A stretch of DNA of 64,000 nt from Bacteroidales bacterium (GCA_030656615.1 JAUSOY010000083.1:172522-236521); one strand, 5' to 3'; positions 1 to 64,000 are shown, counted from the stretch's first letter. The notes: generated by a model not told the origin, from the letters alone. Numbers and translations are program-made.

Positions 1-811
1 TCATCGATTGATGCTTGAAAGGGGCGAAGAAATGATGATTGGTGTCCGTATTCTTATGAAAGGTCTGCAGGTTCAAAAAGCATTGATAGGCATCGAAGCA
101 AATAAGCCCGATGCTATTCAAGCGTTGACTTCTCTGGTGGCACATTTCCCAGGCATTGAAGTGCATGCATTAAAGGTTCAGTATCCTCAGGGTGGTGAAA
201 AACAGCTGATTAAAGCTTTGCTTAATCGTGAGGTTCCTTCAGGAAAATTGCCCATTGAAGTTGGCTGTGTAGTAAATAATGTGGGAACTGCCTTTGCAGT
301 TTACGAGGCGATCCAGAAAAACAAGCCATTGGTAGAACGCATTGTTACAGTTACAGGATCTAACATTCAAAATCCGGGTAATTATTTGGTGCGAATAGGA
401 ACACCCGTCCGTGAATTGCTCGAAAAAGCTGGATGGAATCCGGAAACTGCTGGTAAAATCATCAATGGCGGCCCCATGATGGGTAAAGCCGTTAGCTCAA
501 CGGATGTACCTGTAGTGAAAGGAACCAGCGGTATCCTTGTTTTTGATCAGGAAGAATCAAAACGGCCGAATGTTCAGGCTTGCATTCGCTGCGCTAAATG
601 TGTAAGCGTTTGCCCCATGGGCCTCGAACCGTATCTTATTGCCAGAGCCTCGGAAATTGGTATGTATGAAATCGCTGAAAATGAACATGCCATGGATTGC
701 ATGGAATGTGGTTCATGCCAGTATACCTGTCCATCGGCTCGTCCCTTACTGGATCATCTGCGTTTGGGAAAAAATAAAGTCGCACACATCATCAGAACCC
801 GAAAAAATTAA
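1..811 (+). CDS. rnfC: Rnf electron-transport complex subunit C, C-terminal part (5' end lies off the window)
   Basis: The reading frame is open to the left edge. It has two 4Fe-4S ferredoxin motifs (CIRCAKCVSVCP, CMECGSCQYTCP). It is followed by rnfD-G-E-A in canonical order. Confidence 0.85.
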   Translation, partial: HRLMLERGEEMMIGVRILMKGLQVQKALIGIEANKPDAIQALTSLVAHFPGIEVHALKVQYPQGGEKQLIKALLNREVPSGKLPIEVGCVVNNVGTAFAVYEAIQKNKPLVERIVTVTGSNIQNPGNYLVRIGTPVRELLEKAGWNPETAGKIINGGPMMGKAVSSTDVPVVKGTSGILVFDQEESKRPNVQACIRCAKCVSVCPMGLEPYLIARASEIGMYEIAENEHAMDCMECGSCQYTCPSARPLLDHLRLGKNKVAHIIRTRKN

Positions 812-814
812 ATT

Positions 815-1801
815 ATGAATCGATTAACCGTTTCAGGCTCGCCTCATGTGCACGATGTGATGTCAGTAAAGTCTGTTATGTGGGGAGTGGTTATTTCTCT
901 TATTCCCGCCATGATGGTATCTTTCTGGTATTTCGGTCTGGGAGCCATATTTGTAACTGCTGTTGCTATTGTATCATGCCTTGTTTTTGAATATTTGATA
1001 CAAAAATTTTTATTGAAAGAAACCCCAACCATTACAGATGGTTCGGCAATGATTACCGGAATTTTGCTGGCATTTAATGTTCCAAGTTCGTTGCCCTGGT
1101 GGCAGATAATGATTGGAAGTGCCGTAGCAATCGGAATTGGTAAAATGTCGTTTGGCGGTTTGGGAAAAAACCCATTTAATCCTGCATTAGTTGGCCGTGT
1201 TTTCCTGTTGATTTCATTCCCGGTTGATATGACATCATGGCCCACAGCTATCGAAAACCGATTTGTTTTCTTTGATGCTGCTACAGGTCCAACCTCTCTG
1301 GGTGTTTTGAAGGAAAACTTAATGGCAGGCGAAACAGTGCCTGATATTATTTCAAAACTACCAAGTTATCAGGAAATGTTTATCGGGCAGATGAACGGCT
1401 CACTGGGTGAGGTCTCTGCCTTTGCGCTATTACTGGGTGGAATTTATATGCTCTACCGGAAAATCATTACTTGGCATATTCCGTTTTCTTTCGTTGCATC
1501 GGCAGTAATTTTCTCCGGAATACTATGGATGGTAAATCCCGCAATGTATATTGATCCGATGTTCCACATTCTGGCTGGCGGCATGCTTTTGGGAGCTATA
1601 TATATGGCTACCGATATGGTGACCTCGCCCATGACTCCGGCAGGTATGCTTGTGTTTGGTGTTGGTTGCGGATTACTTACGATATTAATCAGGGTTTTTG
1701 GAGCTTATCCCGAAGGCGTATCATTTGCCATTCTTATTATGAATGCATTTGTGCCATTAATCAACAGAGGCTTTAAACCTAAACGATTCGGAGGAAAATA
1801 G
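815..1801 (+). CDS. rnfD: Rnf complex subunit D (polytopic membrane, FMN-binding NqrB/RnfD family)
   Basis: 328-aa multi-TM protein with the SPHVH N-terminus and the TDMVTSP motif typical of RnfD. It starts 4 nt after the rnfC stop. Confidence 0.9.
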   Translation: MNRLTVSGSPHVHDVMSVKSVMWGVVISLIPAMMVSFWYFGLGAIFVTAVAIVSCLVFEYLIQKFLLKETPTITDGSAMITGILLAFNVPSSLPWWQIMIGSAVAIGIGKMSFGGLGKNPFNPALVGRVFLLISFPVDMTSWPTAIENRFVFFDAATGPTSLGVLKENLMAGETVPDIISKLPSYQEMFIGQMNGSLGEVSAFALLLGGIYMLYRKIITWHIPFSFVASAVIFSGILWMVNPAMYIDPMFHILAGGMLLGAIYMATDMVTSPMTPAGMLVFGVGCGLLTILIRVFGAYPEGVSFAILIMNAFVPLINRGFKPKRFGGK

Positions 1802-1803
1802 TC

Positions 1804-2385
1804 ATGGCAAAAAAAGAATCTTCATTGATTAATATGATTAGTACACTGGTGCTGATTACTTTAGTAGCCGGTGTGGCTCTTGCTGGCGTTTATGATCTTA
1901 CCAAAGAACCTATTGCACGATCGCAGAAGGCAAAACTTGAAAAGGCCATCAAGGCTGTTATTCCCGATTTTGAAGAAATCAGGGAATATAAAGTTAAGCC
2001 TGATGACAGTGATGAGGAACTGGTTTTTTATGAAGGACTGAAAGGTGATTCAATCGTAGGCGTCGCTATACAGACATATACCGATAAGGGTTTTTCAGGA
2101 AGAATCTCTGTGATGGTAGGATTTTTACCTGATGGCTCCATTTTGAACACCGAAGTAATTAAACATCAGGAAACTCCCGGACTCGGAACTAAATTGATGG
2201 ATGAAGCATGGAAAATTAAGTTCAGAGGGATGAACATTGCTGAATTAGCCGGTGAAGCGGTAAAAGTGACAAAAGATCAGGGAACAGTTGATGCTATTAC
2301 TGCTGCCACGATTAGTTCTCGCGCTTTTTGTGATGCTGTGCAACGTGCTTATAATACCAAGAAAAAAGGAGGTAAGAATGAATAA
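1804..2385 (+). CDS. rnfG: Rnf complex subunit G (FMN-binding)
   Basis: 193 aa with an N-terminal TM helix and a C-terminal VDAITAATISSRA motif (covalent FMN site of RnfG/NqrC). Its operon position fits. Confidence 0.85.
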   Translation: MAKKESSLINMISTLVLITLVAGVALAGVYDLTKEPIARSQKAKLEKAIKAVIPDFEEIREYKVKPDDSDEELVFYEGLKGDSIVGVAIQTYTDKGFSGRISVMVGFLPDGSILNTEVIKHQETPGLGTKLMDEAWKIKFRGMNIAELAGEAVKVTKDQGTVDAITAATISSRAFCDAVQRAYNTKKKGGKNE

Positions 2386-2968
2386 ATGGACAATATTTTC
2401 TCGCGGTATTATTCGCGAAAATCCGGTATTTGCTTTATTACTCGGATTATGTCCCACGCTGGGAGTTACCTCATCGGCTATCAATGGTATGGGTATGGGA
2501 CTCGCCACTATGTTTGTGCTTATTATGTCAAATATGATGATAAGCCTGCTTAAAAATGTTATTCCTGATAAAGTTCGTATTCCTGCATTCATAGTAGTAA
2601 TTGCTTCATTTGTAACCATGGTAGATTTTATCATGGCGGGTTTTGCACCCGGAATACATGAACAACTCGGACTATTTATCCCTCTTATTGTTGTTAACTG
2701 CGTTGTACTCGGAAGAGCAGAAGCTTTTGCAAATAAAAACAGTGTGCTTTCTTCTACAATTGATGGTGCCGGTATGGGGCTTGGTTTTACACTCGCACTG
2801 ACCCTGCTTGGTGCTATACGCGAAATTCTGGGAAGTGGTGCTGTTTTTGGAATGAAATTCATTCCGGCCTCTGCTGATGGAATTCTTGTATTTATTCTGG
2901 CACCGGGGGCTTTTATTACTCTGGGTTTCCTTATTGCCCTGATTAATCATTTGCGTAAAACATCCTAA
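2378..2968 (+). CDS. rnfE: Rnf complex subunit E
   Basis: The ATG at 2378 ([33 protein letters not shown]) matches RnfE/NqrD N-termini and overlaps the rnfG stop by 8 nt. The upstream extension of the ORF track (2288) was rejected. Confidence 0.9.
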
Positions 2969-2979
2969 TTCAGCAAGCT

Positions 2980-3558
2980 ATGGAAAACATCATACTGATT
3001 ATAATCGCGGCAATATTTGTAAATAATATTGTTCTCGCCCAGTTTCTCGGAATTTGTCCTTTTTTAGGCGTTTCTTCCAAAATTAATACGGCAGCCGGTA
3101 TGGGTGGTGCTGTTTTATTTGTAATGACACTGGCCACCATTATTACCTTCCTGATACAACATTATATTCTGAATCCACTCTCTTTGGGATTTTTACAGAC
3201 GATAACATTTATTTTGGTAATTGCGGCTCTGGTACAAATGGTTGAAATTATACTTAAAAAGGTAAGTCCTTCTTTGTATCAGGCCCTCGGAATTTTCCTG
3301 CCCTTGATTACCACCAATTGTGCGGTCCTGGGTGTGGCTATTCTTGTAATTCAAAAGCAGTTTAATCTGGTTGAAAGTGTTGTGTTTGCAATGGCTAATG
3401 CCGTTGGATTTACTCTTGCACTGATAATCTTTGCTGGAATTCGGGAGCATCTCGATTTAATGGGCGTTCCCAAAGGCATGCGTGGTATTCCCATTGCCCT
3501 GGTGGTTGCCGGACTTTTATCTCTGGCCTTTATGGGCTTTGCCGGATTGGTAAAATAA
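2980..3558 (+). CDS. rnfA: Rnf complex subunit A
   Basis: 192-aa six-TM protein with [10 protein letters not shown] and [12 protein letters not shown] motifs of RnfA/NqrE. It is the last gene of the operon. Confidence 0.9.
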
Positions 3559-3582
3559 AGTTTTCGTTACCCTGTTATTTAA

Positions 3583-3609
3583 GCTCCGCCCAGGCGGGGC
3601 TTTTTTTTT
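3583..3609 (+). terminator. Intrinsic terminator of the rnf operon
   Basis: GC-rich hairpin gctccgc/gcggggc followed by a T9 run, 25 nt after the rnfA stop. Confidence 0.7.
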
Positions 3610-3763
3610 AGAAAATTGGAATATAATCCTAGATGTGTGAAATTGAAATGTAGCGTTATTCAATAATGCTTTATCCTATGGCAAGATGATTAGAATGGAT
3701 GAAATATTATCGAATATTTCATAAAAGGGAGCGTACAAAAAGGCTACGATTCAACAATGCTGG

Positions 3764-5158
3764 TTACTTATTTATCAATTCAATTTTGCCACTTAATTGA
3801 ATCTGCATACGGATTTTATCTGGTAGAATCGTGATCTCTCCCGGAATAATATCACGAAGTTCCGCTTTTAGTCGAATACCCGATGCAATCTCATAATTAT
3901 TGGCCGCAGAGTTTACCAACTTTTTCATATCTTCAATTTGTTCACTTATCGGGAAACTAAGTTGTTTGGCAATGGTGTTTCTTATTGTACTGCCATAAAG
4001 CCAGGATGCAGATTTATGGAGAATGTTGCTTGTTTTGATGTCAAAATCAAAATCTGTGATATCAATGCTTTCTTTTTTAGGCTGGTACATTGCTTTTCCT
4101 CTAAAATACAGTTTTCCTTTGATGTCACCAGTAACAGTGGTTTCAACAATCATATTTCCCTTGCTTCCGTACAGTTTTATTTCCTGGACAGTAATTTTCC
4201 GATTGCCATTTTCGAACATCTTTCCAACGATTTCTTTGGTCGCTATTTTTTGAATTTCCGTGAAGGGTAAATCCACCGATACATTGATGGCTGATTCTTT
4301 TGGAATGGCATTTACCTTTTTAAGTGGAGGTATTGCTTTGTTGGTTTTAAAAACAGGCTTTTCATTTACAAAACACCATAAATACGATTGAATGCCAGTA
4401 CCCATAATAAATTTTCCGTTTTTTCCTTCGATAGGCAAAGCCATAACCTCTATGGGTTCTGCATAAATCCAGACTTTTTGCTCACCGGGAATGGGAATTG
4501 GATTTTCCATGGCAGTCCATAGTTCTGACATATATTTCCCCAGATCGAGGTAGTTGGCGGCAGCTTTGTCAAGTTCCTTACCCATAACATTCAGGTTAGA
4601 TGTCAAAATGTAATCAGCAACCATTGTTATGGGAAATTCGAACATGCCAATTTTCATGGAAGGGGTAGAAATCCATTCATAAGCCTCAGCGGTTGTGTTG
4701 GTTTTGATTTTCCAGTCGGAACTGAAATCCAGTTTTGTTTTGAATTTTAGAATAATTTCAGCATTAAATTCGCGATAATCGGAAAGGGCAATTCCCAGTT
4801 TTTCGAGTTTGAAACCTGCTTTCAGCCACAACTTCAGAGGAACGGTCCAACGAAGTTCGTTGCCCATCATCGAAAGTCTTATATTATCCCTTTTCCATGC
4901 TTTAACCATGAGGTTATCACCACCGTTATCTGTCAATGAATTGTCTTCATAAATTAATCCTTTTAACCGACTGTTTATCAGGTTTTCGAGTTCGCCGATA
5001 TCCAAATTGACAGGCAGTGAAATAACTGAAAGTTGTGGCTTCTTTATTTCTTCGAGATAATTTTCAACGGGTGCTTCGGGTTTTACACTGGCACATCCAT
5101 TGATTAGTATCATAAACCAAACTGTAATGATTAAAAAGAAAAGGTTTTTTAATTTCAT
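3764..5158 (-). CDS. Lipoprotein, DUF4403-like (function unknown)
   Basis: 464 aa with a signal peptide and lipobox (LINGC). Overall resemblance to Bacteroidota DUF4403 lipoproteins is recognised by eye only. Confidence 0.5.
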   Translation of the reverse strand: MKLKNLFFLIITVWFMILINGCASVKPEAPVENYLEEIKKPQLSVISLPVNLDIGELENLINSRLKGLIYEDNSLTDNGGDNLMVKAWKRDNIRLSMMGNELRWTVPLKLWLKAGFKLEKLGIALSDYREFNAEIILKFKTKLDFSSDWKIKTNTTAEAYEWISTPSMKIGMFEFPITMVADYILTSNLNVMGKELDKAAANYLDLGKYMSELWTAMENPIPIPGEQKVWIYAEPIEVMALPIEGKNGKFIMGTGIQSYLWCFVNEKPVFKTNKAIPPLKKVNAIPKESAINVSVDLPFTEIQKIATKEIVGKMFENGNRKITVQEIKLYGSKGNMIVETTVTGDIKGKLYFRGKAMYQPKKESIDITDFDFDIKTSNILHKSASWLYGSTIRNTIAKQLSFPISEQIEDMKKLVNSAANNYEIASGIRLKAELRDIIPGEITILPDKIRMQIQLSGKIELINK

Positions 5159-5263
5159 GAGATTGCTAAATTTGCATATCGGTTATTCGTAGCAAAAATA
5201 CGAACATTGAATAGCAAAGTATAATACTTACGCGGGGATATATAAAAAGGCGAAAAGCTTGAG

Positions 5264-5271
5264 TATATTTG
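5264..5271 (+). promoter_or_regulatory. Bacteroidota sigma-A type -7 box (TAnnTTTG)
   Basis: TATATTTG located 44 nt upstream of the ftsE ATG. Confidence 0.45.
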
Positions 5272-5314
5272 TACAAAGAAGCGACGGACAAAATAGAGGT
5301 TAATTTTTAAGCAT

Positions 5315-6004
5315 ATGACAGAAATTATTCATCTTGATAATGCCTCCATTTATCAGAAGGAAAATCTGGTACTCAACAGGATTTCGCTCACTGTAAACGA
5401 AGGAGAATTTCTTTATCTAATTGGGAAAACGGGAAGTGGTAAAAGTAGTTTATTAAAAACGCTTTATGCTGAATTGCCTTTAAAAGATGGGATTGGTGTA
5501 GTAGCCGGGTATGATCTGGTGAAAATCCGGAATCGCGAGATCCCATATCTACGCCGCAAACTGGGTATCGTTTTTCAGGACTTTCAGTTGCTTTCTGACA
5601 GAAGCATTTCCGAAAATCTAATGTTTGTCATGAAAGCCACGGGATGGAAAGAAAAGCAGAAAATGATAGATCGCACCGAAGAATTATTAAAGTTGATTGG
5701 TATTCCCACCAAAGGCTATAAAATGCCCCATCAGCTATCAGGGGGCGAGCAGCAAAGAGTTGGTGTGGCCAGAGCATTGATAAATCATCCTCCCATTATC
5801 CTGGCAGACGAACCCACCGGTAATCTCGATCCCGAATCTTCGGAAGGAATTCTCAGCCTTTTACATGAAATCAGTAAAACGGGCGTCGGTGTGGTAATGG
5901 CTACCCACAATTATGGATTGATACAGAAATTCCCTGGTCGCATTGTCCGCATCGATGCGGGACAGCTTTCCGAAGAAACGCCTGTATTCATGAATGAAGC
6001 CTGA
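5315..6004 (+). CDS. ftsE: Cell-division ABC ATPase FtsE-like
   Basis: 229 aa with Walker A GKTGSGKSS, signature LSGGEQQRV and Walker B ILADEPTGNLD. Size and sequence are typical of FtsE. Confidence 0.8.
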   Translation: MTEIIHLDNASIYQKENLVLNRISLTVNEGEFLYLIGKTGSGKSSLLKTLYAELPLKDGIGVVAGYDLVKIRNREIPYLRRKLGIVFQDFQLLSDRSISENLMFVMKATGWKEKQKMIDRTEELLKLIGIPTKGYKMPHQLSGGEQQRVGVARALINHPPIILADEPTGNLDPESSEGILSLLHEISKTGVGVVMATHNYGLIQKFPGRIVRIDAGQLSEETPVFMNEA

Positions 6005-6007
6005 GAT

Positions 6008-7153
6008 TTAAACGTCCTGAAAAATTAATTCAAGCATCGAATCAGTATTATGCTGATTATTATATAAACCGGATAATTTCAAAGTCCGGTTTTTTATTTG
6101 TAATTCATCAAAGGTCAAGTCTGCTGTTTTCTGAATTATACTTTTTAGTTCAGTATCCCCATCGGTAATAATGCAAAGTTCATTTAATCCGGTGCCATGC
6201 AACATGGCTTTGTTCGTAATACAAAAACGGCCTTTGTACAAACTGTTCAGCAATTTCAGCTTTAAACCGGTAGCCTGAAAAGTAAGTAAAACGTGCGCCT
6301 GAGCATCACGCTGAAGTCTGTCCATTTCCGGTTCAGAAGGATTAGCTATTAGTTCAATATTTTCGAACATTGCACATGATTTCTGAAGCTTTTCCGAAGG
6401 ATTCATGCCTGCAATTATCAGTTTTTGATGAAGGCCGGCGAATATTTTATGAATGAGATATTCGGCTGCTACGGCATTTTCAGCCACAGAGAGCTTACCA
6501 TGGTACAGAAAATAGACGCCTTTGCCGGGCTTACTGCTAATTTCATCATTAGCATGAAAGCTGGGTAAATAATGCACATCGTTTTTCGGAAAATTTGTTC
6601 GAAGGTATTGGGTGTCGGCTTCCGAAACTACCAGCATGAGTGAAGCATTTTTCAAAATACGTTGAAATAGTTTTAACCGCAGGCTTTCGATAATGAAGAA
6701 TATCTTTTGTCCGGGATGACGAGTGGCCTTAGCCAGATGAAAGTAATACCGATGTTCTATATTGCTTTCACGGTAAATTTTAAATCGCTCCTTCAATTGT
6801 GGATGATCCAACAGAAAGCAGGAATGCAATCCTTCGAAAAGAATGGGATGATTATCCTGAGAGAGTCTATCGAGCAATTTATCCGAAACACGACTGTTTA
6901 TAATGAAAGGTATCAGTGAAAACTGCTTGAGAATGCTTGTATTTCTTGGATAATAATGCACTTCTTCACAGAAATCATTCAAAGCTGTAGCAATACCCCG
7001 TTCACCATAAATAAAACAGTGCAAAATTACCTTTACGCCCGAATTTTTAAGATGACGGATTTTATGAAAAACATCAATTACTCCGCCATAATTGGCGGGC
7101 CAGGGCACATCAAAGGCCACTATGTGCAGGGTTTTATCAGAGAAATTGGGCAT
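6008..7153 (-). CDS. Glycosyltransferase (GT-B fold, family 1/4-like)
   Basis: The N-terminus HIVAFDVPWPANYGGVID is typical of a Bacteroidota GT family. The ATG at 7153 is preferred over the TTG at 7207, giving a 17-nt overlap with the upstream GT gene. Confidence 0.6.
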   Translation of the reverse strand: MPNFSDKTLHIVAFDVPWPANYGGVIDVFHKIRHLKNSGVKVILHCFIYGERGIATALNDFCEEVHYYPRNTSILKQFSLIPFIINSRVSDKLLDRLSQDNHPILFEGLHSCFLLDHPQLKERFKIYRESNIEHRYYFHLAKATRHPGQKIFFIIESLRLKLFQRILKNASLMLVVSEADTQYLRTNFPKNDVHYLPSFHANDEISSKPGKGVYFLYHGKLSVAENAVAAEYLIHKIFAGLHQKLIIAGMNPSEKLQKSCAMFENIELIANPSEPEMDRLQRDAQAHVLLTFQATGLKLKLLNSLYKGRFCITNKAMLHGTGLNELCIITDGDTELKSIIQKTADLTFDELQIKNRTLKLSGLYNNQHNTDSMLELIFQDV

Positions 7154-8252
7154 ATACCTTTTTAAGAAGAACCGATTCATTTTCCCAGCATAATTGTGGT
7201 GCTGCAATGCGGCAATTATTTTTGTAAGTGCTCAGTTTATCTTCATGATCCAGCATATTCATAATCGATTGAGCAATAATTTCCGGTTGATGCGAAGGGA
7301 TTATTTCTCCCACTTTCCACGTTTTTACCAATTGACTTATTTCTGGTAAATCACTCACAAGAACAGGAATGCCAGCGTGAATATAATCAAAGATTTTATT
7401 GGGTAAGCTGAAGCGATAATTCGGGTTAGTGTCTTTATCAAGACTCAGGCCTAAATCAGCATTGGCCGTATATTGCATGAGTCTTTGGTATGGCATTTTT
7501 GGGAAAAACAAAATCTTATCCTTTAGTTCTGGTTGTTGAGCCATGGATTTTAATTCTTCAATAATATCCCCACTCCCGGCTATTATCAAAACCACATCAG
7601 AAGTAAATGCCATGGCTTGTAACAGTTCTTCGGCTCCGCGTTGGATATTGATTCCTGCGCCCTGTAAAATAATTAAACGTTTATTCTCTGGCAGATTCAG
7701 TTCTTTTCTGCCGGGATTGCTACTCAATTCCATTTTTTTCGGAACGTTACGGATTACTAAAGGCTTGATGCCATATTTCTGATAATAAATATTAGCAATG
7801 CTTTCGTTAACAGTAAAGATGTTTTTAAGTCTAGGGAATATCCATCGCTCTATGCGTTCCCATGATTTTTGAACAATTGGTCGGTGAATCACCTCCGGAG
7901 TATGAGTAAAATACTCGTGAGTGTCATAAACAATGGCCCGTCTTCTGATTTTTGATACCAGAAAATTCGCCAACAAAGTGTCCAAATCATTGGAAACCAA
8001 AAGGTCAAATCGTCTTATGATTAAGAAAAAGAACAGGCGGATATTAAATTCGGCGTAGAAACATGGTCCTTTGACGAAGAGCAGTTTCATGCGGTGCATT
8101 GCGTAAGGTCTTTCATCCAAAGGAAGTGAAGCAGCTAAAATACGACCCACCAGGAGCACATCAAATCCCATCGCCGTCAAGCTGCTACAAACTTTATTCA
8201 CACGCTGGTCGGTGCTTAAATCGTTTATAACAGATACGATGACTTTTTTCAT
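7137..8252 (-). CDS. Glycosyltransferase family 4-like
   Basis: About 371 aa from the ATG at 8252 (MKKVIVSVINDLSTDQRV). The C-terminal GT1-type region ends in the motif PNKIFDYIHAGIPVLVSD. Confidence 0.7.
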   Translation of the reverse strand: MKKVIVSVINDLSTDQRVNKVCSSLTAMGFDVLLVGRILAASLPLDERPYAMHRMKLLFVKGPCFYAEFNIRLFFFLIIRRFDLLVSNDLDTLLANFLVSKIRRRAIVYDTHEYFTHTPEVIHRPIVQKSWERIERWIFPRLKNIFTVNESIANIYYQKYGIKPLVIRNVPKKMELSSNPGRKELNLPENKRLIILQGAGINIQRGAEELLQAMAFTSDVVLIIAGSGDIIEELKSMAQQPELKDKILFFPKMPYQRLMQYTANADLGLSLDKDTNPNYRFSLPNKIFDYIHAGIPVLVSDLPEISQLVKTWKVGEIIPSHQPEIIAQSIMNMLDHEDKLSTYKNNCRIAAPQLCWENESVLLKKVYAQFL

Positions 8253-8454
8253 TATTTGTTGAATCAACAAAATATTAACGCCGACTGCGGAACATTATTT
8301 TCAAAACCGAACAATCTGAACTAATTGACAACAATCCTTCCTTCTGCATACTCGGTCACACATTACTATTGATTATTGACTATTGATTAATTTCTCGCCA
8401 CTAATCACTCCCCGATAGCTATCGAGGTACTAATCACTAATTACTAATTACTAT

Positions 8455-9927
8455 TTAGTATGCCTTTGCGAAATATACTCTGAATGAAGATGGATTTCCA
8501 CTAAAAACGCATTTTCCAGTTTCTGGTTTTGGATTAACAGGAATCAGGCGAATAGTAGCTTTCGTTTCCTGTTTGATTTTTTCTTCCGTTTCGGAGGTGC
8601 CGTCCCAGTGAGCCAAAACAAAACCACCTTTTTCTATTTGATTTTTAAAATCTTCCCAGGTATCAACAATGAAAGTATTTTCATCGCGGAAGCTATATGC
8701 CTTTTGGTATAGATTAACCTGAATAAGTTCCAGCAGATGTTCAATTTTATTATCGATGTCGGTAATTTCCAGGATGTTTTTTTCGAGTGTATCACGGCGG
8801 GCAACTTCAACTGTTCCGTTTTCCAGGTCGCGGGGGCCAATGGCAATTCGTACAGGAACTCCTTTAAATTCGTATTCGTTGAATTTCCATCCAGGGGTTA
8901 ATGAATCACGATTATCGTATTTTACACGTATACCTTTTGCCTCCAGCGATTTTTTAATTTCATCAACTTTGGCAGATATTGCTTCGAGTTGTTCTGCTTT
9001 CTTATAAATCGGGATGATGACAACCTGATATGGCGCCAGATTAGGAGGCAGAACCAATCCGTTATCATCAGAATGGGTCATGATGAGAGCACCCATTAGT
9101 CGGGTACTTACACCCCATGAAGTAGCCCAAACGTGTTCCAGTTTATTCTCTTTACTCAGAAATTTAACATCAAAAGCTTTGGCAAAATTTTGTCCGAGGA
9201 AATGTGAAGTTCCTGCTTGAAGAGCTTTGCCATCTTGCATTAGTGCTTCAATACAATATGTTTCTACGGCACCCGCAAAACGTTCATTTGCCGACTTAAT
9301 TCCTTTAAGAACGGGCATTGCCATCCATTTCTCAGCAAATTCGGCATAAATATTAATCATTTGGTTCGTTTCTTCCAGAGCTTCTTCTTGTGTGGCATGG
9401 GCAGTATGACCTTCCTGCCATAAAAATTCAGTAGTTCTGAGAAATAAACGGGTACGCATTTCCCAACGAACAACGTTGGCCCACTGGTTCACAAGGATTG
9501 GTAAGTCGCGATACGATTGTATCCAGGTACGATATGTATCCCAGATAATAGTCTCAGAGGTTGGTCGTACGATTAATTCTTCTTCCAGTTTAGCATCCGG
9601 ATCAACGATAACCCCTTTGCCGTTTGGATCGTTTTTTAGACGGTAATGAGTAACCACAGCGCATTCTTTGGCGAATCCTTCAACATGGCTGGCTTCTTTA
9701 CTAAAAAATGATTTGGGTATAAAAAGAGGAAAATAAGCGTTTTCGTGCCCTGTATCTTTAAACATTTTATCGAGAGCAGCCTGCATTCTCTCCCAAATGG
9801 CATAGCCATATGGTTTTATAACCATGCAACCTCTTACGGCAGAATTGTCTGCTAAACCGGCTTTTATAACTAAATCGTTATACCATTGTGCGTAGTTTTC
9901 GTCTCTTGTTGAAAAATTTTTGGCCAT
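8455..9927 (-). CDS. proS: Proline--tRNA ligase (archaeal/eukaryote-like class II type)
   Basis: From the ATG at 9927 it reads [27 protein letters not shown]...[15 protein letters not shown], with class II motifs and a C-terminal ProRS-C domain ending in VYFAKAY. Confidence 0.93.
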
Positions 9928-10051
9928 TTTGCTGTGTGGTATGATATTTGGATATTTTTGTAGCAATGCCGAAAGGCATCAGAGTCGGCAAAAATAGTAA
10001 AATCAGCCGACAGTATTGTTTAACGGAAATTTAACCAGGGAGGAAAGAACC

Positions 10052-11911
10052 ATGAAAACTTTTAAATTAATCAGCTTTATCATCCTTAGCGTGGGATTGG
10101 CAACTTGTACCACAGGGTATATGGGTTCGGTTCCATACGATGATGTGTATTATTCTTCAAATAATACGCCACCTCCCGCCAATCCACAGCCTGCCGTACA
10201 ATCTTCGGGCCGGTATTCTACTGCACCCGATTATCGCTCAAATAATCAAAATAATAATAATGAGCAGGCTTATGATTCACGGGATTACTCTACCAATCAG
10301 GATCGCTACACACAATCCAATGATGAGTTTGTTAGTGAACCCGATCGCCAGGTTAATGTGTATAATTATTATGATGACGACACGTATAACAACGACGATT
10401 ATTACGATTATGCCTATTCTGCCCGCATAAAACGATTTCATACTCCATCAATCGGAATAGGTTATTACGATGATTATTACACTAATTTATACTGGTATAA
10501 CCATAATCCGTATTCATGGGGAACCAGTATATATATGGGATACAATTTCTGGGGCGGTGCAGGTTTCAATCTGGGCTGGTCATGGGGTTGGGGAAGTATA
10601 GGCTATCAATGGGGCTATCCTTATTCCGGTTGGTATTCTAACCCATGGGCTTATAATTATTATGGGTATCCATACGGCGGTGGCTGGGGTGGATATTGGA
10701 ATGGTTACAATCACGGATACTGGAATGGATACTATGGTGGGTACTACGGTGGAAATTATGGTGGAAATTATTACAACAGCTACGACGCTAATTCGCATTA
10801 TTATGGCCCAAGGCATAACCGGGGTTCTTCAAATGGGGCTTTTGCCCGCCCAGCCGGAAGTTTTGGTGATACCTATGAAAGTAAATTGAATTCGCGTCGT
10901 ATTGCAGCAGGAGGTGGAAATACTCCGGGTATTACCACCGGAAGTACCAGACCCAAATTCGCCGGTAATACAATTACGGAAAGGCGTAAACAAGCTTCAG
11001 GAACAACTGCCAACGAACGAATTTCGCCCAATGCAAGACCACCTGGCACATCAGGTAATGCTAATGTTTCGAGAATTGATGCGGCTACAAATACAATAGG
11101 TAATCAAACCGCCAATCCGCGCATTAAACCATCAACCACAAATTTAAACACTACTAATTCGGCCTCAACGGAGGTTGATGGTAAAAATATATCCAACTCA
11201 AGAGTGAGGGTCAATGGCGATATTCAACAGAGTGCATCTGGTAATGCAGCAGTAAGTGATGATCCTCCTACATCTGTAAAACCAGTTCGTAAAACAACGG
11301 ATCCTCGTTTACAGAATATACAATCCAGAGGTTCAAATACAAATGATGGCGGTACGCCACAACGATATAACTATAGCCGCTATAGCCGCAGTGCTCAGGA
11401 CGCAACTCCACGCACCGTAGAAACTCCGGCAGGAAGGGATGCTAAAACCTATACTCCTCCGGTTTATACGCAGCCACGTTCAAGTAATGAGTATTCAAGT
11501 CCACGCTCAAGAGTAGTTACTTATCCGGAGTCAGGACGTGAGAATCAGAATAGTTCACGCGACGTGAATTCTGCACCCGCTCAAAATACGGAAAGACGTT
11601 CGCCGGTTAAATATCAATCACCTCAGGAAAACCAGCGTAGACAGCAACCTGCTACACAGCCACGTAAGTATAATACGCCAACACAGAGTCAGCCTTCGCG
11701 TAGCTATAATCCTCCATCAAATCAGGAGTCGAGAAGCAATTATCAAGCTCCTGCCCGTTCAAATGAATCTTATAGCTCGCCTGCCCGTTCAAATAATAAT
11801 TCGAGCAGCACTCCTTCGCGCTCTTCAAGTAGTTCATATAGTTCCCCTTCAAAAAGTTCAAGCTCCGGAAGCAGCAACTCTGGTAGCAGTAATTCAGGAC
11901 GCAGAAAATAA
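10052..11911 (+). CDS. Low-complexity lipoprotein: Y/G/N/W/D-rich N-terminal half, S/P/R/N/Q/T-rich C-terminal half
   Basis: The ATG at 10052 follows a purine-rich agggaggaaaga. The signal peptide has a Cys (SVGLATC). It contains runs such as GYWNGYNHGYWNGYYGGYYGGNYGGNYY and SPARSNxSYSSPARSN repeats. No recognisable enzymatic motif. Confidence 0.6.
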   Translation: MKTFKLISFIILSVGLATCTTGYMGSVPYDDVYYSSNNTPPPANPQPAVQSSGRYSTAPDYRSNNQNNNNEQAYDSRDYSTNQDRYTQSNDEFVSEPDRQVNVYNYYDDDTYNNDDYYDYAYSARIKRFHTPSIGIGYYDDYYTNLYWYNHNPYSWGTSIYMGYNFWGGAGFNLGWSWGWGSIGYQWGYPYSGWYSNPWAYNYYGYPYGGGWGGYWNGYNHGYWNGYYGGYYGGNYGGNYYNSYDANSHYYGPRHNRGSSNGAFARPAGSFGDTYESKLNSRRIAAGGGNTPGITTGSTRPKFAGNTITERRKQASGTTANERISPNARPPGTSGNANVSRIDAATNTIGNQTANPRIKPSTTNLNTTNSASTEVDGKNISNSRVRVNGDIQQSASGNAAVSDDPPTSVKPVRKTTDPRLQNIQSRGSNTNDGGTPQRYNYSRYSRSAQDATPRTVETPAGRDAKTYTPPVYTQPRSSNEYSSPRSRVVTYPESGRENQNSSRDVNSAPAQNTERRSPVKYQSPQENQRRQQPATQPRKYNTPTQSQPSRSYNPPSNQESRSNYQAPARSNESYSSPARSNNNSSSTPSRSSSSSYSSPSKSSSSGSSNSGSSNSGRRK

Positions 11912-11934
11912 TCACTCTTAATATTCATTCCGAC

Positions 11935-13371
11935 ATGAAAAAAGTCATTTATACGATAGCAGCTTTATTTATTTCGATGGGCATGTATGCTCAAACCGCT
12001 GCCGATGCCCTTCGCTATTCACAAGTAGAATATAGTGGTACTGCCCGCTTTAATGCAATGGGCGGAGCCTTTGGAGCATTGGGTGGCGATTTCTCGTCAC
12101 TCAGTACGAACCCGGCAGGAATCGGACTTTATAAAACTTCCGAATTTACTGTAACCCCAACCATCTATCAAGGCAAATCCAGTTCTTCATACTTTGGCCA
12201 TCAGGCAGAAGATGATAAGTATAATTTTAACCTTAGTAATCTCGGGGTGGTATTAACTGCTGAGATTCCCGATCGCTTAGGAACACCCGGATGGAGAAAT
12301 GTTCAGTTTGGATTTGGAATAAACCGCTTGATGAATTTTAATAACCGCTCGATGATTGAAGGTTATAATGATGTAAACTCAATGCTTACCGGTTATGTAA
12401 ATTATGCGAACGCCTATGGCATTTATTCCGATTCGCCTGAAGAACTCGCAGAAAAAGCCAATTTGATTTTTGAAGACGGTGGCATATTCTATAATGATAT
12501 GCCCGATGGGAAAGTACTTCAACGTAAATCTTTAACTACCAGCGGCTCTATGAATGAATTGGTTTTAAGTGCCGGTGCTAATTACAGCGATATGCTCTAT
12601 TTTGGAGTTACTATGGGCTTCCCGTATTTTAATTATCGCGAGGAGTCCTCATATTCTGAACAGGATATCAATAATGTAAATCCATATTTTCATTCATACA
12701 CTTTGCGCGAACAGCTCGAAACATCCGGTACCGGATTTAACCTGAAAGCAGGTCTCATTTTCCGTCCTACGGATTGGCTAAGGATAGGTGGTGCATATCA
12801 TTCACCTACTTTCTTTACAGATATGAATGATGTTTGGAGTAGTAATATAAATTCTGTATTCGATTCTGTAATTGAAAACAAAAGTGTTTCCTCTCGTATC
12901 GGTGAGTATAATTACGAACTCACCACGCCTATGAAACTAATCGGAAGTGTGGCAATTATTGTTGGTACACAGGGCTTAATCAGTGCCGATTATCAATATG
13001 TGGATTATACTGAAGCAAAACTTCGCCCCGTTGGAGACTATTATGATGTTAACGATGCCATTCAATCCAGCTATAAAGCACAAAATATTTTCAGGGTTGG
13101 AACCGAATGGCGTGTTGGGCCTTTTAGCTTCCGTGGTGGTTACGCATGGTACGAAAGCCCCTTTGCTAACAATTTGAATGACGGAGAACGGAAATCTATG
13201 TCCTTGGGTCTTGGATTCAGAGAACAGAATTATTTTATGGATTTCGCTTTCGTCCAGACCAAATGGACCGAAGATTATTATTTATATAGCCTTATAACAG
13301 AGCCGGGGCCTTCTTCGGTGAATAAATATACAGCAAACAGCATTCAACTTACTTTTGGTTACAAGTTTTAG
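11935..13371 (+). CDS. Outer-membrane beta-barrel, FadL/OMPP1/PorV-like
   Basis: Signal peptide, N-terminal ARFNAMGGAFGALGGDFSSLSTNPAGIG motif, alternating beta-strand pattern, and a terminal aromatic residue (FGYKF). Confidence 0.6.
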   Translation: MKKVIYTIAALFISMGMYAQTAADALRYSQVEYSGTARFNAMGGAFGALGGDFSSLSTNPAGIGLYKTSEFTVTPTIYQGKSSSSYFGHQAEDDKYNFNLSNLGVVLTAEIPDRLGTPGWRNVQFGFGINRLMNFNNRSMIEGYNDVNSMLTGYVNYANAYGIYSDSPEELAEKANLIFEDGGIFYNDMPDGKVLQRKSLTTSGSMNELVLSAGANYSDMLYFGVTMGFPYFNYREESSYSEQDINNVNPYFHSYTLREQLETSGTGFNLKAGLIFRPTDWLRIGGAYHSPTFFTDMNDVWSSNINSVFDSVIENKSVSSRIGEYNYELTTPMKLIGSVAIIVGTQGLISADYQYVDYTEAKLRPVGDYYDVNDAIQSSYKAQNIFRVGTEWRVGPFSFRGGYAWYESPFANNLNDGERKSMSLGLGFREQNYFMDFAFVQTKWTEDYYLYSLITEPGPSSVNKYTANSIQLTFGYKF

Positions 13372-13390
13372 TTCATCTCTGACAGATGCA

Positions 13391-13418
13391 ACCGGCTGCC
13401 ATAGGTAGCCGGTTTTTT
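13391..13418 (+). terminator. Intrinsic terminator
   Basis: Hairpin accggct/agccggt followed by T6, 20 nt after the stop at 13371. Confidence 0.7.
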
Positions 13419-13509
13419 AATGTGTTGTATTATAGTGTATTGATGTCATGTCTTTATGTTTCGACACAAATAATCAAAGATTTATGGGCGAAGTTTTATT
13501 AAGCTTTGA

Positions 13510-13517
13510 TATGTTTG
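13510..13517 (+). promoter_or_regulatory. Bacteroidota -7 box (TAnnTTTG)
   Basis: TATGTTTG located 19 nt upstream of the ATG at 13536. Confidence 0.45.
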
Positions 13518-13535
13518 CAAAAAATAATAGAGTTC

Positions 13536-15797
13536 ATGGAGAATTTTTATTTGTTTCTCGTCATCGTTTTATTCGGACTTGCGATATCCGATTTGATTGT
13601 AGGAGTAAGTAACGATGCAGTTAATTTTTTAAATTCAGCCGTTGGTTCTAAAGCAGCACCCTATAAGATAATTATGATGATTGCTGCTTTGGGAGTTTTG
13701 GTTGGTGCTACATTTTCGAGTGGGATGATGGAAGTAGCCCGAAAGGGGATTTTTCATCCAAGTCAGTTTTACTTTTCAGAGATTCTGATAATATTTCTGG
13801 CCGTTATGGTAACGGATGTTATATTGCTCGACTTATTCAACACCTTTGGCATGCCGACCTCAACAACCGTTTCAATTATTTTTGAATTGTTGGGTGCTTC
13901 TGTGGCTATTTCGATAATAAAAATTACAGCAATGGGTGATCCTATGGGTACCCTGGGGAATTATATTAATACTGGAAAGGCTCTTGCGATAATATCAGGT
14001 ATTTTAATATCCGTGGTGGTGGCATTTTCTGTGGGGGCTATTATTCAGTATTTTACCCGTATGCTTTTTACCTTCCGTTATAAGGAAAAAATGGGTTTAT
14101 ATGGTGCACTTTGGGGAGGAATGGCTATCACTGCTATTACCTATTTTCTCCTGATTAAAGGTGCTAAAGGATCCTCTTTTATTTCAACTGAAAATTATGA
14201 ATGGATAAAGGGTCATACCTGGTTAATTATCGGCATGGCAATGCTTACATGGACCTTGCTTTTGCAAATTTTGATATGGGTTTTTAAAATTAATGTTCTT
14301 AAAATCACTGTTCTTGTAGGCACTTTTGCATTGGCCATGGCATTTGCAGGAAATGATTTGGTTAATTTTATTGGTGTTCCACTGGCCGGATTGAAAGCCT
14401 TCCAAACTTTTATTTCGAATCCTGGTGCCGACCCTACAACTTTTGGTATGGAAGCCCTGGGTGGTGAAGTTCAAACAAATACATGGATTTTGCTTGTAGC
14501 CGGATTTGTAATGGTAGCAACTTTATGGTTTTCGAAAAAAGCTCGCTCAGTATTACGCACAACGGTTGATCTTAGTCGTCAGGACGAGGGTTCGGAACGT
14601 TTTGGCAGTAGTGCTATTTCTCGAATGATTGTTAGAGGAACCCGAAATATGTCGGGTAGCTTCTCGAATTTACTTCCAATGAAATTTCGCAATTCCATTG
14701 AGAATCGTTTTCAACCGTATACGTATCCGGAAAAAAACGATGGACAAGGAAAGGCGTCGTTTGATATGTTAAGGGCCTCTGTAAATCTTGTGGTTTCAAG
14801 TATCCTGATTGCAATGGGAACCTCGCTTAAACTCCCACTTTCAACCACTTACGTAACCTTTATGGTGGCTATGGGAACTTCCTTGTCTGACAGAGCATGG
14901 GGAAGAGAAAGTGCTGTTTACCGGGTGACAGGAGTTTTATCAGTTATTGGTGGATGGTTTTTCACAGCTTTGGCAGCATTTACAGTTGCCCTCTGTATCG
15001 CATTCGTGATGCATTATGGTGGTACAGCCGGAATAATTGCTGCTATTGTAATTACTATTCTTTTAGTTCTTCGTACACATCACATTCATCTTCGCAAAGA
15101 AGCGCTGAAAGAAACTGAAAAAAATCTGGAACAAGAAGCAGCATCTTCAGGAATTGTTAAAGAATGCACGGCGAATGTCATAAGCACACTTCATAAAACT
15201 TCTCTTATTTTTGACAAAACAATGTTAGGAATCATCGACGAAAACCTTGCTGTTTTAAAGGAAGCTCGGAAAGAAGTTAAAAAGTTGAATGAAATAACGA
15301 AAAAATACAAATACAATATTCAGTCCACCATTGTTCGATTACAGGGTGATATGATTGATGGCGGATTCTTTTATGTTCAGGTACTCGATTATCTGCGTGA
15401 AATTGCCCACTGTATTACGTACATCAATAATCCGGCTTATGATCATATGAATAATGATCATAAACCCATGCTTCAGGTTCAGAAAGAAGAATTGATGAAG
15501 TTGAAATCGGATATGCAACGATTTTTTGAAGATGTATTATTCGCAATCGAGAATAATCGCTTTGATCATTTGGATCAGATTCTCCTCCGCCAGACTGGGG
15601 TTATTGATGTTTTACGAAAAACACGTAAGGCACAAATTAAACGAATAAAGTCGGGTGAGGCAGGTACACGAAATTCTGTACTATATCTGAATATTCTCAC
15701 TGAATCAAAGAATTTGCTGTTGAATACGATAAACTTGTATAAATCGCAGCGCGATTTTATTCTTGAGAAGCAGGCACCGGATAGTATTGATTTATAA
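13536..15797 (+). CDS. Inorganic phosphate transporter, PiT (PHO4) family with a long C-terminal cytoplasmic helical (PhoU-like) extension
   Basis: GVSNDAVNFLNSAVGS and GNDLVNFIGVPLAG are the duplicated PiT signature (GANDVAN-like). It has multiple TM segments and a C-terminal ~230-aa soluble helical region. Confidence 0.8.
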   Translation: MENFYLFLVIVLFGLAISDLIVGVSNDAVNFLNSAVGSKAAPYKIIMMIAALGVLVGATFSSGMMEVARKGIFHPSQFYFSEILIIFLAVMVTDVILLDLFNTFGMPTSTTVSIIFELLGASVAISIIKITAMGDPMGTLGNYINTGKALAIISGILISVVVAFSVGAIIQYFTRMLFTFRYKEKMGLYGALWGGMAITAITYFLLIKGAKGSSFISTENYEWIKGHTWLIIGMAMLTWTLLLQILIWVFKINVLKITVLVGTFALAMAFAGNDLVNFIGVPLAGLKAFQTFISNPGADPTTFGMEALGGEVQTNTWILLVAGFVMVATLWFSKKARSVLRTTVDLSRQDEGSERFGSSAISRMIVRGTRNMSGSFSNLLPMKFRNSIENRFQPYTYPEKNDGQGKASFDMLRASVNLVVSSILIAMGTSLKLPLSTTYVTFMVAMGTSLSDRAWGRESAVYRVTGVLSVIGGWFFTALAAFTVALCIAFVMHYGGTAGIIAAIVITILLVLRTHHIHLRKEALKETEKNLEQEAASSGIVKECTANVISTLHKTSLIFDKTMLGIIDENLAVLKEARKEVKKLNEITKKYKYNIQSTIVRLQGDMIDGGFFYVQVLDYLREIAHCITYINNPAYDHMNNDHKPMLQVQKEELMKLKSDMQRFFEDVLFAIENNRFDHLDQILLRQTGVIDVLRKTRKAQIKRIKSGEAGTRNSVLYLNILTESKNLLLNTINLYKSQRDFILEKQAPDSIDL

Positions 15798-15799
15798 AT

Positions 15800-15827
15800 A
15801 AAAAAGGGGCAAAAAGCCCCTTTTTTA
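15800..15827. terminator. Bidirectional intrinsic terminator between convergent genes
   Basis: aaaaaaggggc-aaaaa-gcccctttttt is flanked by A-run and T-run. It lies between the PiT stop (15797) and overlaps the ridA stop (15825). Confidence 0.7.
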
Positions 15828-16202
15828 TTTAACAGCGATGCATTCAATTTCGATAAGCACTCCTAAAGGAAGCTTAACGACTCCATAGGCAGCCCGTGCT
15901 GGAGGATCTTGCTGAAAATAACTTCCATATACCTCGTTCATGGCGGCAAAGTTGTCCATATCAGAAAGTAAACACGTACATTTTACGACATTTTCGTATG
16001 CGTATCCCGCTTCTTTTAGAATCGCACCGATGTTTTCGAGTACCTGATGGGTCTGTTCCTTAATTCCTCCCTCTTTAATACTTGATGTCGCTGGATTTAT
16101 AGGAATTTGACCTGAAATGTACAAGGTGTTACCAGCCTGAATGGCTTGACTATACGGACCAATTGCTTTGGGTGCATTGGAAGTCTGAATGATTTTTTTC
16201 AT
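15825..16202 (-). CDS. ridA: RidA/YjgF family reactive-intermediate deaminase
   Basis: 125 aa. The segments [11 protein letters not shown]...LYISGQIP...[23 protein letters not shown] are canonical for RidA. Confidence 0.85.
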
Positions 16203-16208
16203 AATTTT

Positions 16209-16823
16209 TTATTTAAAAATGATTGGAATGTTAATATTTTTGATTGGATTAAAATCTGTGGGATCAAAATCTCTCATGGCATTAATTAAGGTGAAGGATT
16301 CAAGATGAGCAAGGTCACCCGGTTTAATATCGATTGGAATGATTTTGTTTTCAGAAAGAAGACGTGCTCTGCATGTTCCATGGAGTATTGGGATAGCTGG
16401 GGTATAATATCTTTTCCCATCAAAGATAATGAGATTGGCCATGCTGCTATCGGTAATCAGTCCGTTTTTAACAATCAGAATGTCGTCGGCTTTTTCTTTC
16501 AAATCGAATAGAGCATTGATTTCTGTTCGGTCTTCAAACTTAAAACGATATTCAAGACGATTGGCATTAACGATTTGTAAACTGCGGATTGGTTTTTTTT
16601 GGTAAGGAAATAATTCAGACTTTATAATCCTATCAGAATAAGTAATACGGCATCGGTATATCATTCCATCAAAGGGGATTAAATCGCTAAAAACAGCATC
16701 AACATCAAATGAAAAGCTTCTTCCATAAAGTTTTGAGGCAGATTCATTCATCCGATCATTATGAAAGGAAGAATGCATTAAGCGGCCTTTTTCGGCCCGA
16801 ATCGTTTCAATCAGTGGCAACAT
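16209..16823 (-). CDS. pabC: Aminodeoxychorismate lyase-like (aminotransferase class IV fold, short form)
   Basis: 204 aa. It overlaps pabB by 17 nt. It has class-IV-like segments (DILIVKNGLITDSSMANLIIFDG, YTPAIPILHGTCR). Confidence 0.65.
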   Translation of the reverse strand: MLPLIETIRAEKGRLMHSSFHNDRMNESASKLYGRSFSFDVDAVFSDLIPFDGMIYRCRITYSDRIIKSELFPYQKKPIRSLQIVNANRLEYRFKFEDRTEINALFDLKEKADDILIVKNGLITDSSMANLIIFDGKRYYTPAIPILHGTCRARLLSENKIIPIDIKPGDLAHLESFTLINAMRDFDPTDFNPIKNINIPIIFK

Positions 16824-17796
16824 ATACTTTGCGAATCATTTCGTTATATTCGGTTTTAGCATCTGAATGTATCGTGATACCGCCACCACTTTTAAAATAA
16901 AGCGACTCAGTCCTTTGCTCAATAAACCGAATCATTACACTGCTAATCAGACTATCACCATTATAAATCCCGGTAATCCCGGTATAATAATTCCGTTGGT
17001 GCGTTTCGGCCTCCAGAATGATTTCTATCGTTTTTTTCTTTGGTGCACCACTCACAGAACCTGCCGGGAGCAATGAAAAGAGTATATCGCCAGGGCTTTT
17101 GTACCATTCGGGTGATAATTCTCCTGCAATTTCTGAACTCACCTGTAGTAGTTCTCCATGATTTGTTTTTAACCGATCGATGTATCTGAATCTTTCTACA
17201 TGAACCCGCTTACTTACCATGTTTAGATCGTTTCGAATCAGATCGACAATGGTGTGATGTTCAGCCAATTCTTTGTGATTATTCATGATTTGTTCTTCGG
17301 CATCCGGTTCATTAGCATCAATGGTTCCTTTCATCGGAAAAGAGCGTATGCTGTTGTTATTGATAAGTACAAATGGTTCAGGCGAAAAAAGTGTGAATTG
17401 ATTATCGACCAATAATTTGAATGCCGCTTTCGATTGTAGGTAAATTTCTTTTAGCGATTTATTAGTTTGAATGGGCGTTTCGGCAGTCAAATTTACCAGA
17501 TACGAATTACCGAACGCTATATGCTCCATTACTTTATTAAACGATGTCAAATAGTTTTCAAATGAAATCGGATCCCGTTTAAATTGAACATCACAACCCG
17601 CGATTGCGCTTTCATCATGATTTGTTAAATTGTTAAATCGATAAAGAATCAGTGAAGGATCGATTTTATCCAATGGAATTACAATGGGTTTTTCCATAAG
17701 AAAGTCGATAATGAACAAGAAGGGTTTTTGTTTTAATCCCAAACGGTTCATTTCTTTTTTGGCCGATTCGGCTGTATGTGTATATTCTGACAACAT
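16807..17796 (-). CDS. pabB: Aminodeoxychorismate synthase component I (chorismate-binding, short form)
   Basis: Chorismate-binding motifs are present: FPMKGT, EHHTIVDLIRNDL, PAGSVSGAPK, YTGITGI. Confidence 0.8.
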   Translation of the reverse strand: MLSEYTHTAESAKKEMNRLGLKQKPFLFIIDFLMEKPIVIPLDKIDPSLILYRFNNLTNHDESAIAGCDVQFKRDPISFENYLTSFNKVMEHIAFGNSYLVNLTAETPIQTNKSLKEIYLQSKAAFKLLVDNQFTLFSPEPFVLINNNSIRSFPMKGTIDANEPDAEEQIMNNHKELAEHHTIVDLIRNDLNMVSKRVHVERFRYIDRLKTNHGELLQVSSEIAGELSPEWYKSPGDILFSLLPAGSVSGAPKKKTIEIILEAETHQRNYYTGITGIYNGDSLISSVMIRFIEQRTESLYFKSGGGITIHSDAKTEYNEMIRKVYVATD

Positions 17797-17967
17797 GCTG
17801 CGAAATTACTAAATATGCCATTCATGACTTTCTTAAATCTGTGAGACTATAATTTTAAAAGCCGAAGACTCATTAAAACTATTTAATCAAACGGATTATT
17901 AGTATTGGGTGATTAGTTATTAATATTCGCTTATTTAGTGTGTCTTTTACGAATCTAGCCGAAAGCA

Positions 17968-17975
17968 TATCTTTG
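17968..17975 (+). promoter_or_regulatory. Bacteroidota -7 box (TAnnTTTG) immediately before pabA
   Basis: TATCTTTG ends only 5 nt before the pabA ATG at 17980, which implies a leaderless or near-leaderless mRNA. Confidence 0.45.
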
Positions 17976-17979
17976 CAAA

Positions 17980-18570
17980 ATGAACGCGCCCCGTATTCTT
18001 ATCCTGGATAATTACGATTCATTTACATACAATCTAGTTCAGATCGTTGAGGAATGGGGCAGTGTGCCATTCGATATTTGTAAAAATGACCAAATAGGGT
18101 TGGAAGAGGTGGCTAATTATTCTAAAATTTTATTGTCTCCCGGACCAGGATTGCCAAAATCTTCAGGAATTTTATTAGAACTGATTCGGCAATATGCTGA
18201 TAAAAAGGATATATTGGGAGTTTGTCTTGGGCATCAGGCTATTGCTGAAGTATTTGGAGCAACACTCATACCTTCACCTCGGATATATCATGGCGAACAA
18301 GTGGAGGTTACTGTTATCGATAAAGGCGAATCAATATTTTCTTCTTTACCTCCCCGATTTCTTGCCGGACGATATCACTCATGGGAAGTTTATTTGGAAA
18401 GTTTACTCGGTAATTTGATCCCAACAGCTATTGCCGACGATGGCTCCCTGATGGCATTTCGACACGAAAAATATCAAATCACTGGTGTGCAGTTTCATCC
18501 GGAATCGGTAATGACGCCATTTGGCCAACGGATTATCCAAAATTGGCTCGATAGGCCCTTTAGTCTTTAA
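17980..18570 (+). CDS. pabA: Aminodeoxychorismate/anthranilate synthase component II (class I glutamine amidotransferase)
   Basis: ILILDNYDSFTYNLVQ, GVCLGHQAI (catalytic Cys) and VQFHPES are the GATase triad motifs. Confidence 0.85.
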   Translation: MNAPRILILDNYDSFTYNLVQIVEEWGSVPFDICKNDQIGLEEVANYSKILLSPGPGLPKSSGILLELIRQYADKKDILGVCLGHQAIAEVFGATLIPSPRIYHGEQVEVTVIDKGESIFSSLPPRFLAGRYHSWEVYLESLLGNLIPTAIADDGSLMAFRHEKYQITGVQFHPESVMTPFGQRIIQNWLDRPFSL

Positions 18571-20062
18571 AATTCACATGAGGCCGGCCGATAGAACTCA
18601 TCCAAAGCAGGAAAAAGCATATGAATCCGTTCATAATTAATAATTCAAATCCGAATTTGTATCCCCATAACCAGGCTACAGAATTTGAACTGATAATCCA
18701 TGACACAAGCGGTGAAATAATGGCAATGGGAATGATCCATTTATCACGGATATTTCGTCGGGTAAAAAGCCCAAAGGAATATAAACCCAGCAATGGCCCG
18801 TATGTGTAACCCGCAACAGTGAATACGGCAGATATTACTGAGCGGTCGTTCACGGCTTTAAATATCATAATGACCAGAAAGATTAGCGCTGATACAGCCA
18901 TATGAACATACAGGCGTGTGCGACGGCTTTTTTCAGTATCGAGTTCCTTAAAATCAAGAAGATCAACACAAACAGTGGTTGTTAGGGCTGTAATGGAAGA
19001 ATCGGCCGAAGAAAAAGCCGCAGCAATAATACCCATCAAAAAGAGCATACCGGCCATCAATGGGAAATAATGAATGGCTAGGGTAGGGTACAGATCGTCT
19101 GTGTTTTTGTATAATCCACTGACTGAATCAAAGAAAAAGGCTGAATATTCACCAGGATTTATACCCATTTTTTGAACATATAAATACAGCAGTGCACCCA
19201 TGGTTAAAAATAGCAGATTCACAGGAACCAGAACCAGACTGAAAGTTATCATGTTTTTTTGTGCCTCGCGAATGTTTTTACAGGTGAGATTTTTTTGCAT
19301 CATATTCTGATCCAAACCAGTCATCACGATTGCAATGAATGCCCCGGCAAAAAATTGCTTGAAGAAATTATGATTCGAACGCCAGTCAAAAGTAAAAATG
19401 TTGGATAATTTTTGCTTTTGGAGCTCCTGTATCATTTCCCGGGTTGACAAACCCAAAGCGGAGTCAATGGCGATAATGGATAATATCAGTGCAAGAATCA
19501 TGAAAGTCGTTTGCAGGGTATCGGTCCACACTATGGTTTTAATGCCACTTCGATAGGTGTAAAGCCATATGAGTGCAATTGTAATTAACACGGTAATACC
19601 AAATGGAATTCCATAGGCATCGAAGAAAGCAAGTTGCAAAACGCTGGCTGCCAGAAAAAGTCTTAAAGATGCTCCGGCTGTCTGCGAAATAATAAAAAGC
19701 AGTGAACCTGTTTTATAAGAGAATAATCCAAAGCGTTTTCCGAGATAAGAATAGATTGATATGAGGTTCAGACGGTAGTATAAGGGCATTAATACGGTGG
19801 CAATGACGAAGTAGCCCAACAAATATCCAAGTACCAGCTGAAAATACGAAAATCCAATATTTCCTGTTTCGCCCGGAATTGAAATAAAGGTTACTCCGGA
19901 AATGGATGCCCCAATCATTCCATATGCTACTACATACCAAGGCGATTGCCGGTTTCCGGTAAAAAATGTGGAATTGGTCGAATTTCTTGAAGTGAAATGC
20001 GAAATAATAAATAGTAAGCCAAAATATAATAGTAAGGCAGAAAAAACGATTAATGGTGACAT
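18560..20062 (-). CDS. Sodium:solute symporter family transporter
   Basis: 500 aa with about 13 TM segments and SSF-like organisation. Its 5' end overlaps the namZ-like stop by 13 nt. Its 3' end overlaps the pabA 3' end by 11 nt (convergent). Confidence 0.8.
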   Translation of the reverse strand: MSPLIVFSALLLYFGLLFIISHFTSRNSTNSTFFTGNRQSPWYVVAYGMIGASISGVTFISIPGETGNIGFSYFQLVLGYLLGYFVIATVLMPLYYRLNLISIYSYLGKRFGLFSYKTGSLLFIISQTAGASLRLFLAASVLQLAFFDAYGIPFGITVLITIALIWLYTYRSGIKTIVWTDTLQTTFMILALILSIIAIDSALGLSTREMIQELQKQKLSNIFTFDWRSNHNFFKQFFAGAFIAIVMTGLDQNMMQKNLTCKNIREAQKNMITFSLVLVPVNLLFLTMGALLYLYVQKMGINPGEYSAFFFDSVSGLYKNTDDLYPTLAIHYFPLMAGMLFLMGIIAAAFSSADSSITALTTTVCVDLLDFKELDTEKSRRTRLYVHMAVSALIFLVIMIFKAVNDRSVISAVFTVAGYTYGPLLGLYSFGLFTRRNIRDKWIIPIAIISPLVSWIISSNSVAWLWGYKFGFELLIMNGFICFFLLWMSSIGRPHVNFKD

Positions 20063-21237
20063 TCTTGGATTTTTTCAGGGTATAAAAGGTAGTGGGCACG
20101 AAGTATTCTATAGGCCTCCAGATCTTTATTCCAACTCTCACGGATTTTATCTTCTGACCAATTGTTCATAATTTGTTCACGCAATTCGTTGGTACCAGCA
20201 AGTTTATCAAAAAAATCAGGCCGCGTAATAAAAGTGATTTTCCCTTTTGAAAGTTGATGATATTGCAGAAGATATTTAAGACTAAATGTTTCTTTTCTCG
20301 AGGTTTTGCTGAGATCGCTTCCAAAGCATTTTTTATCTTGATGTATTGGTTTAATGCTACCCGATGATGTTTCGGGTGTAAACGAATATTCTCCAAAAAT
20401 GGGATTGGGATAACCGATTACCTGGAAAGCCTTATCAGTTCCTCTTCCAACACTAAAGTCAGTACCCTCAAAAAAACAGAGCGATGCATACAGTCTGATT
20501 GATAGATCGTTCGGCAGGCTTGGCGATGGCGCTTCAGGAATCTGGTAGGCATATTGATGATAATATCCGGGCATCTTTATGATTGTCAGCTTACATTTTT
20601 TTTCACCATCAAGCCATCCTTCTTCATTAATCATTAGAGCAAGTTCACCCACAGTGAGGCCGTAAACAACCGGGATGGGATGCATTCCCACGAAAGAACG
20701 AAAGTCTGATTTTAATACAGGTCCATCGAAATAGTCGCCCAATGGATTGGGTCTGTCAAGGATCATTAGAGGGATTTCTGCTTCTGCACAGGCTTCCATC
20801 ACATAATGCAGCGTTGATATATACGTGTAAAACCGCACGCCAACATCCTGAATATCATAAACCATTAAATCGATGCCCTTTAGTTGTACGATGGATGGTT
20901 TTTTATTTTTTCCAAAGAGTGAAATCAAAGGGATGCCGGTTTTGGGATCTGTTTCGTCCTTAATTTCCTCTCCATAACCTGCTTTTCCTCTGAATCCGTG
21001 TTCCGGAGCGAAGATTTTAACAATACTCATTTTTGCTGAAAGCAATGTGTCGATCAGATGCGTATTATTTAAACGGGCAGAGTGATTCGCAACAATACCC
21101 AGTTTTTTAGTCGCAAGAAGTGGAAAATATTCCTCTGTGGAATAATCAGCCGGATAAATCCCCCTGTGTTGAGAGAAAAGACTTGATGACACGAATAAAA
21201 ATACGATTAAAATAAGGAGGAGACGATGAGTTTTCAT
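20050..21237 (-). CDS. namZ: DUF1343 family protein (exo-beta-N-acetylmuramidase NamZ-like)
   Basis: The ATG at 21237 gives MKTHRLLLILIVFLF with a signal peptide. The segments LGIVANHSA, FAPEHGFRG, DIQDVGVRFYTYISTL and RPNP are typical of DUF1343. Confidence 0.8.
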   Translation of the reverse strand: MKTHRLLLILIVFLFVSSSLFSQHRGIYPADYSTEEYFPLLATKKLGIVANHSARLNNTHLIDTLLSAKMSIVKIFAPEHGFRGKAGYGEEIKDETDPKTGIPLISLFGKNKKPSIVQLKGIDLMVYDIQDVGVRFYTYISTLHYVMEACAEAEIPLMILDRPNPLGDYFDGPVLKSDFRSFVGMHPIPVVYGLTVGELALMINEEGWLDGEKKCKLTIIKMPGYYHQYAYQIPEAPSPSLPNDLSIRLYASLCFFEGTDFSVGRGTDKAFQVIGYPNPIFGEYSFTPETSSGSIKPIHQDKKCFGSDLSKTSRKETFSLKYLLQYHQLSKGKITFITRPDFFDKLAGTNELREQIMNNWSEDKIRESWNKDLEAYRILRAHYLLYPEKIQECHH

Positions 21238-21308
21238 AATGAGCAAATTTAGAATAAATTCTACTTTAGAATCTTCCTTATAATTTGTTTAATTGATTTC
21301 TTTCTTTT

Positions 21309-21316
21309 TATATTTG
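21309..21316 (+). promoter_or_regulatory. Candidate -7 box (TAnnTTTG) for the porin-nrfHA operon
   Basis: TATATTTG lies 184 nt upstream of the ATG at 21500. It would imply a long leader, and other promoters are not excluded. Confidence 0.3.
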
Positions 21317-21499
21317 CATTGTGGTATTTAAATACCGAATAGGTGTAATTGAATCCGTTTTGTGTGATTAATACTTTTTTTGAAATGTGTTACCTGCTCT
21401 TGAAATCACTCCTGATGAAATACGTATTCAAGCGTGAATGTGCGATTCGCAGTATAAGGTTAGAAAATATTTCGTCATTTATTTAATAATTAATCTATT

Positions 21500-22777
21500 A
21501 TGAAGAAAAACTTTACAATTTTCGGGCTGCTGTTTGTTATGGTAATAATGGGTTCTCCATTATTTGCCCAATTTACCCTGAGCGGAGAGTTGCGTCCCCG
21601 GGCCGAATACCGGCATGGATTCAAGGAATTGCCCAAGGTGGGTGCCGATCCAGCTGCTTTTGTATCCCAGCGGACGCGGATACATGTTGATTTTTTATCA
21701 GAAAAATATCGTATAGGATTTAGTTTACAGGATGTTAGAGTTTGGGGAGATTTACCGCAATTGGCTGTTGCCGACGGTAAGTTTACTATTCATCAGGCTT
21801 GGGGAGAGTATTTTTTTACACCTGATTTCTCGATAAAAGCAGGTCGTCAGGAGATTATTTATGATGATTCAAGGATGTTTGGAAACGTAGATTGGGCTCA
21901 GCAGGGCAGGAGTCATGATGCCGCTATACTCAAATATAAATCTTCAGGAATAAAGATCGATCTGGGATTAGCATACAATCAGCAAGCTGAACAGCTTTTT
22001 GATAATGTTTATAACATTAAAGGAAATTACAAGGCCTTGCAATATGTTTGGTTACACAAAGATTTTTCGAATTTTGGGGTGAGTATACTGGCCATGAATA
22101 ATGGTATGCAGCATACGAAAACCTCTGATACCACTTTTCATACGGTGTATTCACAGACCTTCGGTACCCGCTTTACTTATCAAAAAGGCAATTTAAACCT
22201 CGCCAGCGCATTTTATTATCAGATGGGTAAAAATGCCGGCAATCGTGATATGGAAGCAATGTATGCTGCCTTCAGTGCTGATTATAAGGTTTCCGATTTT
22301 ATTGGTTTGAACCTGGGTTATGAAATGTTGTCGGGAACCAGTCAGAAAGACGCTCTTGTGACGGGGTATACCGACAAGTCATTTACTCCGCTTTATGGTA
22401 CCAATCATAAGTTTAATGGGCACATGGATTATTTTTATGTTGGAAATCATGGTTCAAGCGTTGGTTTACAGGATGTTTATGGTGGAATTAAATTTGGTAA
22501 GGGGATTTATACTTCGTACCTTACTGCACATTATTTCTTGGCCGCATCTGATGTTCTTGATAAATCCGATCTCACTAAAACCATGGACGCCTCTTTAGGA
22601 TTGGAGTTGGATTATAGCTTTGGTATTAAATTGAGTGATAAGGTTAGTGCACAGATGGGATATTCGCACATGTTTGCTACTGAAACTCTTGTGACATTAC
22701 GCGGTGGAAATAAGGACGAAACGGCTAATTGGGTATGGGCAATGCTTGTATTTAAACCTGAATTTTTCAAATTATAA
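21500..22777 (+). CDS. Outer-membrane porin, alginate-export-family-like
   Basis: Signal peptide, FTLSGELRPRAEYRHGF N-terminus, beta-barrel periodicity, C-terminal Phe-rich end. It ends 17 nt upstream of nrfH. Confidence 0.55.
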   Translation: MKKNFTIFGLLFVMVIMGSPLFAQFTLSGELRPRAEYRHGFKELPKVGADPAAFVSQRTRIHVDFLSEKYRIGFSLQDVRVWGDLPQLAVADGKFTIHQAWGEYFFTPDFSIKAGRQEIIYDDSRMFGNVDWAQQGRSHDAAILKYKSSGIKIDLGLAYNQQAEQLFDNVYNIKGNYKALQYVWLHKDFSNFGVSILAMNNGMQHTKTSDTTFHTVYSQTFGTRFTYQKGNLNLASAFYYQMGKNAGNRDMEAMYAAFSADYKVSDFIGLNLGYEMLSGTSQKDALVTGYTDKSFTPLYGTNHKFNGHMDYFYVGNHGSSVGLQDVYGGIKFGKGIYTSYLTAHYFLAASDVLDKSDLTKTMDASLGLELDYSFGIKLSDKVSAQMGYSHMFATETLVTLRGGNKDETANWVWAMLVFKPEFFKL

Positions 22778-22794
22778 TTCTCTAATTCTAAATT

Positions 22795-23379
22795 ATGATC
22801 AAAAAATTGCTTCAATGGTTGATTCCACCACCTGCCTGGCAAAGGCCTGTAATAATAGCAGGAGGGATCTTTACAGGTTTGGCGGTTTTTGTATTCTATG
22901 TTTCCAACGCGGCAAGTTATCTGTCTGAAGATCCAAAAACATGCATAAATTGTCATGTAATGAATCCTCAGTTTGCCACATGGTTTCATAGTTCACACCG
23001 AGAAGTTGCTAGCTGTACCGATTGTCATGTGCCGCATGATAATGTTTTCAGGAAATATTACTTCAAAGCACAGGATGGCATGAGGCACGCAACTATTTTT
23101 ACAATGCGAACAGAACCTCAGGTGATACAGATAAAGGAAGCTGGACAGCGCGTGGTTAAGGAAAACTGTATACGATGTCATACGCCTTTGTTGGAAAATG
23201 CTGCCATGAATTCATGGAATCCACACTTTACCCAGGATCGGACAGAGCGATCCTGTTGGGAATGTCATAGGGAAATCCCTCACGGACGTGTTAAAAGTTT
23301 ATCAGCGACTCCGAACGCCATGGTGCCTGATATGGGAAGCCCCGTACCGGACTGGTTAAAAAAGTTGATGAATCCCTAA
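22795..23379 (+). CDS. nrfH: Cytochrome c nitrite reductase small subunit NrfH (tetrahaem, NapC/NirT family)
   Basis: N-terminal TM helix plus four CxxCH motifs (CINCH, CTDCH, CIRCH, CWECH). Confidence 0.9.
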   Translation: MIKKLLQWLIPPPAWQRPVIIAGGIFTGLAVFVFYVSNAASYLSEDPKTCINCHVMNPQFATWFHSSHREVASCTDCHVPHDNVFRKYYFKAQDGMRHATIFTMRTEPQVIQIKEAGQRVVKENCIRCHTPLLENAAMNSWNPHFTQDRTERSCWECHREIPHGRVKSLSATPNAMVPDMGSPVPDWLKKLMNP

Positions 23380-23485
23380 GGAAATATGGTATTAGCAGAA
23401 TTTCAGGATTTTAAAAAACTCAAACCGATTATTAAGTACAATTATATTTAACGATAATACACTGAATTAGAAAAATAAATTTACA

Positions 23486-24991
23486 ATGGAAAAGAAAATC
23501 AATAACAGGAAACCGTATCTTAACTGGTTATTCTTTGGTGCCACCGTAATCGTGGTCTTTCTGCTGGGTTTACTCGCTTCAAGCATTGTAGAACGTAGAG
23601 CAGAAACGGAATTTGTTTATAAACCCAAGGTAAAAGTTAGTGCTACAGAAGCAAGAAACTGGGTTTGGGGAGAAAATTTCCCGCGTACCTATCAGAGTTG
23701 GTTACAAACATCGGATACAACTTTCCGGAGTAAGTACGATGGATCAGCAACCATCGATTTTTTGGCAGAGGATCCCCGACTGGTCGTTTTATGGGCTGGT
23801 TATGGTTTTTCAAAATCGTATAATCAGGGGCGTGGTCATTATTACGCCATTACAGATGTTTGGAATTCTCTTCGTACCGGTGGTCCCACGGGCCCCGAAG
23901 ATGGACCTATGCCTTCCACCTGCTGGACTTGCAAAAGCCCTGATGTTCCTCGTCTGATGAAAGAAGTTGGAGTAACCGAATACTATACAGGCAAATGGGC
24001 TAAATATGGTGCTGAGGTTACGAATCCTATTGGTTGTGCCGATTGTCATGATCCTGTGAGTATGAAACTTCAGATTTCACGTCCGGCCCTTATCGAGGCT
24101 TTTAAGCGTCAGGGAAAAGATATTCAAATGGCCACCCATCAGGAAATGCGCTCACTCGTTTGCGCTCAATGCCATGTGGAGTATTATTTCAACAAAAGTG
24201 ATGGCAAGAGTAATTACCTAACCTTCCCCTGGGATAAGGGTAAGACGGTTGAGGATATGGAAGCTTATTATGATGATCTTAATTTTTCAGACTGGACGCA
24301 TACGCTGAGTAAGGCACCAATGCTAAAAGCACAGCACCCGGATTATGAAATTTATTCGATGGGCGTTCATGCAGATAGGGGCGTTTCTTGTGCAGATTGT
24401 CATATGCCATATAAGTCGGAAGGTGGACAAAAGTACACGGATCATCATATTCAAAGTCCACTGAATAATGTTGCAAATTCATGTCAGGTTTGCCATAGGG
24501 AAGAAACCTCGAAACTTATCGCCAATGTTTTTGAACGTCAGGATAAAATAATTCACAGTCGCAACCGATTGGAAGAATTACTGGTAATGGCTCATGTAGA
24601 AGCAAAAGCGGCTTGGGAAGCTGGTGCAACGGAGACACAGATGACACCAATATTAAAAGGATTGCGGCATGCCCAATGGCGTTGGGATTATGCAGCAGCC
24701 AGTCATGGAGCTTCTTTTCATGCTCCTGTTGAAACACTGAGGGTCATTGCTACCGGAATAGATAAAGCATATGAAACCCGGATTATGCTTAACAGGTTGT
24801 TGTTGAATCTTGGTGTTAAAAATGAAATTCCATATCCCGATATTGCAACAAAAGTTAAAGCACAGGCATTTATTGGTCTTGATATGAAAAAGTTGAATGA
24901 AGAAAAAGCAAACTTTAAAAAGACATTGTTACCCGAATGGATAAGTAAGGCCAACGCGCGTGAATCTTCATATAAAGTGGAATATTTCTAG
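23486..24991 (+). CDS. nrfA: Ammonia-forming cytochrome c nitrite reductase NrfA (pentahaem)
   Basis: Active-site CWTCK (CxxCK) plus four CxxCH motifs (CADCH, CAQCH, CADCH, CQVCH). N-terminal anchor/signal. Confidence 0.93.
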   Translation: MEKKINNRKPYLNWLFFGATVIVVFLLGLLASSIVERRAETEFVYKPKVKVSATEARNWVWGENFPRTYQSWLQTSDTTFRSKYDGSATIDFLAEDPRLVVLWAGYGFSKSYNQGRGHYYAITDVWNSLRTGGPTGPEDGPMPSTCWTCKSPDVPRLMKEVGVTEYYTGKWAKYGAEVTNPIGCADCHDPVSMKLQISRPALIEAFKRQGKDIQMATHQEMRSLVCAQCHVEYYFNKSDGKSNYLTFPWDKGKTVEDMEAYYDDLNFSDWTHTLSKAPMLKAQHPDYEIYSMGVHADRGVSCADCHMPYKSEGGQKYTDHHIQSPLNNVANSCQVCHREETSKLIANVFERQDKIIHSRNRLEELLVMAHVEAKAAWEAGATETQMTPILKGLRHAQWRWDYAAASHGASFHAPVETLRVIATGIDKAYETRIMLNRLLLNLGVKNEIPYPDIATKVKAQAFIGLDMKKLNEEKANFKKTLLPEWISKANARESSYKVEYF

Positions 24992-25013
24992 GTTTATCAT
25001 TTATTGACTTATG

Positions 25014-25048
25014 AAAAGTCTCGGAGATTAAATCTTCGGGACTTTTTT
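25014..25048 (+). terminator. Intrinsic terminator after nrfA
   Basis: 14-bp stem (aaaagtctcggaga/tcttcgggactttt, two G-U pairs), 5-nt loop, then a T run. Confidence 0.6.
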
Positions 25049-25229
25049 GATTGTTAATGCTGGCAAATTACATACATAAGCCTATCTTTGCTTTTTCATC
25101 AGAATTTCTATTAATCTTTAAAATATTTTTTAATGGTGTTTTTTGCAAGTTATTGAAATTCTTGCCTTTTGAATGATCCTAAGATATAGTGTTGATAAAA
25201 GTTTGAAAAAAATGCAATTTTTTTTGCTT

Positions 25230-25265
25230 GGGGGGGGTTACCTTTTGCCCTCTCATCATATTAAT
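25230..25265 (+). promoter_or_regulatory. Conserved 35/36-nt element, copy A (G8-TTACCTTTTGCCCTCTCATCATATTAAT), directly upstream of the ECF sigma gene
   Basis: 34/35 identical (plus one extra G) to the reverse complement of 31772..31806. It ends 7 nt before the first plausible sigma start (GTG at 25273). Confidence 0.6.
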
Positions 25266-25272
25266 AGTAATA

Positions 25273-25860
25273 GTGGTGCATAACTTATCCTCTAATGAGA
25301 TCGTAAATGGCATCCTGAAGAATGATAAAATAGTTCTTCATGTAATTTATCGATCCTATTTTGGACAAGTTTCAAGATATGTTCAAAGAAATCATGGAAG
25401 CATTGAAGACGCACAAGATGTGTTTCAGGAAGCAATCATGGTAATCTTTCAAAAATCGAAAACCACTGAATTTGTTCTTACTTGTTCTTTCAAATCTTTT
25501 CTTTACACAATTGTCAGATACCTGTGGAATGCTGAAGTTTATAAAAAACACAGAACCACAAGGGTTGATGGAGATGATTTTGGTAACTTTGACGAACTGG
25601 AGGATCTTGACCATGATACCATCCGGTTAATCGAAGAAACTGAAACAAAGCGTTTTATACAAAAGCACTTCAGTACCCTTAGTGATAAATGCCAATTACT
25701 TCTGAAACTTTTCATCGACAGGGTTCCGATGAAAGAGATCTCAGACTTGATGGGTATTTCTGAGAAGTTTGTTAAAAAGAAAAAATTTGAATGCAAGGAA
25801 AAATTGATTGCAAGGATCAAAAATGATCCTTTCTATTTGGAATTTTTTAAAGACCTTTAA
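25273..25860 (+). CDS. ECF-type RNA polymerase sigma-70 family factor
   Basis: A region-2-like segment (DAQDVFQEAIMVIFQK...FKSFLYTIVRYLW) and a region-4 HTH (VPMKEISDLMGISEKFVKKKKFECKEKL). There is no in-frame ATG near the 5' end. GTG at 25273 or 25276 is proposed, so the start is uncertain. Confidence 0.75.
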   Translation: MVHNLSSNEIVNGILKNDKIVLHVIYRSYFGQVSRYVQRNHGSIEDAQDVFQEAIMVIFQKSKTTEFVLTCSFKSFLYTIVRYLWNAEVYKKHRTTRVDGDDFGNFDELEDLDHDTIRLIEETETKRFIQKHFSTLSDKCQLLLKLFIDRVPMKEISDLMGISEKFVKKKKFECKEKLIARIKNDPFYLEFFKDL

Positions 25861-25861
25861 C

Positions 25862-26587
25862 ATGATCGAAAAAACTAATAAATATCTTGATGAAGATTTT
25901 TCGGAAAATGAAACCTCTCACGTTCATGAGCGTATAATGAACGAGCAGGCGAATGACCCGGATAATCACCTCAGTAAAATTATCGACGAATCCATAAGCG
26001 ATTGGGATTCGATTCGACTGAGGAATACCCTTAGAAGTATGCAGGATGAATACCGGTCACGACCCAAAATAATTGGAATGATGATCAAACGTAAATGGTA
26101 TCTTGTCGCAGCCTCTATTACGATGGTATTCCTAATGTCTATTCTGGGACTGGGTATGTTAAAACCACCAGCAAGTCCTGAAGATTTATACCGTGATTTT
26201 TATCGGCCAGCAAAACCTTTTATGATTCAGCGTTCACTTGACAATGTCGGTCAGGATTATTTTGCTCAGGCAATGTCTTGTTATTCTACAGGAAAATATT
26301 TTGAGGCAGCAAAATTACTAATTGCGAATCCAAATAATTCTGCTTCGAAGTTTTATGCAGGAATTGCGCTTATGGAACTTGGTGATCAGGAAAAGGCAAT
26401 TCCTTATCTTAATGACGTTGCGCTGGATAATAGCAGTCTTTTTGTTGATCAAGCTGAATGGTATCTGGGTTTAGCTTACCTCATGACGGAGAAACGCGAA
26501 AATGCCCGGAAGCAATTCGAAAAAATCGCGGCCACACAAAATTATTTCAATGACAAGGCTTCAGAAATTCTTGAGCGTTTGAAATAA
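25862..26587 (+). CDS. Single-pass membrane protein with a periplasmic TPR-like domain; putative anti-sigma factor
   Basis: The ATG at 25862 lies 1 nt after the sigma stop. It has an ~85-aa acidic cytoplasmic N-terminus, a TM helix (WYLVAASITMVFLMSILGLGML) and a C-terminal TPR-like helical repeat. There is no zinc (HxxxCxxC) anti-sigma motif. Confidence 0.55.
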   Translation: MIEKTNKYLDEDFSENETSHVHERIMNEQANDPDNHLSKIIDESISDWDSIRLRNTLRSMQDEYRSRPKIIGMMIKRKWYLVAASITMVFLMSILGLGMLKPPASPEDLYRDFYRPAKPFMIQRSLDNVGQDYFAQAMSCYSTGKYFEAAKLLIANPNNSASKFYAGIALMELGDQEKAIPYLNDVALDNSSLFVDQAEWYLGLAYLMTEKRENARKQFEKIAATQNYFNDKASEILERLK

Positions 26588-26714
26588 CTGGATGAAAGTA
26601 ACTTCGTAGGGTTATACGAAAGCTAGCTCCGGTTGAAAGTTTCCTGAAAACACCAGCTTACTAATCATTTCTCAACCGGTTATTAAACTCAATTACCTAC
26701 TTATACGTAGACGG

Positions 26715-26748
26715 CCTCCCGGGATGTAAATCGCGGGAGGTTTTTTTT
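26715..26748 (+). terminator. Intrinsic terminator for the sigma/anti-sigma operon
   Basis: cctcccg ... cgggagg hairpin followed by T8. It lies ~130 nt after the stop at 26587. Confidence 0.65.
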
Positions 26749-27032
26749 ATAATATAAAGCTCCGGATTTGAATCCCTTCCCGATGTTACCATAGCTTATA
26801 ATATACTAACTCCTGCTCTACATACCGATATCAATAAAAGAAGAAGCTGATTTAATCTTAAAACAGACTACGAGCTGGCATTATGGAAATGATTTTATTT
26901 TGATCTGCAATCTAAAACACACCTTTGAGTTTGCAGATTCCTTTCCGAAATTAATAAGACTTATTTGATTATCATCCGGTATTTCAATACATTATATACG
27001 CTTAAGGTAATTGAAAATAGCCAAACCTTGTT

Positions 27033-30000
27033 CTAAGCTTTTCGAATTATATGTCTGTATAAAAAGATACCACCAATTGATAATAGGGATAGAATAATCA
27101 GTATGAAACCATATTGGATATACGGTGATTTGTTTAGAATGACCTCCTGACTTTTTCCAATGGATACGTATGATGACCAGAAATAGGGATGCGATCTAAG
27201 CCGATCCGCTTTCTTCAAATACTCTTTTTTAGCCATCCATAATGCTTCATCTACAGGAATTCCTTTTTTAATTTTTTTATAAAAAAGCTCCATTAATTCA
27301 GAACTTGTTTCATCCTCAGCCTCCCATAAGGTTATAACCATGCTCGGAATTCCAGCAGAGAGGAAACCGCGAGCCAGACTAAATACGCCCTCACCGGAAA
27401 GAATCTTCCCCAATCCCGTATTACAACTGTTTAAGACGATTAGAGAGGCGTTTAACTTTAGGTTGGATATCTCATATGCGTTAAGCTGATTGTCCTCTAC
27501 GCTGTCAGGTTTTGGAGCAAACAACAATTTACTGAATGATGGATTCTGTTCATCAATAATCGTATGGGTTGCCAAGTGAATAATTCTGTAATTACCACAA
27601 TTCTTTCTAAAATTGGCTTCACTGGCTTCCTGCTTCACAAAAACCTGACCTTTTATTATACCTGTTACAATTTCTGCTTCTTTTTCACTGCCATATAATG
27701 GCGGAAGGTTTATGGGTTGACCGGATGTTCCCGAAAGGTAAAAATTATTGAAATCGACCGGGGCAAAGGCTACCAGGTTTTCAAGATTATTGTTTTTTGG
27801 AGCTCTGTCGAAGAAAAGGATGGATGCAAGGTAAGAATATCGTATACAGTTGGTTTGGATGAGATAGCTCAAACTCGAATAATCCGGATTATTCAAGTCT
27901 GTAGGTTTCGATTTAATGAGTGTTTCAAAAGGAATATAAGCAAGGATGCCATCAGGCACAACAATTATTTTTTTATTACCAATCAATGGATTAATGGGTA
28001 AAATCAATTTATCATACAAATACGAGGAAGATTGGACAAAATTTTGAAAAACGATGGAAGGGTCGTCGCTGTTTACTGCCTTTAAATTGCTAACCATACG
28101 TCCGATATGATCCTGGAAGTTTGGGTCGATTTTTTGATCAAAAACTGTAAAAGTATCGTTTGTAACAGCAAAAATGAATAAATCGGAATCCGTAATGCTA
28201 TACTCAAGAATAATTTCGTTGTTCAGTTTTTGCTGAATCTCAGACATTTGTATGCCTTTATTGCCAAAACGTCTGCTATAATATTCGGGGTGATACTCTT
28301 TTATTTGACGATAGAGTGTATCAAGTTGTTTTTCGTTTTCAAATATTTTCTCATTCCATAGTTCTAACTTGGCGGTGCTTGGTTTTATAAGTGCGTTTTC
28401 TTCAGTTACTAATTTTTTATATCCGGCAACTGATTTTTTTAAATCTCTCTCCATTTGAATAAGTTCTTGAGAAATAAGGCCATAGGTGCCTTCTTCAAAA
28501 TCCTGTACCTCCTTAAAAAGAAGAGATGACTTGCTCTTCTCAGCATATCGGAATGCATCTTCGAGGTAGGAAGATTTGCCAGTAACTTGGTGGAGGCTTA
28601 CCAAGGTCCTGATGGCATTTAACAAAACGGTTTTAAAATGGCCAGAGACCTGAATGTTGCTCTCATCATAGGTAAATCCACTACGAATATTATCAAGAAC
28701 CAGTGAAAAGGTATTAAAGGTGCGATCCGAATTTTCCAGATATACCGAATTTTGTGATTTCTGCCACATTCTGTAATACGTTTCTGCTTTTTGCGAGAGA
28801 GCAAACATCATGAAATAATCAGGCATTTGTGTGCTGATTATTGGATTGATGGCTGGGTCCTGAACATTGAAGTCTGAATTCAGAGAAATAATTGCGGCTT
28901 GAAAATTCTGGAGAGCCTTTGCATAATTTTTTTCGTCAAGGTATAGTGTCCCTATTTTAATATAGCAATCTGCAACATCACGGTTTTTCTGACCAAACTG
29001 GGAAATTTGAATTTTTAATGCCTCATAATATTTTTTCAAACCTTCTTGTGTCTTTCCTTTGCTTACCAGATATTCTCCATAGTTTAATTTGCTAAAGGCT
29101 ACTTCCGCATGATTATTCCCAAGAAGCTGATTGGAAAGTAAAATGGATTTTTGAAAATTATTTTCGGCTGCATCATCCATTTTTAAAAACTGATAACACT
29201 TTGCAAGATTTCTATACGATTTTATTGTGTTTGAAGAATTTGGGTCATTGAAAATACAGAGTTTGAAATAGTCGGCAGCTTGTTCATATTCTGATTTTGA
29301 AAAATGAATGTATCCTATATTCTGTAATACATCGTTGATTCTCGGATGATTAGGATTTTTCTTACGTAGAAGTCCGAGTGCTCTGTTATAATAATTGAGA
29401 GCCTTTTCATAATCTGAACGGAGATTATATACTTTTCCCATATTCAGGTATACTATATCCAAATCAGGAAATTCTGAACCATGGGCTTTAATATATAAGT
29501 TCTCAGCCTGAATTAAATACTGGAGTGCCAAATCGTAATTGCTTAATAATAATTCAAGGTTTCCCAAATTCTGGTATGCATGAGCTAGGTCGTTATCTTT
29601 ATAGGTTGTAATATTCAATTTGTCATTTAGAGCTTGCCTGAGATATTCTCTAGATTTGTTATAGTCACCTATACTACCATATAAAATACCGATGTTTTCA
29701 CGAAACTTAGGTAATAAATCATTGTTTTTAACTCGTTTTGAACTTGCTGATTCTATGGCCTTCTCATAGTAATCGATGGCCTTGTCATACTTTTCCTGAT
29801 TCCACGAAATCACACCCAGATTGTTGTATGTGATCGATAAATTGGTATCCTTAGGTCCATATAACTTCAGTTTTAGATCAGCTGAAGCCTGTAAATCCAT
29901 AATGGCCTTATCAATGGAACCGTTGATGTAATTAGCCGTACCCCGTAAATGATATAAGGCAGTATTTAATGAATCTTCATAAACGCCTGATTTTTTCAGT

Positions 30001-30302
30001 ACACTATCGGCTTTATTTAGCCATATCAGGGCTGAAATTGGATCACGCCGATCTTTATGCAGACTGCCAATACACACCAGGCAGCGGGCATATTCATAAT
30101 GGTTCCCGGATGCTCTGTACTTGTTAGAAGCCTGTATATAAGCAATTATTGCGCTATCGGTTTTGCCTTCTTTTTCGTACGATTTTGCATTGTTTAACAG
30201 AATCAGGGCTTCTGTATCTAATGGGTTTTGTTGGGAAAGAAAATCAACGGGAACAAATATTAAAAAAAGAAGAAAGACTATTGTTTTTAGCGTTGACTTC
30301 AT
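27033..30302 (-). CDS. Exported TPR-repeat CHAT-domain (caspase-like) protease with a C-terminal membrane anchor
   Basis: The ATG at 30302 gives MKSTLKTIVFLLFLIFVPVDFLSQQ (signal peptide). About 500 aa of TPR repeats follow. The C-terminal CHAT domain has a His (IIHLATHTII) and a Cys (LIVLNSCNTGLG) dyad. The terminal TM helix is FILIILSLLSIGGIFLY, followed by a basic tail. Confidence 0.85.
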   Translation of the reverse strand: MKSTLKTIVFLLFLIFVPVDFLSQQNPLDTEALILLNNAKSYEKEGKTDSAIIAYIQASNKYRASGNHYEYARCLVCIGSLHKDRRDPISALIWLNKADSVLKKSGVYEDSLNTALYHLRGTANYINGSIDKAIMDLQASADLKLKLYGPKDTNLSITYNNLGVISWNQEKYDKAIDYYEKAIESASSKRVKNNDLLPKFRENIGILYGSIGDYNKSREYLRQALNDKLNITTYKDNDLAHAYQNLGNLELLLSNYDLALQYLIQAENLYIKAHGSEFPDLDIVYLNMGKVYNLRSDYEKALNYYNRALGLLRKKNPNHPRINDVLQNIGYIHFSKSEYEQAADYFKLCIFNDPNSSNTIKSYRNLAKCYQFLKMDDAAENNFQKSILLSNQLLGNNHAEVAFSKLNYGEYLVSKGKTQEGLKKYYEALKIQISQFGQKNRDVADCYIKIGTLYLDEKNYAKALQNFQAAIISLNSDFNVQDPAINPIISTQMPDYFMMFALSQKAETYYRMWQKSQNSVYLENSDRTFNTFSLVLDNIRSGFTYDESNIQVSGHFKTVLLNAIRTLVSLHQVTGKSSYLEDAFRYAEKSKSSLLFKEVQDFEEGTYGLISQELIQMERDLKKSVAGYKKLVTEENALIKPSTAKLELWNEKIFENEKQLDTLYRQIKEYHPEYYSRRFGNKGIQMSEIQQKLNNEIILEYSITDSDLFIFAVTNDTFTVFDQKIDPNFQDHIGRMVSNLKAVNSDDPSIVFQNFVQSSSYLYDKLILPINPLIGNKKIIVVPDGILAYIPFETLIKSKPTDLNNPDYSSLSYLIQTNCIRYSYLASILFFDRAPKNNNLENLVAFAPVDFNNFYLSGTSGQPINLPPLYGSEKEAEIVTGIIKGQVFVKQEASEANFRKNCGNYRIIHLATHTIIDEQNPSFSKLLFAPKPDSVEDNQLNAYEISNLKLNASLIVLNSCNTGLGKILSGEGVFSLARGFLSAGIPSMVITLWEAEDETSSELMELFYKKIKKGIPVDEALWMAKKEYLKKADRLRSHPYFWSSYVSIGKSQEVILNKSPYIQYGFILIILSLLSIGGIFLYRHIIRKA

Positions 30303-30340
30303 GGTAGTATTCCTTGGTTGTGGTTTGGCTTGAGTAATAG

Positions 30341-30348
30341 CAAAGCTA
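30341..30348 (-). promoter_or_regulatory. Bacteroidota -7 box (TAnnTTTG) for the CHAT gene
   Basis: TAGCTTTG on the minus strand, 39 nt upstream of the ATG at 30302 and downstream of the hairpin at 30381..30416. Confidence 0.4.
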
Positions 30349-30380
30349 AGAAAAAATAAAGTCAGATTTTTGAGCTGATC

Positions 30381-30416
30381 AAAAAAAGGCGGCTCATCAT
30401 ATGAAACCGCCTTTTT
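30381..30416. terminator. Bidirectional terminator-like hairpin between the T9SS gene and the CHAT gene
   Basis: aaaaaaaggcgg-(14-nt loop)-ccgccttttt. On the minus strand it follows the stop at 30433 and is followed by T7. Confidence 0.6.
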
Positions 30417-30432
30417 AAACAAACTGTTTTTG

Positions 30433-31662
30433 TTATTTGCTGATTAAAAGTCCTCCAGAAAAGCTTGATGTGGAGGTGATAATTTTGTAAATATATCTTC
30501 CCTGACGCAATTGACCCAACTGAATATCAATTGAATTGATGCCCTCCTGCAAATATTGATTGTTTAAAATTAATACTTTAGCGCCCTGCAGATTATACAA
30601 TTCAATATTACACGTGGTATTTGTGAAACTGTTAATCTCAAGGGTAGCAAGTTGAGTTGCTGGATTTGGATAAATAATGTGACTTAGATTCGCGTTTTCT
30701 TTCCAGCCAATAGCAGGTGTTGAGAATTTGAAACCTTCGATGAGTCTGCCACTTACATCGATAACATGACTTTCGATGCCTATATTCAATCCAATACTAT
30801 TGTCATTAGAGAATTCGGCTGTTGTTCTTCCAGCAATAGTAATGAGCGCCTCGTTGTTAAAACAACTAATGCCATGTGCAGTAAGGTCATTCCATGAAAT
30901 TCGTACCTGACCGTTTAAAATATTGAATTGAAGATCGGATAGATCCGACCTTATGTCCGTTATTTCGAAGGCTTTGGTATTGTATTCGAAAACGAGCCCC
31001 ATACCGCTAATCATCATTGAATTGGCTGCATAAACAGGAATTTCTATGTTTTCGAGTGAACGGACTTCCAACGTGCCATTGGTTTCGTTCAGCAAGGCCA
31101 TTCCTTGTTTTGTTAAATTTGGTTGGAAACTACCATTAACATCACCTGTTGAGGTTCCTCCGAGGTTGGTACCTGTTTTTCCACCTGCAACAAAGGTCGT
31201 GGTTGGAAATTCCCACGGTCCGGCTGAAAAAGGTGTTCCTGCAAGAAAATACCCAACAGTAATAGCGGTATAATCGGCCCAGGTAACAGCTCCATCGGCG
31301 TTGACATCAGCAGCCAGTAGTGCTACACCATTTAATGGGGCGATATTGAGGAGGTGGAGAAGCACCAGATAAGAGTCTTCAAAATTGATCCCACCAGCTA
31401 AAGCGTTTGATGTTGCTGAAAGTTTGTAATTTCCGGTATGCACTTCAAAAAAAGTATATTTTCCTGTGGCATCCGTTTGAACAGTCTGGAGTAACTGACC
31501 ATTCATTTTAAGTAGTTTTACGTTTACTCCTTGTAGTGGTTTAGAGGCATCATTGTGATAAAATACATAACCTTCAACAGTATACTGAGCTGCAAAAGCA
31601 CTCATTGAAAATATGACAGCTACCAGGATGGTAACAGTTTTAGTAATAAAATTCTTTTTCAT
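30433..31662 (-). CDS. T9SS-sorted surface protein with CarboxypepD_reg-like, dockerin-like and cohesin-like regions
   Basis: Signal peptide. YTVEGYVFY...GVNVKL...TDATGKYTF is a CarboxypepD_reg-like region. DVNADGAVTWADY is an EF-hand-like dockerin repeat. The C-terminal Por_Secre_tail-like domain runs IYPNPA...YIYKIIT...LLISK. Domain names were recognised by eye. Confidence 0.7.
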   Translation of the reverse strand: MKKNFITKTVTILVAVIFSMSAFAAQYTVEGYVFYHNDASKPLQGVNVKLLKMNGQLLQTVQTDATGKYTFFEVHTGNYKLSATSNALAGGINFEDSYLVLLHLLNIAPLNGVALLAADVNADGAVTWADYTAITVGYFLAGTPFSAGPWEFPTTTFVAGGKTGTNLGGTSTGDVNGSFQPNLTKQGMALLNETNGTLEVRSLENIEIPVYAANSMMISGMGLVFEYNTKAFEITDIRSDLSDLQFNILNGQVRISWNDLTAHGISCFNNEALITIAGRTTAEFSNDNSIGLNIGIESHVIDVSGRLIEGFKFSTPAIGWKENANLSHIIYPNPATQLATLEINSFTNTTCNIELYNLQGAKVLILNNQYLQEGINSIDIQLGQLRQGRYIYKIITSTSSFSGGLLISK

Positions 31663-31771
31663 TGGATTAACTTGTTAAGCATTAACTGAGTTTTTCTTGA
31701 CCATTTGTACGGAAGAATGACAAATAGGGTTCGATTATTTTTCAGGTAATCATTTATCGCCCTTCAAGTAC

Positions 31772-31806
31772 ATTAATATGATGAGATGGCAAAAGGTAAC
31801 CCCCCC
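31772..31806 (-). promoter_or_regulatory. Conserved 35-nt element, copy B (G7-TTACCTTTTGCCATCTCATCATATTAAT on the minus strand)
   Basis: Near-identical to 25230..25265 in inverted orientation. It lies 110 nt upstream of the ATG at 31662. Confidence 0.6.
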
Positions 31807-32001
31807 TCAGGCACTTTTTTTATTAAAAAACGAAAATAATTTCTAATTATCTGAAAATCAGACATGAAAAAAACTGGTATTTTTTTAAAATGAGACAATA
31901 AAACTGAGTGAATTTGAATTTTGAATGATTTTTATCGAAGATTTATTTAGAGGAAGAAAAAAAGTAACTGATAACTTGGTTTTTATACAATAGAAATTTT
32001 G

Positions 32002-32009
32002 TACCTTTG
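32002..32009 (+). promoter_or_regulatory. Bacteroidota -7 box (TAnnTTTG) for rpsU
   Basis: TACCTTTG located 45 nt upstream of the ATG at 32054. Confidence 0.45.
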
Positions 32010-32053
32010 TGCCTCAAATTGTATATCCATTTAACGAAAACGAGGTATTTGAA

Positions 32054-32248
32054 ATGATTATCATTCCTGTAAAAGAAGGCGAAAGCATTGATCGCGCCCT
32101 GAAAAAACTCAAACGTAAATTTGAGAAAACCGGTGTTGTTAGAGAACTCCGTGATCGACAGAAGTTCACGAAACCCAGTGTTAGACAGCGCATGCAGTAT
32201 TTGAAGGCGGTGTATATTCAGAATTTGCGTCAAGAGGCCGAAGCCTGA
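32054..32248 (+). CDS. rpsU: 30S ribosomal protein S21
   Basis: 64 aa from MIIIPVKEGESIDRALKKLKRKFEKTGVVRELRDRQKFTKPSVRQR, the canonical S21 sequence. The upstream extension of the ORF track was rejected. Confidence 0.9.
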   Translation: MIIIPVKEGESIDRALKKLKRKFEKTGVVRELRDRQKFTKPSVRQRMQYLKAVYIQNLRQEAEA

Positions 32249-32265
32249 TTTTACGTAAAATGATT

Positions 32266-32302
32266 AAAAGCGGGGAAGATAGCTATCTTCCCCGCTTTTT
32301 TT
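32266..32302 (+). terminator. Intrinsic terminator of rpsU
   Basis: Perfect 11-bp stem gcggggaagat/atcttccccgc, a 4-nt loop and T7. Confidence 0.85.
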
Positions 32303-32303
32303 A

Positions 32304-32363
32304 TGTGCCATAGATGGCTAATAACAAGGTGGTGTAAATCCATAATGAGGTTTTGTAGTAGCC
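32304..32363 (+). repeat. Post-terminator repeat R1 (TGTGCCATAGATGGCTAATAAC...TTTGTAGT)
   Basis: Begins 1-2 nt after the rpsU terminator T-run. By manual ungapped alignment it is about 70% identical over ~58 nt to 34411..34470, which sits in the same position after another terminator. Confidence 0.55.
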
Positions 32364-32734
32364 AACCATTAGCTTAAGGTAAGGCTTCAGCCATGAGCTT
32401 AGCCGGCCTGGTGCTTATCTTGAGGTATAACATGAAGGAAGCCGGCGGCAAAATTCCGACACAACCGATACTTGGTCAGATTTTATGCCTTTATAATTTA
32501 AATAGAGCGTAGCAAAAGTAGGGAGCAATAAGGGTAGTTATGGTATTGATGGATTGAAAATCGACCATTAAACAGCTCTATCTGTAACTCCGGTTTTATA
32601 TGTGATGTAAAGCTTTGTTCTTTCCAAAAATGCGTGAAACATGTAACTTATATTAAAAGTTATGTAATACTATGTGGAATTAATTGACTCACTTTTGTAG
32701 TGTGAAACTTAACTCTCATTTAATACTTAAAACT

Positions 32735-34357
32735 ATGAAAAATCTATTACTATATGGATTGTTAACAGTTATTCTGTTTTTTACCCCGGTTTTTAATTTT
32801 GCACAAGCTCCCAATCTTGGAACTGCTGCTGATTTCGTATTGTTTTCTACAAATGGAGCAGTAAGTAATTCAGGTATTTCGCAGCTTACCGGAAATGTTG
32901 GTACAAACAATGGTTCCAGCACCGCTTTTGGAAATGTAAATGGTGTTATGCATGATGGAGATGGTGCAAGTGCACAGTGTGCGGCCGATTTACTGATTGC
33001 ATATAACCAATTAGCAAGTACAACCGCAACGTTCTTTCCTGCACCTTTGCTTGGAAATGGGCAAACTCTTAATGCCGGTGTATACTCCATTCCCAGCGCA
33101 GCTACGCTGAACTTAGATCTGATTTTAAACGCCCAAGGTAATGCCAATGCCGTATTTATACTTCAAATTCTGGGACCACTTTCTACAAATGCCAATTCAA
33201 AAGTTAAATTAATTAATGGTGCATTAGCTTGTAATGTGTTTTGGCAAGTAGAAGGTTTGGTAAGTATGGCTTCAGGAACTTCAATGAAAGGAACTATTAT
33301 TGCGAACAATGCAGCAATCAATATGAACACTGGCGACACACTTGAAGGAAGAGCGCTTTCGACTACCGGAGCTGTGACTGTTGATGGATTGTTGGCCTAT
33401 ACGCCTATCGGTTGCGGAAGTGCTGTCCTTACAGGACCAATTGCTCCAGAACTCGGTGTTGCGGCCTGCTATGCGATATTTTCTTCAAACGGCGCAGTTT
33501 CAAATTCAGGAATAACTAATATTACTGGTGATGTTGGAACAAATGTAGGGTCAGCAACAGGTTATGATCCATTACTTGTAACCGGCACCATTCATCTTAT
33601 TCCTGATGGATCTACTGCGCAAAGTGCAGCAGATTTATTAGTTGCTTATAATTATGTTAACACACTGCCTTATGATATTGAGTTGTTGTATCCTGATCAG
33701 TTTGGTAACAATCTGGTTCTTACACCTCATACATATCTTATGGGTGGAGCTGCAACATTTACAGATTCACTTTACCTCAATGCACAAGGTAATGCCGATG
33801 CAGTCTTTGTTATCCAAATAAACGGCGCCCTTACTACAAGTACCTATTCAAAAGTTAAACTGATTAACGGAGCGCAGGCAAAAAATGTATATTGGAAAAT
33901 TGAAGGTGCAGTTACGATAAATAATTATTCTACTTTCTGTGGAACAATAATATGCAATAACGGTGCTTTGGGTGCAATCAATACAGGAGTTGTACTTGAC
34001 GGGAGAGCTCTAACAACCAATGGCGCATTAACTACAACTGCTATTGATGCTGTTGCTACAATGATACCTGGCAATTGTTTTCCTGTAAGCGTACAATCAC
34101 TGGATGCACTAAAGGATGCAGTTACAATTTTCCCGAATCCATTCAGTACCTCAACAACAATTCTTGTCAATGATATTTCGCAAATAATGAAATATGAGTT
34201 GAGAATATTCAATGTTTGGGGAGCGGAAATAATGAGAATACCTATCACCCAAGAACGCACTATCCTTGAAACAATCAATCTTCCTTCTGGATTGTTTTTC
34301 TACAAGGTAATCAGTAATAGTAAGACAATTCAATCAGGCAAGTTGGTTGTCAAATAG
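32735..34357 (+). CDS. Tandem DUF3494 (ice-binding-like) protein with a T9SS C-terminal sorting domain
   Basis: The ATG at 32735 gives a signal peptide. Two internal repeats each start AP(N/E)LG(T/V)AA...F(S)(T/S)NGAVSNSGI(S/T)..TG(N/D)VGTN. The Por_Secre_tail runs IFPNPFS...FFYKVIS...GKLVVK. Confidence 0.8.
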   Translation: MKNLLLYGLLTVILFFTPVFNFAQAPNLGTAADFVLFSTNGAVSNSGISQLTGNVGTNNGSSTAFGNVNGVMHDGDGASAQCAADLLIAYNQLASTTATFFPAPLLGNGQTLNAGVYSIPSAATLNLDLILNAQGNANAVFILQILGPLSTNANSKVKLINGALACNVFWQVEGLVSMASGTSMKGTIIANNAAINMNTGDTLEGRALSTTGAVTVDGLLAYTPIGCGSAVLTGPIAPELGVAACYAIFSSNGAVSNSGITNITGDVGTNVGSATGYDPLLVTGTIHLIPDGSTAQSAADLLVAYNYVNTLPYDIELLYPDQFGNNLVLTPHTYLMGGAATFTDSLYLNAQGNADAVFVIQINGALTTSTYSKVKLINGAQAKNVYWKIEGAVTINNYSTFCGTIICNNGALGAINTGVVLDGRALTTNGALTTTAIDAVATMIPGNCFPVSVQSLDALKDAVTIFPNPFSTSTTILVNDISQIMKYELRIFNVWGAEIMRIPITQERTILETINLPSGLFFYKVISNSKTIQSGKLVVK

Positions 34358-34373
34358 TAAATTATATTAAAAC

Positions 34374-34411
34374 AAAAAAAGTCCGATGCATAATTGTTTC
34401 GGGCTTTTTTT
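34374..34411 (+). terminator. Intrinsic terminator of the ice-binding-like gene
   Basis: An A-run, the agtccga ... tcgggct hairpin, then T7. Confidence 0.7.
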
Positions 34412-34470
34412 GTGCCGTGCATGGCCAATAACTAAGTGGTAGAAGTCCGCTATGGGGATTTGTAGTCCCT
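34411..34470 (+). repeat. Post-terminator repeat R2 (TGTGCCGTGCATGGCCAATAAC...TTTGTAGT)
   Basis: Second copy of the element at 32304..32363, again starting at the end of a terminator T-run. Confidence 0.55.
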
Positions 34471-34817
34471 CAAACTGCTCCAATTCAATCTTTGCAAGCA
34501 ACTGTAACAAATATTCTTCCAGTTTGGTCTGTGCAAATCCAATGGATTAATTACCCTGTTTGAACGACAGACTTATTCACAATTTGAATGCTGAATGTAA
34601 CACTCCGTGTTATATTTTTGTGGATAAACAAGCATAAAAAGAGTTGAATGTCCCACATCACAAAACATTTAATCCTAAATTATTGATTATCAGACGAGCA
34701 ATTTTAGAGAGATCGCGTGGCGCACAAATCAAGAGATATGACCATGCTGATATTTTACAATATCTGTATGATTATCTACTCGATTGTTATATATTGGCTG
34801 TGTGAAATCGTATAATT

Positions 34818-35702
34818 ATGCTCGATTCTTTTCTAAATTACATTAGCAATGAAAAAAGGTATTCAAAACATACCGTTTGTGCGTATGCTGCTGACATTTC
34901 GTCTTTTTTAACGTTTTTAGAACATTCGTATGATATTGAAAAGCCTGAGGAGACCGAGGCGATGCATATTCGTTCATGGATGGTTGAATTATCGGAGACC
35001 AAAATATCTTCACGAAGTATATGTCGTAAACTGGCATCGGTTAAGGCTTTTTTTAAATTTCACAAAAAAACCGGACGTATTGATGCTAATCCAGCATTGA
35101 AAATTCAGGCACCCAAGGTTTCCGTGAGACTTCCAGGTTATATTGATGAAAAAGGGATGGAATGGTTAATCATGAATCAGGAAAAGACGGAAAGTTTTGA
35201 GTCAATTCGAAATATGCTAATCATAGAGATGTTGTATCAAACAGGCATGCGGTTATCAGAGTTGGTGAATCTGAGTTGGGACGATGTTGATACTACAAAA
35301 GCCTCTATAAGAGTTATGGGAAAAAGGCGAAAGGAGAGAATAATTCCCATTATTGAACCACTACAGGAATTAATCGTTAAATATCGAGATTGTGTGTCTT
35401 CGCATTTTGGAAGTAATGAAAAGCATGCTTCAATATTTTTAACCGATAAGGGCAATAAAATTTATCCTAAACTTGTTTATAGGATAGTTAATTCGTACCT
35501 TAGCATGATAACCTCTATGGAGAAAAAAAGCCCCCATGTATTAAGGCATACTTTTGCCACGCATATGCTCAATTCCGGAGCCGATCTCAATGCTATTAAA
35601 GAGATTCTCGGACATTCGAGCCTTGCGGCTACTCAGGTGTATACTCATGTCTCAATAGAAAAACTCAGGAAAATTTATAAACAAGCCCATCCAAAGGCGT
35701 AA
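34818..35702 (+). CDS. Tyrosine recombinase, XerC/XerD-like
   Basis: 294 aa. The N-terminal SAM-like domain is FLNYISNEKRYSKHTVCAYAADI. The catalytic region contains GMRLSEL, HVLRHTFATH and LGHSSLAATQVYTH (R..HxxR..H..Y). Confidence 0.8.
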   Translation: MLDSFLNYISNEKRYSKHTVCAYAADISSFLTFLEHSYDIEKPEETEAMHIRSWMVELSETKISSRSICRKLASVKAFFKFHKKTGRIDANPALKIQAPKVSVRLPGYIDEKGMEWLIMNQEKTESFESIRNMLIIEMLYQTGMRLSELVNLSWDDVDTTKASIRVMGKRRKERIIPIIEPLQELIVKYRDCVSSHFGSNEKHASIFLTDKGNKIYPKLVYRIVNSYLSMITSMEKKSPHVLRHTFATHMLNSGADLNAIKEILGHSSLAATQVYTHVSIEKLRKIYKQAHPKA

Positions 35703-35715
35703 AGAAAGGAGAATT

Positions 35716-36015
35716 ATGAAAGTAAGTATCAATGCAGTACATTTCAGGACAGATTCCAAGCTTGAGGATTTTATCAATGATAAACTCGGAAAAATGAATG
35801 GTTTATTCGATGGGATCGTTGGCAGTGACGTGACTTTAAAACTTGAAAATTCGGAATCACCGGAAAATAAGGTTGTTGAAATACGTTTAGCTATACGCGG
35901 CAATGATTTGTATGCCCGGAAGCAATGCAAAACTTTTGAAGAGGCTACAGATCAATCGATTGAAGCTTTGAAAAAGCAGTTACAGAAATATAAAGACAAA
36001 AAAAGAGGTCTGTAA
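35716..36015 (+). CDS. hpf: Ribosome hibernation promoting factor / RaiA (short form)
   Basis: 99 aa. Its organisation (MKVSINAVHF...IEALKKQLQKYKDK) matches the sigma-54-modulation/HPF family. Conserved position before the tRNA-tuf cluster. Confidence 0.8.
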   Translation: MKVSINAVHFRTDSKLEDFINDKLGKMNGLFDGIVGSDVTLKLENSESPENKVVEIRLAIRGNDLYARKQCKTFEEATDQSIEALKKQLQKYKDKKRGL

Positions 36016-36066
36016 GGAAAAAAAAATATAAAAGTTTTGTTTATTTCCGAACTTGTTTTACTTTTG

Positions 36067-36097
36067 CAGTCCCTTTCCAAAAGGGGCTGTTTTTTTG
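36067..36097 (+). terminator. Intrinsic terminator after hpf
   Basis: cagtccctt/aaggggctg hairpin followed by T7. Confidence 0.55.
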
Positions 36098-36170
36098 AGA
36101 GCAAAAACCGATGAATAATTGCAGAAGCAAAGAAGATTCGGATAGTTCTTTGAGTATTGAAAATTATACC

Positions 36171-36252
36171 GGGGAGATTCCAGAGCGGTCAAATGGGGCA
36201 GACTGTAAATCTGTTGGCACAGCCTTCGAAGGTTCGAATCCTTCTCTCCCCA
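36171..36252 (+). tRNA. tRNA-Tyr (anticodon GTA), long variable arm
   Basis: Acceptor GGGGAGA/TCTCCCC, anticodon loop CTGTAAA, T-arm GAAGGTTCGAATCCTTC. It is very similar to E. coli tRNA-Tyr. Confidence 0.92.
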
Positions 36253-36259
36253 CGGTAAT

Positions 36260-36303
36260 TTTTGATTTGACATTACATTATAACGTGTGATGTCAAATCA
36301 AAA
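36260..36303 (+). repeat. Perfect 14-bp inverted repeat (hairpin) in the tRNA-Tyr/tRNA-Gly spacer
   Basis: ttttgatttgacat - 16-nt loop - atgtcaaatcaaaa. Confidence 0.7.
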
Positions 36304-36309
36304 TACATT

Positions 36310-36382
36310 GCGGAAGTAGCTCATTTGGTAGAGCGAAAGCCTTCCAAGCTTTAGGTGGCGGGTTCGAGCCCCGTCTTCCGCT
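36310..36382 (+). tRNA. tRNA-Gly (anticodon TCC)
   Basis: Acceptor GCGGAAG/CTTCCGC, anticodon loop CTTCCAA, T-loop GGTTCGAGCC. Confidence 0.92.
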
Positions 36383-36400
36383 CAATAAAGAAAATACCTC

Positions 36401-36472
36401 GCCGATGTAGCTCAGGGGTAGAGCACTTCCTTGGTAAGGAAGGGGTCACCAGTTCAATTCTGGTCATCGGCT
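36401..36472 (+). tRNA. tRNA-Thr (anticodon GGT)
   Basis: Acceptor GCCGATG/CATCGGC, anticodon stem CTTCC/GGAAG with loop TTGGTAA, T-loop AGTTCAATTCT. Confidence 0.92.
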
Positions 36473-36521
36473 CACTGCCCGGATTGCGGGCTTTTAGTAA
36501 TTATCATTAACAAGTTCAAAC

Positions 36522-37712
36522 ATGGCAAAAGAAAAATTTGATCGTTCCAAACCACATGTAAATATTGGAACAATTGGTCACATCGACCATGGTAAGACCA
36601 CTCTGACAGCTGCCATCACCCTAAACCTTTCCAGAAAAGGTTGGTCAGAGTTCAGGTCTTTTGATTCGATTGACAACGCGCCCGAAGAAAAAGCACGTGG
36701 AATTACAATCAACACGGCTCATATTGAGTACCAAACCCTTAACAGGCATTACGCTCACGTTGATTGCCCAGGCCACGCCGATTATATTAAGAATATGATT
36801 ACCGGTGCTGCACAGATGGATGGAGCCATCCTCGTTGTTGCTGCTACGGATGGTCCTATGCCCCAGACTCGTGAACATATCCTTCTTGCTCGTCAGGTTG
36901 GTGTTCCCAAGTTGGTTGTTTTTATGAATAAAGTTGACTTGGTTGACGACGAAGAACTTCTCGACCTCGTTGAAATGGAAACCCGCGAACTTCTTTCATT
37001 CTACGGTTTTGATGGTGACGAAACTCCCATTATCCGTGGTTCAGCCCTCGGCGGTTTGAATGAAGAACCCGCATGGTCAGAAAAAATCATTGAGCTTATG
37101 GAAGCTTGTGATACTTGGATTCCTTTACCTGCCCGCGATGTAGACAAACCATTCCTGATGCCTGTTGAGGATGTATTCTCAATTACTGGTCGTGGAACTG
37201 TTGCAACAGGTAGGGTTGAAACCGGAATTATCCACAGCGGTGACCCTGTTGAAATTATCGGTCTTGGTTCTGAAAAAATGAAGTCTGTTGTTACTGGTGT
37301 TGAAATGTTCCGCAAAATTCTTGACACTGGCCAGGCTGGTGACAATGCCGGTATGCTTCTCCGTGGTATCGATAAAGATTCCATTCGTCGTGGTATGGTT
37401 ATTGCTGCCCCTGGCACAATCAAACCTCACAAACATTTCAGAGGCCAGGTTTATATTCTGAAAAAAGAAGAAGGTGGACGTCATACACCTTTCCACAATA
37501 AATATCGTCCTCAGTTCTACTTCAGAACCACCGATGTTACTGGTGAAATTACCTGCCCTGAAGGCGTAGAAATGGTAATGCCCGGCGACAACCTCGAGGT
37601 TGAAGTAATGCTGATTTATGAAATAGCCATGAACCTTAACCTTCGTTTTGCTATCCGTGAAGGCGGACGTACCGTTGGTGCAGGTCAGGTTATCGAGATT
37701 CTCGATATATAA
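36522..37712 (+). CDS. tuf: Elongation factor Tu
   Basis: [36 protein letters not shown] and NKVD are the canonical G motifs. Confidence 0.98.
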
Positions 37713-37787
37713 ATAAATTTTCTTTTGCTAATTCGAAGGTGTTCTGTCTAAAAAGGCGGAGCACCTTTGGGCGCAAAGGATGGACAA

Positions 37788-37860
37788 ACGGGTGTAGCTC
37801 AATTGGTAGAGTAGTGGTCTCCAAAACCATTGGCTGGGAGTTCGAGTCTCTCCACCCGTG
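37788..37860 (+). tRNA. tRNA-Trp (anticodon CCA)
   Basis: Acceptor ACGGGTG/CACCCGT, anticodon loop CTCCAAA, T-loop TTCGAGT. Conserved position between tuf and secE. Confidence 0.9.
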
Positions 37861-37878
37861 CAAACCATAGAAAATAAG

Positions 37879-38076
37879 ATGGCTAAGATAAAGATTGCAG
37901 AATATGTTCAAGAAAGTTATGACGAGCTTATGCACAAAGTGTCATGGCCTACTTGGACTGAACTCCAAAGCAGCGCTGTTGTGGTATCCATTGCTTCCCT
38001 GATAATCGCCTTGGTGGTTTTCTCGATGGATATTGTATTCGAAAACGTTTTGAAAGTATTCTACGGCCTTTTTTAA
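37879..38076 (+). CDS. secE: Preprotein translocase subunit SecE
   Basis: 65 aa from the ATG at 37879 with a single C-terminal TM helix. It sits immediately upstream of nusG. Confidence 0.85.
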   Translation: MAKIKIAEYVQESYDELMHKVSWPTWTELQSSAVVVSIASLIIALVVFSMDIVFENVLKVFYGLF

Positions 38077-38136
38077 AGGCTAAACGTTGACGAAGAGCGC
38101 AAAATTGGTTTTATTATAATAATCACCCATGTAAGT

Positions 38137-38679
38137 ATGAGCGATCAGGTCAAGAAGTGGTATGTAGTGAGAGCCGTGAGTGGTGGCGAGAAGAAGGTGA
38201 AACAATATCTCGAAAGCGAGATTAATCAGCTTAAGCTTGGCGACTACATTTCACAAGTTCTGATACCTACCGAAAAGGTGTACCAGATTAGGAACGGAAA
38301 GAAGGTGAGCAAAGAGCGCAACTATTTTCCGGGCTATGTGCTTATTGAGGCCTTGTTAGTTGGGGAGATACCGCATATCATCCGCAGCATACCTGGCGTC
38401 TTAGGTTTTCTGGGCACTAAAGGCGAGGCAGAACCACTGCGTCGATCGGAAGTGAATCGTTTGCTGGGTAAGGTAGATGAACTGGCCGAACAAGGCGAGG
38501 AAATGAATATACCTTACATTATCGGCGAAACGGTTACCGTTACTGATGGCCCGTTCAATAGCTTCAGTGGTGTCATTGAGGAAATCAATGAAGAGAAGAA
38601 AAAGCTGAAAGTAATGGTGAAAATTTTTGGCCGAAAAACTCCACTTGAACTCAGTTTTATGCAGGTGACTAAAGAATAA
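38137..38679 (+). CDS. nusG: Transcription termination/antitermination factor NusG
   Basis: The NGN domain begins WYVVRAVSGGEKKV. The KOW motif is GETVTVTDGPFNSFSGVIEEI. Confidence 0.95.
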   Translation: MSDQVKKWYVVRAVSGGEKKVKQYLESEINQLKLGDYISQVLIPTEKVYQIRNGKKVSKERNYFPGYVLIEALLVGEIPHIIRSIPGVLGFLGTKGEAEPLRRSEVNRLLGKVDELAEQGEEMNIPYIIGETVTVTDGPFNSFSGVIEEINEEKKKLKVMVKIFGRKTPLELSFMQVTKE

Positions 38680-38743
38680 ACCAAACACAACACAAACACC
38701 TGCCCTTTTGGGCGGGATTCATACAATTAAATAATATATTAAC

Positions 38744-39187
38744 ATGGCGAAAGAAGTAAGCGGAATAATCAAGCTTCAGATCAAAGGTGCCGCTGCTAAT
38801 CCATCTCCCCCTGTAGGCCCAGCATTGGGTTCTAAAGGTGTGAATATTATGGAATTTTGCAAGCAGTTTAACGCCCGTACCCAGGAGCTGTCCGGTAAGG
38901 TTGTTCCAGTAATCATTACGGTTTATAAGGATAAATCGTTTGATTTCATTCTGAAAACACCTCCCGCAGCCGTACAGTTAATGGAAGCTGCAAAAATTCA
39001 GAAGGGATCACCCGAATCGAACCGCAAAAAGGTTGGCAGTGTTAACTGGCAACAAATCGAAGCAATTGCTGAGATTAAAATGCCTGACCTCAACTGCTTT
39101 ACACTGGAATCGGCCATGAAAATGATTGCCGGTACAGCTAGAAGCATGGGATTAACCATCACTGGTGAAGCACCCTTTGCCAATTAA
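38744..39187 (+). CDS. rplK: 50S ribosomal protein L11
   Basis: [35 protein letters not shown] is canonical L11. Confidence 0.97.
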
Positions 39188-39239
39188 CATAATTGAGCAA
39201 TTGCTCAATTAATGACAACGAATCATTAACAACTTTGAA

Positions 39240-39935
39240 ATGGCAAAAGTTACGAAAAAACGCAAAGAAGCTTTAGCTCAAGTAGATATCAACAAAGTTT
39301 ATTCTTTGACTGAAGCATCTGAGTTGCTGAAAAAGATCTCTAGCACCAAATTTGACGCCTCTGTAGATATTGATGTCAGATTGGGTGTAGATCCACGTAA
39401 AGCTAACCAGATGGTACGCGGTATTGTTACTCTCCCTCATGGCTCTGGAAAGACCATTCGGGTTTTAGTATTATGTACCCCAGATAAAGAAGAAGAAGCT
39501 AAAGCAGCAGGAGCCGACTATTACGGACTTGACGATTATGTTGCCAAAATTAAAAATGGTTGGACAGACGTGGATGTGGTTATTACCACTCCTAACGTGA
39601 TGCCCAAGGTTGGTGCTTTAGGTAAAATCCTCGGCCCTCGCGGGTTGATGCCTAACCCTAAAGCCGGTACCGTAACCATGGATGTTGGTAAAGCCGTCAC
39701 TGAAGTAAAAGCAGGTAAGATCGATTTTAAGGTTGATAAGTACGGAATCGTTCATGCTGGCATTGGAAAAGTTTCATTTGATGCTGAAAAGATTTTTGAT
39801 AACGCAAGAGAAATCATTCAGTCTATTAATAAACTTAAACCCGCTGCCGCGAAAGGAACATATGTTAAAAGCATTTACCTTTCAAGCACGATGAGCCCCG
39901 GACTACAAATCGACCCTAAATCAGTTACTATCTAA
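39240..39935 (+). CDS. rplA: 50S ribosomal protein L1
   Basis: 231 aa with [24 protein letters not shown] and [15 protein letters not shown]. Confidence 0.97.
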
Positions 39936-39974
39936 GGCTGGTAGTCATAAGTTCCTGAAAAAATTGGAAAACTC

Positions 39975-40502
39975 ATGAGAAAAGAAGAAAAGAACCAGTT
40001 GATAAACGCTCTGATAGAGGACTTGAATCAGAATCCCATTTTCTATCTGACAGATACTTCAAAATTGAATTCTGAAGTTACCTCTCAGTTAAGGAGATTC
40101 TGTTTCAAACGCAATATTCAGCTGAAGGTTGTGAAAAATACCCTGTTGTATAAAGCAATGGAGCGCTCTGGTAAAGACTATGGAGATCTTTACAATGCAC
40201 TCGAGGGTCCCACATCTATCCTTTTTGCTGATACCGGAAATGCACCGGCTAAGCTCATTCAGGAATTTCGTCAGAAATTCAAAACCGACCGCCCAAAACT
40301 TAAGGGTGCTTATGTGGAAGAAATGTCGTATGTTGGTGAAAATCAACTCGAATTCCTCTCCAAAATTAAGTCGAAGAATGAACTACTTGGTGAACTCATT
40401 GGTCTGTTACAATCACCCGCTCGCAATGTGATTTCCGCACTGCAGTCAAGTGGTGGTAAATTGGCCGGTATCGTGAAAACATTATCCGAAAGACCTGAAT
40501 AA
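39975..40502 (+). CDS. rplJ: 50S ribosomal protein L10
   Basis: 175 aa. Position between rplA and rplL, with an L10-like sequence. Confidence 0.92.
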   Translation: MRKEEKNQLINALIEDLNQNPIFYLTDTSKLNSEVTSQLRRFCFKRNIQLKVVKNTLLYKAMERSGKDYGDLYNALEGPTSILFADTGNAPAKLIQEFRQKFKTDRPKLKGAYVEEMSYVGENQLEFLSKIKSKNELLGELIGLLQSPARNVISALQSSGGKLAGIVKTLSERPE

Positions 40503-40590
40503 GGATTATCTCAGTTGATTATTTTTTGTAACAACTGAAAATATTTTAAAACACAAATTAATCAGATTCAATTTTTAATTTCAAATAACA

Positions 40591-40965
40591 ATGGCAGATC
40601 TTAAAGCTTTTGCAGAACAGTTAGTAAATCTCACCGTTAAAGAAGTTAACGAACTTGCAGCCATCCTTAAAGATGAGTACGGTATTGAGCCCGCCGCTGC
40701 AGCAGTATCAATGGCAGCCGCTCCCGCCGCTCAGGCTGAAGAGGTTGAAGAACAAACTTCTTTTGACGTAATCCTTAAAGAAGCTGGTAGCGAGAAACTT
40801 AAAGTAGTAAAACTCGTAAAAGAGCTCACTAGTCTCGGACTGAAAGAATCCAAAGACCTCGTTGATTCTGCTCCTAAAGCACTTAAAGAAGGTGTTAGTA
40901 AGGATGAAGCAGAAGCACTCAAAAAACAGCTCGAGGATATCGGTGCTGTGGTTGAGATTAAATAA
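40591..40965 (+). CDS. rplL: 50S ribosomal protein L7/L12
   Basis: 124 aa with an Ala-rich hinge and a C-terminal domain [27 protein letters not shown]. Confidence 0.97.
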
Positions 40966-40992
40966 CTACGCAATACGGACCTACACAGATAT

Positions 40993-41024
40993 AAACTACC
41001 GCCTAAAACATACGGCGGTGGTTT
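40993..41024 (+). terminator. rplL-rpoB intergenic hairpin (probable attenuator / partial terminator)
   Basis: 11-bp stem aaactaccgcc/ggcggtggttt (one G-U pair) followed by a T-rich tract. Attenuation at this junction is classical in bacteria. Confidence 0.55.
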
Positions 41025-41091
41025 ATATCTTTCTTTGTTTATTTAATAAGCGGCTTTTCGATTTTTTTATACCCACATAAAACCTACAGCC

Positions 41092-44000
41092 TTGGCTTCA
41101 AAAACCGTCGAAATTGTAAATTTTGGTTCAGCGAAGATTCAAACCGAATATCCTGACTTTCTCGAAATTCAGCTTAAAAGCTTTCAGGATTTTTTCCAGC
41201 TTGAAACCAATCCGGAAAACAGGGTCAACGAAGGTCTCTACAAAGTATTTTCTGAGAACTTCCCAATCACGGATGCCCGCAACAACTTCGTACTTGAATT
41301 TCTCGACTATTTTATTGATCCCCCGCGTTATTCAATAGAGGAATGTATTGAGCGCGGATTAACGTATTGTGTCCCTCTTAAAGCTAAACTTAAGCTTTAT
41401 TGTACAGACCCCGAGCACGAAGACTTTGAAACAATCATTCAGGATGTTTATCTTGGAATGATTCCTTATATGACTCCAAAAGGCACTTTTGTTGTTAATG
41501 GAGCCGAACGTGTTGTTGTGTCACAGCTTCACCGCTCTCCTGGTGTTTTCTTTGGCCAGCACAGACACGCCAATGGTACCATGCTGTTTTCAGCTCGTAT
41601 CATTCCTTTCAAAGGATCATGGATGGAGTTCACCACGGATATTAACAACGTGATGTACGCATACATCGATCGTAAAAAGAAATTACCAGTTACCACGCTT
41701 CTTAGAGCTATTGGATTCGAAACGGATAAAAATATCCTTGAAATATTCGATTTGGCTCAGGAGGTTAAAGTAACCAAAGCCAACGCAAAAAAACTTATTG
41801 GTATGCGTTTGGCTGCACGTGTTCTCCGTTCATGGATCGAAGACTTCGTGGATGAAGATACCGGCGAAGTTGTTTCTATCGAACGTACCGAAGTGATTAT
41901 TGATCGCGAAACGGTTCTTGATCAGGATAATATCGAACTAATCATCGATGCAGATGTCAAAACCATCCTTTGCCATAAAGATGAAATGGTGGGTCTTGAT
42001 TACAATATTATTTTTAATACTCTTCAAAAAGATACTGCCAACAGCGAAAAAGAAGCTGTTGAATTTATATACCGCCAGCTTCGTAATGCCGAACCTCCTG
42101 ATGAGGAAACGGCTAGAGGCATTATTGATAAGCTTTTCTTTTCTGATAAACGTTACGATTTGGGCGATGTAGGTCGCTATCGAATTAATCGTAAGCTTGC
42201 TCTGAATATCGCGCCGGAAACTAAAGTTTTAACCAAAGAGGATATCATCGCTATTATTAAGTACCTGATTGAACTGGTAAATAGTAAGACCGAGGTGGAT
42301 GATATTGACCATTTGTCGAATCGTCGTGTACGTACTGTAGGTGAACAACTCTATGCCCAGTTTGGTGTAGGCCTGTCACGTATGGCCCGAACTATTCGCG
42401 AAAGAATGAATGTCAGAGATAATGAAGTTTTCACTCCGATGGATCTTATCAATGCCAAAACACTCTCTTCGGTAATTAACTCATTTTTTGGTACAAACCA
42501 GCTGTCGCAGTTTATGGACCAAACCAATCCTCTTTCCGAAATTACCCACAAACGTAGGGTTTCGGCACTTGGACCCGGTGGTCTATCCCGCGACAGAGCC
42601 GGATTTGAGGTTCGTGACGTACATTATACCCACTACGGTCGCTTATGTACCATCGAAACTCCTGAAGGACCAAACATTGGTCTTATTTCCTCTCTTTGTG
42701 TATTTGCAAAAATCAATAGTCTTGGATTTATAGAAACACCCTATAGGCGTGTTTTGGAAGGTGTTGTGCAATTAGACGGTGACCCTGTATATCTTAGTGC
42801 TGAAGAGGAAGAACATAAAGTTATCGCACAGGCAAGTTCCGATATTAACGATGACGGTACTCTTACTGACGATAAAATTAAGGTTCGTTATCTGGCCGAT
42901 TATCCCATTATCCCCAGAACGGAAGTGGATATGATCGACTGTGCTCCCAATCAGATTGCCTCCATCGCTGCTTCGCTTATTCCTTTCCTCGAGCATGATG
43001 ATGCCAACCGTGCACTCATGGGCTCGAATATGATGCGCCAGGCTGTTCCTTTGCTTAACCCCGAACGCCCGATTGTTGGTACTGGTATTGAAGATGCCGT
43101 TGCCCGTGATTCACGTGTTCTAATTAATGCAGAAGGTCCTGGTGTTGTGGAATACGTCGACGCCCGGCAAATTACTATTCGATATGAGCGTGCTGAGGAA
43201 GAAAAACTTGTCAGCTTTGATGATGATATCAAAACATACCAACTTACTAAATTCTTACGTACCAATCAAAATACCAGTATAAACCTTCGCCCTATAGTTC
43301 GTAAAGGCGATAAGGTTTCAAAAGGACAGGTACTTTGTGAAGGTTATGCTACCGATAGTGGTACCCTTGCATTAGGGCGGAATTTGATGGTTGCCTTTAT
43401 GCCTTGGAAAGGGTATAATTTTGAAGATGCTATCGTAATCTCTGAGAAGGTTGTTAAGGAAGATATCTTTACATCCATTCATATCGAAGAGTTTACTCTG
43501 GAGGTTCGGGATACCAAACGCGGTATTGAAGAGCTTACCAATGATATTCCGAACGTAAGTACGGAAGCTACAAAAGATTTGGACGAAAATGGTCTGATTC
43601 GTATTGGCGCTGATGTAAATGAAGGAGATATCCTTATTGGTAAAATTACTCCAAAAGGCGAAAGTGATCCTACTCCTGAAGAAAAACTGTTAAGGGCAAT
43701 CTTTGGCGATAAAGCTGGTGATGTTAAGGATGCTTCTCTAAAAGCACCTCCTTCGATGAAAGGGGTTGTTATTGAGAAGAAACTTTTCTCACGGGTGTTT
43801 AAAGATAAGAAGTCAAAGGCCAAGGAAAAGGATGCTTTGAAAGAAATCGAGGATGAATTTAAAAAGCTCTCCTACGAACTCAAAACCAAACTTGTTGAAA
43901 AACTGCTTGATTTGGTTAATGGTAAGGTTTCTCAAGGTGTTTACAGTAATTTTAAACAGGAAATTGTTGGTAAAAAAGCCAAGTTTACCCACAAAATCCT

Positions 44001-44898
44001 CACGGATATTGATTATTCTACAATTAATCCTAATAAGTGGACCACCGATAAGGACAAGAATGACCTTATCAAAATGCTTATTAATAATCATAATATCAAG
44101 TTCCGCGAAATTCTTGGAATTTTTAACCGTAAGAAATTCGTGGCTACTGTTGGTGATGAACTGCCTAACGGAATCATTCAGCTTGCTAAAGTATACGTAG
44201 CTAAAAAACGTAAGCTTAAAGTGGGCGATAAAATGGCAGGACGCCATGGAAATAAAGGTATCGTAGCAAAAATTGTTCGCGAAGAAGACATGCCATTCCT
44301 GGCTGATGGTACTCCGGTTGATATTGTTTTGAATCCTCTGGGTGTGCCTTCACGTATGAATCTTGGACAGATTTACGAAACCATTCTTGCATGGGCTGGT
44401 AAAAATATGGGTATGCGCTTCTCGACACCCATTTTCGATGGTGCTAGTCTGGATGACATCAATGATTACCTCGCAAAAGCAGGTGTTCCTGAAAACGGTA
44501 GCACCTTCCTATACGACGGCGGAACCGGCGAACGCTTTCATCAGCAGGCAACTGTAGGTTATATTTATATGATGAAACTTCATCATATGGTTGATGATAA
44601 GATGCATGCCCGCTCTATTGGACCATATTCGTTGATTACCCAGCAACCATTGGGCGGTAAAGCTCAATTCGGAGGTCAGCGATTTGGAGAAATGGAAGTT
44701 TGGGCACTCGAAGCTTTCGGTGCAGCAAATGTTTTACAGGAAGTTCTAACAATTAAATCGGATGATGTAATCGGCCGTGCGAAAGCATACGAAAGCATTG
44801 TTAAAGGTGAAAATAACCCTGTTCCAGGAATTCCCGAATCCTTCAACGTACTCGTTCACGAGTTGCGTGGTTTAGGACTCAATGTAACCTTCGATTAA
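41092..44898 (+). CDS. rpoB: DNA-directed RNA polymerase subunit beta
   Basis: 1268 aa. The N-terminus ([29 protein letters not shown]) aligns with Bacteroidota RpoB. The only in-frame start at the expected position is TTG at 41092. Confidence 0.97.
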
Positions 44899-44990
44899 AC
44901 TAAATAGGGACGGGGTTTCGGCCCTGTCTTACTCTTATATGTTCTAAAGGTGTTTTTATAATAACTCTTTCGAAAATCAAGATATAGAAC

Positions 44991-47900
44991 ATGGCGTTTA
45001 GAAAAGATAGCAGTCAAGTCAATAGCAATTTCAGTACTATCACAATCAGCCTTGCCTCTCCCGAGTCAATTCTTGAGAGGTCAAGTGGCGAAGTACTAAA
45101 ACCCGAAACCATAAACTACAGGACCTATAAGCCTGAGCGTGATGGTTTATTCTGTGAACGGATTTTTGGTCCTGTTAAGGATTGGGAATGTCATTGCGGA
45201 AAATACAAACGCATCCGGTATAAAGGGATTGTATGCGACCGATGCGGCGTTGAAGTTACCGAGAAAAAGGTAAGACGCGAACGCATGGGGCATATCCAGC
45301 TCGTGGTACCGGTGGCTCACATCTGGTATTTCAGATCTCTGCCCAATAAAATTGGTGCATTATTGGGTCTGCAAACCAAAAAATTGGAAACGATTATTTA
45401 TTACGAGCGTTATGTAGTAATTAATCCAGGATTAAAAGCAGCCGATGGTATTAAATATCTTGACTTCTTAACCGAAGAAGAATATTTCGAAATTCTGGAT
45501 ACTTTACCAGCAGATAATCAGTATCTTGATGATACTGATCCGAATAAATTTGTTGCTAAAATGGGTGGCGAAGCCCTGTGTGATCTTTTATCCCGTATCG
45601 ATCTTGATAAAGAATCCTACGATTTAAGACATCGCGCCAATACAGAAACATCGCAGCAACGGAAAGCAGATGTACTTAAACGTCTGCAGGTTTTTGAAGC
45701 TTTCCGTGAAGCCAATAAAAATCTTGAAAACCGTCCCGAATGGATGGTTGTTAAGGTAGTTCCTGTAATTCCACCCGAATTACGTCCATTAGTTCCTCTG
45801 GACGGTGGCCGTTTTGCTACATCCGATTTGAATGACTTATACCGTCGAGTTATTATTCGTAATAACCGTCTCAAAAGACTTATAGAAATCAAAGCGCCGG
45901 ATGTTATTCTCAGGAATGAAAAGCGTATGCTTCAGGAAGCTGTTGATTCATTGTTTGATAATTCACGCAAGGTAAATTCTGTTAAAACAGAATCTAATCG
46001 TGCTCTGAAATCATTGAGTGATAGTTTAAAAGGTAAGCAGGGTCGTTTCCGTCAGAATCTTCTTGGTAAACGTGTCGACTATTCTGGTCGTTCGGTTATC
46101 GTTGTAGGTCCAGAACTCAAACTGAATGAGTGTGGATTACCGAAGGAAATGGCGTCTGAACTCTTTAAGCCATTTATTATCCGAAAGCTCCTCGAAAGAG
46201 GTATTGTTAAGACTGTAAAATCGGCCAAGAAAATCGTTGATCGCAAAGATCCGGTTGTTTGGGATATTCTGGAAAACATTCTGAAAGGTCATCCAGTAAT
46301 GCTTAACCGTGCTCCAACACTGCATAGATTGGGTATTCAGGCATTCCAGCCAAAACTTATCGAGGGTAAAGCAATACAGTTGCATCCTTTGGTTTGTACC
46401 GCGTTCAATGCTGACTTTGACGGTGACCAGATGGCTGTACACGTACCTCTTGGTAATGCTGCAATTTTGGAAACCCAAATGCTGATGCTTGCCTCTCATA
46501 ATATTCTTAATCCTGCTAATGGTGCTCCTATTACTGTTCCTTCTCAGGACATGGTTTTAGGTCTCTATTATATGACCAAATCCAGGATTAGCGAACCTGA
46601 AAATCCTGTTAGAGGAGAGGGATTTAAATTTTACTCAGCCGAAGATGTTATTATTGCCTATAATGAGAAGCGTGTTGAAATTCATGCAATGATCCACATC
46701 AGGATACCTGATAAATCCAGTGCTAAAGGTTATAAAATGATCGAAACGACACCGGGTCGTGTAATTTTTAATCAGGTAGTTCCTATTGAAATGGGATTCA
46801 TTAATGAGCTGCTGACTAAAAAAGCACTTCGTGATATCATTGGTGATATCTTCCGTAAATCAGGTACAGCTAATACCGCCAAATTTCTTGATGATATCAA
46901 GGAACTTGGATTTTCAATGGCTTTCAAAGGTGGACTTTCTTTCAAAATGGGTGATGTAATTATCCCTGAAAACAAAGAAACACTAGTAGAACAGGCCAAT
47001 GCTGAAGTTGAAGAAGTAATGTCAAACTATTCAATGGGCTTCATTACTTTCAACGAGCGTTACAATCAGATTATCGATATATGGACACATACCAATAGTA
47101 AAATCACTCATACATTGATGGATCGTCTGGCTAAAGATCGCCAGGGATTCAATAGTGTATATATGATGCTTGATTCGGGTGCCCGTGGATCTAAAGAACA
47201 GATTCGTCAGTTATCCGGAATGCGCGGTCTGATGGCCAAGCCTCAAAAATCCGGAGCCGAAGGTGGTGAAATTATCGAAAATCCCATTTTATCGAATTTT
47301 AAAGAAGGCCTCTCTGTACTCGAGTACTTTATTTCTACCCACGGTGCACGTAAGGGTCTTGCTGATACAGCTCTTAAAACTGCTGATGCCGGTTACCTTA
47401 CCCGTCGTTTGGTTGACGTTGCACAGGATGTAATCATTTCTGAGGAAGACTGCGGAACCCTTCGCGGACTTACCATCAGTGCACTCAAGAAAAATGAGGA
47501 AGTGGTGGAAACCTTGTATGATCGTATCCTTGGTCGTGTAGCCCTTCATAATGTATACCATCCTAATACAGGTGAATTGATTTCTGCAGCAGGTAATCAG
47601 CTAACTGAAGAGATTTGCCATATTATAGAAAATTCCCCACTTGAAGGCGTTGAAATTCGTTCAGTGCTTACCTGCGAATCAAAAATTGGTGTTTGTGCTA
47701 AATGTTACGGTCGTAACCTGGCAACAAGCCGTATGGTTCAGAAAGGCGAGGCGGTTGGAGTTATTGCGGCACAATCGATTGGTGAACCTGGTACACAGCT
47801 TACTCTGCGTACGTTCCACGTTGGGGGTACTGCATCCAATATTGCAACAGCCTCTAAAATTGTTGCTAAATATGGTGGAATTCTCGAAATTGATGAATTA

Positions 47901-49274
47901 CGCTCCGTTGAGTACACAACCAGCGATGGCAAAGTATATGATATTGTTATTGGTCGTTCTGCTGAAATGAGGATTATTGATCCAAATACAACAGTAGTTT
48001 TGGCTTCCAGTAATATTCCTTATGGTGCGAATTTATATTTCAAAAACGGAAGTACTGTCGCAAAAGGTGACCTCATTAGTGAATGGGATCCTTATAATGC
48101 TGTTATTCTTTCAGAAGTAACGGGTATTATCTCATTTAGCAACATTCAGGAAGGCCTGACCTATCGTGTTGAATCGGATGAACAAACCGGATATCATGAT
48201 AAGGTTGTTATCGAGTCGCGTCAAAAAACAAAGAATCCATCGGTACGAATACTGACACCTGATGGTGAGGAAATTCGTAACTATGATATTCCTGTTAGCT
48301 CTCATATTATCGTTGATGATGGAAACAGTATTAAAGCCGGTGAGATAATCGTTAAGATTCCTCGTGCTATTGGCAAATCGGGCGATATTACTGGTGGTCT
48401 GCCACGTGTTACCGAACTTTTCGAAGCCCGTAATCCTTCAGATCCTACGCGTGTTGCCGAAATCGATGGCGTAGTAACCTTTGGTAAAAAACTGAAACGT
48501 GGTAATCGTGAAGTAATTATTACCAGCAAAACCGGCGAAGAAAAGGTTTATCTTATTGCCACTTCAAAGCAGATTCTTGCTCAGGAAAATGACTACGTAA
48601 AAGCTGGAACATCATTGTCTGATGGTTCTATTGCTCCTGCTGACATCCTTGCAATTAAAGGTCCTATGAAAGTTCAGGAATATATCGTGAACGAAATTCA
48701 GGAGGTTTACCGTTTACAGGGTGTGAAAATCAATGATAAGCATTTCGAAGTCATCGTACGTCAGATGATGAGAAAAGTGGATATTGATGATCCAGGAGAT
48801 ACTAAGTTCCTTGAAGGCGATTTGGTTAATAAAACGGATTTCCAGGATGAAAATGATTGGATTTTTGGAAAGAAAGTGGTTGAAGATCCAGGAGATTCAA
48901 CATTATTTATCCCCGGTCAGATCGTCAGCGCTCGTAAGCTTCGCGATGAAAATTCCATGCTAAAACGTAAAGATAAAAAGCTGGTTGATTCCCGTGATGC
49001 TCATTCTGCAACAGCCCGTCAGGTATTACAGGGTATTACCCGTGCTTCACTGCAGACTAAGAGCTGGATTTCTGCTGCATCCTTCCAGGAAACAACCAAA
49101 GTTCTTACCAATGCTTCCATTGCTGCTAAAATCGATGAACTTGCTGGCCTTAAGGAAAACGTAATCGTTGGCCATCTGATCCCTGCGGGTACCGGATTAC
49201 GCGAATACGAAAATCTGCAGGTAGGTTCAAGAGAAGAATTTGATGCTTTGATGGCATCGAAATCGGACGAATAA
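44991..49274 (+). CDS. rpoC: DNA-directed RNA polymerase subunit beta'
   Basis: 1427 aa with a zinc-binding region ([20 protein letters not shown]) and the NADFDGD catalytic motif. Confidence 0.98.
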
Positions 49275-49285
49275 ATATTATTACT

Positions 49286-49600
49286 ATGGATAATCAGAAT
49301 AAGCAAAACCAGATTAATATTGAATTACCCGAGTCCGTTGCCGAAGGCGAATATTCAAATCTTGCTATCATTACTCATTCCAACGCAGAATTTATTGTAG
49401 ATTTTGTTAATCTGCTGCCCGGTATGCCAAAAGCAAAAGTGAAATCGCGTATCATTCTTACGCCTTCACATGCTAAAAGGCTATACAAAGCACTGAAAGA
49501 AAATCTCACAAAGTTCGAAGCCATGCATGGCGAAATAAAAGATCATGATGGTGAAGGCGGTGGATTTCCAATGAATATCGGACCTACCGGTATGGCTTGA
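49286..49600 (+). CDS. DUF3467 family protein (conserved downstream of rpoC in Bacteroidota)
   Basis: 104 aa. The pattern YSNLAIITHSNAEFIVDF...ILTPSHAKRL was recognised by eye. Confidence 0.6.
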   Translation: MDNQNKQNQINIELPESVAEGEYSNLAIITHSNAEFIVDFVNLLPGMPKAKVKSRIILTPSHAKRLYKALKENLTKFEAMHGEIKDHDGEGGGFPMNIGPTGMA

Positions 49601-49622
49601 GTCTTGCCTTGTAATTAATATG

Positions 49623-49657
49623 AACCGCAAGAGGGATTTTCCTTTTGCGGTTTTTTT
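49623..49657 (+). terminator. Intrinsic terminator ending the rpoBC transcription unit
   Basis: aaccgcaa ... ttgcggtt hairpin followed by T7. Confidence 0.75.
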
Positions 49658-49724
49658 ATTTTCTCTGATTTTGGTATATTTATGCGCAGGAGTTGATTAA
49701 TCCAGCGCCCAAACAATCAATCAC

Positions 49725-51128
49725 ATGAAAATTATTTCTCTATTATTCTTGTTTTTTTTCAGTCTGGGAATTCATGCTCAGAAAACTTCTGGTACTAAAC
49801 TTCATAGACCTGAAACCTCGGAACTTACCGATGAAGTGGTTTATGAAACCGGTCGCTCATGGGAAGCTTACAAAAAATATGCCTGGGGGCATGATGTATT
49901 AAAGCCTCTCAGTCGTTCATTTGAAGATTGGTATGCCGAGCCTCTTTATATTTCACCAATAGATGCTTACTCTACACTTAAAATGATGGGACTTGAAACT
50001 TACGCATCTGAAATTGAAACGTATGTTGTTGATTCTTTGAGTTTTGATAAAGATATTGATGCAAAAGTATTTGAGGTTAATATCCGTATCCTTGGCGGAC
50101 TATTGTCGATGTATGAATTGAATAAAAATGAAAAGGTTTTGGAGAAGGCCATAGATTTTGCCGAACGACTAATGCCTGCTTTTCAAACAAAGACCGGAAT
50201 TCCAACGTATTGGGTAAATCTGAAAACTGGAAAAGCCCGTGGCGACACAGTTAATGTAGCGGAAGCCGGCACCTACCTTTTAGAAATGGGAATCCTGAGT
50301 TATTATACTTCGAATCCAAAGTACTATCAGGCCGCCAAACGCGCCAGTATGGCAATTTACGAACGGCGATCATCCATCGGACTTATTGGCGATGTCATCG
50401 ACGTGAACACCGGAAAGTGGATTTCCGAGAAAAGCCACATTTGTGCTGGTGTCGATTCTTATTATGAATACCTGTATAAGTCGTATATAATTTTCCCTGA
50501 TCCTGAAATAAAGGCAGTTTGGGATGAAAGTATTAAAGGCATACAGAGGTATCTGGCCGATGATTTTGAAAATGACCTGTGGTATGCTCGTGTAAATATG
50601 CATACTGGCGAAAAGTTGTCATACGTTATTACCTTGTACGATGCTTTTTTCCCGGCACTGCTTGCCTTATCAGGCGATATTGACAAAGCAGTCAGAAATC
50701 AGGAAAGTTGGGATCGGTTATGGAATTTGTATGGTATTGAGCCTGTAGCGTATGATTACCGACAGAAGATTGCAACTTACCCGAAGTATGATCTTAATCC
50801 AGAAATCATAGAATCATCCTATTACCTTTATCATTTTACAGGTGATAAAAAGTTTCTGGAAATGGCGAAGCGTTATTGGAAAAGTATTATGAAATATTGT
50901 AGAACAGATGTCGCGTTTACGATGATTGACGATGTTAGAACCATGAAACAGGGCGACCATATGGCTACATTTTTCTTCGCTGAAACACTGAAGTATTTTT
51001 ACCTGATATTTAGCCAAGATTCAGGACTCTATTCTTTTGATGATTACATCTTTACAACTGAAGCACATCCCTTTAAAAGAAGTAGTTTTTCCACTGATGA
51101 ATTGCATACTCGTTTAGGAATAAAATAA
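49725..51128 (+). CDS. Glycoside hydrolase family 47 (class I alpha-1,2-mannosidase-like), secreted
   Basis: Signal peptide. GH47 blocks are present: FEVNIRILGGLLSMYEL, VAEAGTYLLEMGILS, DSYYEYLYKSYI, ESSYYLYHFTGDKKF, ETLKYFYLIFS, FTTEAHPF. Confidence 0.88.
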   Translation: MKIISLLFLFFFSLGIHAQKTSGTKLHRPETSELTDEVVYETGRSWEAYKKYAWGHDVLKPLSRSFEDWYAEPLYISPIDAYSTLKMMGLETYASEIETYVVDSLSFDKDIDAKVFEVNIRILGGLLSMYELNKNEKVLEKAIDFAERLMPAFQTKTGIPTYWVNLKTGKARGDTVNVAEAGTYLLEMGILSYYTSNPKYYQAAKRASMAIYERRSSIGLIGDVIDVNTGKWISEKSHICAGVDSYYEYLYKSYIIFPDPEIKAVWDESIKGIQRYLADDFENDLWYARVNMHTGEKLSYVITLYDAFFPALLALSGDIDKAVRNQESWDRLWNLYGIEPVAYDYRQKIATYPKYDLNPEIIESSYYLYHFTGDKKFLEMAKRYWKSIMKYCRTDVAFTMIDDVRTMKQGDHMATFFFAETLKYFYLIFSQDSGLYSFDDYIFTTEAHPFKRSSFSTDELHTRLGIK

Positions 51129-51147
51129 AAGACGTTATACGAAAAAG

Positions 51148-51183
51148 AAAAGGGGTTGGAATACTGAATTCCAACCCCTTTTC
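51148..51183. terminator. Bidirectional intrinsic terminator between convergent genes
   Basis: aaaaggggttggaat-actga-attccaacccctttt, a perfect long stem flanked by A and T runs. Confidence 0.8.
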
Positions 51184-51199
51184 ACATGGAATGGTTTGT

Positions 51200-51757
51200 T
51201 TACAAGTAAAACATCACCAAAAATATCAGGGGAATGACAATACCCATGACTGTTAATATTGTACCTCTCCAAAGCATTCCATTCTTACCTTTAAGAATAA
51301 ACAGACCTGAGAGTGCAAGGATTATTAAAGCTCCGGCAAAAGCATCGGCCACCCATGTCCACCATTTACCCGGATTGTAATGCAGGTAGTTTGCGAAATG
51401 AAATACGGGTCTGCGTTTGAGTTTATCAACACTCCCTTTTCCTGATTCCAGATCAACCCATGCTGTTCCACCTTTCAGGAAAATCTTCAAAGAGGATTCG
51501 GAAGGGAAATAATGCTTTTTATATAATTCTTCCTCGTCCAAAGATTTAAGCATTGCTATTACATCTTCTTTGGTTTGGATTTTCCGTTGTGTTTCGGATA
51601 GTGTGAAACTATAACCACTGATATCGTAATTCGGATTCCAATCGTCAATATGGTTAACAGCGATTCCGGAAATCGCATAAATTACGGTAAGTGCAGCGAA
51701 CAGATAGCCCAAATCGCGGTGTATGGCTCTGTTCCATTTTCTCCATTTGAATTTCAT
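51200..51757 (-). CDS. PepSY-associated TM-helix family membrane protein
   Basis: 185 aa. The pattern WRKWNRAIHRDLGYLFAALTVIYAISGIAVNH plus two more TM helices is typical of PepSY_TM-like proteins. Confidence 0.6.
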   Translation of the reverse strand: MKFKWRKWNRAIHRDLGYLFAALTVIYAISGIAVNHIDDWNPNYDISGYSFTLSETQRKIQTKEDVIAMLKSLDEEELYKKHYFPSESSLKIFLKGGTAWVDLESGKGSVDKLKRRPVFHFANYLHYNPGKWWTWVADAFAGALIILALSGLFILKGKNGMLWRGTILTVMGIVIPLIFLVMFYL

Positions 51758-51766
51758 AATGAGGTA

Positions 51767-51799
51767 TAAAAAAACCGACCGGTAATTATCCGGCCGGTC
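51767..51799 (-). terminator. Hairpin plus T7 between the lipoprotein gene and the PepSY_TM gene (minus strand)
   Basis: The minus strand reads gaccggccgg-ataatta-ccggtcggt followed by ttttttt. It lies 16 nt after the stop at 51815 and ends 10 nt before the ATG at 51757. Confidence 0.55.
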
Positions 51800-51814
51800 T
51801 TGAGTTTGAATTTA

Positions 51815-52366
51815 TTATTCTTTAATAGCTTCGTATGATAATGCCTTAATTGAATAGAAAGACAGATAGGGCTTTCCGCTATCAATGATGGATGTACGAA
51901 GATCAATAATTTTTTGAAGTTCAGTTTCTTTACCTTCGTTAAGCTCATGTCCGGGTTCTCCGGTATGAAGCTTCATTACAGATTCTTCTTCTTCTGTACC
52001 TTCCATTACTTCTTGTTCCCACTTATCGAGGTATGCGTTGTCGATACGCATTTCTTCAACGAGACCTTTTACAACGATATCGCTTCCTTCCATTTCCTGT
52101 TGAAAAGCTCCGGCATCGCCAGCAAGTACCTCAACTCTGGAGTCTCCATCTGTATTTATTAGAAACATACGGCCACCGCCATGTTTACAAACATGATCGC
52201 AGGTGCCTGTAATAATAACTTCCTGACCAACATATTGTCCGGCCATTTCTTCAAACTGAGAAAGTTCAAATGTCGGTTTTTGCTGGTTTAAAGGTTTGTT
52301 TTTGTCGTTGCTACATGCAGCAAACAGGCTTGTTGCCAACATCAGATACAAGAATTTCTTAAACAT
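51815..52366 (-). CDS. Lipoprotein of unknown function with a CDHVCKHGGG motif and an acidic C-terminal half
   Basis: The ATG at 52366 gives MFKKFLYLMLATSLFAAC (lipobox). The upstream extension to 52429 would run through the predicted promoter. Confidence 0.55.
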   Translation of the reverse strand: MFKKFLYLMLATSLFAACSNDKNKPLNQQKPTFELSQFEEMAGQYVGQEVIITGTCDHVCKHGGGRMFLINTDGDSRVEVLAGDAGAFQQEMEGSDIVVKGLVEEMRIDNAYLDKWEQEVMEGTEEEESVMKLHTGEPGHELNEGKETELQKIIDLRTSIIDSGKPYLSFYSIKALSYEAIKE

Positions 52367-52426
52367 AATCAGGTGTTTTTTTGTGATTTTTTGATTTGCA
52401 ATGTTACGTATTTGACAAGAGAGTGG

Positions 52427-52434
52427 CAAATATA
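52427..52434 (-). promoter_or_regulatory. Bacteroidota -7 box (TAnnTTTG)
   Basis: TATATTTG on the minus strand, 61 nt upstream of the ATG at 52366. Confidence 0.4.
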
Positions 52435-52462
52435 TATCTGTTAAAAATTTGTTATTGTCTTA

Positions 52463-52936
52463 TCACCGACGGCTTTCAATAAACATATTCAATTCATCAA
52501 TGCTTGATTCGAACTCAAATGCATCATTTAATAGGAAATAGTTTCCAATGTCGAAGGTGTTACCATATGCATATTTTGCAAGTTCGAGACGTGTACTTTC
52601 GAAATCGAAAAGCATTATAATTTCTTTCACATGCTTGCTGAGTAAACAGTTTGAACATATAATCTGACGGGCCATGGTAAGTTTGCTGTCTTCAAAAGTC
52701 TTGGAAGCTATGGATTGCTTCATCTTCATTAATTGGGCAATTGTTAGTGGGTATGAGCATCCGACCGAACCACTGTAAGCCTGCATTGCATCGATATTTT
52801 GCCATGGAGGTGGTGAATTTGGATATTCGGTAATTCCATTTGCCTGCGTCGTTGTGGTTGTTGTAATGGTAAAATTGCTTGTGCTGTTTTGTTGCACCTG
52901 ATTACCACCGATATTCTTATTGATATTTACACCCAA
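52463..52936 (-). CDS. DUF4476 domain ORF (C-terminal part of a split gene?)
   Basis: The C-terminal region FEDSKLTMARQI...IMLFDFESTRLELAKYAYGNTFDIGNYFLLNDAFEFESS matches the DUF4476 pattern. The only start available is TTG at 52936. It is in frame with the ORF at 53063..53425. Confidence 0.55.
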   Translation of the reverse strand: MGVNINKNIGGNQVQQNSTSNFTITTTTTTQANGITEYPNSPPPWQNIDAMQAYSGSVGCSYPLTIAQLMKMKQSIASKTFEDSKLTMARQIICSNCLLSKHVKEIIMLFDFESTRLELAKYAYGNTFDIGNYFLLNDAFEFESSIDELNMFIESRR

Positions 52937-53062
52937 TTCAGGATCTTTTATTTGAATTTCTATGTTTCCAACTATGGATTTTTGCTGGTTTTAAGTGGTA
53001 ATCTGTGTGATGGTAGTTGATTGAGAATTGGTGGCCGGTGTTATTGTTCCCCAGTAACGATG

Positions 53063-53425
53063 CTATTGCGATGCTGCAGGTTGTGATGTCTGATGTATGG
53101 GTACTTCATTCAAAAAATGAAGCACATATCGCCCTTTGTTATTTTTCTTGATTTTATATGTGGCTTCCATTCCTCTTTCATTGGAAAGAATAGTTCTTTC
53201 AAAATCAGGCATTTGAGTATTCTCAAAACGGATCCTGACTTTATAGGAGAGAGTATTTAATTCAGAAACTTTTACATTGGTTTCCGGAGACTGATTTTGT
53301 TGTAAGCCATTTATAACCAGATAAAATGCCTCGCCTTGTTCGGGAAAAATGATGAGGGTTGAATTTTGTTCCGGAAGTACAATGTACATCATTAAAACGG
53401 CCAAAGCGAGCAGATGTCGGTTCAT
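53063..53425 (-). CDS. Signal-peptide ORF resembling the N-terminal beta-sandwich part of DUF4476 proteins
   Basis: 120 aa: MNRHLLALAVLMMYIVL, then FYLVINGLQQNQSPETNVKVSELNTLSYKVRIRF. It ends at a TAG that is in frame with the downstream DUF4476 ORF. Confidence 0.5.
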   Translation of the reverse strand: MNRHLLALAVLMMYIVLPEQNSTLIIFPEQGEAFYLVINGLQQNQSPETNVKVSELNTLSYKVRIRFENTQMPDFERTILSNERGMEATYKIKKNNKGRYVLHFLNEVPIHQTSQPAASQ

Positions 53426-53496
53426 AGAGTTGAAATTTAGGAAAACAATTCAGGATTTCTTAATGATATTACCTTAACAAATGCATCAATTTTTTG

Positions 53497-53504
53497 TAAG
53501 TTTG
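53497..53504 (+). promoter_or_regulatory. Bacteroidota -7 box (TAnnTTTG)
   Basis: TAAGTTTG located 44 nt upstream of the ATG at 53548. Confidence 0.45.
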
Positions 53505-53547
53505 CTTGAGGAAATTAATGTAACAGCTTATCTATTAACTATTTGAT

Positions 53548-54855
53548 ATGAAGTCTATTATAGGAATCAGGCATGAGGATAAATATTTGATGGAGCGTCG
53601 TGTACCTTTGGTTCCGGCTCATATCAAAGAATTAATCGAAAAATACGGACTCCGGTTTGAGGTGCAATCTTCGGGCAAACGGGTTTTTAGTGATAAAGAA
53701 TTTTCAGAAGTTGGAGCAGGAATTGTGCAAGATCTTTCGAATGCCGGTGTTATTTTTGGCGTAAAAGAAATGCCTTCCACTTTTTTTCAAGAGAATAAAA
53801 CCTACATATTCTTTTCACATGTTATTAAAGGACAATCCTATAATATGCCCATGCTTAATGCTATGATTCAGAATAAGTGTAATCTTATTGATTATGAAAG
53901 GGTAGCCAATGATAAAGGACAACGACTCATATTCTTTGGTCGGTATGCTGGTTTAGCGGGCATGATTAATACTCTTTGGACACTCGGCCTGCGGTTGAAA
54001 TATTACGGGCATGATACGCCATTTCTAAAAATCAAACAGGCTTATACCTACAAGTCTTTGGATGAAGCACGAGCTGCCGTGTCGGAAGTTGGCCGCGATA
54101 TTGCAGCACACGGCATGACGCCTATGCTTTCACCATTCGTATTTGGTATTACCGGTTATGGTAATGTTTCGCGGGGGGCAATGGAAATACTTGATTTGCT
54201 GCCAGTAAAGGAAATTACTCCACAAGAACTCGTGGCTGCTGGCGCAAATCTCACACCGGATCCTTTTTGTGTTTATAAAGTAGTATTTAAGGAGGAGCAC
54301 ATTTCAGCTCGAAACGATGAAAGCGATTTTGATTTACAGCATTATTATAATAATCCCGGAGAGTATCATAGTATTTTCGAACAGTATATTCCACATTTAT
54401 CGTCATTAATTAATGGAATGTACTGGGATTCGCGTTACCCCCGCATTATTACCCGTGATCAATTGATGGCATCGTATAGCGTAAACCGTATTCCTAAGTT
54501 ATTGGTAATTGGTGATATTACATGCGATCCGGATGGGTCTATTGAAGCAACAGTGAAGGGAACCTATGTTGAGGATCCCATTTACGTATACGATCCTTTT
54601 AATGCTGAGATTGTCAGTGGATACGAAACAGACGGTATTCAGATAATGGCGGTGGATATTTTACCCAGCGAATTACCTCGCGAATCTTCCGAAGCATTTA
54701 GCAGTGCCCTATACGAATATGTTGATGCCATTGCAGAATGCGATTTTTCAAAGGATTTCGCCGAACTTCAGTTGCCTATGGACATTAAGAGAGCATTGAT
54801 TTTAAAACAAGGAAAGTTTACCCCTGATTTTGAATACATTCAGGATTATTTGTAA
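53548..54855 (+). CDS. Lysine-ketoglutarate reductase-like (saccharopine dehydrogenase, L-lysine-forming; AlaDH/PNT fold)
   Basis: IGIRHEDKYLMERRVPLVPAHIKEL and the overall 435-aa layout resemble the LKR half of eukaryotic bifunctional AASS. Confidence 0.7.
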   Translation: MKSIIGIRHEDKYLMERRVPLVPAHIKELIEKYGLRFEVQSSGKRVFSDKEFSEVGAGIVQDLSNAGVIFGVKEMPSTFFQENKTYIFFSHVIKGQSYNMPMLNAMIQNKCNLIDYERVANDKGQRLIFFGRYAGLAGMINTLWTLGLRLKYYGHDTPFLKIKQAYTYKSLDEARAAVSEVGRDIAAHGMTPMLSPFVFGITGYGNVSRGAMEILDLLPVKEITPQELVAAGANLTPDPFCVYKVVFKEEHISARNDESDFDLQHYYNNPGEYHSIFEQYIPHLSSLINGMYWDSRYPRIITRDQLMASYSVNRIPKLLVIGDITCDPDGSIEATVKGTYVEDPIYVYDPFNAEIVSGYETDGIQIMAVDILPSELPRESSEAFSSALYEYVDAIAECDFSKDFAELQLPMDIKRALILKQGKFTPDFEYIQDYL

Positions 54856-54911
54856 GCGTCCACTTCCTTGTGTTTTTTTGTTTTAGTACTCTTGTTTTAG
54901 GAATCAATTAA

Positions 54912-54919
54912 TACCTTTG
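54912..54919 (+). promoter_or_regulatory. Bacteroidota -7 box (TAnnTTTG)
   Basis: TACCTTTG located 39 nt upstream of the ATG at 54958. Confidence 0.4.
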
Positions 54920-54957
54920 CTGATTGATTTACTAACCTAATAACGAATCATCACCCC

Positions 54958-56295
54958 ATGCAAAAAGTCCTTATTTTAGGTGCCGGACGAGTTTCTAATC
55001 CAATCGTTCAGTATCTGCTTCAAAATGATTTTTTTGTAACCGCTGCCGATATCGATCTTGAAAAGGCAGAGGCTAATATCAATAATCACCCCAATGGAAA
55101 AGCAATCGCATTTTCCGTTGACGATCAGGTAGCGCTCGATCAGTTGGTTGCTTCTCATGATCTTACTGTTAGTTTGCTTCCTTGGATGTTTCATCTTAAA
55201 GTGGCAGAAAGTTGTGTCAGGTTTAAAAAACATATGGTTACTACATCCTATGTTAAACCCGAAATGCAGGATTTGGATTCCGCTGCTCGCGAAGCCGGAA
55301 TTATTATTTTAAATGAGTTGGGCCTCGACCCGGGCATCGATCATATGTCGGCCATGCGGATCATTGATAATGTACATGCCAGAGGAGGGATAATTGACGA
55401 ATTTTATAGTATTTGTGGTGCATTACCTGCTCCCGAAGCGGCCAATAATCCCTTTCACTACAAGTTTTCGTGGAGTCCAAAAGGTGTTGTACTTGCCAGC
55501 ATGAATGATGCATCGTATAAACGGCGTGGAGATATGGTAGAAATTCCTACTGCCAACCTCTTTAAAAATCCCATCAAAGTTGATTTCCCGGAAGTCGGAA
55601 TGCTGGATGTTTATCCCAATCGCGATTCGGTTTCGTATATCGATATTTATGGAATTCCAGAAGTACAAACCATTATGCGGGGCACATTTCGCTTTCCTGG
55701 TTGGTGCGAAACACTGGATGCAATAAAAGCGCTTGGGATAATTTCACAAGATAAATTTGATTATACCGGAATGTCGTATGCACAGTTTATGGCTCATTGT
55801 ATCGGTAGCGAAAATTCAGAAAATATCCGTCAACAGTTAGCCGCAAAACTTGGCATTAATCCTGAAGCGTATGCACTCGACGCGCTCGAATGGCTTGGAT
55901 TATTCAGTAAAAACCTGATGAACCGGTCTCTGGATTCGGGATTTGAAATTGTATCTGATATGATGCTTGAGAAAATGGAATTAGCGTCCTCTGAAAGAGA
56001 TATGGTTGTTCTTCAGCATACGTTCCTGGCTTCATATCCTGATGAGACTTCGGAAGTTATACGTTCGCGCATGCTCGATTTTGGAAAACCAGGCGGCGAT
56101 ACATCCATAGCCCGAACGGTTGCATTGCCAGCGGCTATTGGTGTTAAAATGATACTTCAGGGAAATATTAAGCTTACAGGTATTTATCGGCCGGTACTTC
56201 CAGAGATTTATAACCCGATTTTGGACGAACTCGAGAATTTAAATATTCGTATGGAAGAAGAATATGGCCTGCCTTTGTCAGAAAACATTTATTAA
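54958..56295 (+). CDS. Saccharopine dehydrogenase (L-glutamate-forming, LYS9/SDH-like)
   Basis: Rossmann motif VLILGAGRVSNP, then TTSYV, LNELGLDPGIDHM and NPFHYKFSWSPKGV, which are typical of saccharopine reductase/SDH. Confidence 0.8.
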   Translation: MQKVLILGAGRVSNPIVQYLLQNDFFVTAADIDLEKAEANINNHPNGKAIAFSVDDQVALDQLVASHDLTVSLLPWMFHLKVAESCVRFKKHMVTTSYVKPEMQDLDSAAREAGIIILNELGLDPGIDHMSAMRIIDNVHARGGIIDEFYSICGALPAPEAANNPFHYKFSWSPKGVVLASMNDASYKRRGDMVEIPTANLFKNPIKVDFPEVGMLDVYPNRDSVSYIDIYGIPEVQTIMRGTFRFPGWCETLDAIKALGIISQDKFDYTGMSYAQFMAHCIGSENSENIRQQLAAKLGINPEAYALDALEWLGLFSKNLMNRSLDSGFEIVSDMMLEKMELASSERDMVVLQHTFLASYPDETSEVIRSRMLDFGKPGGDTSIARTVALPAAIGVKMILQGNIKLTGIYRPVLPEIYNPILDELENLNIRMEEEYGLPLSENIY

Positions 56296-56312
56296 AAATT
56301 GATATACCTCAC

Positions 56313-56343
56313 AAAAAGCCGGCAACAAGCCGGTTTTTTTTTG
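56313..56343 (+). terminator. Intrinsic terminator
   Basis: aaaaagccggc-aacaa-gccgg followed by T10. Confidence 0.75.
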
Positions 56344-56508
56344 ATGATTAAAAACCTTAGCGATTATCCTCATCCCAAAAAATTGCCGAATCTTATTTCG
56401 TGATATGCTTTGGTTTGTTTGATACGCTAAGACGAGATGCAGAAAAGTTTCGTGGATTATTTTGCTAATAGTCTGATAATCAATACGAGTCGACTGAATT
56501 ATTCTTTT

Positions 56509-56516
56509 TATCTTTG
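56509..56516 (+). promoter_or_regulatory. Bacteroidota -7 box (TAnnTTTG)
   Basis: TATCTTTG located 44 nt upstream of the ATG at 56560. Confidence 0.45.
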
Positions 56517-56559
56517 TGTTTTAATATTTATTGAATTTTAACTTCAGCAATAGAGCGAT

Positions 56560-57324
56560 ATGGCAGAAAATAAAGGATCAAGCAAAAGTAAGTATGCCAA
56601 ATGGATTGGTGGTGGCTTAGGGTGGGCCTTTGGTGGACCTATTGGTGGTGTACTTGGGTTTATTTTTGGTTCGATGATCGATGGAATGCAATCGGGTTCA
56701 TACGAATTTCAGGGGCAGACATTATCTCAAGGGAATAGAACCCGAAAGGGTGATTTTAGTGTAAGCCTCTTGGTTCTTGCTGCCGCTGTAATGAAAGCCG
56801 ACGGTCAGGTATTGAAATCAGAACTCGATTTTGTAAAACGGTTTTTTGTACGTCAATTTGGTGAGCAGGAGGCTACCGAACAAATAAAACTTTTACGGGA
56901 CATTCTTAAGCAGGAAATTCCTTTGCATGAAGTTTGCGGACAGATTTCGACCTATATGGATTATAGTACCCGTCTTCAATTACTTCATTTCCTTTATGGG
57001 ATAGCAGGAGCTGATAATACGTATCATACGGCCGAAACGGATGTTATTGAGTCAATTGCTCGTTGGTTAGGCATCTCTGCTACTGATTATAAATCAGTAA
57101 AAGCCATGTTTATTAAAGATACGGCCAATGCCTATCAAATTTTGGGCATATCGACTTCTGCAACCGATGAGGAGTTAAAGAAAGCGTATCGTGCCATGGC
57201 CATATTACATCATCCTGATAAGGTAAGCCATCTTGGAAATGATGTTCAAAATGCTGCTAAAGAAAAGTTTCAACAAATTAATGCCGCTTACGAGGAAATC
57301 AAAAAGGAACGCGGTCTTAAATAG
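56560..57324 (+). CDS. djlA: DjlA-like co-chaperone: Gly-zipper membrane segment, TerB-like domain and C-terminal J domain
   Basis: GGGLGWAFGGPIGGVLGFIFGSMIDG is a Gly-zipper TM segment. The central TerB-like region contains AAAVMKADGQV. The J domain reads YQILGISTSATDEELKKAYRAMAILHHPDK. Confidence 0.75.
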   Translation: MAENKGSSKSKYAKWIGGGLGWAFGGPIGGVLGFIFGSMIDGMQSGSYEFQGQTLSQGNRTRKGDFSVSLLVLAAAVMKADGQVLKSELDFVKRFFVRQFGEQEATEQIKLLRDILKQEIPLHEVCGQISTYMDYSTRLQLLHFLYGIAGADNTYHTAETDVIESIARWLGISATDYKSVKAMFIKDTANAYQILGISTSATDEELKKAYRAMAILHHPDKVSHLGNDVQNAAKEKFQQINAAYEEIKKERGLK

Positions 57325-57345
57325 GGCTTCGATTTTATACCAATT

Positions 57346-57852
57346 ATGATACCTGAACATCATTCACAGCTAGAATCTGCGGTTAAAAACCGAAAGATTT
57401 ATCAAAAATTTGTCAAGGATCTGAAAAAGAAACCACCCCGCGATTTGGATGAGATTATTCATGCCATGCATGATGAGGCTTTTCAAAATATTGACTGCCT
57501 TCAATGCGGGAATTGTTGCAGGGCTTTAGGTCCGCGTTTAAGCGATCGCGATATTACTGCTCTTGCCAAACATCTTAGAATTAGCCCTGGTAATTTCACG
57601 GCACAACACTTATGTTTAGATGATGACAGGGATTATGTATTTACCAAAATGCCCTGCCTTTTTCTTGATGCTGATAATTATTGCCAGGTTTATAAAAACA
57701 GACCAAAAGCTTGTGGCGAATATCCACACATGTTGGAGGCACGTATGCACCAATTCCTTAACTTGGCTCTGAAGAATGCAGAAATGTGTCCAGCCGTCGC
57801 TTATGTGTTGGAAAAATTGTTGCAGAAATTCGATTACAATCCAAAATTGTAA
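57346..57852 (+). CDS. YkgJ-family (UPF0153) cysteine-cluster protein
   Basis: CLQCGNCCR is the CxxCxxCC motif, and there is a second Cys cluster (CLFLDADNYCQVYKNRPKAC). Confidence 0.7.
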   Translation: MIPEHHSQLESAVKNRKIYQKFVKDLKKKPPRDLDEIIHAMHDEAFQNIDCLQCGNCCRALGPRLSDRDITALAKHLRISPGNFTAQHLCLDDDRDYVFTKMPCLFLDADNYCQVYKNRPKACGEYPHMLEARMHQFLNLALKNAEMCPAVAYVLEKLLQKFDYNPKL

Positions 57853-58008
57853 ACAGATTAGTGATTATTATTCTTCATGAATTCTTTACGATTTTGATGG
57901 CATTATGGCTGAAAGAATCTGTAAAGTGTTTTTTATCAAGAGATGTTGGATTGAATTGAGTTAAAAGCGGAAATAATTCATTCTGCAATATTTCAATGAG
58001 ACCTTAGC

Positions 58009-59034
58009 TTAAGACTCTTTTCTGAGTAATTCTTTGGTACTTAACAATCCACAGGCGGCATCAATATCCTGGCCCCTCGAAGCTCTGATGGTGGTAAGAA
58101 TGCCTTTAGCATTTAGCTTTTCTTTAAACTCCTGAATGGTATTCTCTGATGAAGAAGTCAGAGGTGAATCCGGTATGGGATGAAAACGGATGAGATTAAC
58201 ACGGCATTTTAATCCGTGTAAAATTCGGGAAAGTTCATTAATATGTCGGGCATCATCGTTCACACCTTTAAACATAATGTACTCGAATGAAACTCTGCGT
58301 TGATGTGTCCAGTCATGTTTTTTAATCGTTTGAATAACCTCATGAAGTGGGTAAACGTGATTTACAGGCATGAGTTGTCGTCTTTCTTCTTCAAAGGGTG
58401 TATGTAAACTGACCGCCAGATGACACTGACTTTTATTAAGAAACTCTTCCATCGCAGGTATGATGCCAATGGTTGAAACAGTAATTCGTTTTGGACTCCA
58501 TCCATATCCCCATGAAGCGGTAAGGATTTCTGAGCTTTTTAAAACATTTTCAAGATTATCAAAAGGTTCGCCCATCCCCATGTAAACAACATTTGTAAGT
58601 ATCGATTTCTCAGGAAGGCTGCGAATTTGGTTTAAAATTTCATTCGAAGTCAGATGTGCCTGAAAACCTTGTTTTCCCGTCATGCAAAATAAACAACCCA
58701 TTTTACAACCCACCTGTGATGAAACACAAAGTGTTGATCGGCCTTCATCGGGAATATATGCCGCTTCAATGGTTCTGCGTATGCCGTATGAAAAAAGATA
58801 TTTTTTTGTTCCGTCAGTCGATTCCTGTACACCACTATTAGGAGTAAGGCCGATGGTGTATTGTTTCGCCAGCTTTTCGCGGCCAGTTTTCGAAATATTG
58901 GTCATTGCATCAATACTATCGACTTCAGAATGGTATAACCAAACAGCGATTTGTTTTGCAGCAAAGGCGGGTAGTCCGGCATCTGCTGCTATCACTTTTA
59001 ATTCATCAAGGGTTTTCCCGTACAAGGCGTCCAT
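58009..59034 (-). CDS. rlmN: 23S rRNA/tRNA (adenine-C2)-methyltransferase RlmN (radical SAM)
   Basis: CVSSQVGCKMGCLFCMTG is the CxxxCxxC radical-SAM site. GMGEPFDN and the C-terminal DIDAACGLL are present. Confidence 0.92.
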   Translation of the reverse strand: MDALYGKTLDELKVIAADAGLPAFAAKQIAVWLYHSEVDSIDAMTNISKTGREKLAKQYTIGLTPNSGVQESTDGTKKYLFSYGIRRTIEAAYIPDEGRSTLCVSSQVGCKMGCLFCMTGKQGFQAHLTSNEILNQIRSLPEKSILTNVVYMGMGEPFDNLENVLKSSEILTASWGYGWSPKRITVSTIGIIPAMEEFLNKSQCHLAVSLHTPFEEERRQLMPVNHVYPLHEVIQTIKKHDWTHQRRVSFEYIMFKGVNDDARHINELSRILHGLKCRVNLIRFHPIPDSPLTSSSENTIQEFKEKLNAKGILTTIRASRGQDIDAACGLLSTKELLRKES

Positions 59035-59082
59035 TGTTGGTGTTTAGGTGAGCAAAATTACTGCTTTCAGTGCAATAGGGCA

Positions 59083-59745
59083 TTAGAAATATATTTCTGA
59101 AATAATCTGTGTAAACGATACGCCTTTATTAATTAAAATATCTCTCGAATCCACAACCATTTCGGCACTGCCACAGAGCATATATTTTGATTTTTTGTCA
59201 GCTTCATGATCCCATAGGTATTGTGTAACTCTTCCGTGGTAGCTGTTTTGTAATTCACCGGAAGAACAGCATCGAATGTATTTATCTTTAAGTTTTAATT
59301 TAAAAATTTCGTCGAAATAGAAATCCGATTCTTGCCGGGCTCCGCGTATCAAGGTTTTTCCGGAATGCAGACCCGATAAAACCATCGATAAAAAGGGTGC
59401 TATTCCTGTTCCGGTTGCGATCCATATCGTTTCTTTTGCCGGATCGGTAAAACTTCCGAAGGCACTACTACAGAAAACTTTGTCACCAGGTTTTAGTCCG
59501 GATAATAGTGGGGTTAATTTGCCGCCCTTTACCACGCTATATATAATACCAAAATAATCATCATGGATACCTGAAGCGATTGAATACAGGCGGGGAGGTG
59601 TTTTGATATTTTCGGTGAGTCGTATCATCTGGCCTGGAATAAAATCACTGGTCCGTTCTGTTTTAAGATAATACACGGAAGGAGCCACTTCTGAATTTTC
59701 AAATACCTTGCATGTCTTTAAAGACATTTTTTCTGCGAGAATCAT
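59083..59745 (-). CDS. Ferredoxin-NADP reductase-like flavoprotein (FAD_binding_6 / NAD_binding_1)
   Basis: RLYSIAS is the RxYS FAD motif. WIATGTGIAPFLSM is the NAD(P)-binding GTGIAP motif. C-terminal MLCGSAEMV. Confidence 0.7.
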   Translation of the reverse strand: MILAEKMSLKTCKVFENSEVAPSVYYLKTERTSDFIPGQMIRLTENIKTPPRLYSIASGIHDDYFGIIYSVVKGGKLTPLLSGLKPGDKVFCSSAFGSFTDPAKETIWIATGTGIAPFLSMVLSGLHSGKTLIRGARQESDFYFDEIFKLKLKDKYIRCCSSGELQNSYHGRVTQYLWDHEADKKSKYMLCGSAEMVVDSRDILINKGVSFTQIISEIYF

Positions 59746-59882
59746 TGTTCTAAAACTATTTGCATTAGTAACCTCATTTATAAAAACATGTTCATTTCGA
59801 TTTTTATTTTTTACTCCCGTTATTATATTGTATTATTTGAACAATTTTGTGCCTTGGCGTCTTTATTGATAAATTACTTTAT

Positions 59883-60425
59883 ATGCACCGACTTATCCAA
59901 CTCAATACAATTGATGATATTCCCGAGGGAATGAGAAATACACCCGTTGAAGATCTTATAAGGTTCCATAACTGGGGTCATCCACATGAGGAATATACAA
60001 AAGCTGTGATGTTGGTCGGGATGTGTATGGATAATCGAAAACTCTTACGGGTGCCTGATTCTTTTGCATTTATTATTCGTACTGGTGGCGCTAACCTGAG
60101 ATATAGCGAGTTTAAAGTAAGCTTTGCAATAGCTGTTGGAGGCGTAAAACATATCGTCCTTATGGGCCATAACAAATGCGGTATGGTAAATCTGGCATCC
60201 AATCGTGAAAGTTTTATTGATGGATTGGTGAAAATTGCGGGATGGGAGAGGCCCCAGGCCGAAGAGCATTTCATGCATTATGCTCCCCTGTTCGAAATTG
60301 GGAACGAAATTGACTTTGTCATTCAGGAAACAGAAAGGATTCAGAAACGGTATCCGCAGATACAGGTCCATACAATGTATTATAATGTGGATGAAAATAA
60401 GCTCTACGCATTGCAGCGTGACTGA
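59883..60425 (+). CDS. Beta-class carbonic anhydrase-like protein
   Basis: From the ATG at 59883, CMDNR (CxDxR) and GHNKCG (HxxC) provide the zinc-ligand pattern of beta-CAs. It is otherwise divergent. Confidence 0.45.
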   Translation: MHRLIQLNTIDDIPEGMRNTPVEDLIRFHNWGHPHEEYTKAVMLVGMCMDNRKLLRVPDSFAFIIRTGGANLRYSEFKVSFAIAVGGVKHIVLMGHNKCGMVNLASNRESFIDGLVKIAGWERPQAEEHFMHYAPLFEIGNEIDFVIQETERIQKRYPQIQVHTMYYNVDENKLYALQRD

Positions 60426-60463
60426 AACACTGGGTAAAGGAAATCCTTACTTTCGCAATATTA

Positions 60464-61132
60464 ATGAACAGATTTCCAATGAGAATTCACGCTTACCTGT
60501 ATTTGCTTTTTTCATTTTTGTTTTTCAATCAATTATCTGCTCAGCAAATATCAACGGCTGATCCTGTATCGTATGATTTTTCTGAAGCCCTTGTTCAATC
60601 AGATGATGCTCCGGATGTTCCGGGTTTTATCAGCGACCATTATCGTCGTTTAGGAATCCGGCTAAAAAGCGTTGTAAGAAACCATCAAAATCCCGCCGAA
60701 TATTATGTGTATGGTAAGAGCAAAGTGAGAAGTAATATCACTGAATTTGCTGGTCTGATTACCATTGATAGTATTAATAGAATAGAAAAGGCTGGAATTA
60801 TTTATTTGGCAACGTATTGGTCCTTTCAGTTTTCTGAGAATCAAACAGACAAGCATACTGGATGTTTTGAAGGAAGGGGAGAAGCTGTTTTTATAAGCGG
60901 GAATCCTGTGTTTAGAACATCGCCTATCATTAATGTATTAAAGGATGATAATACAGATCGGATTTACTATGGACATTGGATTACGCACGATGCCAAGCTT
61001 AAACTGCCATGTTCCTGGGGTGATTTTTCGATAAGAAATTGTGGTGACCTGGATGTTGGAAAAGAAAGCTTCAGCCCAAACCCAAAATATTATTCGATGG
61101 GATGGAATGAAATTGTAGACAAGTGGTGGTGA
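60464..61132 (+). CDS. Secreted hypothetical protein
   Basis: 222 aa with a signal peptide (LYLLFSFLFFNQLSAQQ). No recognisable motif. Confidence 0.45.
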   Translation: MNRFPMRIHAYLYLLFSFLFFNQLSAQQISTADPVSYDFSEALVQSDDAPDVPGFISDHYRRLGIRLKSVVRNHQNPAEYYVYGKSKVRSNITEFAGLITIDSINRIEKAGIIYLATYWSFQFSENQTDKHTGCFEGRGEAVFISGNPVFRTSPIINVLKDDNTDRIYYGHWITHDAKLKLPCSWGDFSIRNCGDLDVGKESFSPNPKYYSMGWNEIVDKWW

Positions 61133-61143
61133 TAAAAAAAGAA

Positions 61144-63759
61144 TTATTTCTTCACGATCTTTTTCGTAAGACTTTTTCCTTTAGCAGATATTTTTACCAA
61201 ATATACGCCAGAGTGTTCTTTTTCGAGATTGATAACTTTGAGGATTTGACCCTTGGCCGTTATTTCCTCATTATAAATTTCTTGGCCAAGTGTATTTGAA
61301 ATCTGAATTTGCGTTTTTGAATCTTTTAAACCACTAATACGAATATTGAAAATTCCATCGCCTGGATTGGGGCTGATGGCAACTTCAACGCCCTCAAGCG
61401 TATTTTCTAAAACTCCAACACAAGGATCAAGTAAAAGAAGCATTTCGTCATTATAGTTTCCTGTACATGGACTAATTGCCGAAGCAGATAATTTGAGAAC
61501 TACATTTCCAAGGAGCAAATCATTGGGTCCCGGAGTATAGGTGGCGTTTTCAGTATATGGATTAATAAAAGCCCCATCACCAAAGCTTGTCCAAGTATAG
61601 TTTTCTCCACTGTTTACCGTTGGTTGAGTGATAAAAGGAAATTCCCAATAACAAATTGTACTGTCAATACCCGCCATTATTGTTGGAATGGCGCGAACGG
61701 TTAATAGGAGAGTATCAGAGGCATTGGGTGAACAGCCTGTAATAGCGTTAGCAGTCAGGATAAGCTTTGCAGAACCATTTTGAGCATCCATAACACCAGG
61801 AGTGTATACTGCATCAAGGATTGCAGGATTAGCAAAGGTTCCATCACCGGTAGATACCCAATGTAAATTCTTAAAATTCTGAGCAGTGGCCTGCGTAGTA
61901 AATGTCGATGTTTGACATATAGCAGCATCATTACCAGCGTTAGCTGTTGGTGGCAGGCTTACGGTAACCGTAACGGTATCAATTATTGTAGAAGTGCCAT
62001 TTACAACTGAACAAATATAGGATGTTGTGGCGGAGGGTGTAACGGTTGGGTTCGCAGTATTATTCGTAAAACCAGCTGGTATCGAAGTCCAGGAATAGGT
62101 AATCGTTCCCGTTCCACCCATGGCATTGGCCGAAAGGTTCGAAGATTGTCCTGTGCAAATCGAATCAGGGCTTGCTGTAAGTGTTGCACTGAATACAGAT
62201 TCGAAAGTAAAAGAAGCAATTCGGGTCTTCCAGGCTTGTGAACTGGTGTTCTGCATATATTCGGTAGTGAACCAGAAAGTGTTCGGCATTGATGGGTCAA
62301 TGGACATGGATGAATAATCACCCCATCTGCCATTACCAATTAAACCGCCGGTTTGTGATCCTCCTCCGGCAATAATGGTTGTTTCTGCAATGGTCATTTC
62401 GCCCAGTGGGTCATTCGCCATACGTCCGGTATAACGGATACCAGGATAAACCGAGCTACTGGAAACACTATAACCAACAGCAATATTTCCTTGTGCATCC
62501 ATTGCTGCTGATCCCATCCAGCGGTGTGTATTATCTGGTGAATATGTTCCCTGTTGATATATCGACCATGGAGTTGTGGATGTTTTTCTGAATTCATACC
62601 AACGAACACCTGCAATTCCACTTACATTCACGGAATGATTGGTTACCATAGTTTGATAGGTTCCAAAATTACGGTATTGAAGACGATACATCAGTCTGTC
62701 GGATAAGGCATCAAGTTTACGCGTTGTGCCTGGTTGTGGTATTCCGGAGATGCCACTCGAAAAGGATGCTGTAGTTAAACTTTGATCCAGAGCGAATGTT
62801 GAATTGGTGGTTGTTGTCCAATCAATTGTCATTTTATAAATGACAATTTTATCAGGAAAATCATTCATATATGCAAAATATGCAGGTGATGTTGAAGGAG
62901 GAGCAGGTCCATCGGCATCAGCAGGCATAAAACTATAGGGTTCAGCCGATGCTGGATAAGTAAATACAAGCATTTGAGCACTCGGATCTCCGGTTAGCAT
63001 TTTCGCTCTTTCAAAAGCAACAGCACCAGATCCGGTATAATTTCCTGAGCCGGAGGTAAAACGGTTGATAGACATTAAGTATGCATTATGCCAAACGGCA
63101 AGCTTTGGATAATCAGGCATATCAGCAAACTGAAACGCGTAACGATACCATTGTCCGGTTGGATCACCAGTCTGGGAAACAGCAATCATCTCCCAAAACG
63201 GGCCATTGGGATAATTTGGAAGAGCAAACTGGGTAGCAATCCACCGGTTTGAATACTCATCGTACATAATAATTGGGTCACCATCATTTGAGCCAGTCCA
63301 CGCACCCGGAAAACCATTCCATAGAGTGCTGTTGGCAACAGGCCCATATAATGAACCTCCAGTTTTATTGAAAATCTGAAAAGAAAGATTAATCATTTGA
63401 AAATAATGGTTGGGGCCAACATCACCATCGGTATCGGGAGGCATTACACCATTAATATTACTTACTCCACCAAAATTAGCATTGAAACTGGCGTTAACCC
63501 ATTTACCCATTTTGCGCTGTACCACGGGATCTGTAATGGGCATTGTGTCAATCGCTTGTCGGGGTGGCATGTTTTTAACAACTCCGTTTTTCCAGCTACG
63601 GTCAACAATACCTGGCGTTACAACAGGCATGTCGCGAAGTGGGGGAGTGGTGTCCATATAAACAGCTTTAACAATATAAGTTGGATGAATTTCATTCTGG
63701 GCATGTAATAAGCATGCCGATGAAATTAAAAGAGCTACGGTTAGTAAAATTTTTCTCAT
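61144..63759 (-). CDS. Large T9SS-sorted secreted protein (N-terminal propeller-like region, Ig-like repeats, Por_Secre_tail)
   Basis: 871 aa. Signal peptide ending in LHAQ. The central/C-terminal repeated region TLTASPDSICTGQSSNLSA...YSWTS is a PKD/SprB-like pattern. The C-terminal domain runs ISPNPGDGIFN...GVYLVKIS...KIVKK. Confidence 0.65.
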   Translation of the reverse strand: MRKILLTVALLISSACLLHAQNEIHPTYIVKAVYMDTTPPLRDMPVVTPGIVDRSWKNGVVKNMPPRQAIDTMPITDPVVQRKMGKWVNASFNANFGGVSNINGVMPPDTDGDVGPNHYFQMINLSFQIFNKTGGSLYGPVANSTLWNGFPGAWTGSNDGDPIIMYDEYSNRWIATQFALPNYPNGPFWEMIAVSQTGDPTGQWYRYAFQFADMPDYPKLAVWHNAYLMSINRFTSGSGNYTGSGAVAFERAKMLTGDPSAQMLVFTYPASAEPYSFMPADADGPAPPSTSPAYFAYMNDFPDKIVIYKMTIDWTTTTNSTFALDQSLTTASFSSGISGIPQPGTTRKLDALSDRLMYRLQYRNFGTYQTMVTNHSVNVSGIAGVRWYEFRKTSTTPWSIYQQGTYSPDNTHRWMGSAAMDAQGNIAVGYSVSSSSVYPGIRYTGRMANDPLGEMTIAETTIIAGGGSQTGGLIGNGRWGDYSSMSIDPSMPNTFWFTTEYMQNTSSQAWKTRIASFTFESVFSATLTASPDSICTGQSSNLSANAMGGTGTITYSWTSIPAGFTNNTANPTVTPSATTSYICSVVNGTSTIIDTVTVTVSLPPTANAGNDAAICQTSTFTTQATAQNFKNLHWVSTGDGTFANPAILDAVYTPGVMDAQNGSAKLILTANAITGCSPNASDTLLLTVRAIPTIMAGIDSTICYWEFPFITQPTVNSGENYTWTSFGDGAFINPYTENATYTPGPNDLLLGNVVLKLSASAISPCTGNYNDEMLLLLDPCVGVLENTLEGVEVAISPNPGDGIFNIRISGLKDSKTQIQISNTLGQEIYNEEITAKGQILKVINLEKEHSGVYLVKISAKGKSLTKKIVKK

Positions 63760-64000
63760 TTTTCAGATTTTCTGTGCTTTAATATAGCACACAGGTTAAA
63801 AAGGCAATAAATTGATTAAACAAAAGCATACAATTAAATTATTCACAACAAAGGTAAATATCTGGTAATTATGATACGTTGTAAGGTCACTGTTTAGAAT
63901 TATTCTATTTATAAACAGTTCAACACCACGTTTAATGAAAGGTTCAGCAATGATTCATTTTTATAATAACATTATTTTTTTTGAATTGTGAGCATCGGCG

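Follow-up and report, generated by a model that had tools for sequence, protein, structure and literature searches.

A candidate autoregulated ECF promoter pair at a sigma/anti-sigma/TPR-CHAT locus in Bacteroidales

Results

The window, by which we mean the whole 64-kb stretch of DNA that was analysed, carries a module of four genes (sigma, anti-sigma, CHAT and T9SS cargo) bracketed by two copies of a short element. The ECF-type sigma factor gene (25273..25860, plus strand, or from 25276) matches Pfam Sigma70_r2 and the NCBIfam sigma70-ECF model TIGR02937 (E 1.3e-18; 67 bits against a cut-off of 42.9, over residues 24-179), and its product has the ECF layout, with regions 2 and 4 only in about 190 aa; region 4.2 reads SEKFVKKKKFECKEKL. 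One nucleotide past the sigma stop codon is the ATG (25862) of a gene for a putative anti-sigma factor of 242 aa (25862..26587, plus strand), which lies directly downstream of sigma in relatives too. The protein has weak Pfam TPR matches and a hydrophobic window, and is predicted to cross the membrane once, at about aa 79-100, with its N-terminus in the cytoplasm and a TPR domain in the periplasm. An intrinsic-terminator-like hairpin followed by T8 (26713..26749, plus strand; RNA fold of -22.6 kcal/mol) closes the sigma/anti-sigma operon.

The other two genes of the module are on the minus strand. The first encodes a TPR-CHAT protein of about 1090 aa (27033..30302; Pfam CHAT 5.2e-54, TPR_12 1.4e-50) whose likely start is the ATG at 30302, within an ORF that extends to 30422. 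Its layout, as judged in part from hydrophobic windows, is an N-terminal signal/anchor, a TPR array, the CHAT domain and a C-terminal TM helix, and the caspase-like dyad is present as a His (in IIHLATH) and a Cys (in LNSCNTG). The second is a T9SS cargo gene (30433..31662; 409 aa; Pfam Por_Secre_tail 3.4e-11 and NCBIfam TIGR04183), whose product has a signal peptide, a CarboxypepD_reg/SdrD_B-like domain and a C-terminal T9SS sorting domain. The module is flanked by nrfH/nrfA at the left and by rpsU, a tyrosine recombinase gene and hpf at the right. We note that the recombinase gene (34818-35702, plus strand) is found between rpsU and hpf (S30AE) in the window and in the related loci L001 and L002 alike, and that the rpsU-recombinase-hpf stretch looks like a conserved housekeeping neighbourhood and not part of a mobile element.

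A sequence-only reading of this DNA had described two near-identical, inverted copies of the element as the only ones present, and our searches bear out the coordinates and differences that it gave. Copy A (P-sigma; 25230..25265, plus strand) is GGGGGGGGTTACCTTTTGCCCTCTCATCATATTAAT, or G8-TTACCTTTTGCCCTCTCATCATATTAAT, and is 36 nt long with its run of eight Gs; copy B (P-cargo; 31772..31806, minus strand) is GGGGGGGTTACCTTTTGCCATCTCATCATATTAAT, or G7-TTACCTTTTGCCATCTCATCATATTAAT, and is 35 nt long with its run of seven. One substitution (C/A) and one extra G separate the two, which together make up the longest inverted repeat of the region (35 nt, 97% complementary, 6506 nt apart). Within copy A, the G8 run is at 25230-25237, the -35 block GGGTTACC at 25235-25242, a 17-nt spacer at 25242-25258 and the -10 block TATTAAT at 25259-25265; within copy B, the G7 run is at 31800-31806, the -35 block GGGTTACC at 31795-31802 and the -10 block TATTAAT at 31772-31778. 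When up to three mismatches were allowed, the whole element gave 2 matches in the 64-kb window against 0.00 expected from 100 shuffles, in keeping with the claim that the window holds no further copy, and extra matches to the 14-nt core at the same tolerance were at chance level. The runs inside copies A and B are also the only two G/C homopolymers of at least 7 in the 64 kb. With the position weight matrix (PWM) built from relatives, described below, copy A scores 28.5 and copy B 26.3; a third match (score 17.5), at 20739 on the minus strand within a 398-aa ORF, reads GGCGAC where the motif has GGTTAC and was set aside as a false positive.

Copy A ends 7 nt before the in-frame GTG at 25273; for copy B, the distance to the ATG (31662) of the T9SS-CTD gene is 109 nt. 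We considered an RNA element in the 112-nt leader of the cargo gene and dropped the idea, as folding of the leader was no better than that of shuffles (z = -0.9). An Rfam scan of 24900-32300 at E up to 1 returned no match, and a scan for TTGACA/TATAAT sigma-70 promoters is uninformative for this phylum.

The position of copy A bears on where the sigma gene begins. The in-frame GTGs at 25273 and 25276 begin 8 and 11 nt, respectively, after the last base of the -10 block. The N-terminus of the homologs aligns to the equivalent of 25273/25276, with 25276 as the conserved start (MHNLSS...); this GTG is the codon kept in the relative whose sigma is 80% identical (L001), and another relative (L026) has ATG-GTG-CAT where the window reads GTG-GTG-CAT. 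An upstream TTG at 25228 precedes the promoter, and the N-terminal extension that it would add is not conserved. Because the homologs begin at the equivalent of 25273/25276 and the promoter falls inside that extension, the TTG is not the true start of sigma, as the sequence-only reading had argued. Across the family, start codons lie 38-42 nt past the first G of GGTTAC, and this spacing implies that the sigma mRNA would be leaderless, or would have a leader of a few nucleotides, family-wide. Leaderless transcripts and small local regulons are common and documented for ECF systems (bioRxiv 10.1101/2020.06.23.168245).

The window sigma has few close homologs. In L001 the gene order and flanks are as in the window, the element precedes both sigma (G8) and cargo (G9), and its spacer equals that of the window save at one and the same variable position. 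Taken together, the two copies of the window and the two of L001 agree at 34 of 35 positions, between flanks that have diverged, and the spacer is 17 nt in all four. A second group of loci (L002-L005; sigma 42% identical) has the module between the same flanking genes with all four genes on one strand, in the order cargo, CHAT, sigma, anti-sigma; here G6-TTACCTTT...CACTAAT is found before cargo and again before sigma, as direct repeats whose spacers differ. A third group (L008-L012; sigma 50% identical) has G9-TTACCTTTTATCAAAAATATACACTAAT before the sigma gene. The sigma-plus-cargo pattern is repeated, with G5-G9, in metagenomic sequences (L095/L100, which are on one 110-kb contig, and L101), and a copy before a homolog of the T9SS cargo gene is present in L001, L002, L095/L108 and L101/L123. 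The module adjoins nrfHA in the window, L001, L002-L005 and L008, and adjoins rpsU wherever the contig covers that side.

A profile search of one genome per species, a set in which the genus of the window has no representative and the best match was 43% identical, yielded 80 sigma-homolog loci from Bacteroidales/Marinilabiliales, Prolixibacteraceae, Saprospiraceae, Chitinophagaceae and Sphingobacteriaceae. Of 79 non-redundant loci, 54 have the motif before the sigma homolog, across several Bacteroidota orders. GGT[T/A]AC was located 25-55 nt, and mostly 35-42 nt, before sigma residue 1 in 55 non-redundant loci, and the start of GGTTAC ranged from 29 to 52 nt. Alignment of 55 sigma-upstream instances gives GGGTTAC(C/T)TTTT, a spacer and (G)TATTAA(T/A). 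Most of the spacers (39) are 16 nt long, with 15 of 17 nt and one of 18 nt, and GGGTTAC and ATTAA hardly vary (1.5-1.8 bits per position in the PWM of these 55 instances). At a two-block PWM score of at least 16, we found 124 sites in 2.43 Mb of loci as against 2 in shuffled sequence. Once duplicates are removed, 54 of the sites stand before a sigma gene; the further copies in these loci, about 55, are second or occasionally third ones, and all of them point into a gene. Almost all loci with a sigma copy have such a further copy. A metagenome scan with the pattern alone gave 30 loci, many of them with the motif directly before homologs of sigma, cargo, a double-glycine (GG) peptide or a lipoprotein. 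The triad of sigma, TPR anti-sigma and TPR-CHAT is conserved in almost every locus with a sigma identity of about 34% or more. About 25 of the 79 sigma homologs have no motif within 160 nt, and some of these are downstream of CHAT in one operon.

The form of the -35 block varies with the clade. A G run of G5-G9 is confined to the subfamily whose region 4.2 reads (S/T)E(K/S)FVKK(K/R)K, without a one-residue insertion that other clades have; the rest of the family has GGG only. EKFVKK(K/R)K is paired with a -35 of G5-G9 followed by TTACC (ESFVKKKK in the L099/L100 pair), EKYAKKRK with GGGTTACC, and NAKNQKYKC with GGGTTACT. It fits this pattern that the G run could be an extended -35 contact, and shared ancestry would explain the pairing of region 4.2 with the -35 equally well. 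The window departs from the canonical ECF sequence, with GGGTTACC where a -35 would contain AAC and TATTAAT where a -10 would contain CGT; a consensus of their own is common among ECF groups, so the departure concerns the variant and not the kind. GGGTAAC, which holds the canonical AAC, is found in some relatives (L006, L013, L014, L016 and L053).

We also compared spacers between the copies of a genome. Identity was 0.405 within genomes and 0.358 between genomes, and 114 of 10000 permutations reached the observed value. This weak signal is driven by a few genomes, and we do not use it as evidence for concerted evolution of the spacer across the family. For the invariant spacer shared by the window and L001, the likely causes are selection on the spacer within this lineage or gene conversion.

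The gene served by the second copy differs by clade. The clade of the window has this copy before the T9SS cargo gene. In Marinilabiliales/Prolixibacteraceae the target gene encodes a peptide of 30-70 aa whose double-glycine leader reads ...EVLSxxEMxxVRGG. At least 17 loci have such a peptide gene, and in two of these (L026 and L006) the peptide gene is followed by that of a C39-peptidase ABC exporter. One such peptide scores above the NCBIfam bacteriocin-leader cut-off. A gene for a GG-leader peptide was searched for in the window, including the 445-nt gap at 26588-27032, and none was found. In Chitinophagales/Sphingobacteriales the target is a lipoprotein of 62-92 aa, and the second copy is back-to-back with the sigma copy, about 35 nt away.

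Several observations on these targets may be recorded here. Most relatives in Bacteroidales/Prolixibacteraceae have a GG-peptide gene behind the second copy, as in L016-L018, L020, L022-L024, L026, L028, L032-L039, L051, L006 and L110 (for example in L022 at 13083 and in L026 at 12879, both on the plus strand). The mature parts of the peptides are short, hydrophilic and acidic, often with an ending of the type D-I-(I/F/L), and the peptides look more like signalling peptides than bacteriocins. In a Prolixibacteraceae chromosome (L020, at 11526 and 13766, plus strand) there is a tandem duplication of about 2.2 kb downstream of CHAT, whose unit consists of the promoter, a GG-peptide gene and a gene for a 507-aa anti-sigma-like protein, with identical promoter/peptide units. 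The back-to-back loci of Chitinophagaceae/Sphingobacteriaceae are L060-L093 (for example L077, at 2311 on the minus and 2344 on the plus strand), and no CHAT gene is present within 8 kb in them; the lipoprotein is rich in T, S and D and has a weak match to the NCBIfam model of PG1828-family lipoproteins (E 4e-8, below the cut-off). On five metagenome contigs (L103, L104, L106, L117 and L122) the motif, with a PWM score of about 31, precedes genes for small proteins of 110-113 aa that we judge by eye to be DNA-binding proteins of the LytTR type, and the regulon may include a second transcription factor in some genomes.

The element had been described as unlike the housekeeping box TAnnTTTG, which we take to be the -7 consensus of Bacteroidota housekeeping promoters. 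This is the case, and separate TAnnTTTG boxes were found elsewhere in the locus. Directly after the cargo gene there is a terminator-like hairpin with a T-run (AAAAAGGCGG...CCGCCTTTTTTT; 30381..30416, minus strand; fold of -14.9 kcal/mol), with an equivalent in L001 (-17.8 kcal/mol) and another in L002 that was seen by eye only and not captured by the fold. A housekeeping-type -7 box, TAGCTTTG (30341..30348, minus strand; a candidate for Bacteroidota sigma-A), lies 50 nt upstream of the CHAT ATG, counted from the start of the box to just past the ATG; the box of L001, TAGATTTG, is likewise 50 nt from its CHAT start, and L002 has TAATTTTG. The presence of the hairpin and the box between cargo and CHAT suggests that CHAT is probably a separate unit with a housekeeping-type promoter of its own and constitutive expression, as expected for a sensor or protease component, and copy B would most likely serve only the T9SS cargo gene. 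A further housekeeping-type box, TATCTTTG (25083..25090, plus strand), is found about 190 nt upstream of the sigma start, in surroundings (CATAAGCCTATCTTTG) that are conserved in L001. This box may be a basal sigma promoter that gives a long-leader transcript.

Discussion

We present evidence that the two copies of the element are very probably promoters read by the adjacent ECF sigma factor. RNA polymerase carrying this sigma would recognise in each copy the -35 block GGGTTACC, the 17-nt spacer and the -10 block TATTAAT, the -35 being lengthened upstream by the G run in the lineage of the window. Transcription from copy A would begin 0-5 nt before the sigma start, giving a leaderless or near-leaderless sigma/anti-sigma mRNA and positive autoregulation, and transcription from copy B would reach the T9SS cargo gene through a predicted 5'UTR of about 100 nt. 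Under this model the copies are inverted only because the two transcription units converge. The proposal of the sequence-only reading, that the element is a cognate, autoregulated and near-leaderless ECF promoter that also precedes a second unit, is thus strengthened by the motif in 54 of 79 loci and by the second copies that point into genes; comparison with orthologous loci, which had been suggested as a check, gives a fixed distance of 35-42 nt to the sigma start across orders. The ECF-dependent units would be the sigma/anti-sigma operon and the cargo gene, and the idea of a two-promoter regulon stands within the 64 kb of the window only. We note that several observations sit uneasily with the promoter model. 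About 25 of the 79 sigma homologs have no motif close by, the spacer is nearly unconstrained in the family, so that a plain promoter leaves the invariance of 34 of 35 positions in four copies unexplained, and the conserved housekeeping-type box 190 nt upstream could drive sigma independently. The co-variation of region 4.2 with the -35 is, in addition, confounded by phylogeny.

Well-known autoregulated ECF promoters provide a point of reference. E. coli sigma-E recognises GGAACTT-N16-TCAAA, and in B. subtilis sigma-W recognises TGAAAC-N16-CGTA and sigma-X TGTAAC-N17-CGAC. The element resembles these promoters in its two -35/-10 blocks with a spacer of 16-17 nt, in the presence of one copy at the operon of its own sigma and another at a neighbouring target, and in the small local regulon and the anti-sigma gene co-transcribed with sigma. 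It differs from them in that the family of the window has GGGTTAC(C/T) as its -35 and an A/T-rich TATTAA in place of a CGT-type -10, in the G5-G9 extension of the clade of the window, and in the near-leaderless sigma mRNA, with its GTG or ATG 8-13 nt past the -10. The element had been put forward as a new promoter type. The window indeed has no match to AAC and CGT, and we found no publication that describes the motif; what the element represents is, however, the consensus of one ECF family, some members of which have GGGTAAC. In kind, then, as far as the sequence shows, the two copies form an ordinary pair of autoregulated ECF promoters with a group-specific consensus. A literature search for the GGGTTAC motif or an ECF-CHAT system in Bacteroidota gave nothing specific, and the main text of a 2021 ECF classification (PMC7826278) contains no matching CHAT/TPR group. 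The consensus GGGTTAC(C/T)-N16-17-TATTAA, and a family of ECF, TPR and CHAT proteins with exported-peptide targets, appear to be undescribed.

The poly-G run raises the question of phase variation, which would add to promoter function. Surface-protein genes of Neisseria and Haemophilus have phase-variable poly-G/C tracts between the -35 and the -10, and here too a run of G7-9 adjoins the promoter of a gene for a surface or secreted protein and appears to differ in length between strains. It is nevertheless unlikely, in our judgement, that the run acts as a contingency tract, with slipped-strand changes of length switching or tuning the promoter. Its standing as the site of the only long G/C runs in the 64 kb, its lengths of 8 and 7 in the window, 8 and 9 in L001, 6 and 6 in L002 and 9 in L008, and a difference of one G between near-identical strains (G7 in L099, G8 in L100) would suit such a tract. 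However, the run is upstream of the -35, where it abuts GGTTAC, and is not in the spacer, so that its length leaves the distance between -35 and -10 unchanged; all four L002-type assemblies have G6 and all five L008-type assemblies have G9; the rest of the family works with GGG only; and single-base differences in homopolymers can be assembly errors. We note that the sigma promoters of L099 and L100 also differ at one spacer base, and that this pair is the sole hint of tract instability, or else a homopolymer assembly error.

It is possible, too, that the copies are an operator at which another regulator, a repressor or an activator, coordinates both units, with transcription coming from other promoters such as the box at 25083. 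This would account for the invariance of all 35 nt, spacer included, in four copies from two genomes with diverged flanks, in a family whose spacer is otherwise not conserved, and for the conservation with L001 of the housekeeping-type box upstream of sigma. Yet the motif is asymmetric, with two blocks at the 16-17 nt spacing of a promoter; its instances, about 110 in number, all face the downstream gene; it stands at a constant 35-42 nt from the sigma start across orders, and co-occurs specifically with this sigma family. We therefore regard an operator in place of a promoter as very unlikely. An operator that overlaps the promoter in this lineage could be partly compatible with the promoter model.

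Lastly, it had been suggested that the copies might be inverted repeats that bound a 6.5-kb segment able to invert or move, in which case a site-specific recombinase would act on them as terminal repeats. Bacteroides invertons, at capsule and fimbrial loci, flip a few hundred bp with a promoter and need a dedicated invertase, and the present copies resemble them as short, promoter-associated inverted repeats in a Bacteroidota genome; they differ in that the repeats are themselves the promoters, are 6.5 kb apart, are direct or back-to-back in relatives and have no module-specific recombinase. Although the window and L001 both have the module between inverted copies, and the tyrosine-recombinase gene (34818-35702) is 3 kb to the right, we reject this alternative as exceedingly improbable: the copies are direct in L002-L005 between the same flanks (nrfHA and rpsU) and back-to-back, about 35 nt apart, in Chitinophagales; the rearrangement between L002 and the window flips the sigma/anti-sigma block only and is not the product of copy-copy recombination; the recombinase gene belongs to the conserved rpsU-hpf neighbourhood, also in L002 with its direct repeats, and the module has no recombinase of its own; the orientation in L001 is that of the window; and a flip between identical promoters would presumably have no regulatory effect.

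Returning to the promoter model, we consider how the sigma factor might be controlled. The membrane anti-sigma would hold sigma inactive, the periplasmic TPR-CHAT protease may help to remove the anti-sigma upon a signal, and the freed sigma would raise its own level and that of the cargo. These steps are proposed by analogy with two systems. In DdvS/DdvA of Myxococcus xanthus, an ECF sigma is paired with a TM anti-sigma that has a periplasmic TPR-CHAT module (PMC6061681, PMC11506125). The locus is like DdvS/DdvA in that the genes of an ECF sigma, a single-pass anti-sigma and a periplasmic TPR-CHAT stand side by side, in that sigma would drive its own and neighbouring promoters, and in that regulated proteolysis of the anti-sigma is proposed. 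It is unlike DdvS/DdvA in that anti-sigma and TPR-CHAT are two proteins, the former of 242 aa and with only a small TPR domain, the latter of about 1090 aa and with an intact His/Cys dyad and membrane anchors of its own, and in that the output is T9SS cargo (GG-peptides or lipoproteins in relatives) and not a CBASS/CRISPR island; the phylum differs as well, and the likeness is drawn at the level of architecture. In the second system, the type III-E CRISPR Craspase (Cas7-11 with the TPR-CHAT protein Csx29), the protease cleaves Csx30, and the system encodes an ECF-like sigma (PMC10028731). There, as here, the gene for a TPR-CHAT protease is coupled with those for an ECF-type sigma and an inhibitor protein. 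Unlike Craspase, which is cytoplasmic and RNA-guided, the present locus is without a CRISPR component and its CHAT protein is predicted to be extracytoplasmic.

A more speculative reading, which we hold to be rather unlikely, is that the family represents an undescribed, self-amplifying circuit, widespread in Bacteroidota, in which an exported product is a secreted signal sensed by the TPR domain of the anti-sigma, by TPR-CHAT or by both. Sigma would drive the synthesis of GG-peptides with C39 exporters in most Bacteroidales relatives, or of T9SS cargo in the lineage of the window; sensing of the product in the periplasm would lead the protease to cleave the anti-sigma, and this would close a positive-feedback loop. 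In the lineage of the window, the invariant 17-nt spacer would be an overlapping operator and the variable G5-G9 run would provide tuning through slippage.

For this genome, the analysis gives the correct start of sigma and a local regulon consisting of sigma/anti-sigma and one T9SS cargo gene, and it removes a false lead toward inversion. More broadly, the consensus lets the regulons of a phylum-wide family of ECF sigma factors with TPR anti-sigma and TPR-CHAT proteins be read from sequence alone. The targets in these regulons are small exported products, and this opens both the signal and the part played by the CHAT protease to experiment.
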